Positions 1 to 64,000 of a stretch of DNA of 64,000 bases are shown here, piece by piece. Both the position numbers and the translations under genes were made by a program. The stretch covers positions 1 through 64,000 of the forward strand of contig JAWQFM010000029.1 in assembly GCA_033442325.1 (NCBI GenBank), in the 5' to 3' direction. Every line of letters begins with the position of its first letter. Positions within the stretch are counted from its first letter, which is position 1. The stretch comes from Salpingoeca rosetta (Eukaryota; Protista; Choanoflagellata). The notes beneath the pieces are model-generated. The model did no database searches. It had not been told where the DNA came from and saw only the letters and a list, made by a program, of their open reading frames with translations.

Positions 1-14074: not shown

Positions 14075-14880
14075 GTTGCCACAACGCCTCCACATCCACG
14101 CCCAGCGATTTGCCCGTCTATCGTGGCGTCCGTTTCCTCCCCTCGCCGCCAGCACCAACAACCATCAAGAGCAAGCACATCCGTCGGGATGTGTGCACGG
14201 GGATGGTGGGCTCACCATCGAGCCGCCGCCGCCGACGGCCGGTTGGGTTCAGGTCGCTCGCCAACCCCGGCAGGCACGTGTGTTGGGCGCCGGGACCACA
14301 AGCGCACGTTACAGCACAACAACACCGTCAACACGATTGTGGTTTGAGCAGACGGACGGGTGCGCCCCAAACGCGGGTGGCGTGCTCTAACGTCTCGCCC
14401 GAGGACACGCGCGCGCGAGGTGGGCAAGGGCACGCACGTGGTCGTCAGCCAGAAGACGCTGCAGGCCCCCGTTCGAGACGAAGCTGCAGCTGCCGTCGGG
14501 GATTGCCGCCGAGTTCGCGGGCATGATGCACAGCAAGACCGACGAGGAGACAAGATTGCGGAAGCGCGCTGCTGGGACGCGCCTCTTCACATTCCTGATG
14601 TCGCTGCAGCCCTTTGTATGGTGGGACCTGTCGCTGAGGACGGGTGACCTGAACCCCGAGGAGGAATTAACGGTGGCGCAGGTGCAGCACGAGAGTTGGG
14701 CGCATCCCCGATTGGCGTGGGCGTGCAGCGACGACGTGTTGTTCCGCACGGTCGCGGACGGACAGCGACCCCAGGCTGGCGACCCAGCCCTGCGACAAGG
14801 CTGCTGGGCGTTGTGTACGCTGATCAACCGAACCTGCTGCAGATGCCCCCACACATTCACGTGCTGATGGAACTACTTTT
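14075..14880 (+). pseudogene. GC-rich coding-like remnant of unidentified gene, frameshifted
   Basis: Coding-like composition split over several frames (e.g. RLFTFLMSLQPFVWWDLSL; DDVLFRTVADGQRP). No family recognised. Confidence 0.25.
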
Positions 14881-15182
14881 CCGCCGGCCGCGCCCTGGAG
14901 CTGATACGCAAGGCGGGCGTTGTGGGCGTGGACGTGGGAGTGAAAGAGGACCTGTTTGCTTGCCAGTGTATGGTTGACGTGTGGTGTGGTAGTATGCTCG
15001 TTGCTTGTCAGCCGGTTGAATTGCGTGAAGAGTTTACTAAAGTATCAAACAAGCAACGTCAAGCAAGGCAAGTGAAGTGGCAAGCAAGCACGTGAAGGAA
15101 AGACAGAAGCAAAGGAGCAAAGTGACCAACCAGCAAACCAGCAAGCACAGACACACACACACACACACAGCACAGCACACAG

Positions 15183-17648
15183 TCAAGTGGTGGTGTTGAT
15201 GCGGTTGTTGATGGCGGTGCACCAGTCAGCGAGCGAGGTGTCAGAGTGCGCGTCCAGGCGGAAGACGAAGGTGCGGCCGGGAACAGCAACGTGCATCTCC
15301 TCGCCACCATGCGCGAGCTCAGCTGACAGCACGCTGGAAAGGGGGATGCGCCGCTTGGCCGTGCCTGAAGCGGACTTGCCGTACGCGAGGTGGCCGTCGT
15401 CGTCAAACTTGCACCAGCACGGGCGAAAGGCGGCCCTCCGCCGCCCACGCTTCCGCAGCCAGCCGGCAACAGGCTCACCAGGGCACTTGCAAGCGTCCTT
15501 GTACAACGCTCTTGCTGGTGCAGAGCAGCCACGAGGACAGCCGTGCCCAGTCCCTGTCTTCTTGTCTTCATTGTCGCTGCCTGTGTTTGCTGGGCGTCTT
15601 GCGTCAACATCAGCATGTGCAACTGCACCGAGAAATCGCATGAGCAGGTTGCGTTGTGGAGCAAACGACTGGTATACAACAGCAGAAGAGATGAACCGAA
15701 GCAGAAGGTTGCGATGAGCAAGCACGTTTTGCTGCTGAAGTCGAGACTCTGACACGTGTTGCGTGGATGTGTGCTGCCTGGTCACAGCACCACCGCGAAT
15801 GCGCCGCAGGTTGCGCTCCGCCTTGCGGGTGTTTGGGTGGTTTGCTCCAAGCGTGGTCGCGAAAACGTCGAGTGCCTGCTGGACATAGGCGCAGGCCTGC
15901 TGCTTGTCGCCGCGCTTGGCGTGCAGCAGGCCGATGTTCTCAAGCGTCATGGCTACGCTCGGGTGCTTTTCGCCCAACGCTTCCGCCGTGATGGCGAGGT
16001 CCTTCTCGTACAGCTGAATGGCCTTGTCGAAGTCGCCCTTGCTGCCGTATACAAGGCCGAGGTTGTTGTACGTGTCGGCTGTGCTCGGGTGTTTCTCACC
16101 CAACGTCTCCACCGCGATGGCGAGGGCCGTCTCACAAAGTTGGATGGCTCTGTCGTGCTCCCCCTTGTAGGTGTAGACGATGCCGAGGTTGCCGTACGTG
16201 CTCGCTGTGCTTGGGTGCTTCTCCCCCAGCATTTCCACAAAGACGGCGAGCGCCTTCTCGTAGTGGTGGATGGCTTTACCGTACTCGCCCTTGTCGACGT
16301 AGGCGGCGCCGAGGTTGTTGTATGTGTCGGCTGTGTTCGGGTGCTTCTCGCCCAACGTCTCGATCCTGATGGCGAGCGCCTTCTCATAAAAGGTAATCGC
16401 CTTGTCGTACTCGCCCTTGCTGTAGTGTGTGTTGCCGAGGTTGTTGTACGTCGTGGCTGTGCTCGGGTGCTTCTCGCCCAACGTCTCCACAAACACCTCC
16501 TTCGCCTTCTCATGCAGCTCAATGGCCTTGTCGTACGCGCCCTTGCTGAAGTAGGCGTTGCCGAGGTTGCCGTAGGTGTCGCCTGTACTGGGATGTTTCT
16601 CGCCCAGCGTTTCCACTTTGATGGTGAGGGCCTTCTGGTACAGCTCAATGGCCTTGTCACCGTCGCCCTTGCCGCTGTATGCATTGCCGAGGTTGTTGTA
16701 TGTGTCGACTGTACTGGGGTGTTTCTCCCCACGCGCCTCCACGAAGACGGCGAGAGCCTTCTCGAAGTAGTGGATGGCCTTACAGGAGTCGCCCTTGCTG
16801 AAGTAGGCGTTGCCGAGGTTGTTGTACAGCACCGCCACGTTCCCTCCTTTCTCCCCTTCGGTGCGGAGCCGGATTGCCAGCGCTGTCTCGTAGTAGGCAA
16901 TGGCCTTGTCGTGCTCGCCAAACTCGCTCAGCACCGACCCAACCGCACCGCACAACTCCGCGAAGGCATCAGTGCTGTCCTCGCCACGCGCTCGCATGGC
17001 TTCGACGGCACCCACCGCCTTTTGCAGGCACCACGCGCGCAGCTGGTCCTTCACGGCCTGGTTGACTGCGCTGAAGCCGCCCGCCCACGACTCGATCGCC
17101 GTGAAGATCATGTGCTTGTCGTGTGGGTTGAAGGCGTCGGCTCGCTCTGCCTGCACGCGCACCAGCGTGTCTGTGACGGCTTTAAAGTCACCCGCGATGG
17201 CTAGGACCAGTTCTAACTCCTCGCTCTTGGGCAGTTGGATGGTGACCTCTGTGCCTTCGTTGCTGATGCCACAGAAGATCTCCCACAAACACCACGCGCG
17301 TGTCAAGGGAACAGGGTCCCGCCACGGCATGAGCACCAGCAGCACATGGCCAATGTTAGCAATGGACTCCTTGAATGTGGTGCTCCACCTGGGTGTCGAG
17401 AAAGGGAAAGGAAAACGGGAACGGGTGGAGGGAAGACGAAGACGGGGAGGAAAGGGGAAGGGGTTGCAGTTCTTGTGAGGGAACAGTGTGCGTGTGTCTG
17501 TGTGCGTGTGCGTGGGTAGCAGTGGTTGTTGAAGAGCACAAGAGTTTCACACACACACAGCTGCACACACACGCACACACACAGCTGCACACAGACACAC
17601 AGACACACACACACACAGCTGCACACACACACACACAGCTGCACACAG

Positions 17649-17700
<52 letters not shown>

Positions 17701-18088
17701 CGCACCACTCTTGTGGGAGGTTGGCCGTGACGTTGGCGTTTTGGTTGTTCATGAAGAGGTCAAACCAGAAGAACACGGGCTTGCTGTCGTCTTTCCTTGC
17801 TTGCTCATCCGCAAACTCCAGCAAGACGTTGAGCACGTCTGCGATCTTGTACCGCCATGCGTGCGACACAAACACGGTGGCCTTGTCTACGTGTTCTGGC
17901 GACTGCTTGTGCAGCTGCTCGACGTAGGCGCAGTTGTCCTGGCGCGTGCGTGGCACAACCAGCTGCTTGCAGGCATCCTCCGTAGTCATCTCAGTGTACG
18001 TGTCGGGGAACTCGCTCTGCAGGTCTGCGAAGAAGGTCTTGATCGCCTCCACAGACACGCCGTCTGTCAGGCGGTGCTCGTTGGCCAT
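15183..18088 (-). CDS. HET/TIR-like domain + 9 x 42-aa TPR + C-terminal PH domain protein (~862 aa; exons 18088-17706, 17388-15183)
   Basis: A GT-AG intron joins LPQEW|WSTTF in frame (2589 nt, divisible by 3). N-terminal motifs VFVSHAW, FFWFDLF.NNQ and TRAWCLWE. Kinesin-light-chain-type repeats [29 protein letters not shown] motif VAGWLRKRG...WCKF...LAY...RIPLSSV...GRTFVF...LADWCTAI. Confidence 0.9.
15826..16970 (-). repeat. 126-bp coding tandem repeat (nine TPR units)
   Basis: gggtgcttctcgcccaacgtctc-like and gccgaggttgttgta-like words recur at 126-bp periodicity. Confidence 0.9.
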
Positions 18089-19179
18089 CGTGGCTCTGTT
18101 GTTGTAACAGAAGAACTGAAGTTGAAGGCAGACGTGCGGAGAAACGCACAAGCTTGCGGTGGCGCTTTGGGGGGAGGGGCGTGGGAGGAGAGGAGAGGAG
18201 AACACTGACAACAGGCGCAACAGCTGAGAAATGAACCCTGCAGCTTTGCTTCTTCTTGCTGTCTTTCGTGAGGCCACGCCCCAATTTCTCCCAATTGCAC
18301 TCCACCGCAACCCAATGGGACGGGCCCAAGTCAGTTGGCCTGTTGGTGGGCGGGGCACCCAACGCAGCAGCGAGAAGCCTGGCATGCGTTCTGGGCAGTG
18401 CAGAAAACGCACCCAGACGCGTTTCAGCGTTTCGCTTCGACACCGCAAACAAAGCCACACAACAACCAAGCTTCTAACCTTTGGGTGGCGACTGAGACGC
18501 GCCACTTCCAGAACGGGTCCTTCTTGGCGCGCTGGCTGGGAAAGTGCGTGGTCGACCGACTTCCGCCTCGCCTTTCGCGCGGTGGAGCTTCAGCGCCACA
18601 AGCAGGCTAGCGGCAGGCACAGAAACCAAGATGAGGAAGGCGGGAGGAAGGACATCCCTCGAAGAGGAAGTTTGCACGAAAGGCTTCTCTCTCGGTCTTT
18701 GGACATGCTGGACATTGGCGTTGAGGTGGGGGGGGGGCGTGTGTCGTGTTGTGTCCTTGCGTGTGGTCTTTGGTTTTTCTCTTTGGGAATCACTGCGTCG
18801 GAGACGGAGGAGTGGTCTAGTGGTGACGTTTGTGCTTTCTTTCTCTCATTCTCTTCTCCGTTCGCCAGTCCTCCCCTCGTTTCCTTCTCGAGCACCCTTG
18901 CCATCGACAAGCAGGCCAGCGTATCGATCGACGTCATAGCGTCCGACCCAACGCAGCCCAGCCCAGGCAGCTCCCCTTTCAAGCAGCCAAATCTTTCCAC
19001 GCTCCTCTGCTTCTTCTTTCCAGACCATTTTCCCACAGTCGCACACGACCTCAAAACACCATCAGCCTGCACAGAGCTGCGACTCACACAGACACAGAGC
19101 GACTCACACAGAGCAGTACAACACAAGTACAACAAACACACACACACACAGAGACACACACACACACACACACACAACC

Positions 19180-19764
19180 ATGAACACCACGGTTATGGCC
19201 AACACGACCATGTTCCCGACCTTCAACGGGACCAATGTCACCACCAGTGCAACAACAAACATGACGAGCACCAGCATGTTGACCTCCTCCCCGACCTCGA
19301 CATGGACGACGGGCCCCTTCACCACGCAGACGCCGGCGCCAACGCCGATTCCAGGCAGCCTGGACACCCCGTGGTACTTCAGCGACGTGCTGGACCTGCC
19401 TGCCCTCATCTTGTACGGCATCGTCGGCGCTAACCTCGTGCTCAGCTTCATGGCATGGTTCATCCTGAAGTGCTGCTTGCATCGCCCGCGCTCGGCGCGT
19501 CGCGTGCGCTTCGTTGCGCCCATTGTGCATTTCCTCATCTTCTTCCTGTTTGAGTTTGTGGTTCTCTGTGCTCGACTTCACGCCTGGACCACCAACGACA
19601 ACGAGTACACGCCGTCGTGGACGGCGGAGGGCGAAATGGTGTTCCCCGGTCCAGCGTTTAGCTCAAGCCTCAGCCCCGATTTCCTGCGCGAGGTTGGCTG
19701 CAGCGACTTCATCTTGACCAATGGCACGACGAGCACACTGGAGCCGGTCGGCCCCAGCGAGTAA
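19180..19764 (+). CDS. Single-exon 194-aa membrane glycoprotein: Thr-rich N-terminus, two hydrophobic helices
   Basis: Clean ATG-TAA ORF with GC3 bias. Sequons NTT, NTT, NGT, NVT and NMT. TM segments LPALILYGIVGANLVLSFMAWFIL and FVAPIVHFLIFFLFEFVVLCA are separated by a basic loop, HRPRSARRVR. Confidence 0.75.
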   Translation: MNTTVMANTTMFPTFNGTNVTTSATTNMTSTSMLTSSPTSTWTTGPFTTQTPAPTPIPGSLDTPWYFSDVLDLPALILYGIVGANLVLSFMAWFILKCCLHRPRSARRVRFVAPIVHFLIFFLFEFVVLCARLHAWTTNDNEYTPSWTAEGEMVFPGPAFSSSLSPDFLREVGCSDFILTNGTTSTLEPVGPSE

Positions 19765-20203
19765 AAAAGCTGTCATCAGGCACGGTTGTTGGAATGTGCG
19801 TCAGCAATAAGCAGTCCTCCACTACAGTCCTCTACCTCAGTCCTTTATTCCAGTCCTCTGTCTCGGCAAGCAGAGGCAACATAGAGATAGAGAGTGTGTT
19901 ATGAAGGGAACGGTGTCATTTATCCTACAGCTTTCTTATGCATTGAGTCTGCATCAATACACAAGTATCCACACAAGTCAACAAGCACAACTCATTTCTG
20001 TTTGTAATGTACTGATCGAAACCTTGGTTGTCATCAACATGAAACTCAACATCCATCACGCTCATCACATTCATCACAACACAGCCACTTACCCTCCCCC
20101 ATCCCTCCTCACTCACACCAAAGAAATCATGCAAAGCTGCATCCAAGCAAGCCACAACCAAGAACACCAGAACCCTGCATCCTTGCCCCAATTCCCCACT
20201 TTC

Positions 20204-20614
20204 TCATTGCACCAACGCAAGCGGCTTCAAGAACAGGTCCTCACGCAACAAGTTGTCCAGCTCGTCCGTCAGCGTGCCCGGTGATGTGGTGTGCGCTGGC
20301 GACGTATTGGGCAGCATTGTGGAGATGTGCGTCTCACCAGCGAGTGCTGCATCCTCCACGTCTGCAAGCGCGTATCCGGCAGGGAACGGGTGGAGGCACG
20401 AGAGGTGGACGTAGCTCAGGACGAGATGGTCATAGTCAATCCCTTGCACCTCTTCCTCCACCTCAGCCAACATCTGCACGCACCACGTCGGTTGCAGTTG
20501 GAATTGGCAGTGAGGGCAATGTCGAATAGTGTGTGGTGACATCTCGCACATACCACATCCATGACACGACGCAACGCAAACCACAACACTATGCAAGAAG
20601 CCAGCGTAAGGCAG

Positions 20615-20673
<59 letters not shown>

Positions 20674-20711
20674 ACACACACACACACACACACCATAACG
20701 TACATACTTAC

Positions 20712-20788
<77 letters not shown>

Positions 20789-23289
20789 ATGTCGAGAGCA
20801 AGCCAGGCGTCCTCCTTGAACTTGCTTGGGCAGCGCACCCAGAGATCGATGCGCTCATCGCCGATGATGCGCCCGTAAAGCTCGACGGGGGCAAACAGCG
20901 TGATGAAGCCGTTCTGCCACACGCTGGTGCCGGCGCCGAAGCAATGCACCATGCGCGATTGAATGCGCGGGAAAACGCCCGGAGGGAACACCATGCCAGA
21001 CTCTCGGGGCACGACGAGGCCGCGGCCCGCGTACACGTCCATGCTGGCGTCTGCAGGATTCCACAGGCGATCAGGGTCCCACTGCAGCCGCGACGGCAGC
21101 ACAAAGTGGCGCTCGCTGCTGTTGTGAACGGCCTGGTCTTCCTCAAAGCACAACAGCATGCTTGCAAGCACATCCACCACGGTGTCCGCGGGCATGATGC
21201 GCCCGAGCTTGGACTCAAACTCGCTGAAGGTGACGCGGCCGTTGGTTGTGTGCAGATGCTGTGGGAACCGCTCCGGCGCGAGCGATGGACCAACGACCTG
21301 ACGCAGCAGCCACGGAGGCGACACGAAGATCTGGTCGGCAAGCGATGGAACCGCGTGAAACCACAGCACATCACCGCGCACATGCAAGTACCTGCTCTCG
21401 TGCAATGTGTGTGTGTGGGGGGGGTATGTGAAGGCTGGGTGAAGCGAGAACAGGCAGATTGAAACAAGTCATCGGCATCTGCGAATGAGTTAAACCACCC
21501 CCCCCCCCAACACACACACCCACGAACACATGCGCACCGGAGTGTTTTGCGCAGGACGGACTCGTCAAACTCGAGCGTTTCGCGAAGATCGGCAACGCGC
21601 TCCTTGATGGCAGCGAATAATTTGGCGACCGGCCACGGCCCTTCGTCCTGCCGCCGGCACACGCGGATGCCACGTGCAATCAGCTCCACCACCTTTGGCA
21701 CCCTCACCTCCTGCTGCGTCACCTCCACCCACGCCGCGTGCAGCAGGTCCCGCAGGTGCTGGGTGCCGGCGTCCCGTGCGTCGTGGCAGCGGAGCGGCAC
21801 CAGGAACGGGTGCACGCGCATGGCGTCGCCAAACCACTCCCGCAGCCGCGAGCTGTGCAGCAGCCCGTCGCCGGCCGGGAACAGCTGCGGCGGCGGGGAC
21901 ACGGCGCTGTTGGTGGCGGTAGCGGCGGGCGTGGATGCAAGAGCGTTCTGCTCGTGCACCTTGTCTGCCTTCGTGCCGACAACGAAGACGTGGGGTGGGT
22001 GCTGCGAACGGTGAACGGCCTGTGCGAGGCGCGTTTTGATGAAGCGGAGCCAATACAGCACAGACTCCTCCACGGTGGCCTTGTCCTTGGACAGGTCCAC
22101 GCACACGACAAAGACGGCGTTGTGGTCCGCAAACAGCAGCTCGTGCACCACGTGGTACTCCGTCTGCCCGGCAAAGTCATACACGCGCAGCTTGCAGCGG
22201 GGTGCGCTCTTGCTGGAGGTCGAGGCACGACTGCCGCCACCGTTCTCATCATCGTCATCGCCCTCGTCCTCATCACTGTCGTTATCTCTGTCGCTGTCCG
22301 TGCCAGCGTGCAGCCAGTCTGCGCTGGCGTTTGGGTCATCGGGCGCACACGATGACGTGGATGCCGTGAGCACAACGCTCGCAGACGACCGCTTCCGCCG
22401 CAGCGCAAAGTCGTGCATCTCAATCCCCGGCGTGCGCTGCTCCGGGTGGTCTGGTTCGTCCAGCACCTTGCGCCGGCGCCGGAACAGCGTCGCAAAAAAT
22501 GACGGCGACGCCTGCAGCGTGTTGATGAGTGTCGTCTTGCCGATGCCTTGATGTCCGCACACGAACACCTTGGCCGTGGACAGCGGCACGGAGCCGAGCT
22601 TGAGCAGACTCCCCAGCGCCTCCTGCCGCTCTTCGTTGCGCTCGACGACGGTCATGATGCGATCGTCCAACCCGTCTGACACTTCGTCCATGTCAACGCT
22701 GCAGGCGTGTGGTGTGTACACGTGCATTTGTGTGTGCGTGTGTGTGCGTGTGCGTGCGTGTGTGTGTATGTGTGTGTGTGTGTGTGTGGTTTTGTGTACA
22801 TGTGTGTGTGTGCATGCGAGTTTGTGTAAGTGTCGTGCATAGTGACAGGATTGACATGAGCTCATCGAAACACCACATGCGATCGGCTAAATGACATGTG
22901 AACTGATTGCATGCTGCACTCTTGACACCCAACAACCCACACCGCATACGCACATACACACCACACATGCACACCACACACATCACACCACGTCACAGTA
23001 TCACATCCCCCCCCCCCCCCCCGGCGGCCACAAATTACACGGCTGTACTGACTCGAGCTCGATGATGCGGCGGTTGACGCGAAGAGCGCGCAGGAGCTGG
23101 CGCGCTTCCGTGTCGGTGATCTCAATTTCAGAGAGGCTGGTAAGTGCAGTGGCAGGGTGCGGTGGGGTTGGCAATGTGGCAATGTGGGTGCGGCCAATGG
23201 CACAGGATGAGGATGGGGCTGAGCGGAAAGCAACGACGGTGGCCAGGAGAAAACGTGCTGTACGCACGCCCAGCAGCAGGCACGCAAGT

Positions 23290-23334
<45 letters not shown>

Positions 23335-23372
23335 CGCATGCACAAGTATGCACACACATGCACACGCAACCA

Positions 23373-23428
<56 letters not shown>

Positions 23429-24877
23429 CACACACACACGCACACACGCACACGACTTACTCGATTTCTGCCAGGCCTTGGTTGATGGCAAGCGTGTTAC
23501 AGATGAGGCGCCAAGCTTCAGATGTCATGACGTTGTCCCGAAGACTGGTTGGGTGATGGACAAAACAATGCGCAACGGCGAAAGGGAACGAAGAGCATGT
23601 GATGAGCACACGCATGACGGTCTTTGGCATGACTGCTTCCATTCCCTCTGCTGTTGATGCGGCAAGCAAACCAAAGCATCGACAAAGTGCATCATTTCAC
23701 TGCGATCAACCAGCAGCACCACACACACACACACACACATACACACACACACACGCAATCTGTACCTCAGACAGAGGAGCGTTCGATTGACCCTGAGCGC
23801 ATCAGCCAGCGCCTTCACACCAGAGATGTCGGCCTCCGAATCCGACTCTGCGTCTTCCGGCACACCAAGGAGATCGTTTTCGCCCAACCTGACACGACCA
23901 ACAACCACGACATGTGTGTGTGTGCAAGTGTGTGCAAGTGTGTGCAAGTGTGTGTGTGCAGTGTGTGTTTGTGGGAAGAGGTGAGTTCACTGGCCTGGCT
24001 CATTGCACGTAACACAACAACCTGATGATTGGCATGTCTCACCATCGAATCCACCCAAACAAACAAACACGAACGCGTGCATGCACACACTAACATACAG
24101 ACAAATGTGAGTGCGACGACGCAACATATCCACAGTGCACAGTCACGATGCTCATTACAGGAGGATTTGAAGCGTTGTGTTCTCCTGGAGCGCTTCGCTT
24201 ATGGCCTTCAGGCCGCGCGGTCCTATTCCGTTGTCTTCCAAACTGCGCAACCGCCACGATGGCGTGAGCGGCACAAGTGACAGCAGCGGACGGTGGTGAG
24301 AAGGCGACGGCTGAAGCCCGCACGTGCAAACGCACACACGCACACACGCACACACGCACACATACACACACATGCACACGAAGCACAGAACCCCCCTCCC
24401 CCCCCCCACACACGCACACACATGCACGCATGATTGGACTCACTCCAATTCAACGATGGAAGTATTTCGCTTGAGAGCGTCGGCAATGGCGACTGCGGCA
24501 TCTGGCCCGATCTCGTTTCCTTCCATACTGCGCAGACGTGACGACGCAACGGTCAGATGAGCAACACAGGCAACGCCCATTGCACAAGCACACTGCAGGT
24601 AGGCACAACAGGAGTTGGTAGTCTGAAGACATGTTGGTGCGCGTGTGCATGCGTCAGTGCACGCTTTGGTGCTCATGTGCACGTGTGTGTGTTTGCCTTC
24701 GGGCCCATGGTTCGCATCACTGACTTGAGGGTTTCGAGTGTGGTGTTGAACGGAAGCGCAGCCGCAATCGCCCGTGCTTGTTCGCCGTCAATTTCAATGG
24801 TGCTGAGACTGAAGGCAAAACAAGATGTGTGCGTGTTTGTTTGTTTGTTTGTTTGTGTGTGTGTGTGCGTGTGTGTG

Positions 24878-24940
<63 letters not shown>

Positions 24941-25228
24941 GCAAGAGCAGATGCACAAGAGATGCAAGAACGATGCAATCTGCAAGTGTCTCTCGATGCA
25001 CCAAAGTAGCCCAAAATGACCATCAAGGGTGCACTCACACGCCACACAACAATGGCCTGATCAGCATCACGTACTCGAGATCCTTAACGGTCGTGTTGCC
25101 CTTCAACGCCTCGCCAAGCGCACGCGCCATGTCAAGTGTGAAGTCGTCAACAAAGCTAGTCGACGACACAGCGAACGATGTAACAACCGAGAAGCAGCGT
25201 CAGTGAAAGTGGCGGCGCAGTGTGCGTG

Positions 25229-25267
<39 letters not shown>

Positions 25268-26840
25268 GCGTCTGTCTGTCTGTCTGTTTGTCTGTGTGCA
25301 CGCTCAAGAATCCAGGAGCTCATGAAATTAAGAACACACAGAGCAACAGTGCGCGCGAGACCCCAAAGCCGAGCATGCGCACTTGCTTCTCCGCGCTTCC
25401 TTCCAAATACACGCACTCCCTCTCCCTATTCCGCCTCTGTGGCTTCTCTTACGCTTCCTCTTCGTCGCTGGTGTTGTTCCAGATTGATAGGATGATCTGC
25501 TTACACGCGGCCTCGTCCTTGATCCGCTCAAAACACTCGAGAAACACGCGCTCGTCAGCAACCCCCGCCGGCTTCGATGCAACATGCTCATGCACCGCCT
25601 TGGGGCTGTCGCTGTGCTCTCCGTTTGCTGGGTCCCCCTGCTGCTCATCGCCATCCACCATGGCCAGAGCAGCAGCATCGTCCTCCCTGAGGACGCCATC
25701 CTCTGCCGTGCTGTCCACACCATAAACTCCAACATTACCGCCGTCCGTGTCACCATCGCCTTCCCCTCCACCCTCCTCGCCCTCAGCACCGGCTGCCTTT
25801 GCTCTCGCCGCCTTGCCTGCTTTGCCTGCCTTTTGCGCGCGCTTCGTGATCCCGCGCCACGTGCGTGCTCGACACGCTCGCAGAAATCGCGCGACCACAG
25901 CTGGGGGCAACTTGTTGTTCGCGTCGTACTTCTCGCGCCTCAGCATGTCCTCGATCAGCTGCGTGGATGCGGGTTCACCCTGGCGGCCTCCGTTCGATGC
26001 TGTTGCCATTGCATGGGACGCGGCCCTGGCCCCCTTGCCACGTTGCTTGTGCTTGTGCTTGTGCTTGCGCTTGCCAGCGGCTGCCTCGGCATCACGGCGG
26101 AGGACCGCACGCTGGCGCGTGTTGCGCAGAGCTTGCGTGGCCTGCTCAAGGGCCTTCAGGTTTGTGATGCCCAGGCGCTCAAGAACGTATCCGACGGTGC
26201 CCAGCAGCCTATACTTATCGAGCCACGGGGTGAGCTCGGCGTCCAATCGCGGCGGCGCACGGCGAGGGGACACCGCTGTGCCCGCGTCCCCGGCACCAGT
26301 GACAGCGCCCAACTTCTTCAGGATCTGCGGCACAAGCTCTGCGGGTGGTGCCAAGCGGCGAGGTGTCGTGGCGGTGCCATGCGCCGGTGTGCCACAATCA
26401 GGGTTCCAGAGGAAGTAGGAGATGTCGGCGGGGAGGCGGAAGCGTGTTTGCTTGACCTGGAACTCGTCACACATCTTGATGAGGAAGTAGGGCTTCTCCT
26501 CGTTGATGATGAACCTGAGCTCCTCGAAGGTGCTGAACTTGGAGGCCGTCTTCTTTCCGTAGGTCTTTGTGCCCATGATGACAGCCAGGTCACAGTCTGT
26601 CAGTGCTGTGATGATCTCCTCCGAGATGTCGTCGCCAGGCGGCACATCACACAGGAAGACGTCCACATCATGGCACGCTTCGTGCAGCGCCTGCTTGAGT
26701 TCCTTTGCCGCTTCGTGCGCCTCGCCAAACCGGAGTGAGATGAAGATGCGCTTCTTCTTCGCGACCGGTCGGCTTTGCTCCGAGTGAGATGAAAGTTCGC
26801 CGTGGACGGCGGAGGAAGAAGAACTGAGAGGGGACGTCAT
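20204..26840 (-). CDS. Roco protein, TIR - SAM-like - LRR - Roc GTPase - COR (~1348 aa, 11 exons: 26840-25453, 25155-25075, 24808-24725, 24527-24444, 24242-24159, 23888-23766, 23544-23461, 23136-23053, 22698-21538, 21391-20788, 20473-20204)
   Basis: All introns are GT-AG and the frame is preserved (4047 nt). TIR: [51 protein letters not shown]-like: [24 protein letters not shown]-type LRRs: L..N.IG..G..A.A.AL..NTTL..L. Roc: [50 protein letters not shown]: [41 protein letters not shown]. Confidence 0.9.
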
Positions 26841-27295
26841 GGGGCTAACTGCTGGTGTTGATAGGGTCTTGACGCAGCTTCAGAGGTGTCATTCACTTCT
26901 CTACTCTTCTACTTCCACTTGTGACCCGACTGTTGATCTGTGTGCGAGTTGTGGGTGTGACGTGAATGTGGGAGCGCCAGTTGGCTCTGTTGTTGTTGTT
27001 GCGGTCAGTGGAAAGTGTAGCAAGTCATGACGAATTCTCTTAGCGGAAAGCAGCAGCAGAACACACACCCACCACACCCACACCCACACCCACACACACA
27101 CACCCACACCCCCCCCCACCACACACACACACAAAGAGCTCGCACAATACTTACCCCACACACACACACGCACACACATCACCCACTGTCCGTCAAAAGA
27201 ACAACGGTGGTCATGTCAAATCAAGCAGAGAGCAGAGTAAAGTCAGAGAGAAAGTCGAAATGTAATGATAAACACCTAAACACATGTATGCATTG

Positions 27296-28666
27296 TCACT
27301 TGTTGTTGACATGTGTGTCAAGTTGTCCGCAGTCCAAGCTCTGCACGGTGCGCTGGTGGGGTGCCTTAGCCATGCATTCCTGGAACTTGTGCGCCGCCCA
27401 ATCCAGCGAGTGCAGCCGGGAGTAGAGGTGGATGTCCTTCACATGCCCGCGCACGGTGCTGTCGGGCTGGTCCAGCCGCCCCTCCGGGATGTTGAGCAGC
27501 GGCGGCGTCGCCGTGTACATGTGGCCGGCGGCGATGCGGTCCAGGAGGCACTCATCAGCGACGATGCATGGGAAGCGCGGGAGCTTCTGCAGCCACACCT
27601 TGAGCGGCCGCTGCGTCGGGGCGGCTGCATCGAGCTGCACAAACGGCATACGCATCACGTCCCGGGCGAATGTTCGCGGGACGAGGTAGGCGATGGCGCC
27701 GTACACGGTCGTTGAGTTGGGCGCGAAGGCCAGCTCGCCCCGCCACTGCTTGAAGAGTTTCTTCCACTCGCTCTCCTTGGCGGACATGGCCAGGCGCACC
27801 AGCTTCCAGTCGGCAGGCATCTTCTGCACAAAGGCCTGCAGCGTCTGCGTCCAGAACGGGAGCAGGTCGATGGTCACGTCGTCTTCAAGGACAAGGCCGT
27901 ACGGGCGGTCCGAGACTGCAATCTGGTGCAGGGCGTCGAGGTGTGAGATGGAGACGGCCGCCTCCTTCAAGTGCACCTTCGCGGGCTTGCGCTTGTCTGT
28001 CACGAGGTTCTGCAGCGTCGCTTGCGCCTGCTGTGGCGTGCCGGCGAGGCGCTGTAGAACGTTTTCCTGGTGGGTGCCATCGATAGCGGGGATTCGCTTG
28101 GCGCCCCACAGCCCAGCGACACCTTCTTCCATCTGCCCCTGTCGGACAACGTCGACGTCTCGGCTGATGTAGAGCACCGTGAAATTCTCCCCGAGAGATG
28201 CCGCAAACTTGCTGCCCAGGATACGGGAACGGGGCTGTGTCCGTGCTGTCATTGCCTGTGATGCCGGTATCGCTTCCCTGTGCATGCTGGTGTTCCGTGC
28301 GGCGCTGGGCACTTGTCGCTGTTGTTGCTGTTGCTGCTGCTGCTGCTGCTGCTGGTTTGTGAGCAGCTGCTGCAAGACATCGTACATCTGGTTGACTTTG
28401 TTTAGGATTTGGATCTCCGCAGTGCTGTTGGTTAAGTTTGAGAAGTGGTGCTGGTGGTGCTGATTAGGTGACCCGGCGAGCGGCTGTTGCTCGGTGCCCA
28501 CGTCAAGCGTGACGCTGTCCCTTCTCCTCCGCAAGGCGTCGTGGGCGTCGTCGTGGGCAGCTGAAGATCCGTGGTGGTGCCGCGAGTGCAGTGTCGTCCA
28601 CAACGTCGCACTCAGGACACACGTGGTGATCAGCACGACCACCACGAGCACTTGGTGCGGCCTCAT
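27296..28666 (-). CDS. Glycosyltransferase family 25-like type II membrane protein (456 aa, intronless)
   Basis: N-terminal anchor VLVVVVLITTCVLSATLW and a Gln-rich stem. GT25 motifs VLYIS....R...M, RIPAIDG, E.AVSISHLDAL..I, YGLVLEDDV and GAIAYLV. Confidence 0.8.
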   Translation of the reverse strand: MRPHQVLVVVVLITTCVLSATLWTTLHSRHHHGSSAAHDDAHDALRRRRDSVTLDVGTEQQPLAGSPNQHHQHHFSNLTNSTAEIQILNKVNQMYDVLQQLLTNQQQQQQQQQQQQRQVPSAARNTSMHREAIPASQAMTARTQPRSRILGSKFAASLGENFTVLYISRDVDVVRQGQMEEGVAGLWGAKRIPAIDGTHQENVLQRLAGTPQQAQATLQNLVTDKRKPAKVHLKEAAVSISHLDALHQIAVSDRPYGLVLEDDVTIDLLPFWTQTLQAFVQKMPADWKLVRLAMSAKESEWKKLFKQWRGELAFAPNSTTVYGAIAYLVPRTFARDVMRMPFVQLDAAAPTQRPLKVWLQKLPRFPCIVADECLLDRIAAGHMYTATPPLLNIPEGRLDQPDSTVRGHVKDIHLYSRLHSLDWAAHKFQECMAKAPHQRTVQSLDCGQLDTHVNNK

Positions 28667-29134
28667 ACCAGACGCACAGAGTGCGGACAGAGATGCTGGG
28701 TGTGAGGCAGTTGGCTAGCTAGCTGGACAGTTATTGGGGGGAACGGTTGCGGTGCGTGGGCATGCGTGGGCGTTTGATTGATTGCGGTTGCTGTGGTGCG
28801 TGCTGTGCTGATGCCCCTTGCTTCTGTCACCTGCGCCTTGACTGATGGACGGATGACGACGGTTGTGGAACGCTGCCATTCGATCATGTTTTCCACCAAC
28901 TTTCGCCCGTCCACAGCAATCGCCCAACCCGTACTGAATTCAGTCTCATGCAACTGCGATTGATGATGTCAAGGGACACAAAACAACACGCACTGCCACA
29001 CCCACAAACACCAAGAACACACAACATCACCAACAAAACAACACGCACTGCCACACCCACAAACACACACACACACACAACAAACACACACACACACAAC
29101 AAACACACACACACAACAAACACACACACAAAGC

Positions 29135-29433
29135 ATGGACGTGGGCAACCCGGACCTGTCCGTGGACGATCGCATGTCGCCAGGATCAGACATCGTCTCC
29201 AACCCATGCCTCAAATGCATGTATTGCTGTGGGATGCTCATCCCCAAGGTTCGCGGTATTCCAGCTGATGCGAAGCTGCTTTCCCTCGAAGAGCAGAACC
29301 AGTTGCTGGCGCCCCTTCAAGGAGCATGGAAGCTTCGTCCCCTCGAAAGCGGCAGGTGTGCCAACTGAGAGAGAGAGAGCGTGTGTGTGTGTGTGTGTGT
29401 TCGTGTGTTCGTGTGTGTGGGTTCGTGTGCGTG

Positions 29434-29485
<52 letters not shown>

Positions 29486-30794
29486 TGTGTGTGTATGTAT
29501 GTGTGTACATGTGTGTGTGTGTGTGTGCAAACGCTTCGTGTATACGCCAGGAAGCCATACTTTCAGCGTTTGTTGCATTAGTGCTTGCGTGGACCCACGT
29601 GTATCTGCTTCGTTATGTCTGTTTTGGCATTGCCATGGTATGATCTCATGATCGTGTGCTCCACTACCGAACACACGAACGACCCTGTATGCTCACTCTC
29701 ATTTAATTCTTTCGCCACCTCATGCCATCATGCCACAAAAACACCTGTACACGTGCACACAGGCAACACACCATCATGTACACCGATATCTACGTTGAGG
29801 GCCCAAAAGTCATCATGAGTGGTGGCATGCACAATCGGACGCGTCACGTCGATGGGCGACGAGTCACAGCTGCAGTGGTATGTCCAAACTCGTCCACTTG
29901 TTTATTTGTGCATGATTGCATGTGTGTGTGTGATCGAGATTACGTGTGTGTGGTTGTGAGTGTGCGTGCATGCGTGCGTCTGTCTGTATCTGTATCTGTC
30001 TGTCTGCCTGTTACATGTGTGTGTGTGCTTCTTTCCGTGCCTGTGTCGGTGCATGTTTTGCGGGTCGTTCGTATGGGAGTTGATCCGTGTGCGTTTTTCC
30101 CTTCTTTGCTATTTGCTCCCTTCTTTGCTCAACGTGCCTTCCACGCCCCCACTGCGTGTGTGATTCAATGCTGCTTCTCCGTTCCTTCATGCGTGCGTGC
30201 AGGCCAACAGGACCCAGGTGATGTACATCAAGTACTGGCGCGGCAGTGACGGCGTGCTGTACATTGACCGCATGGGAAGCATCGTGGAGTCCTTTGATCA
30301 ACTCAAGAACGAGCTGCGCATCAACAACGCACTGGGCATCTCCTTCATGTGGTATCGAGAGAACACCGTCACCTCTCAACCAGTCGTCGCCGTCCAGCCC
30401 TCCATCTCTGACGTGCGTGTGTGTGTGTGTGTGTGTGTCTGTGTCTGTGTCTGTGTCTGTGCCTGTGTCTGTGTCTGTGCCTGTGTCTGTGTCTGCATGT
30501 GTGTGTGTGTCTGTGTCTGCATGTGTGTGTGTGTGTCTGTTTCTGTCTTCTGCCAGGACTTTTACGACACTGCGAGCAATGGCCGCGCTTGTTTTGTCAT
30601 GCCCTTCGTTTCCAACGGCGCTGGAACTGACCCCACGCTCTCACATCCCTTTCACCACTGCGTCGCCCCCCCCCCCTCTCCTCGCTGCTGCTGCTGCTGC
30701 ACAGGAGCTGGAGAAGCTGGTGGCGCTGCTCAAGGGCGGGCACATCACCCAGGAGGAGTACGACGAGGCAAAGCAGAAGGTGCTCGCACACTGA
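29135..30794 (+). CDS. ~210-aa protein with C-terminal SHOCT domain (exons 29135-29355, 29763-29877, 30203-30412, 30705-30794)
   Basis: Four exons join in frame at GT-AG sites. The C-terminus [31 protein letters not shown] matches the SHOCT pattern (L.KL..L...G.IT.EEY...K..LL). Confidence 0.8.
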
Positions 30795-30961
30795 CACCAG
30801 CGCACTTCATCGCATTCGCAGACAAGGGCGGCATTGCATAATTATTGGGTGCTGGATATTCAGGCGTTGTTGACATGATGAATGGTGTGTAACGTGACAT
30901 GACACGAGAATGCAAACAGCACGCAACTCGACAAACTCTTGCAGCTGGGACAACAGTCGCG

Positions 30962-31045
<84 letters not shown>

Positions 31046-31224
31046 CGCGTCTGTGTCTGTGTGTGTGTGTGTGTTTCCTTGACTGCGTGTCAGTTTGTGC
31101 AGCCTCTTCTCGTGAGGCGATCAAGGTTGTGGAGTGACTTCCATCTCTCATATCGTAAATAACAGTCAACGCAGCATGCAGTGATGATGGACACACACGC
31201 ACAGAGACAGAGACAAAGAGCGGC

Positions 31225-31292
<68 letters not shown>

Positions 31293-31559
31293 ACACACAC
31301 TCTCTCTCTCTCTCAACGTGTCTCAATCGGTGATTCTTTATGGTGGTCCGAAGAAGTCGGCATCCAAACACACACACACATACACACACGTCCACATGCA
31401 TACATACATACACACACGTCCACATGCACAGCACATAAATGAAGAGCACACTTTCACTCTACACAAGTAAACAAAACTACACAATCCAAAACCAAGTCAA
31501 CTGACAACTGTCCAATCCATCCACACTCCACCAACCAGCACCAGCATCAGCGCGGTCGG

Positions 31560-36339
<4,780 letters not shown>

Positions 36340-37042
36340 TGCTGGTGCCGCTGAAGATCAAGAAGAGCAGGCCGCAGGAGGAAGAAGAAAAGACCAAGAA
36401 AGAAGTACACGGTGTGTGGTGTGTGGCGGTGCGGTGTTGCGAGCGATTGGGAAGGGCGTGTTCTGTGATCGCGTGTGCCTCGTCTTCTCTGAACACCAGC
36501 TGCTGCTGCACTGGCGCGGGTACGGAGTCAATCACGTGCGTGCGCGCTGTGGTGGCCGCTGTTGGCACAACAAGTACGAAGCAAGCACGATGGCACCTCT
36601 TTTTTGCTTTTTGTGTCGGTACCAAGCAAGGCAAGAGCGAGCAAGTCAGCAAGTCGGGGAGGAGGAACACACGCACACACGCACACACGCACGCACACAC
36701 GCACACACGCACACACGCACACACCCTTCTTGCGTTGCACGTTGTTGTTGATCTGGCTGGCGTCGGAGCGTTTGTGCGTTCCTGTCCTGCGCAGGGTGCG
36801 TCATCGTCGACGATCTGTAGATGATTCCCACCTAATTTCTACAACACGTTATTCTCACATCAAATGATGCCAGGAAGAATCTATTTTTGGGCACTGCCCG
36901 TCCTGCAACACCATAAACCGCAGTGAAGTGATTGAACGGACGTTGCTGCTTGCGGCTGCTCCCCACCACTGGCGACCGACCGACTGACTGACTGACTGCG
37001 CCACCTCTGGCTTGCTTCTTGCCATCCATCACGATCACCACC
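36340..37042. promoter_or_regulatory. Putative bidirectional promoter region between divergent SPTLC2 and oligopeptidase B
   Basis: ~700 bp between divergent ATGs, with a microsatellite-free, more AT-rich core at ~36820-36950. Positional inference only. Confidence 0.4.
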
Positions 37043-45255
<8,213 letters not shown>

Positions 45256-45423
45256 TCCAGTGCACATGCACGCACACACAAACACACACAGAACACACAC
45301 ACACTGCTTTCGCGCCGTTACGCTGGGGTTCTTTTACGATTGAACTGACGCAAGCAGAACAAGAAGAACAATAAACACAACATCGACATCAACCAAATGG
45401 CATACGTATTTTTATTCATCGAA

Positions 45424-51843
<6,420 letters not shown>

Positions 51844-52456
51844 CTTGGTTGGTGGCCTCAGATATGTGTGGAGTCCCAGGCAGGAGCGAGGGGTTGGTTC
51901 CTTCAAACACAAACACGCGGTCACACAAAAGGGAGCAGGTGAGTTGAAGAGCGTCAGGCTAGCGACCAAGACGTCGGGTGACAAATGATGTGATTGTGGG
52001 CACACACATACATCAATGAGTGAATCAACCACACAGCGCACGCCTCACACACAACAGCGTCGTCCACCTTTGCTTCTCCACCCTCAAAAGCCGCAACGCG
52101 GCAAGCGAACAAACCTGCTCTGTGCTGTGTGCTGTTTGCTGTCTGTTGTGGTTCGTGTTGGGCCTTGTTGTGTGTTGTCGCTTCAGCGCTCGGACGATCA
52201 ATGTATCTTTGTGTGTCGTGTCGTGGCTGGGTTCAGCCCTCGTCATCACCGAAAATTAGCGAAGAATAACCTGCAAAGACGTAAACGAGGATACACTCGA
52301 ACCTCAACACCTGACCCCCCACCACACCTCGCTGTTGCCGTTATTTGACATGACGAGAGGCTTGCGTCCCCACCCACATCCCCCATTCCTCCCCTGCCTC
52401 TTCAATCACTCGCAACACACACACACACACACACACAAGCACAACAAGCAAACAAC

Positions 52457-55400
52457 ATGAGCAGCGCACCACAATCGCTGGTGTCGCTTTCGCACACGTC
52501 TTCTTCATCACGTCCTCGGCTTCGCTTCCTCTTGATCTTACTCTTCTCCGCTCTGCTTGGCTTTGCAACATTCACGCATGGCGCAGCTGGTATGAATGTG
52601 TGTTGTGTCTGTGTGTCTGTGTCTGTGTCTGTGTGTGTCTGTGTCTGTGTGTGCCTGTGTGTGGGGGGGGGCTTATATGTTTGTTTGTTTGTTTGTTTTG
52701 TGTGCGGCTGATTGTCGCAATGTCGTTTCGTGTGTTGTTCATGTTGGAGTGAACCCGCGGTGCATGATAGAAGAACTTCGTGGTTTATTTGTGGGCGCGT
52801 CACCGCACTCACACATGCTCACACGCTCTCACGCACGCTCACACGCTCACGCACACATACGATGTAACGCAATGCGTGCCTCTTCTATCGCGTTGCCGGT
52901 TTGATCGCCTGCACACATACACAGAGACCACAACAGGCTCAACCATTCAGCCAATCATCACCTTCCCACAGACGACGACACAACAGGAATGCATCCCCGC
53001 CCCTCAATACCTGATTGGTACGGCACAACAGACCTTCCGAACTGTTGTTGTTTTGGTTCGCCTTGATGGTGGCAAGCCTCGCCACATACACGCACGCTCA
53101 CACATCTACACTCACACACATCTACACTCATCCACACTCACACGCGCGCACTTTCTCCCTCCCTCGCTGTGTGATCTGGCACGCACAAAACGCCTTGAAG
53201 ATGTGGCCACCTGCAAGCAAATGTGCTCTGGATCCTACCAGAACGACGAAAGGACAATCTGCTGGGCCGGCTGTGATTGGTACAACGACGGCGGTGACGA
53301 GTACTGCAAATGTGCGTGCTCCCAAGGCGTTCCCCGCTCGGACCTGCAAAACCCCTGCGTCACAGGGTGTGGGTTTGCCGATGACACGAGCAAGGTGCTC
53401 CTCTGCCCAGCTAACGAGTTTGCACAAGTCGAAAACGACGGCTCCCAGTCGTGCACGCCCGTCACAGCTTGCAGCACAGCGACCGAGTACCAAGTCGTTG
53501 CTCCAACTGCGTCGTCAGACAGACAGTGCGCCGTCTTGTCCACGTGCAGCCCGAGCCAGTACGAAGTCACGGCCGCCACGGCCACTTCCGACCGTGAATG
53601 TCAAGATGTGAGCGTCTGCGACCGCCGAACCGAGTTTGAACAACAACCACCAACAACAACTTCGGACAGAGAGTGCGCAACCATCACCATCTGCGAAGCA
53701 GCTACGCAATATGAGACCAAGGCACCAACGTCAACCAGCGATCGCGAGTGTGCGCCGGTGACGATCTGCACGCGTGGAACGGAGTTTGAAGTAACACCGC
53801 CAACTGCAACGACGGATCGAGTGTGCCAGCTGATCACGCAGTGTGACCCCCAAAGCGAATACCAGACGGTCAGCCCCACGTTCAACTCGGACCGGGAGTG
53901 CGCAGCCCTTACGACCTGTTCTGTCGACACGGAATACGAGTCAACCCCTCCAACCGCAACGACAGACCGCACGTGCTCAAACCTGACCGTGTGCGGCGCA
54001 TCCCAGTTTGAGGCGCAGGCGGCAACAGCGACATCAGACAGGACCTGCCAAGACATCACCATCTGCCTCCGTGCAACCCAATACGAACAAGCCCCACCCA
54101 CGACCACCTCCGACCGTGAATGCCAAGATGTGAGCGTCTGCGACCGCCGAACTGAGTTTGAGCAACACGCACCAACAGCAACTTCGGACAGAGAGTGTGC
54201 AACCATCACCACCTGCAACGCAAGAACGGAATATGAGACCAAGGCACCAACGTCGACCACAGACCGTGAATGCACTACGCTGACCCCGTGTGTGCGGGGC
54301 GAAGAGTACCAGAGCGTTGGGCCAACTGCAACAAGCGACCGTGAATGCACCCCAATCACGCACTGCCATGTGCTGGGCAAGTACCAGACCATTCCAGCCA
54401 CATTCAGCACGGATGCAGTGTGCGCGAACCTCTCACGATGCGATGCAACAACCCAGTACGAGCTGGGAGCACCAACAGCAACGTCTGATCGAGTTTGTGA
54501 TGACCTCGCTTCTTGTAACATTGATCAGTACGAGACGGCAGCACCAACAGCCACGTCTGACCGCACCTGTGCCAACGTCACAGTGTGTGATGCAGCAACA
54601 GAGTACGAGACGGCAGCACCAACAGCAACGTCTGACCGCACCTGTGCAAACGTCAACACTTGCAGCATCGAGCAATACGAGACGGCAGCACCAACAGCAA
54701 CGTCTGACCGCACCTGTGCCAACGTCACAGCGTGTGATGCAGCAACACAGTACGAGACGGCAGCACCAACAGCAACGTCTGACCGCACCTGTGCCAACGT
54801 CACAGCGTGTGATGCAGCAGCAGAGTACGAGACGGCAGCACCAACAGCAACGTCTGACCGCACCTGTGCCAACGTCACAGTGTGTGATGCAGCAACACAG
54901 TACGAGACGGCAGCACCAACAGCAACGTCTGACCGCACCTGTGCCAACGTCACAGCGTGTGATGCAGCAGCAGAGTACGAGACGGTAGCACCAACAGCAA
55001 CGTCTGACAGAGCGTGCGCCAACGTCACAGCGTGTGATACAGCTACAGAGTACGAGACGGTAGCACCAACAGCAACGTCTGACCGCACCTGCGCAAACGT
55101 CACAGCGTGTGATGCAGCTACAGAGTACGAGACGGTAGCACCAACAGCAACGTCTGATCGCACCTGTGCCAACGTCACAGCGTGTGATGCAGCTACAGAG
55201 TACGAGACGGCAGCACCAACAGCAACGTCTGACCGCACGTGCGCCAACGTCACAGCGTGTGATACAGCAACACAGTACGAGATAGCAGCACCAACAGCCA
55301 CGTCTGATCGCACCTGTTCCAACGTCAACACTTGCAGCATCGAGCAATACGAGACGGCAGCACCAACAGCAACGTCTGACAGAGAGTGCGCCAATCTCAC

Positions 55401-58400
55401 TGTGTGCGATCCAGCCACGCAGTTCCAAGCGACTGCACCAACCTCCGTCTCCGATCGACAATGCGCAAATATCACTGCATGTGGCGCTGCAACACAGTAC
55501 GAGACTGCAGCAGCTACGCCAACATCCGATCGCACCTGTGCACGCTTGCTCCTGTGCGGCCCATCACAGTACGAGGTGCGTGCGCCAACACCAACGACAG
55601 ACCGCGTGTGCCAAACCGCCAACTTCACGTCCGTCGTCCACGCCACCGTAACTACGCAAACAGTAGCCTCAGGGCTGGCGCCTGCTGCCGCCCGCGTGCC
55701 TTTCTCTCAACCCGCCCTGCTCCCTGTCAGCGTTGCCGGCACAGGGCGCGCAGAGGTGGCTCTGCCCAACACAGACGTGGCCGCGTCGGCGACATACAGC
55801 CTTGCCGCCGTCGCTGCACTCAACATCACAGACGCCATCACAGCAACAGCAGACGTGTACCACGACAGCAGCAGCGTTGTAATTCACGCGCGTGTTGCAG
55901 ACGCCCTGGGTGACACCACCAACATCCTCCCCGGTACGCTCACCGCCGAGGTGGTGGCGGATGCACAGCTGACGACTGCCCTGACCACCGTTGGCAGCAC
56001 AGCACCCCACACCCTCACCTGCACCTGCGCCGTGCGGTCACAGACACACGGGCTGTGCCAGGCAACATGCAGCGTGCCTCAGGACTGGTTCACAGCACTG
56101 GCAGTCGGCACCACTGCGTCTGCCTCCATCGCTGTCCAGGCAAGCAGCACGGGCAGCGCAAGGGCATCCCCACGCCGCACCATCGCCGCTGTCACCGTGC
56201 ACGGCAGCAGCGCCGCTGTGACCCCGCCCACCAACGCCATTTTCCTGCGCCTGCCCGAGGCGCCTGTTGCGCCCGGCGACGCTGCGACTGTGCAGGTGGG
56301 CGCCCGCCTCTCCGCCTTCCCGCTCGGCGGCTTTGTGGTGAAGCTCGAGTGTGCAGACGCGGCCGGCAAGGCCACGTTTGGCGCCGTTGCCATTGACGAC
56401 ACCACCTGGAGCAGCTTCGCGGCCGGGGAGGGAACGTCGGCTGTCAGCATCGGCGCTGTGCTCGCTGAGGGAGCGGCGCAGGTGAGTGGCCAGGACGATG
56501 CAGCGGTCCTGTTCACAGTGGCACTGAACCTGGACGATGACGCCGCAACCACAGTCCAGACACTCCTCAACATCAACCTAACGGTGAGTGAGGTGCTCGA
56601 CAACGCCAACAACATCCGCACCACCGCCACCCGCACGTATGCTGTGGACTTTACGGGTCTCGCCTCCTCCGTGCTCTCCTCTGCAGGCCCGGTCACCGGC
56701 GCTGTCCGCATCCGCCCTGTGCGTGCTGTCGGCGCTGTGTCGTTTGTAAGCACCACGCCCCGCATCCTCAACACAGCACCGCTCACGGGCGTCAGCGACG
56801 CCGCCGCATTCAGCATCGACACGCGCCTCGTATTGTCGGACGGCCAGCTGGTGTCTACAGCTACATCTGCACTTGCCGCTACAACAACGGTGCAGCAGTG
56901 TGCTGTTGCGTCTGGGCCGCCGACACTGGTGTCGCTGGAGCAGGACTGCAGCGGTGGCGTGGTCTCCACGCTGGACACGAGTGGCGGCACGGCTGTTCTG
57001 GAGATCAGTACCACCACCACGCTGGGCAGGGCTGCTGCTGCAGTGCTCACGCGCCGTGTGCTGGTGGAGGTGTGGAGCCCACGACTGCCGTTGATGGTGG
57101 CCACCGCGCCAAGCGTGCTTCGGCCCATTGCTGGGTGGCGTGAGCCTGCGGCCAACAGCGCCAACTCCTCCACATGTGATGCCCCGCGCTGGCAAACCCC
57201 GCATGTGCAGGTGACGGCGACATTTGCGTCCGGCGACCAAGAAGTGTCCGCTGTGGATGTCACCGGGCTTGTCGCTGCCGGCATCACCGCCAACGACACG
57301 ACCGTGCTTGCCGCCGCTAATGAGGATGAAGTCGGTGTGGCAGCGCTGCGGCCTCTTCGGGCACTGCGGAGCGGCGCTGTGCGTGTTATGGTCGTGCGTG
57401 CTGGGGACGGCATTGGCTCAGGCACCGTACTGGGCGAGGCAGCTCAGGCGACTGTAGTCGTGGATCCGGCAACGACGCCTGATGCGTACATCGGATGGCA
57501 GGGCATTGATGCCGTGGCCGTGAGCAATGTGGACCTAAGGCCCGTAAGTGGTAGTGACCCAGCCGGGGCAGGCTGGCTCGACGCAGTTGTGTTTGAGGTG
57601 GCGGTGGCCACGCACGCGCTGCGGGCAGAGGGTGCGTCCACTGCGCTCCTTGCGAGTCTCGTGCTGGAGGATGGGTGGCGGGAGCCGCTGGTGCCGGCCC
57701 GCGACGTCCTCTTCACCAGCATGGCTGCAGACCAGATCACCATTGACGCGGGCAACAGAGCCACTGTTGCTGTCGGCGCGACGAGCGGGTCGCGGGAGCT
57801 GGTGGCGGCCCAGCTCACGTCCACGGCAGTCGACGCTGCAACGGGCAACAACGCCGCCTGCGTGCCTCGCGTGCGCGCAAACGTGACGCTCGACCTCGAC
57901 CTGCCGGCCCCGACAGGCGTGCGGGTGAGCGGTGTTGTTTCTCGCATCACGCCCGCAGGTGACGCCGCTGCGCTGGCCGGCATTGCAACTGGCTTCAGCA
58001 TTGGTGTGGCGGTTGCTTTTGAGGACGGCACGGAGCGGGATATGACGACAGATGGGCGTGTGACAGCAACGGTGGCCCCGTCTGCTGCTGGTGCTACTGT
58101 AGAGCGGGGAGCCAACGGCGCGCTTCGCGTGGAGGCCATTGCCGCAGCACCAAACTCGCCGTCCATATCGCTGGTGACAGTGGCTTTTGATGGCGGTAAC
58201 GGACCCGCGTCCGTCGTCAACACCACGTTCCAGGTGCTGACAGTCAAATACACGGCCCTCCGCACAACGGCACGCCCCTTTCCAGCGTACGCGGGATCGC
58301 AGAGCGTCAGCGTGACTGAGCTTGCTCCCATCAACGGCACGGCTCCGCTTCAGTACCAGCGCGCACAGCTGGCGACAGCCATGATGCTGGACGATGGCAG

Positions 58401-61400
58401 TGAGCTTGCGCTTGATGCCGGTGACGTGGTGTATGCGGTGCGCCGTGCAGATGACGATGACAGTGCAGCACAACTGCTGCAGGGCGCAGTGGTGGAGCCA
58501 TCAACGCCAGGAAACATCACCGTGCTCGCAACGGCATTTGGATCATTTGAAGAGAGCCCTCGCTTTGGCCTGAGCGTGGTCGACGATGCAGTGCACGTGG
58601 TTGCGCTCCGCTCCCTCAGCACCACCTCTGGTATCGCGTTGACTTCACAGCAGGGGCAGACTGCAGGCTTTGCTGTCTGTGCGGCGGAGCTTAGCGATGG
58701 CACGCAGCTGCCACAGCTGTACTCCAACGGCCGTGCCCAGTATCCGAGTCTCATTCAACTGTCGGTGTCTGACGCAGATGTGCTGCGCATCAACAGCACC
58801 ACGGGGGAAGTTGTGCTGCTTGCCAACAGCCCAGGCGTGCTGCAGATTGTCGCACAGGTCACGTCGGCGCCCTCTGTTGTGACCACGACCGACGTGTCGT
58901 GCAACCTCCAGCCTGCGCTCGGCGACGTGGACGTCGGCCAGATGTCTGGTGTACCGGTCCCTGGCCCGCTGTCCATCGGCGACGAGCTGCAGGTGCAAGT
59001 GCGCGTCAACACAGGGAGCACGGACATTGGCTCGTTTACCATGGAGCTGCAGTATGATGCTTCTATTGTGTCGTTTGTTGGCGCTGATGCGACGTTTGGG
59101 GGAAGCCTGGAGGCCACGGACGATGGCCAGGGCTCGTTGCGTCTCGGTGGTGTTGTGTCTTCGAGCGGCGTTGGCGGGAGCGCTGCTGCCATTGCTCACG
59201 TTACGTTCCAGGCCGTCAGCGCTGGCGCGTTTGTGGTTGAGGGCGCGGTGACGGACTTGTTGGACCGCCAGCTTCCATCGCAACCGATTGTGGCGGGCCT
59301 GCCGTCTGCGGTTGTTGCTGGACGCGTGTGGATTTCGGTCACCGGTGCCGACGGTGGAGAGCAGCAGAGACGAAGGCGTTCGGGGGTGCGGCTGCCGGTA
59401 CCACCACCCCAGTCCCTGGCGCAGCCACGGCGGCGGCGCAACGCAGACAGCGACCCGTTTGCAAGTGCAGCGGACGTGGACGGCGATGGGCGGTTCACAA
59501 TTGGAGACGCGTTCTTCACGCTGCGGTATGTGGTGCTGGAGACGCAAGAGTTTGCCGGGGCGGACGGAGCGGCGGTGCAGGCCATTCTGGCCGAGGACCC
59601 CCGGCGACGCAGCGCACTCGACGCAGACCGGGACGGCACTGTGCGTCTGCGCGACAGCAGGCTGCAGAGCCAAGTAGCCACTGGCAAAGCGGTGTTCCTC
59701 GGCAGCATCCCAGGCGTGGACGTTGCCGTAAACCAAGACACGTCAGCATGTGGCGTTTCCGTGAGCGCAACTGTGTTTGAGCCTGGCCTTGGCGGAGCTG
59801 CTGCCTCCTCGACACGGGTGTTTGTGTTGGTTGATGGGCTTGCGCAAGACGGGGGCACAACCGCCACCCTGCTATCGCTGCCTGGCACTGGCACTGGCAT
59901 TGATGTGGCACAGCTGTCACCGGCTCTGTCCGACGCTGTCGCTGTGTACGGCAGCGAGCCTGGGGCGCAGGCTGTGCTGCTCGAGGCTGTGCCATCAAAT
60001 GCAAGTGCACCCGTGAGCGCTGTGTACACGGCTCTCTTGCCACCTGCTGTGGATACGCAGCTCATTGGCGTGTCGGTGTTTGCGGTTGTGTCACGTGGTG
60101 TGCGGACGTACGCAACGTTCTTCGGCAACCAGGCAACGACGGGTGCGCCTGTCGTGCCCTCAAGGCGCACCGAGACTGTGCGCGCATTTGCCAACGCAGA
60201 CGTGGACGCCGCAGTCCTAGATACGGGGCTTGATTCTGGCTACAACCCCCTCACCACCGCAGCCCTCAACAACACGCGCGCGCAGCAGTATTGTATCCGA
60301 CAATGCGTGGCCACGGGCGACGATGTCGTGTCTGCCTACTTTTACAACACGACCGCGTTCACGTGTGTTTCCACCAGCACATGCGACACGCTGAGTGAGT
60401 ACGAAAGTGAGCCAGCAACGAGCACAAGCAACAGAGAATGTGAGCCGCTGAGAGCTTGTGACGCAGCAACAGAGTACGAGACGGCAGCACCAACAGCAAC
60501 GTCTGATCGCACCTGTGCCAACGTCACAGCGTGTGATGCAGCTACAGAGTACGAGACGGCAGCACCAACAGCAACGTCTGATCGCACCTGTGCCAACGTC
60601 ACAGCTTGTGACGCAGCAACAGAGTACGAGACGGCAGCACCAACAGCAACGTCTGATCGCACCTGTGCCAACGTCACAGCGTGTGATGCAGCTACAGAGT
60701 ACGAGACGGAAGCACCAACAGCAACGTCTGACCGCACCTGTGCCAACGTCACAGCGTGTGACGCAGCAACAGAGTACGAGACGGCAGCACCAACAGCAAC
60801 GTCTGATCGCACCTGTGCCAACGTCACAGCGTGTGATGCAGCTACAGAGTACGAGACGGAAGCACCAACAGCAACGTCTGACCGCACCTGTTCCAACGTC
60901 AACACTTGCAGCATCGAGCAATACGAGACGGCAGCACCAACAGCAACGTCTGACCGCACCTGTGCCAACGTCACGTCTTGTGCAGGTGACCAGTACGAGA
61001 TAGCAGCACCAACAGCAACGTCTGACCGCACGTGCGCCAACGTCACAGCGTGTGATGCAGCAACAGAGTACGAGACGGCAGCACCAACAGCAACGTCTGA
61101 CCGCACGTGCGCCAACGTCACAGCGTGTGATACAGCAACACAGTACGAGATAGCAGCACCAACAGCCACGTCTGATCGCACCTGTTCCAACGTCAACACT
61201 TGCAGCATCGAGCAATACGAGACGGCAGCACCAACAGCCACGTCTGACAGAGAGTGCGCCAATCTCACTGTGTGCGATCCAGTCACGCAGTTCCAAGCAA
61301 CTGCACCAACAGCCACATCCGACAGGCTTTGCGCGAACTTGACTTCTAGTTCAACTCAGAGTCCAACAGCAGCTGCTGCTATTGCTTCTGTTCAAATTCC

Positions 61401-62922
61401 GGAAGCATCAAACCTTGGGCTAGCTGTGTCTGTGCTTGGCGCCCTTGTGTGTTGTTTTGGTTTGGTTCGGACGGTTCGTACACCAGTGTGGCCACTGTTT
61501 CTTTCACTCGCTCTGTGCCACGTGTACTTCGGCGTTGAGTCCGTTGCACTGTCCGACGACATTTCGTTTTCTCTTGTTGCGGACCGGTGCCTCGCCCTCG
61601 GCGCTTTCAAGCTTGCGCTTTCATTGAGTTGTCTCTGGTAAGATTGCTGATGGGATGATGTGTCCAGTTCACCTTGTGCCTGCATTTGATTCGCTATGTG
61701 TTACTCACTTTCTCCACTTGCTTCTTTCGCTAGCTGGCTTGGTGCATGCGTCCTTCAGTCGTCCACCGACATCAATCCTTTCACGTTGCGTCCTCTCGGG
61801 CTCTTTGCCATCGTCTGCGGTCAGTGCGCTCCTAGTGCAGCTTTGAGTGTTTGTTCCAAGCAGTGTAGAGCCTAGGTCCACGCGCCTGCTGTACTCACCA
61901 ACATTACTTTGCTATCCGCCTACAGCCATTCCAATCACAACTGCTGTTGCCCTCGTCGCTGCCGCGCCGTCCTCATTTGGAGCGTCGACCGGCTGGTAAG
62001 TGTATTGGAGGTGTTGCACCACATGAAACGATCAACTGCGCGTGGGTGTGGGCCGTCGCTGTGCCAACTTTACTCACACCAGGTACGCCTTGCTCGCTTC
62101 GCTTTTGACAGGTGTGACCTCCATCAACCGCTAGCACGAGGCCTCGCTGGTATTCTGGCGTCCTGTACTCTGGGCTTTTCCCCGCTGATTTACGCGAGCA
62201 TACGACGCATCCGTCACCGCCGCCAGTTCTTCATGGGCGACATTGTTGATGATTTGTTTGGGAACGAGTCTCGCATCCAGCGGCCGTTGCTGGCTGCTGC
62301 CATCCTCCTCGTTGTCGCCAACCGCGTCTCACTCAACCTTCCAGTGCATCTGAGTGTGGATGACGATATTCCAGAGCACATGCCAGTGGTGAACGTCATG
62401 TGTGCGGTTGCGTTGACGGCGGTGTCCCTGGTCTTCTTGTGCACGCGTCTTGGTCGATCAGATAACAACGGCAGCAACAAGGGCGGTCTTGCTGGATATG
62501 CTTCACCCAACAACAGTGGAGACCCATCCAAATTCGTTCATTTGAACACCATGCCTGCAGATGATGTTCCACGCAGCTTTGTCAGCCGCATTAGCAAACG
62601 AGGCGCGTTCTCGCCTTCAACACCCGCTCACCTACCAGGCAGCATCAGCAGGAGCATGCTGACTTCCTTCCGTTATCTTCCACGGTACGAAAATGACAGC
62701 AGTTCTGACGATGTGTCAGGCATGAGTATCTCGGACAAAGTGCACGAGGACGTCAGTGGCATTCACGAGGATACATCTTCCTCTTCGATTCTAAGAGGTT
62801 TGACGTCACTGGACATTAGCGATGGGGGGGAATCGATCGACTTGTTCCCAGTTGCAATCGATCGACAGGAGGTTGAGAACGCCGATGTGGAAAGTATTGA
62901 GGACAATGTTGTTGTGGTTTGA
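52457..62922 (+). CDS. Giant (~3209 aa) adhesion-GPCR-like receptor: signal peptide, Cys-rich repeats, TMEM132-like region, cohesin-like, RRRR x2, dockerin-like, Cys-rich repeats, 7TM, cytoplasmic tail (exons 52457-52589, 52925-53017, 53201-61637, 61734-61819, 61926-61995, 62112-62922)
   Basis: Six exons join in frame at GT-AG sites (9630 nt). Signal peptide RLRFLLILLFSALLGFATFTHG. Seven hydrophobic segments appear after splicing, with Cys at the top of TM3 (DRC) and in ECL2 (GWC). Domain motifs are detailed in findings. Confidence 0.85.
53452..55617 (+). repeat. ~75-bp coding tandem array 1 (~29 units, C..V..C....EYE.APTATSDR.C)
   Basis: Recurrent gagtacgagacggcagcaccaacagcaacgtctgaccgcacctgtgccaacgtcacag; near-identical units at 54530-55390. 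Confidence 0.95.
60361..61340 (+). repeat. ~75-bp coding tandem array 2 (~13 units, same consensus as array 1)
   Basis: Same unit sequence, immediately upstream of TM1. Confidence 0.95.
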
Positions 62923-63761
62923 ATGCTTTGCGGTGACGTTTTTGAAGATCACGAGTGTGTACTGGTGTGCTTTCTGAATTGTAACGTGCGCTGTGTTACC
63001 TTCTAATAAATATGACCTTGTTTTCAGTTGACTGACACGCATGACAGACATGCTACAACGAAATTTCTTCCAAATTCATAAAACCAAAGCAAGCAAAACC
63101 AATGCAGAACCGCTTGAATGTTGAATGTTACGAGGACAGCCAGTGTTCCTGCATTGACTCACTGTGTGTGATGGCACTCAATGATTTCTAAGATCCAGCA
63201 TGTTGTAGACAGGGTAGAGTGCATCACATGGAATTCACTGCCATTCTGCTAAAACACGGTGTGTGTGTGTGTGTTTTACTGTAGGCAAACGCAACAAACA
63301 AGAACACAAGGAGAATGAACAAGCACAACAAGCTGCCGCCAAATCAACTCGGGCAGCATGCTCAAACAAACACAAGACTAGTGCACACACAGTCAATGGC
63401 GCTGCCAAGGCGACATGGGCAGCGTGTGCACGAACACAAACAATCTAAACAATGAGCAGCATGCATACATGCGCGCAGAGCAATGCTAGGCATGGCATGA
63501 ATGCTTGCAGGCAAGCATACACAACAGACAACACTTCACAACACTGCATGGTACGCACACATAGCATTTGCCAAACATGGCGAGCATGCACACACACACA
63601 CATGGCACACAACTCACGTGTGTAGGGGAAGGAGGAGAGGAGAGGCAGTTGGCACACATGCATGCCAGCAGAGTGGAAGGAATGTTTGCCAACGGAAAAA
63701 CCACAAAGCAGGTGTTGTTGGCAAACAAGACAAAACCACATGAGAAGGCAAATTAGGAAGG

Positions 63762-63831
63762 ACTCAACACAAAACAGAAACTCACTGACTCTCAACACTC
63801 AACACAAAACAGAAACTCACTCACTCTCAAC
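63762..63831 (+). repeat. Two tandem copies of a ~35-bp unit (actcaacacaaaacagaaactcact.actctcaac)
   Basis: Seen directly; followed by an abrupt switch to GC-rich coding-like sequence. Confidence 0.8.
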
Positions 63832-64000
63832 AAACTTCCGCGGCCACTGCGCGCAGCAGTGCCGCAAGCTGCAGGCGGCCAAGCGCTACCACGTCATCGA
63901 CGTGCGGCAGATCCTGGCTACGCTTCGCAACCACGGCAACGGCAACGGCAAGCGGCCAGGATCCTCTCGCCCGCAGCACGGACGAGCAGCTCCATTCAAG

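What the first reader, a model, noticed from the sequence alone, without database searches (positions are those of the whole stretch)
20204..26840. TIR-SAM-LRR-Roc-COR: a Roco GTPase with a SARM1-like effector pair at its N-terminus
Seen: an N-terminal TIR that keeps a Glu at the catalytic position (STFEEL, equivalent to WC..EL), a SAM-like helical segment, ~7 ribonuclease-inhibitor-type LRRs, an intact Roc (G1 GHQGIGKT, G2 T, G3 DFAG, G4 TKAD) and COR, with no kinase. Known: TIRs with this Glu are oligomerisation-activated NADases in SARM1, plant NLRs and bacterial defence. SARM1 oligomerises through SAM domains, and Roc-COR modules are nucleotide-dependent dimer switches. Inference: an NLR-like cytosolic sensor where Roc-COR replaces NACHT/NB-ARC and triggers TIR NADase activity.
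Basis: partly seen in the sequence, partly recalled or inferred. Interest (0 to 1): 0.8.

Follow-up and report, generated by a model that had tools for sequence, protein, structure and literature searches.

The report
Choanoflagellate Roco GTPase with TIR head
This is a real Salpingoeca rosetta gene (PTSG_12838) encoding a Roco GTPase with an enzyme-type TIR domain at its N-terminus, one of a small family that looks like a GTPase-based counterpart of NLR immune receptors; its function is untested.

Summary
It is identical to the public protein XP_004989891.1 (PTSG_12838, Salpingoeca rosetta), which is annotated only as hypothetical.

- **TIR:** real. A family profile hits the Roq1 TIR at E 1.7e-4, and the AlphaFold model matches about 20 solved TIR domains at Z 11-13.7. 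Glu107 in the STFEEL motif is nearly invariant across 21 homologues.
- **Other domains:** seven RI-type LRRs (one per phase-2 exon), an intact Roc, COR and no kinase are all confirmed.
- **SAM-like segment:** weakly supported, through compact homologues only. It has a low-complexity insertion, lies after the TIR rather than before it as in SARM1, and the TIR shows no special affinity to SARM1.
- **New context:** S. rosetta has at least 5 TIR-type Roco paralogues. Their sister clade carries a C-terminal PARP-like domain. The same TIR-plus-SAM-like cassette is fused to WD40 or MORN repeats in other eukaryotes.

TIR-Roco architectures and LRR-Roco candidate immune receptors are already described in red and brown algae and in molluscs. 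I therefore rate this a new variant of a known kind. NADase activity, GTP switching and any immune role are untested.

The parts
20204..26840 (-). Whole coding region of PTSG_12838 (ATG at 26840, TGA ending at 20204), 11 exons, 1348 aa
   Evidence: One search gives the exon table with all introns GT-AG. One search shows identity to public protein P0001.
25453..26840 (-). Exon 1 (aa 1-462): TIR, SAM-like module, low-complexity linkers and the conserved IWNN motif. It ends in phase 2 at donor GC|GTAAGA. An in-frame TAA at 25451-25449 overlaps the donor.
   Evidence: Conserved in-frame blocks with paralogues are shown.
26286..26759 (-). TIR domain, aa 28-185 (five beta-alpha units plus a terminal helix)
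   Evidence: Secondary structure and pLDDT. VIA Z 13.7-11 to TIR domains over model residues 8-160. Roq1 TIR at E 1.7e-4. ESM features score 0.94 to TIR_2 clusters.
26520..26522 (-). Codon GAG for Glu107, the candidate catalytic glutamate (motif S-T-F-E-E-L, aa 103-108, near the start of helix alpha-C)
   Evidence: Sequence read. Nearly invariant in alignments A4 and A7. Predicted helix at aa 104-113. The equivalence to the catalytic Glu rests on motif register, not on a residue-level superposition.
25851..26246 (-). SAM-like helical module, aa 199-330. Conserved blocks at aa 199-245 and 294-330 are separated by a lysine/histidine-rich low-complexity insert.
   Evidence: hhalign of the paralogue linker against the compact-homologue module gives 85% probability, E 6e-6, over aa 199-235. 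That module's best PDB hits are all SAM domains at E 0.003-0.1, and SAM_2 hits 2 of 12 members. pLDDT is 82-94 for aa 200-260. No fold search was done on this part alone.
25075..25155 (-). Exon 2, LRR 1 (81 nt, phase 2)
24725..24808 (-). Exon 3, LRR 2 (84 nt, phase 2)
24444..24527 (-). Exon 4, LRR 3 (84 nt, phase 2)
   Evidence: The best LRR_6 stretch, aa 539-561, spans the exon 4-5 junction.
24159..24242 (-). Exon 5, LRR 4 (84 nt, phase 2)
23766..23888 (-). Exon 6, LRR 5 with a 13-aa acidic insertion (123 nt, phase 2)
23461..23544 (-). Exon 7, LRR 6 (84 nt, phase 2)
23053..23136 (-). Exon 8, LRR 7 (84 nt, phase 2)
21711..22598 (-). Roc GTPase domain, aa ~705-1000, in exon 9. G1 is at 22533-22556, G3 DFAGQ at 22164-22178 and G4 TKAD at 21963-21974. 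A roughly 70-aa acidic low-complexity insert lies between switch I and G3.
   Evidence: Pfam Roc 37 bits. Motifs read. Best solved relative is the LRRK2 Roc at E 2.5e-5.
20381..21710 (-). COR (A and B), aa ~1001-1290, across exons 9-11 (exon 10 is 20788-21391; exon 11 is 20204-20473)
   Evidence: COR-A at E 3e-4. Paralogues hit COR-A and COR-B. Exon joins.

Best explanation
PTSG_12838 of Salpingoeca rosetta is one gene. It encodes a cytosolic Roco protein with this order: an enzyme-type TIR domain, a SAM-like helical module, seven ribonuclease-inhibitor-type LRRs, a Roc GTPase, COR, and no kinase.

Shown here:
- The architecture, and that it is fixed in at least 5 paralogues.
- A TIR fold with a family-conserved Glu107 at the start of helix alpha-C.
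- Intact G1, G3 and G4 motifs in Roc.
- The same Roc-COR core carries a PARP-like domain in the sister clade.

Inferred mechanism: the LRRs bind a ligand or hold the protein in an autoinhibited state. A change in the Roc nucleotide state, with COR-mediated dimerisation, brings the N-terminal TIR domains together, possibly helped by the SAM-like module. The composite TIR active site that results cleaves NAD+, either depleting it or making an ADPR-type signal. On this reading the protein is a GTPase-based functional analogue of TIR-NLR receptors.
For: - Gene model: identical to the public model. Four other loci in the same genome (PTSG_08667, 07288, 12575, 13127) encode the same domain order.
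- Exon phases: exon 1 ends in phase 2, as does every LRR exon.
- RNA hint: eight runs from two studies hold 0.57-0.60 of the sampled words, matching the exon fraction of 0.61. This is suggestive only.
- TIR fold.
- Conserved Glu107, and a shared F-I-S-x-R beta-A motif with the SARM1 and Roq1 TIRs.
- Effector swapping on a shared chassis: TIR-type and PARP-type Rocos are sister clades with 100/100 support. More distant Roco relatives carry CARD, Death and caspase domains, and one transcriptome protein is LRR-Roc-COR-TIR_2.
- Mobile cassette: the TIR-plus-SAM-like cassette sits on other sensor scaffolds (WD40, MORN) on eukaryotic contigs.
- Literature: an unrelated S. rosetta TIR makes cADPR when expressed in E. 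coli (10.64898/2026.04.20.719644). Choanoflagellates are reported to lack NLRs (PMC6040629).
Against: - There is no functional, expression or challenge data for this gene. No paper names it.
- Splice junctions were not seen in reads.
- Pfam TIR_2 and COR-A both score below their gathering cut-offs.
- The catalytic-Glu equivalence rests on motif register and conservation, not on a residue-level superposition. In paralogue PTSG_08667 the pair is D-Q rather than E-E.
- The SAM-like assignment is transitive and weak. The linker profile on its own finds no SAM structure, and ESM features give nothing above noise.
- Many TIR domains with the Glu are not NAD+ depleters, and Roco proteins such as the LRRKs act in trafficking rather than immunity.
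Confidence: 0.45

Rival explanations
1. Same architecture, but the TIR is a non-catalytic or weakly catalytic homotypic interaction module. The protein would work as a conventional Roco scaffold in signalling, trafficking or cell differentiation, not as an immune sensor.
For: Roco proteins have many non-immune roles, and the closest solved Roc is LRRK2. One paralogue lacks the Glu pair (D-Q), and E106 varies across the family. No challenge-linked data exist. TIR scores sit at the family border.
Against: Glu107 and the surrounding motif are conserved at 55-63% identity across homologues on unrelated scaffolds. That pattern is typical of an enzyme core rather than an adaptor surface. The best sequence matches are enzymatic TIRs: Roq1, SARM1, RUN1, RPV1 and Thoeris ThcB4. 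The sister clade carries another NAD+-using domain, PARP.
Confidence: 0.25
2. The TIR is catalytic but makes a second messenger (a cADPR isomer or related nucleotide) read by a separate effector. It would signal rather than kill the cell by NAD+ depletion.
For: In the 2026 survey, most eukaryotic TIRs with the Glu, including one from S. rosetta, produced cADPR without depleting NAD+ (10.64898/2026.04.20.719644).
Against: No candidate receptor for such a signal was looked for or found here. The protein tested in that survey is a different TIR (F2UB80), and F2UM66 does not appear in the supplement tables held for it.
Confidence: 0.2
3. Annotation artefact: exon 1 (TIR plus SAM-like) is a separate 463-aa gene ending at the TAA that overlaps the putative donor, and LRR-Roc-COR is a second transcript.
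For: An in-frame TAA lies at 25451-25449. Read-level junction evidence could not be obtained. Paralogue PTSG_06523 is an LRR-Roc protein without the TIR.
Against: Four other loci give the same fused order, with the conserved IWNN motif running directly into LRR 1. The phase of exon 1 matches the phase-2 LRR exons. No start codon or promoter-sized gap is evident before exon 2, since intron 1 is only 297 nt. Runs with a word share equal to the total exon fraction cover the whole span.
Confidence: 0.07

Closest known systems
Roco proteins with TIR or death-fold effectors: TPR-ROCO-TIR of Chondrus crispus, 'N-terminal TIR' ROCOs noted in PMC11378527, TIR-ROC-COR proteins of Aplysia (PMC9334734), and CARD/Death ROCOs of Trichoplax (as cited in PMC11378527)
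   Same: A Roc-COR tandem joined to a repeat domain and an immune-type effector domain, with no kinase. All are in-silico architectures without functional tests.
   Different: Here the TIR is N-terminal and divergent (below the Pfam threshold). It is followed by a SAM-like module and by RI-type rather than typical LRRs. The host is a choanoflagellate, and the sister paralogues carry PARP instead.
Brown-algal LRR-ROCO candidate immune receptors (PMC3341825, PMC11378527)
   Same: LRR-Roc-COR with one LRR per symmetric phase-2 exon, a lineage-specific expansion, and a proposed role as an NLR substitute.
   Different: The algal exons are 72 nt (23-aa LRRs) and those proteins have no effector domain. 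Here the exons are 84 nt (28-aa RI-type LRRs) and a TIR effector is present.
Plant TIR-NLRs (Roq1, RPP1) and bacterial TIR-STAND defence proteins
   Same: The order N-terminal TIR, then NTPase switch, then repeat sensor in plants. Roq1 is the best sequence match of the TIR. The logic of oligomerisation-activated NAD+ cleavage is shared.
   Different: The switch is a Ras-like Roc GTPase with COR, not a STAND NB-ARC or NACHT ATPase. The LRRs lie before the NTPase, not after it.
SARM1
   Same: A TIR with a conserved Glu, plus a SAM-type helical module in the same polypeptide. Structural match to the SARM1 TIR is Z 13.3 over 128 residues.
   Different: SARM1 is ARM-SAM-SAM-TIR with two canonical SAMs before the TIR (from my own knowledge). 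Here there is one weak SAM-like module after the TIR, no ARM domain, and no specific sequence affinity to the SARM1 clade.
LRRK2 / MFHAS1 / Chlorobium tepidum Roco
   Same: An LRR-Roc-COR core. LRRK2 Roc is the best solved sequence match.
   Different: No kinase, ankyrin, armadillo or WD40 domains. RI-type LRRs. A large acidic insert in Roc.

Membership tests
Roco (Roc-COR) proteins | Roc GTPase domain with G1, G3 and G4 motifs | tested here: met
   Pfam Roc scores 37 bits against a cut-off of 27. [13 protein letters not shown] and TKAD were read in the sequence.
Roco (Roc-COR) proteins | COR domain directly C-terminal of Roc | tested here: met
   COR-A at E 3e-4, 21 bits, below the cut-off of 35.3. 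The region aligns over its full length with paralogues and relatives that hit COR-A and COR-B.
TIR domain superfamily | TIR fold and sequence signature | tested here: met
   Family profile against the Roq1 TIR, E 1.7e-4. VIA Z 13.7-11 to about 20 TIR structures covering 120-138 residues. Foldseek RPPT-TIR at 8.4e-4. Pfam TIR_2 scores 27.4 bits against a cut-off of 28, so Pfam's own threshold is narrowly missed.
Catalytic (NADase-type) TIRs | Conserved glutamate in helix alpha-C | tested here: inconclusive
   Glu107 is nearly invariant in 21 homologues and lies in the predicted alpha-C. Equivalence to the catalytic Glu was inferred from motif register only, because no residue-level superposition was available.
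Catalytic (NADase-type) TIRs | NAD+ cleavage activity | not testable with these tools
   Needs a biochemical assay.
SAM domain | Five-helix SAM fold, or a SAM_1/SAM_2 profile match | tested here: inconclusive
   No Pfam SAM hit in this protein at E <= 0.1. The homologous module of compact relatives hits SAM structures at E 0.003-0.1 and SAM_2 in 2 of 12 members. hhalign links only helices 1-3. The region was not folded or searched on its own.
SARM1 family | ARM-SAM-SAM-TIR order with the TIR C-terminal | tested here: not met
   The order here is TIR then SAM-like then LRR-Roc-COR, with no ARM domain. The SARM1 order is from my own knowledge.
NLR / STAND receptors | NACHT or NB-ARC STAND ATPase | tested here: not met
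   Only a chance-level P-loop match to NACHT (E 0.014, 18 residues). The NTPase is Roc.
RI-type (LRR_6 / TMOD-LMOD) leucine-rich repeats | 28-aa repeats matching LRR_6 | tested here: met
   LRR_6 at E 4.3e-13, 48.7 bits against a cut-off of 23.4. PF27087 (LRR_TMOD-LMOD) is precomputed for this protein and its paralogues.

The most novel reading that the evidence does not exclude
A conserved TIR-plus-SAM-like NAD+-cleaving cassette is a mobile effector head. It shares 55-63% identity with homologues on contigs with eukaryotic gene content, including one in an NCBI assembly that also carries GcpE. In S. rosetta it has been placed on a Roc-COR GTPase chassis whose sister clade carries PARP. Together these Rocos would form a GTPase-switched, NAD+-targeting family of cytosolic immune receptors that fills the place of the NLRs choanoflagellates lack.
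Probability: 0.25. Interest if true: 0.75.

Novelty: new variant of a known kind. Interest (0 to 1): 0.5.

Why it matters
Choanoflagellates are the sister group of animals and are reported to lack NLRs (PMC6040629). A Roco family that couples LRR sensors and a GTPase switch to NAD+-using effectors (TIR or PARP) would show how cytosolic immunity can be built without STAND ATPases. It would also add a lineage to the parallel cases in brown algae and molluscs.

The gene is testable. S. rosetta is genetically tractable (my own knowledge), and a TIR from the same species has already been assayed in E. coli.

The divergent TIR subfamily falls just below Pfam's threshold, and the protein does not appear in the tables held for the 2026 TIR survey (one file was cut when stored). 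Domain-based censuses of TIR enzymes may therefore miss it.

Tried and rejected
- **Single-sequence AlphaFold of exon 1:** mean pLDDT 39.9, unusable.
- **phmmer of the single TIR sequence against PDB:** only chance hits such as CspZ/CRASP-2. A family profile was needed.
- **Read laying on 20991-26990:** The local tblastn used the window split on either side of them.
- **ESM-Atlas features for the linker (aa 195-335):** best score 0.81, which is noise, with SAM_TNK at rank 5 on 0.77.
- **Profile of the Roco-paralogue linker against PDB:** nothing.
- **Paralogues inside the window:** none.
- **Bacterial origin of the close TIR homologues:** considered and rejected. Their contigs carry GYF, LMF1, DENN and PDZ genes and fragmented gene calls, so they are eukaryotic.
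- **Nucleoside 2'-deoxyribosyltransferase fold as an alternative to TIR:** scores lower, Z about 10-10.9 against 13+.
- **Whether the assayed S. rosetta TIR (F2UB80) sits in a Roco protein:** could not be determined from the tables held.
- **N-terminal 261 aa of the neighbouring TPR gene:** no family match.
Full report
**Observation.** The region lies in GC-rich (about 0.56-0.60) eukaryotic DNA whose introns are full of (CA)n/(GT)n runs. Joining eleven minus-strand exons at GT-AG sites gives a 4047-nt ORF of 1348 aa. An exhaustive HMMER search with the Roc exon returned a 1348-aa public protein. It is identical, residue for residue, to my model. It is XP_004989891.1 / F2UM66, 'hypothetical protein PTSG_12838' of Salpingoeca rosetta. 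No paper in the library names the gene or its paralogues.

**TIR.**
- On its own the N-terminus is borderline: Pfam TIR_2 scores 27.4 bits against a cut-off of 28, with a weaker DUF4062 hit. A single-sequence PDB search gave only chance hits.
- Word searches then found five S. rosetta paralogues and 16 metagenomic or assembly homologues at 43-63% identity. The contigs examined carry eukaryotic genes.
- A profile of 21 of these sequences hits the Roq1 TIR at E 1.7e-4. SARM1, RPV1, RUN1 and SNC1 TIRs follow. NCBIfam gives the Thoeris TIR protein ThcB4 at 2.3e-9.
- ESM features point to TIR_2 clusters at 0.94.
- AlphaFold2 with the 22-row alignment gives pLDDT 80-96 over aa 30-150 and a five-unit beta-alpha fold.
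- Foldseek's best hits are RPPT-TIR, TIR-STING, RPP1, AbTir, MAL and SARM1.
- An exhaustive VIA-align search puts about 20 TIR domains on top at Z 13.7-11, aligning 120-138 residues. Generic flavodoxin-like folds reach Z 10 or less.
- The ESM-Atlas shape search returns TIR_2 and DUF4062 proteins.

The TIR fold is established.

**The glutamate.** The family motif is F-S-T-F-[E/Q/K/D]-E-L. E107 is nearly invariant, L108 is invariant and E106 varies. The predicted alpha-C helix runs over aa 104-113. I could not obtain a residue-level superposition, so this step is an inference. One paralogue, PTSG_08667, has D-Q at this pair.

**SAM-like module.**
- Pfam finds nothing in this protein. ESM features are at noise level.
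- The compact homologues, however, carry a roughly 70-aa module directly after the TIR. Its profile's best PDB hits are all SAM domains: ANKS1B 0.003, SHIP2/EphA2 0.018, Caskin 0.055 and liprin 0.11. SAM_2 hits two of twelve members.
- hhalign links aa 199-235 of PTSG_12838 and its paralogues to the first three helices of that module (85% probability, E 6e-6).
- MAFFT also aligns aa 294-327 to the module's last two helices, across a low-complexity insert.
- The model shows confident short helices at aa 203-264.

**LRR, Roc and COR.**
- Seven 27-41-aa repeats match LRR_6 at 4.3e-13. The precomputed family PF27087 is LRR_TMOD-LMOD. Each repeat is one phase-2 exon. Paralogue PTSG_12575 has the same 84-nt exons, and there they are near-identical copies.
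- Roc passes Pfam's cut-off. G1 GHQGIGKT, switch-I RTPGI, G3 DFAGQ and G4 TKAD are all present, with an acidic insert of about 70 aa between switch I and G3. LRRK2 Roc is the closest solved sequence.
- COR-A is sub-threshold, but the region aligns throughout with relatives that hit COR-A and COR-B.
- There is no kinase.

**Family context.**
- S. rosetta has at least five TIR-type Rocos: PTSG_12838, 08667, 07288, 12575 and 13127. The public models of PTSG_13127 run on into a TsaD domain and are probably chimeric.
- PTSG_06287 carries the same TIR on a SecA/helicase-like protein.
- PTSG_13043 and PTSG_09169 are Rocos ending in a PARP catalytic domain. PTSG_06523 is a shorter LRR-Roc protein whose COR is truncated.
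- In a maximum-likelihood tree of 43 Roc-COR regions, the TIR-type clade (100/99) and the PARP-type clade (100/96) are sisters within a 100/100 clade on a long stem. Rows P0063, P0151, P0153 and P0155, and spans of 400 aa or less, were left out.
- More distant Roco relatives carry CARD-caspase, CARD, Death, DUF3626 or a C-terminal TIR_2.
- Outside the Rocos, the TIR-plus-SAM-like cassette is fused to WD40 or MORN repeats.

One switch core with interchangeable effectors, and one effector cassette on interchangeable sensors, is the pattern seen in immune receptor families. This is circumstantial support, not a test.

**Is it one transcript?**
- Evidence for: the same fused order occurs at four other loci. 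Exon 1 shares its phase with the LRR exons, and intron 1 is short at 297 nt. Eight runs from two studies hold 0.57-0.60 of the sampled words, which matches the exon fraction of 0.61.
I worked beside those places afterwards.
- An in-frame TAA overlaps the donor of intron 1. Intron retention would therefore give a 463-aa TIR-only product. This is a hypothesis.

**Comparison with what is known.**
- Brown-algal LRR-ROCOs with one LRR per 72-nt phase-2 exon have been proposed as immune receptors since 2012 (PMC3341825, PMC11378527).
- A 2026 preprint shows that a different S. rosetta TIR (F2UB80) makes cADPR in a Glu-dependent way. F2UM66 is absent from the tables held for that paper, one of which was cut when stored.
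- Another 2026 preprint describes TIR-like NADases in NACHT proteins (TeTIR). It does not mention Roc or choanoflagellates.

**Verdict.** The NLR-analogue reading is reasonable and gains support from the family context, but it remains untested. The SARM1 analogy is loose. I class this as a new variant of a known kind and score interest at about 0.5.

Noticed in passing
window 15183-18088 (-): The next gene downstream on the same strand encodes a long TPR_12/TPR_10 (NPHP3-like) repeat array (E 2.7e-142). Ahead of it is a 261-aa N-terminal region with no Pfam or ESM-Atlas match. It may be a second immune-like repeat protein next to the Roco gene.
   Followed up: partly
window 25449-25451 (-): An in-frame TAA overlaps the donor of intron 1 (GC|GTAAGA). 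A transcript that keeps intron 1 would encode a 463-aa TIR-plus-SAM-like protein without LRR-Roc-COR.
   Followed up: no
P0004 (PTSG_13043), P0010 (PTSG_09169): These S. rosetta Rocos are sister to the TIR-type clade and end in a PARP catalytic domain (E 4.5e-5 and 1.1e-8). That is a second NAD+-using effector on the same Roc-COR chassis.
   Followed up: partly
L004:13464-13550, 15153-15236, 15830-15916: In paralogue PTSG_12575 the 84-nt LRR exons encode near-identical repeats (86-100% at protein level). This points to recent exon duplication or homogenisation. In PTSG_12838 the LRR exons share only about 28-51% nucleotide identity.
   Followed up: partly
P0087, P0089, P0094, P0099, P0113: Among the 150 best Roc-exon matches in the global library are Ank-Roc-COR proteins ending in CARD-caspase, CARD, Death or CARD-Death. 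These are apoptosome/NLR-like layouts built on a Roco switch.
   Followed up: no
P0156 / P0176 (PTSG_13127 and variant): The public models fuse a TIR-type Roco to a TsaD/Kae1 domain (E 1.4e-35). This is probably two neighbouring genes merged by the annotation.
   Followed up: no
L005 (GCA_006365155.1, VFQN01011962.1): A 57%-identical copy of this TIR subfamily sits on a contig next to GcpE (MEP pathway) and a signal-peptide-peptidase gene. The subfamily therefore reaches beyond choanoflagellates, probably into a plastid-bearing eukaryote.
   Followed up: no
window 27296-28666 (-): An intron-free 456-aa ORF upstream of the Roco gene matches glycosyltransferase family 25 (E 1.4e-5) and contains a polyglutamine run.
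   Followed up: no
window 20630-20790, 23290-23450, 24850-24960: Long (GT)n/(CA)n microsatellites fill much of introns 10, 7 and 2 of this gene. Shorter runs occur in most other introns.
   Followed up: no
The tool's own message says the filter also trips by chance.
   Followed up: no

What the first reader, a model, noticed from the sequence alone, without database searches (positions are those of the whole stretch)
55850..58920. TMEM132-like ectodomain embedded in a 7TM receptor
Seen, in order: CSVPQDWF, IFLRLPEAPVAPGD, RILNTAPLTG, VEVWSPRLPL....SVLRPIAGWR, C...RWQTPHVQVTATF, DVTGLV and LRAEG..LLASLVLEDG..PL. These resemble conserved blocks of animal TMEM132 proteins as I recall them (ILNTAILTG, VWVPRLPL..L.QIKGWR, C.LQYQ...V.V.TQF, DVT.LV). 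Known: animal TMEM132s are single-pass proteins with cohesin-like and bacterial-Ig-like domains. Inference: this ancient adhesion module is here wired to a GPCR-like output in a unicellular holozoan, and may supply a second cohesin-like domain (~56240-56620) able to bind the dockerin.
Basis: partly seen in the sequence, partly recalled or inferred. Interest (0 to 1): 0.7.

Follow-up and report, generated by a model that had tools for sequence, protein, structure and literature searches.

The report
TMEM132-type module in choanoflagellate receptor
A giant, expressed surface protein of the choanoflagellate Salpingoeca rosetta (PTSG_09083) really does contain the extracellular adhesion module of animal TMEM132 proteins, here anchored by seven membrane helices instead of one; the module was already known from choanoflagellate cadherins, so only this wiring is new.

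Summary
They fall on the most conserved columns of a large protein family.

The stretch 55597-58929 lies in the 8.4-kb exon of S. rosetta PTSG_09083. It encodes an Ig-like domain, a cohesin-fold domain and three Big_2-like domains carrying the four signature cysteines. This is the TMEM132 ectodomain plan, extended by three more Big_2-like domains.

- **Direct Pfam hits** are ordered but below the curated cut-offs.
- **Paralogues and 98 relatives** that align end to end do pass them.
- **A leave-one-out profile** scores this sequence at 205 bits.
- **The predicted structure** (pLDDT 88) superposes best on chordate TMEM132C/D/E models and on solved cohesins (Z 14).

The module is the front half of a conserved unit of about 1,400 residues, almost always followed by a canonical cohesin and dockerin.

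The protein is not a TMEM132 orthologue: it lacks the N- and C-terminal TMEM132 domains and the single-pass anchor. Seven helices are predicted, but no GPCR profile matches them. Relatives, one of them from Codosiga hollandica, join the same module to a true Secretin-family 7TM.

Binding of the dockerin by the first cohesin-fold domain is untested and looks unlikely. Sanchez-Pulido and Ponting (2017) had already described this module in choanoflagellate cadherins.

The parts
53230..55596 (+). First stalk of TNFR-like cysteine-rich repeats (start approximate; the signal-peptide exon lies upstream)
   Evidence: Pfam TNFR_c6 E 1.6e-10. About 8 cysteines per 100 residues over ORF residues 100-900. 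The public model's N-terminus is shown.
55597..56208 (+).
   Evidence: Aligns with paralogues from query residue 16-28 onward. Paralogues' weak Ig_TMEM132_2nd hits (E 7.7e-4 and 0.013, below cut-off) map here. This sequence has no hit of its own.
56227..56721 (+). Cohesin-fold domain, equivalent to the TMEM132 3rd (cohesin-like) domain
   Evidence: AF2 model residues 7-171 match more than 40 solved cohesins; best Z 14.0, rmsd 2.3-2.4, 135 residues aligned. Paralogues' PF23039 hits (27.5 bits, cut-off 27) map to 56233-56598.
56731..57087 (+). TMEM132 4th domain (first Big_2-like Ig) with the intradomain cysteine pair at 56899 and 56947
   Evidence: Own Pfam hit PF16070 E 0.016. 93 of 99 aligned relatives hit it at E<=1e-3, best 1e-24. 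C231 and C247 are nearly invariant.
57094..57492 (+). TMEM132 5th domain (second Big_2-like Ig); conserved cysteine at 57175
   Evidence: Own Pfam hit PF23486 E 5e-5 to 4e-4; 26.1 bits in the genome search. 63 of 99 relatives hit it.
57493..57846 (+). TMEM132 6th domain (third Big_2-like Ig); its partner cysteine for the interdomain pair is just behind it at 57859
   Evidence: Mapped from paralogues' PF23487 hits (E 1e-10 to 7e-5). 23 of 99 relatives hit it. Shape match to chordate TMEM132C/D/E models covers model residues 114-556.
57853..58929 (+). Three further Big_2-like domains (about 57853-58200, 58201-58581, 58582-58929), conserved in every copy of the module; no Pfam family matches them
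   Evidence: Profile-profile comparison links them to the 5th and 6th domains at 85-90% probability, E 1.5e-6 to 6e-6. They are aligned in all paralogues and in the top 150 representatives.
58978..59229 (+). Canonical cohesin domain that follows the module directly
   Evidence: Pfam Cohesin E 1.7e-4, 22.3 bits, cut-off 24.1. 219 of 220 module copies in relatives are followed by this unit.
59368..59439 (+). Linker with two runs of four arginines (59368 and 59428)
   Evidence: Found by script in the translation. Earlier scan notes read them as protease sites; I did not test this.
59470..59655 (+). Dockerin-like calcium-binding module
   Evidence: Pfam Dockerin_1 E 0.014, two stretches, below cut-off. 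197 related cohesin-dockerin hits cover both parts.
60385..61413 (+). Second stalk of TNFR-like cysteine-rich repeats
   Evidence: Translation, cysteine density, weak TNFR_c6 hit.
61411..62442 (+). Seven predicted membrane helices spread over four exons (big exon ends 61637; then 61734-61819, 61926-61995, 62112-62922)
   Evidence: Hydropathy scans. Seven long helices in the AF2 secondary structure. The three GT..AG introns are each supported by 29-52 split RNA reads in each of two runs. No Pfam family at E<=5.

Best explanation
Window 55597-58929 is part of the 8.4-kb exon of Salpingoeca rosetta PTSG_09083 (XP_004989885.1, 3209 aa; variant XP_004989884.1, 3035 aa). It encodes a TMEM132-type extracellular module.

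The module has an Ig-like domain, a cohesin-fold domain and three Big_2-like Ig domains with the family's four signature cysteines. Three further Big_2-like domains extend it.

This module is the front half of a conserved unit of about 1,400 residues. The unit ends in a canonical cohesin, a linker with two runs of four arginines, and a dockerin. In this protein the unit sits between two stalks of TNFR-like cysteine-rich repeats and is anchored by seven membrane helices.

**Shown here:** homology, fold, domain order, recurrence of the unit, transcription and splicing.

**Inferred:**
- The module works as a rigid extracellular protein-binding (adhesion) scaffold, as proposed for animal TMEM132 proteins and for the choanoflagellate cadherins that carry the same module.
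- Engagement of the ectodomain is passed to the cell through the seven-helix domain.

The protein carries the TMEM132 module. It is not the orthologue of the animal TMEM132 gene.
For: **Direct Pfam hits.** Two adjacent, ordered hits to Ig_TMEM132_4th and 5th, below cut-off.

**Paralogues.** Eight S. rosetta paralogous segments align to the region, five of them over nearly the whole region (E 4e-31 to 1e-6). Between them they carry TMEM132 2nd, 3rd, 4th, 5th and 6th domain hits in that order, the best above cut-off: 4th 75 bits, 5th 58 bits, 6th 42 bits, 3rd 27.5 bits. Two weaker matches (L016 and C6:1970676-1973741) were left out of alignment A1.

**Wider family.**
- An exhaustive profile search finds 1917 representative proteins at E<=1e-3, 749 of them at E<=1e-30.
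- Of 99 aligned core segments, 93 hit PF16070, 63 PF23486, 23 PF23487 and 8 PF23039.
- A leave-one-out profile scores this sequence at 204.9 bits, against 6.6 for the best of 2000 shuffles.

**Signature cysteines.** The four nearly invariant cysteines (C231 and C247 in the 4th domain, C323 in the 5th, C551 behind the 6th) fit the pattern reported for TMEM132: one pair inside BIG1 and one pair between BIG2 and BIG3 (PMC6030884).

**Structure.**
- The AF2 model has pLDDT 88.4 and pTM 0.79.
- By shape, its best matches are TMEM132 clusters. A TMEM132_4th cluster gives TM 0.62/0.72. Chordate T132E, T132D and T132C give TM 0.50, 0.53 and 0.45 with 287-339 residues aligned at rmsd 3.6-4.5.
- Generic Big_2 arrays reach only 0.28-0.36, and a cohesin cluster 0.37.
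- The first domain has the cohesin fold at Z 14.

**Language-model features.** The nearest clusters are TMEM132_4th clusters, at 0.94 and 0.91.

**Expression.** RNA-seq covers 57000-62950 continuously on the + strand and confirms the three 3' introns.
Against: - The sequence's own Pfam scores stay below the curated cut-offs. It has no direct hit to the 2nd, 3rd or 6th domain, nor to TMEM132_N or TMEM132_C.
- I could not obtain an animal TMEM132 sequence for a direct alignment. The link to animals therefore rests on Pfam profiles, on relatives and on predicted structures.
- The adhesion role and the signalling through the seven helices are inferences; nothing here tests binding or signalling.
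- The seven-helix part has no family assignment.
Confidence: 0.85

Rival explanations
1. The stretch is a generic array of bacterial-type Ig (Big_2) domains, and its resemblance to TMEM132 motifs is chance.
For: The sequence's own Pfam hits are below cut-off. Foldseek against the PDB lists many unrelated Ig arrays such as NUP210, S-layer proteins and cadherins.
Against: - The two hits are adjacent and in the right order.
- Relatives that align end to end pass the TMEM132 cut-offs.
- The leave-one-out profile gives 205 bits against 6.6 for shuffles.
- TMEM132 clusters beat generic Big_2 arrays by shape, 0.45-0.62 against 0.28-0.36.
- The four signature cysteines are present.
Confidence: 0.03
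2. PTSG_09083 is the choanoflagellate orthologue of the animal TMEM132 gene.
For: It has the same domain order (Ig, cohesin-like, three Big_2-like) and the same cysteine pattern.
Against: - There is no TMEM132_N or TMEM132_C hit.
- It has seven helices instead of one pass.
- It carries three extra Ig domains, a cohesin-dockerin pair and TNFR-like stalks.
- The module occurs at 17 places in this genome, and the strongest TMEM132 scores belong to other, cadherin-bearing genes.
- This copy is among the most divergent.
Confidence: 0.05
3. The TMEM132-type cohesin-fold domain (56227-56721) is a second binding partner of the protein's own dockerin.
For: It has a genuine cohesin fold, Z 14.0 to dockerin-bound cohesins. 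It lies in the same chain as a dockerin.
Against: - Each unit already has a canonical cohesin directly before its dockerin, in 219 of 220 copies. The stoichiometry therefore leaves no free dockerin in cis.
- Animal TMEM132 keeps this domain although no dockerin is detectable in vertebrates (PMC6030884).
- Sequence identity to solved cohesins is only 10-20%.
- No contact prediction was possible with the tools at hand.
Confidence: 0.1
4. The seven-helix region is a multi-pass membrane anchor unrelated to GPCRs, so the module is not wired to a GPCR-like output.
For: - No Pfam 7TM family matches at E<=5, whether exon by exon or on the public model.
- hhalign against true 7tm_2 regions gives only 12% probability.
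- The AF2 model is unreliable, pLDDT 41.8.
- No paralogue exists in the genome.
Against: - There are seven helices with the N-terminus outside.
- Among the listed language-model neighbours that carry a family, all are GPCR-type (Dicty_CAR, 7tm_2, 7tm_1, Git3, Ocular_alb), at 0.93, with recognition 2667.
- The weak hhalign match pairs the helix-3 cysteine and the cysteine of the following extracellular loop.
- Two relatives with the same ectodomain plan end in a true 7tm_2, E 5.8e-19 and 5.9e-7.
Confidence: 0.33

Closest known systems
Animal TMEM132 proteins (TMEM132A-E; Pfam PF23481, PF23039, PF16070, PF23486, PF23487)
   Same: - Extracellular order of Ig-like, cohesin-like and three Big_2-like domains.
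- Four conserved cysteines in the same domains.
- Best structural matches by shape.
   Different: - No TMEM132_N or TMEM132_C domain.
- Seven helices instead of a single pass with a WIRS/PP1 tail.
- Three extra Big_2-like domains plus a canonical cohesin and dockerin behind the module.
- TNFR-like repeat stalks on both sides.
Choanoflagellate and sponge cadherins that carry the TMEM132 architecture (lefftyrins, coherins, hedglings; Nichols 2012 as cited by Sanchez-Pulido and Ponting 2017, PMC6030884)
   Same: The same five-domain module in the same order. In S. rosetta these are this protein's paralogues by direct alignment. The module is followed by the cohesin-dockerin pair.
   Different: No cadherin repeat is detected anywhere in PTSG_09083. 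It has TNFR-like repeats instead and a seven-helix anchor.
Adhesion GPCRs of holozoans (GAIN/GPS plus 7tm_2; choanoflagellate catalogue in PMC12716839)
   Same: A very large adhesion-type ectodomain in front of seven helices. Relatives from Codosiga hollandica and a metagenome carry a true 7tm_2 behind the same module.
   Different: No GAIN/GPS or HRM domain and no 7tm_2 match in this protein. The main text of the catalogue paper does not mention cohesin or TNFR domains, or this gene.
Bacterial cellulosome cohesin modules
   Same: The fold of 56227-56721: Z 14.0, rmsd 2.3-2.4 over 135 of about 143 residues.
   Different: Sequence identity is 10-20%. The domain is embedded in an Ig array of a eukaryotic surface protein, and no dockerin partner has been shown for it.

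Membership tests
TMEM132 family (animal single-pass proteins) | Three tandem Big_2-like Ig domains (Pfam 4th, 5th, 6th) | tested here: met
   Own hits are below cut-off: 4th 15.6 bits, 5th 21-26 bits, 6th none. The feature is met through three other lines:
- relatives that align end to end and pass the cut-offs;
- the leave-one-out profile at 205 bits;
- the shape match to chordate TMEM132C/D/E models, TM 0.45-0.53.

By Pfam's curated cut-off alone it is not met.
TMEM132 family (animal single-pass proteins) | Cohesin-like domain directly before the Ig domains (PF23039) | tested here: met
   No Pfam hit of its own. Paralogue hits map to 56233-56598. The AF2 domain has the cohesin fold at Z 14.0.
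TMEM132 family (animal single-pass proteins) | Conserved region or Ig-like domain before the cohesin-like domain (PF23481, PF15705) | tested here: inconclusive
   Only two paralogues give weak PF23481 hits (E 7.7e-4 and 0.013), which map to 56005-56127. There is no PF15705 hit. This part was not folded.
TMEM132 family (animal single-pass proteins) | Four conserved cysteines: one pair inside BIG1, one pair between BIG2 and BIG3 (PMC6030884) | tested here: met
   The cysteines at 56899 and 56947 (4th domain), 57175 (5th) and 57859 (behind the 6th) are nearly invariant in 126 sequences. Their pattern matches the one in the paper. Their closeness in 3D could not be read from the model.
TMEM132 family (animal single-pass proteins) | Single transmembrane pass followed by the conserved TMEM132_C tail (PP1 and WIRS motifs) | tested here: not met
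   No PF15706 hit. Seven helices are predicted. More than 1,100 further extracellular residues follow the module.
Lefftyrin / coherin / hedgling cadherins | Cadherin repeats in the same chain as the TMEM132-type module | tested here: not met
   No Cadherin hit in the whole protein at E<=1 to 5. The paralogue on contig 24 does have them, E 1.4e-28.
Adhesion GPCR | Secretin/Adhesion-type 7TM domain (7tm_2) | tested here: inconclusive
   - No Pfam match at E<=5.
- hhalign gives 12% probability.
- Language-model neighbours include 7tm_2 and Dicty_CAR clusters at 0.93.
- Seven helices are predicted.
Adhesion GPCR | GAIN domain with GPS cleavage site before the first helix | tested here: not met
   No GAIN, GPS or HRM hit in P0023:1800-3035. 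TNFR-like repeats run up to about 20 residues before helix 1.

The most novel reading that the evidence does not exclude
Choanoflagellates have a class of GAIN-less adhesion receptors. Their ectodomain is the complete TMEM132-type unit (Ig, cohesin-like, six Big_2-like domains, cohesin, cleavable linker, dockerin) joined to a family-B-like 7TM. PTSG_09083 would be a divergent member and Codosiga hollandica P058928 a clear one. Animal TMEM132 would then be a single-pass, dockerin-less remnant of this unit. The unit as a whole is also found in a few bacterial genomes, which implies transfer between bacteria and the ancestors of animals.
Probability: 0.25. Interest if true: 0.7.

Novelty: new variant of a known kind. 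Interest (0 to 1): 0.5.

Why it matters

- **A tractable model.** This is an expressed protein in a genetically tractable close relative of animals. It carries the whole TMEM132 ectodomain and could be used to find what the module binds.
- **A flexible building block.** The module is not tied to cadherins or to a single-pass anchor. It also occurs on seven-helix proteins, and in at least one choanoflagellate on a true Secretin/Adhesion-type receptor.
- **A hint about origins.** The module is almost always followed by a cohesin-dockerin pair. The animal protein may therefore be a shortened form of a larger ancestral unit.
- **An annotation gap.** Pfam's curated cut-offs miss this copy entirely, and its closest homologue has no Pfam hit at all. 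Divergent members of this family are probably under-annotated.

Tried and rejected
**Searches that gave little or nothing**
- Three word-indexed protein searches gave almost nothing, probably because alanine-rich words swamped the 8000 scored candidates. A blank there says nothing. The exhaustive profile search replaced them.
- No animal TMEM132 sequence could be fetched.
- Sequence searches of the PDB with the protein and with the family profile found no solved relative.
- Searches for the gene's name found no paper, and the GPCR catalogue's supplements are not held.

**The seven-helix region**
- Its AF2 model came out at pLDDT 41.8. I did not search with it, because such a model gives meaningless matches.
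- A whole-chain fold to see which cohesin the dockerin docks on was not run. The tool returns no contacts, so the result could not have been read.

Nothing was retried in another form. The motif coordinates come from residue counts and from alignment positions.
- One genome-collection scan failed on the machine's side. It was repeated unchanged and worked.

**Spliced model**
- I built no joined exon sequence. The exons were searched one by one by reference. The only joined form used is the public protein record that a tool returned (P0023).

**Readings rejected:** a chance Ig array, a TMEM132 orthologue, and a cadherin (see the rival explanations and the membership tests).

Full report
**What is there**

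The finding lies inside one open frame, 52780-61641 on the + strand. The frame ends at a GT donor. A public protein model matches the stretch 55597-58929 at 100% identity over 1111 residues. That model is Salpingoeca rosetta XP_004989884.1 (3035 aa). It is a variant of PTSG_09083 (XP_004989885.1, 3209 aa), annotated only as 'hypothetical' or 'TNFR-Cys domain-containing'. The genome has 55 Mb in 68 contigs, and the window is contig 29.

RNA-seq reads from two 2026 runs cover 57000-62950 without a gap. Their first mates lie on the - strand, as expected for an RNA of the + strand. Split reads confirm three GT..AG introns at 61638-61733, 61820-61925 and 61996-62111, with 29-52 reads each in each run. 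No joint lies inside the TMEM132-like part of the laid stretch. The gene is therefore real, expressed and spliced as modelled.

**The observation**

Their coordinates are listed under the observation check. They coincide with the nearly invariant positions of the family alignment A2: P16, N188, W289, P291, C323, Q329 and D488 of window:56209-57876.

Pfam gives two adjacent, ordered hits to TMEM132 domains, both below the curated cut-offs. The 4th domain scores E 0.016. The 5th domain scores E 5e-5 to 4e-4 and 26.1 bits in the six-frame search of the genome.

**Is it truly TMEM132-like?**

Four independent lines say yes.

1. *Paralogues.* The 1111-residue stretch finds 12 other places in the S. 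rosetta genome at E 4e-31 to 3e-6, most of them over nearly its whole length. Eight of these segments were aligned with it as A1. I left out L016 and C6:1970676-1973741, which phmmer did not recover in the local check. Together the eight carry TMEM132 2nd, 3rd, 4th, 5th and 6th domain hits in that order. The best are well over the cut-offs: 75, 58, 42 and 27.5 bits for the 4th, 5th, 6th and 3rd domains. Through A1 these hits map to 56005-56127 (2nd, core only), 56233-56598 (3rd), 56731-57087 (4th), 57094-57492 (5th) and 57493-57846 (6th).

2. *The wider family.* An exhaustive profile search of 1.84 billion representatives finds 1917 proteins at E<=1e-3 and 749 at E<=1e-30. The best 150 nearly all cover most or all of the 1023-position profile. 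Of 99 aligned core segments, 93 hit PF16070, 63 PF23486, 23 PF23487 and 8 PF23039 at E<=1e-3. A profile built from the other 98 scores this sequence at 204.9 bits in one stretch. The best of 2000 shuffles scores 6.6.

3. *Structure.* With the 126-row alignment, AF2 gives pLDDT 88.4 and pTM 0.79 for 56209-57876.
   - By shape, the nearest Atlas clusters are a TMEM132_4th cluster (TM 0.62/0.72, 441 residues aligned) and the chordate clusters named T132E, TMEM132D and TMEM132C. These give TM by query of 0.50, 0.53 and 0.45, with 339, 338 and 287 residues aligned at rmsd 3.6-4.5.
   - Generic Big_2 arrays reach only 0.28-0.36, and a bacterial cohesin cluster 0.37.
   - Model residues 7-171 superpose on more than forty solved cohesins at up to Z 14.0, rmsd 2.3-2.4 over 135 residues.
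   - Foldseek's other PDB matches are Ig arrays such as NUP210 and S-layer proteins. This fits the Big_2 nature of domains 4-6.

4. *Cysteines.* Sanchez-Pulido and Ponting report four conserved cysteines in TMEM132, one pair inside BIG1 and one pair between BIG2 and BIG3 (PMC6030884). The four nearly invariant cysteines here sit in exactly those places: two in the 4th domain, one in the 5th and one just behind the 6th.

Language-model features agree as a lead. The nearest clusters are TMEM132_4th clusters at 0.94 and 0.91, the second from chordates.

**What the module is part of**

- Behind the 6th domain the conserved stretch goes on for about 360 residues (57853-58929) with no Pfam match. 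Profile-profile comparison shows three more domains related to the 5th and 6th domains (85-90% probability, E 1.5e-6 to 6e-6).
- The stretch ends where a canonical cohesin begins (Pfam E 1.7e-4). Two runs of four arginines and a dockerin follow (E 0.014).
- In the best 150 representatives, 219 of 220 module copies that can be judged are followed directly by this cohesin(-dockerin) part. The TMEM132-type module and the cohesin-dockerin pair therefore form one unit of about 1,400 residues. It has two cohesin-fold domains and one dockerin.
- In PTSG_09083 this unit is flanked by two arrays of TNFR-like cysteine-rich repeats.
- Seven hydrophobic helices spread over four exons follow the second array.

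**The seven helices**

*Against a family assignment*
- No Pfam family matches them at E<=5. I tested them exon by exon and on the public protein record.
- The genome holds no paralogue of this part.
- With only two sequences, AF2 gave pLDDT 41.8, so I did not search with that model.
- hhalign against the 7tm_2 regions of two relatives gives only 12% probability. It does pair the helix-3 cysteine with the cysteine of the next extracellular loop.

*For a GPCR-like domain*
- Language-model features put it next to unnamed clusters at 0.94. Clusters carrying Dicty_CAR, 7tm_2, 7tm_1, Git3 and Ocular_alb follow at 0.93.
- The context is more telling. Codosiga hollandica EP00042_P058928 has TMEM132 4th and 5th domains and a 7tm_2 at E 5.8e-19. 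A metagenomic protein has a weak TNFR hit, TMEM132 4th and 5th domains, a cohesin and a 7tm_2 at E 5.9e-7.
- The closest homologue (36% identity in the module) shares helices 1-3 with this protein at E 1.6e-15 before its contig ends.

I put about two in three on a divergent GPCR-type domain.

The cohesin fold is confirmed. However, each unit carries its own canonical cohesin next to the dockerin. Animal TMEM132 proteins keep the cohesin-like domain although no dockerin homologue is detectable in vertebrates. The domain therefore more likely has another partner. The tools return no contacts, so I could not test binding.

**Comparison with what is known**

The 2017 paper already states that the five TMEM132 domains occur, in the same order, in the lefftyrin, coherin and hedgling cadherins of choanoflagellates and sponges. 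It concludes that the architecture predates animals. The paralogues found here are such cadherins. The presence of a TMEM132-type module in S. rosetta is therefore not new.

PTSG_09083 differs in three ways:
- it has no cadherin repeat;
- it has TNFR-like stalks;
- it has a seven-helix anchor.

It fails the TMEM132 membership test on the single pass and the C-terminal tail. It fails the cadherin test. It fails the adhesion-GPCR test on the GAIN domain, and the 7tm_2 test is open.

I found no paper that names the gene. The main text of the 2025 catalogue of choanoflagellate GPCRs mentions neither cohesin nor TNFR domains, and its supplements were not available.

**Verdict**

This is a new variant of a known kind, of moderate interest.

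Earlier notes of this scan on the same gene describe the cohesin-dockerin clasp and the missing GAIN domain. They gave me the organism, which I then checked myself. Their picture fits what I found, but they are not independent evidence.

Noticed in passing
L023:5687-14914, L024, L025, L030 (contig CAZLMW010000008.1): The whole unit also occurs in bacteria. It comprises the TMEM132-type module with a PF16070 hit, a cohesin and a dockerin.
- It sits in a 3075-aa protein on marine metagenome contigs, between NorB/COX1, a prolyl isomerase, an OmpA-like gene and an M3 peptidase.
- The same protein is on a 99.9-kb contig of a GTDB genome of 8.2 Mb that has three PF16070 hits over the cut-off.
- Only 3 of the 151 genomes searched in its phylum (this genome among them) have a hit, so the distribution is patchy.
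- The bacterial linker between cohesin and dockerin shows no arginine run (read).

   Followed up: partly
window 53230-55596 and 60385-61413: The two TNFR-like arrays that flank the unit end in nearly identical repeats. Reads and contigs give 'goes back' joints at 60600-61310, and reads of the first array map partly onto the second. The two RefSeq variants differ by 174 residues. Repeat number is therefore uncertain or variable, and the arrays look recently expanded or homogenised.
   Followed up: partly
G000:C7:530244-530570 and 535182-535508 (L003, L004); protein P0003 = PTSG_03507: A second S. rosetta 'TNFR-Cys' protein (3207 aa) carries two copies of the module about 5 kb apart with identical Pfam scores (42.6 bits). 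This is a recent internal duplication.
   Followed up: no
P0122 (1941 aa, metagenomic, ENA): This is the closest homologue of the module (36% identity), and it shares helices 1-3. It has no Pfam hit at all at E<=0.01. This sub-lineage of the family is invisible to current Pfam models.
   Followed up: partly
window 59700-60380: About 220 residues lie between the dockerin and the second TNFR-like array. They have no Pfam match and I did not study them.
   Followed up: no

What the first reader, a model, noticed from the sequence alone, without database searches (positions are those of the whole stretch)
58960..62922. GAIN-less adhesion-GPCR-like receptor with a cohesin / RRRR / dockerin clasp: a possible alternative cleave-and-hold mechanism
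Seen: a cohesin-like domain at ~58960-59345 (SIGDELQVQVRVNTGSTDIGSFTMELQYDASIVSFV...LRLGGV...IAHVTFQAVSAG). Two polybasic sites follow, QQRRRRS (59368-59379) and PRRRRN (59428-59439). Then a dockerin-like domain with two Ca-loop/helix repeats (ADVDGDGRFTIGDAFFTLRYV; DADRDGTVRLRDSRL; ~59470-59690). Splicing three further exons (split or missing in the ORF track) yields seven TM segments: GLAVSVLGALVCC, LFLSLALCHVYF, C..LG.F.LALSLSCLCWL, AIPITTAVAL..FG..WC, TM5-7. Only ~25 residues separate the last Cys repeat from TM1, leaving no room for a GAIN/GPS domain. The tail ends in VVVV, a possible PDZ ligand. Known: cohesin-dockerin pairs are the Ca-dependent, mechanically strong cellulosome coupling. 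R-X-R-R is the furin/kexin consensus. Adhesion GPCRs normally self-cleave in GAIN and stay non-covalently joined. Inference: convertase cleavage would leave a ~2,300-aa N-terminal fragment held on the 7TM fragment by its own cohesin-dockerin bond. That would be a Ca/force-sensitive or partner-exchangeable analogue of GAIN or the Notch heterodimer. It could also allow trans cell-cell bridging.
Basis: partly seen in the sequence, partly recalled or inferred. Interest (0 to 1): 0.92.

Follow-up and report, generated by a model that had tools for sequence, protein, structure and literature searches.

The report
Cohesin–dockerin clasp in choanoflagellate 7TM protein
A giant, expressed surface protein of the choanoflagellate Salpingoeca rosetta carries a cohesin and a dockerin that appear to bind each other. 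Two conserved protease sites lie between them, so the protein is probably cut and then held together by this clasp. The same module recurs in many adhesion proteins of the closest relatives of animals.

Summary
The gene is S. rosetta PTSG_09083 (3209 aa). RNA reads confirm all three proposed splice junctions, and the spliced C-terminus has seven helices with N-out/C-in charge topology.

The cohesin is supported by Pfam, by a family profile against solved structures, and by fold search. The dockerin is supported at family-profile level, and both Ca loops are intact. No GAIN/GPS domain is present.

The cohesin, RxRR, variable linker, RxRR, dockerin unit is not special to this receptor. It is a conserved cassette. 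About 23 copies lie at about 17 loci in this genome, and 270 protein clusters carry it in public data. Hosts include cadherin-rich giant proteins from several choanoflagellate lineages.

- R-x-[KR]-R sites are about 75 times denser in the linker than in the rest of the same proteins.
- 92 of 114 linkers carry a site.
- Within a cassette, cohesin and dockerin covary at the predicted interface.
- A complex test passed (0.65, best control 0.03).

Cleave-and-hold is therefore well supported in silico but not shown.

The label "adhesion-GPCR-like" is not supported. There is no 7tm_2 hit and only a weak in-register profile match. The clasp sits about 650 residues from TM1, so the mechanism resembles Notch or RPTP processing more than GAIN. 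The VVVV tail is not conserved. A possible Cys1802–Cys2085 staple (variant numbering) is unresolved.

The parts
52457..52588 (+). Exon 1: start codon and signal peptide of PTSG_09083
   Evidence: tblastn of the annotated protein P0159, residues 1-44, 100%
52924..53016 (+). Exon 2 (short, coordinates approximate)
   Evidence: Peptide of the annotated protein located in the window
53188..61637 (+). Giant exon 3 encoding nearly the whole ectodomain and TM1 to mid-TM3
   Evidence: The last 3134 residues of P0159 are identical to the ORF-plus-spliced-exon model
53290..55600 (+). First array of about 26-aa TNFR-like cysteine repeats
   Evidence: Pfam TNFR_c6 E 9.8e-8, 32.7 bits, cut-off 29.4. 37 repeat motifs counted in the whole protein
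56209..57444 (+). TMEM132/coherin-type region: a first cohesin-like stretch, then Ig_TMEM132_4th/5th-like domains
   Evidence: Weak Pfam hits, E 2e-4 and 0.013, below cut-off. The same families score strongly in paralog PTSG_03507 and the M. brevicollis homolog. The first cohesin-like stretch is a reading by eye only
58918..59346 (+). Cohesin domain of the cassette
59368..59379 (+). Polybasic site 1 (RRRR, predicted convertase site; P0159 residues 2132-2135)
59380..59427 (+). Variable, low-confidence linker between the two sites (a 20-aa piece would be excised if both sites are cut)
   Evidence: Model pLDDT 59-79 and no secondary structure. Not conserved in the family
59428..59439 (+). Polybasic site 2 (RRRR; P0159 residues 2152-2155)
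59464..59694 (+). Dockerin domain with two intact Ca loops (variant numbering: D1993/D1995/D1997/D2004 and D2042/D2044/D2046/D2053)
59695..60282 (+). Beta-rich domain after the dockerin, no family match; its start is conserved with the cassette
60283..61341 (+). Second array of TNFR-like cysteine repeats
61342..61401 (+). Short Ser/Thr/Ala stalk; no room for a GAIN/GPS domain
61402..62466 (+). Seven-helix membrane domain, interrupted by three introns (61638-61733, 61820-61925, 61996-62111)
   Evidence: The ortholog keeps the same exon structure at 38% identity
62467..62922 (+). Cytoplasmic tail (151 aa) ending in VVVV, plus stop codon; mRNA ends near 63020

Best explanation
PTSG_09083 is a real, transcribed gene. 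It encodes a giant surface protein with its N-terminus outside the cell.

Domain order: signal peptide; TNFR-like Cys repeats; a TMEM132/coherin-type Ig region; a cohesin-linker-dockerin cassette; a beta domain; more Cys repeats; a short stalk; an orphan seven-helix membrane domain; a 151-aa cytoplasmic tail.

The cassette is a family-wide module of choanoflagellate giant adhesion proteins.

Most likely mechanism:
1. In the secretory pathway a furin/kexin-type convertase cuts at one or both conserved R-x-[KR]-R sites flanking the disordered linker (inferred).
2. This yields an N-terminal fragment of about 2,090 aa and a C-terminal fragment of about 1,050 aa.
3. The fragments stay joined because the cohesin at the end of the first binds, in a Ca-dependent way, the dockerin at the start of the second. 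The binding is supported in silico; the Ca dependence is inferred from the intact loops.

The joint is thus a specific, non-covalent link in an otherwise continuous ectodomain. What the seven-helix domain signals, if anything, is unknown.
For: Gene and splicing.

Domain identities:
- Cohesin: Pfam 24.7 bits, family profile vs PDB cohesin 2xdh E 5e-7, Foldseek E 3.9e-8.
- Dockerin: family profile vs PDB dockerin 4fl4_A E 3e-7. The invariant Asp columns are loop positions 1 and 12 of the first Ca loop and position 12 of the second; position 1 of the second is nearly invariant.

The cassette is a unit:
- 270 clusters hit at E<=1e-3, and 120 of 231 domain hits span both domains.
- 25 matches at about 17 loci in this genome.
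- Hosts include a protein with 13 or more cadherin domains plus TMEM132 Ig domains, M. brevicollis A9V5X7, S. urceolata and an acanthoecid.

Cleavage sites:
- 92 of 114 linkers carry R-x-[KR]-R, against a mean of 13.8 (maximum 23) in composition-preserving shuffles.
- 50 linkers carry two or more separate sites.
- Density is 2.26 per 100 aa in linkers against 0.030 in the rest of the same proteins.
- The first site has a strong positional mode, 10-12 residues into the measured linker window in 58 of 92 linkers. The last site's distance to the dockerin is more variable (median 21; 8-55).
- This protein has no other ectodomain R-x-[KR]-R.
- The ortholog keeps both sites with an unrelated linker.
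- Four P_proprotein loci lie in the genome.

Holding:
- The single-chain AF2 model has pLDDT 88.9 and pTM 0.85, with only the linker at low confidence.
- Complex test: score 0.65, best of 3 controls 0.03. This mark was reached by 51 of 78 solved complexes and 2 of 108 mismatched pairs. Runs agree in at least 96% of contacts, and partner pLDDT is at least 64.
- Within-cassette covariation concentrates at the predicted interface. The top three inter-domain pairs are all interface pairs. 14 of the top 50 are interface pairs against 2.4 expected. Excess MI is 0.128 against 0.047, and the entropy-matched difference is 0.066.
Against: - No protein-level data: cleavage, Ca dependence and binding are all unmeasured.
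- The complex pass may reflect the model's memory of solved cohesin-dockerin complexes (caveat stated).
- The covariation p-values treat related cassettes and overlapping pairs as independent, so only the effect size and ranking should be trusted.
- 22 of 114 cassettes lack a strict R-x-[KR]-R.
- In this protein and its ortholog the only cysteines near the cassette sit just before the cohesin (C1802) and just after the dockerin (C2085). If they pair, the cut halves would be covalently linked.
- Family-wide the two Cys are not co-inherited (64 both, 37 second only, 9 first only). Their flanks do not covary. The question is therefore open.
- This copy's Dockerin_1 score is below Pfam's cut-off.
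Confidence: 0.6

Rival explanations
1. Cut, but the clasp works between molecules. After cleavage the dockerin on the membrane-bound fragment and the cohesin on the released fragment exchange partners with other copies or other cassette-bearing proteins. This would build chains or cell-cell and cell-matrix links, a cellulosome-like assembly system rather than a self-clasp.
For: About 23 cassettes at about 17 loci in one genome offer many potential partners. Interface residues are no more conserved than the rest of the domains, as expected if specificity varies. The protein may also carry a first, TMEM132-type cohesin-like stretch, seen by eye only (no Pfam hit), whose partner is unknown.
Against: Covariation is measured between the two domains of the same cassette and peaks at the interface. 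That is what own-partner binding predicts. The single-chain model packs the two domains with pTM 0.85. Swapping between identical molecules would give the same covariation and is not excluded.
Confidence: 0.15
2. Not cut. The cassette is a closed intramolecular latch, and the basic motifs serve another role such as binding sulfated glycans. The latch would open under tension and release the 45-90-residue linker as slack, a mechanical shock absorber.
For: The linker is long enough for cis binding without cleavage. 22 of 114 cassettes lack a strict furin motif.
Against: There are two separate R-x-[KR]-R sites. The first has a strong positional mode and the second lies shortly before the dockerin, flanking a sequence-unconstrained spacer. 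Enrichment is 75-fold over the rest of the same secreted proteins. This is the signature of convertase processing, and convertases are present.
Confidence: 0.15
3. Cut, but held covalently. Cys1802 before the cohesin and Cys2085 after the dockerin form a disulfide, so processing gives a two-chain disulfide-linked protein like the insulin or Met receptors. The cohesin-dockerin contact would be only a folding scaffold.
For: These are the only two cysteines within the cassette in this protein. In the ortholog they are the only ones within about 370 residues upstream and 190 downstream. Both columns are common in the family.
Against: The two Cys occur independently across the family (64 both, 37 second only, 9 first only; about 66 both expected under independence). 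Covariation between their flanking segments is at background level.
Confidence: 0.1

Closest known systems
Bacterial cellulosome type I cohesin-dockerin pairs (e.g. PDB 1ohz, 4fl4, 2ccl)
   Same: Same two folds by profile and structure. Two EF-hand-like Ca loops. The predicted contact uses dockerin helices 1 and 3.
   Different: Here both partners are in one eukaryotic polypeptide, adjacent, with conserved convertase sites between them. The context is cell-surface adhesion proteins, not enzyme scaffolds.
Coherin/lefftyrin/hedgling cadherins and the TMEM132 module (Nichols 2012 and Sanchez-Pulido & Ponting 2017, PMC6030884)
   Same: Cohesin domains in choanoflagellate and sponge cadherins and the TMEM132 CR-cohesin-BIG module are already described. 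Proteins carrying the cassette have cadherin and TMEM132 Ig domains.
   Different: That paper treats the cohesin that precedes the BIG domains and names no dockerin partner in these proteins; it states only that dockerin homologues are not detectable in vertebrates. The cassette here is a second cohesin, downstream, paired with a dockerin and dibasic sites. I found no paper describing it in the searchable library. The Nichols and Peer papers were not readable.
Notch S1 processing, and furin-cleaved non-covalent heterodimers such as LAR-type RPTPs and FAT cadherins (my own knowledge)
   Same: A convertase cuts an exposed ectodomain loop, and the halves stay associated non-covalently. In Notch the association depends on Ca.
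   Different: The holding domains are unrelated (HD/LNR or Ig/FN3 against cohesin-dockerin). No evidence of regulated release here.
Adhesion GPCR GAIN domain
   Same: A large adhesive ectodomain on a seven-helix domain, predicted to be split into two associated fragments.
   Different: No GAIN/GPS. The cut would be enzymatic, not autoproteolytic. The cut site is about 650 residues from TM1, so no tethered agonist is exposed. The 7TM is not a 7tm_2 member.
Small bacterial and archaeal proteins carrying both a cohesin and a dockerin
   Same: Cohesin and dockerin in one chain. Atlas clusters of about 220-aa 'Cohesin/Dockerin' proteins are the nearest feature neighbours.
   Different: No convertase sites. 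Prokaryotic, and the roles are mostly unknown.

Membership tests
Cohesin (Pfam PF00963) | Sequence match to the family model above the curated cut-off | tested here: met
   24.7 bits against 24.1 when the domain is scanned alone. Only 18.8 in the whole-ORF scan. Paralog PTSG_03507 scores 35.5. Family profile vs PDB cohesins E 5e-7.
Cohesin (Pfam PF00963) | Beta-sandwich fold like solved cohesins | tested here: met
   AF2 model pLDDT above 94 over the domain. The top 29 Foldseek hits are all cohesin modules; best E 3.9e-8, prob 1.0, TM by target up to 0.73.
Dockerin type I (Pfam PF00404) | Sequence match above the curated cut-off | tested here: inconclusive
   This copy scores 20.0 bits, cut-off 22.9. 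The M. brevicollis cassette scores 32.1; the 46.6-bit Dockerin_1 hit in P0021 lies at residues 584-637, outside its cassette. Family profile vs PDB dockerins E 3e-7.
Dockerin type I (Pfam PF00404) | Two Ca-binding loops (Asp/Asn at positions 1, 3, 5, 12), each followed by a helix | tested here: met
   D1993/D1995/D1997/D2004 and D2042/D2044/D2046/D2053. Three of these columns are invariant in 111 cassettes. Helices follow each loop in the model.
Cohesin-dockerin complex | The two domains bind each other | tested here: inconclusive
   In silico only. Complex score 0.65 against best control 0.03. Interface covariation. No measurement.
Adhesion GPCR (class B2) | 7tm_2-type seven-helix domain | tested here: not met
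   No Pfam hit at E<=10 on the spliced domain. A genome-wide PF00002 scan finds other loci but not this one. Only a weak in-register hhalign match over TM3-TM5: prob 42%, falling to 12% with the ortholog added; controls at most 2.2%.
Adhesion GPCR (class B2) | GAIN domain with GPS motif next to TM1 | tested here: not met
   No GPS/GAIN hit at E<=1. Only about 30 residues lie between the last repeat Cys and TM1.
GPCR in the broad sense | Seven helices, N-terminus out, C-terminus in | tested here: met
   Seven helices in AF2 secondary structure, though pLDDT is 47. Basic residues mark the predicted inner loops and acidic residues the outer loops, in both species. Feature neighbours are GPCR clusters scoring 0.92-0.94 (a lead only).
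GPCR in the broad sense | Couples to G proteins or arrestin | not testable with these tools
   No family assignment. No paralog in the genome. No sequence relatives beyond one ortholog.
Proprotein convertase substrate | R-x-K/R-R in an exposed segment of a secretory protein, conserved among relatives | tested here: met
Proprotein convertase substrate | Actually cleaved | not testable with these tools
   Needs protein data. Convertase genes are present.
TMEM132/coherin module | Ig_TMEM132 domains above cut-off | tested here: inconclusive
   E 2e-4 and 0.013, both below cut-off in this protein. Clear in the paralog and in other cassette hosts.

The most novel reading that the evidence does not exclude
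The cohesin / double convertase site / dockerin cassette is a previously undescribed, widely used 'cut-and-clasp' joint of holozoan surface proteins. The pieces would be held by pair-specific, Ca-dependent, mechanically strong cohesin-dockerin bonds. This would be an independent solution to the problem that animals solve with GAIN, SEA and the Notch heterodimerisation domain, and it could allow regulated shedding or partner exchange.
Probability: 0.45. Interest if true: 0.85.

Novelty: new variant of a known kind. Interest (0 to 1): 0.78.

Why it matters

Cohesin domains in these proteins have been known since 2008-2012, but their partner and purpose have been open. The TMEM132 paper says it is unclear whether that cohesin mediates such a strong interaction.

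The evidence here points to the partner being a dockerin a few dozen residues downstream in the same chain, with conserved processing sites between them. That gives a concrete, testable function for a module present about 23 times in one genome.

S. rosetta allows knock-in tagging and western analysis of receptor processing, so the idea can be tested directly. A eukaryotic, pair-specific cohesin-dockerin set could also serve as a protein-engineering toolkit.

Tried and rejected
- Relatives of the 7TM: word-indexed searches with the last exon and with the whole spliced domain found nothing. A scan of the organism's own genome found no paralog. PDB sequence search gave only a chance hit.
- Folding the 7TM without an alignment gave pLDDT 47. 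Fold searches with that model were, as expected, not significant: best E 0.11 against PDB and TM at most 0.40 against the Atlas. I give them no weight. I note only that class B receptors dominate the non-significant PDB list.
- The idea that this gene is the published S. rosetta adhesion GPCR Cupidon is rejected. Cupidon is PTSG_03655 and has a GAIN domain.
- Whether the 2025 choanoflagellate GPCR catalogue includes PTSG_09083 could not be checked. No supplements are held, and the text does not mention cohesin, dockerin or TNFR.
- The Peer 2009 and Nichols 2012 papers could not be read. A prior mention of dockerins in these cadherins cannot be excluded.
- Interface residues are not more conserved than the rest of the domains. 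This led me to test covariation instead.
- VVVV as a conserved PDZ ligand is rejected as a family feature. The ortholog's tail ends differently.


Full report
**What the window is.** The window comes from a 55.4-Mb genome. The protein search identifies it as Salpingoeca rosetta. The finding lies in one gene, PTSG_09083. It is annotated as XP_004989885.1 (3209 aa, P0159) with a shorter variant XP_004989884.1 (3035 aa, P0001). NCBI calls both 'hypothetical protein', and UniRef calls them 'TNFR-Cys domain-containing protein'. Unless stated, residue numbers below are those of the variant P0001. Add 174 for P0159.

**Checking the observation.**
- RNA evidence is direct. In raw stranded RNA-seq reads the joints 61637/61734, 61819/61926 and 61995/62112 are seen 38, 37 and 52 times, all GT..AG.
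- Transcript contigs from three other studies carry the same joints. The introns have zero depth. The message ends near 63020.
- The two RRRR runs are at 59368-59379 and 59428-59439.
- The tail ends in VVVV.
- The last repeat cysteine is about 30 residues from TM1. A whole-protein Pfam scan at E<=1 finds no GPS or GAIN.

**The cohesin and the dockerin are real.**
- Scanned alone, the first domain passes Pfam's Cohesin cut-off (24.7 against 24.1 bits). The second falls short of Dockerin_1 (20.0 against 22.9).
- A search of 1.84 billion cluster representatives with the 287-residue stretch found 270 proteins at E<=1e-3. Most matches cover both domains.
- A profile of 111 such stretches (A1) hits solved cohesins with its first half (2xdh E 5e-7). 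It hits solved dockerins with its second half (4fl4_A E 3e-7).
- The AF2 model built on this alignment has pLDDT 88.9 and pTM 0.85, with a nine-strand sandwich and a helical dockerin. Only the linker between them is at low confidence.
- Its 29 best structural neighbours are all cohesin modules; the first non-cohesin entry is rank 30 (best E 3.9e-8, prob 1.0).
- Both dockerin Ca loops have Asp at positions 1, 3, 5 and 12. Three of these columns are invariant across the family.

**The cassette is a family-wide module, not a feature of this receptor.**
- In S. rosetta the profile finds 25 matches at about 17 loci, many inside open frames of 6000-7500 codons and up to three per frame.
- Other hosts include M. 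brevicollis A9V5X7, S. rosetta PTSG_03507, S. urceolata and an acanthoecid.
- One 6131-aa host has at least 13 cadherin domains plus TMEM132-type Ig domains.
- This matches the 'coherin'-type cadherins and the TMEM132 module described in PMC6030884.
- That paper deals with the cohesin that precedes the BIG domains and names no dockerin partner in those proteins; its only statement on dockerins is that homologues are not detectable in vertebrates. The cassette here is a second cohesin further downstream, with its own dockerin.
- Two other first-stage notes on this genome flag the same cassette elsewhere, one in a receptor tyrosine phosphatase. My genome scan agrees in general, but I did not examine those loci.
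- Most hosts have one or no C-terminal TM segment by a crude hydropathy count. The seven-helix ending is peculiar to PTSG_09083 and its ortholog.

**Evidence for cutting.**
- In the alignment the linker is unconserved in sequence and length, except for two basic motifs (consensus RR, then R.RR).
- Of 114 linkers, 92 contain R-x-[KR]-R and 50 contain two or more separate sites.
- Composition-preserving shuffles give a mean of 13.8 linkers with a site (maximum 23).
- Site density is 2.26 per 100 residues in linkers, against 0.030 in the 241,639 other residues of the same proteins.
- The first site mostly begins 10-12 residues into the measured linker window (58 of 92 linkers). The last site's distance to the dockerin is more variable (median 21, range 8-55).
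- PTSG_09083 has no other such motif in its ectodomain. The only other one is in a cytoplasmic loop.
- The ortholog keeps both sites around an unrelated spacer.
- The genome has four loci with the P domain of proprotein convertases.
- Two fixed convertase motifs flanking a free-running spacer is the pattern of an excised connecting peptide. This is inference. No protein data exist here.

**Evidence for holding.**
- A two-chain test of the cohesin (1803-1957) against the dockerin (1982-2078) scored 0.65, with the best of three controls at 0.03.
- That mark was reached by 51 of 78 solved complexes and 2 of 108 mismatched pairs. Runs agree in at least 96% of contacts, and partner pLDDT is at least 64.
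- The tool warns that a pass for a family with solved complexes may be memory.
- I therefore looked for independent evidence in the alignment. Mutual information between cohesin and dockerin columns of the same cassette is concentrated at the predicted interface.
- The three strongest inter-domain pairs (1884-2062, 1922-2003, 1920-2062) are all interface pairs. 14 of the top 50 are interface-by-interface, against 2.4 expected.
- After subtracting a row-permuted baseline, excess information is 0.128 against 0.047. An entropy-matched comparison keeps a difference of 0.066.
- The p-values are inflated by relatedness, but the ranking is clear. Each cohesin seems to co-evolve with the dockerin next to it.

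**A caveat on 'non-covalent'.** The only cysteines in this cassette are C1802, just before the cohesin, and C2085, just after the dockerin. In the ortholog the equivalent pair is isolated from other cysteines. A disulfide between them would tie the cut halves together covalently. Against this, the two columns vary independently in the family, and their flanks do not covary. I could not read distances from the model, so this stays open.

**The seven-helix domain.**
- AF2 without an alignment gives seven helices but pLDDT 47.
- Loop charges fit N-out/C-in in both species.
- The ortholog lies on a metagenome contig. It has the same four-exon structure and 38% identity over the domain.
- No Pfam family matches at E<=10. 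The 7tm_2 model finds a dozen exon matches at other S. rosetta loci but not this one.
- There is no paralog and no other sequence relative.
- An hhalign comparison with S. rosetta's own 7tm_2 domains gives an in-register TM3-TM5 match. It aligns the TM3 Cys and Trp and places the outer-loop Cys one position out of register. Prob is 42% and score 34.7, above all 61 reversed or shuffled controls (at most 22.4).
- Adding the ortholog lowers the match to prob 12% and score 28.8.
- Language-model neighbours are GPCR clusters.
- I read this as an orphan, GPCR-shaped domain, perhaps distantly related to the class B/cAMP-receptor group. It is not a member of the adhesion GPCR family.

The clasp idea survives and gains comparative support. 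The GAIN analogy is weaker. The cut would leave about 650 ectodomain residues (dockerin, beta domain, 13 Cys repeats, stalk) on the membrane fragment, so nothing like a tethered agonist is uncovered. The closest working analogies are Notch S1 processing and furin-cleaved receptor phosphatases and FAT cadherins (my own knowledge). The VVVV ending is not shared by the ortholog.

**Verdict.** The main result is a conserved cohesin / double convertase site / dockerin cassette in choanoflagellate surface proteins. I found no description of it in the searchable literature, though two key older papers were not readable.

Noticed in passing
window 61200-61260 (second Cys-repeat array): RNA reads and contigs from three runs show a 'goes back 48, with 24 other letters between' joint at 61247/61200. 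This is an extra in-frame 72-nt stretch relative to the assembly. There is also a C>A difference at 61239 in most reads. The repeat array is probably collapsed or polymorphic in copy number.
   Followed up: no
window 53200-55600: The two annotated isoforms differ by 174 residues inside the first Cys-repeat array (P0159 against P0001, diverging after residue 254). This may be alternative splicing within repeats or an annotation artefact.
   Followed up: partly
window 53600-55650 and 60217-61316, minus strand: Long stop-free ORFs (300-370 aa) run antisense to the Cys-repeat arrays. They are by-products of the repeat composition, not genes. Stranded RNA reads over 61200-61316 lie almost only on the sense orientation; the rest of these stretches was not covered by reads.
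   Followed up: partly
window 49700-51100: CA/TG microsatellite tracts flank a run of N (an assembly gap) just upstream of the gene.
   Followed up: no
window 62560-62640 (cytoplasmic tail): A basic motif after TM7 (R-S-F-x-x-R-x-x-x-R-G-x-F-x-P-x-T-P) is conserved between S. rosetta and the metagenomic ortholog, while the rest of the tail is not. It may be a docking or phosphorylation site.
   Followed up: no
L014 (ENA ERZ27287569 contig k119_5885), 3403-10462: An uncultured relative carries the ortholog with the same architecture, but with only one or two Cys repeats before a longer Ser/Thr/Pro stalk. Repeat number is therefore evolutionarily labile.
   Followed up: partly
Alignment A1, columns just before the dockerin: Most cassettes (42 of 111 with 3+1 Cys, 29 with 1+1) have extra cysteines between site 2 and the first Ca loop, and a Cys inside the loop (GDC). 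PTSG_09083, its ortholog and a few others lack them (GDG). There are thus at least two cassette subtypes.
   Followed up: partly
G000 C7:2027054-2037739, C6:1969719-1980476, C4:1897831-1905834: Single open frames of 6100-7600 codons hold two or three cassettes spaced about 5 kb apart. If each is cut, these proteins would be chains of three or four clasped pieces.
   Followed up: no
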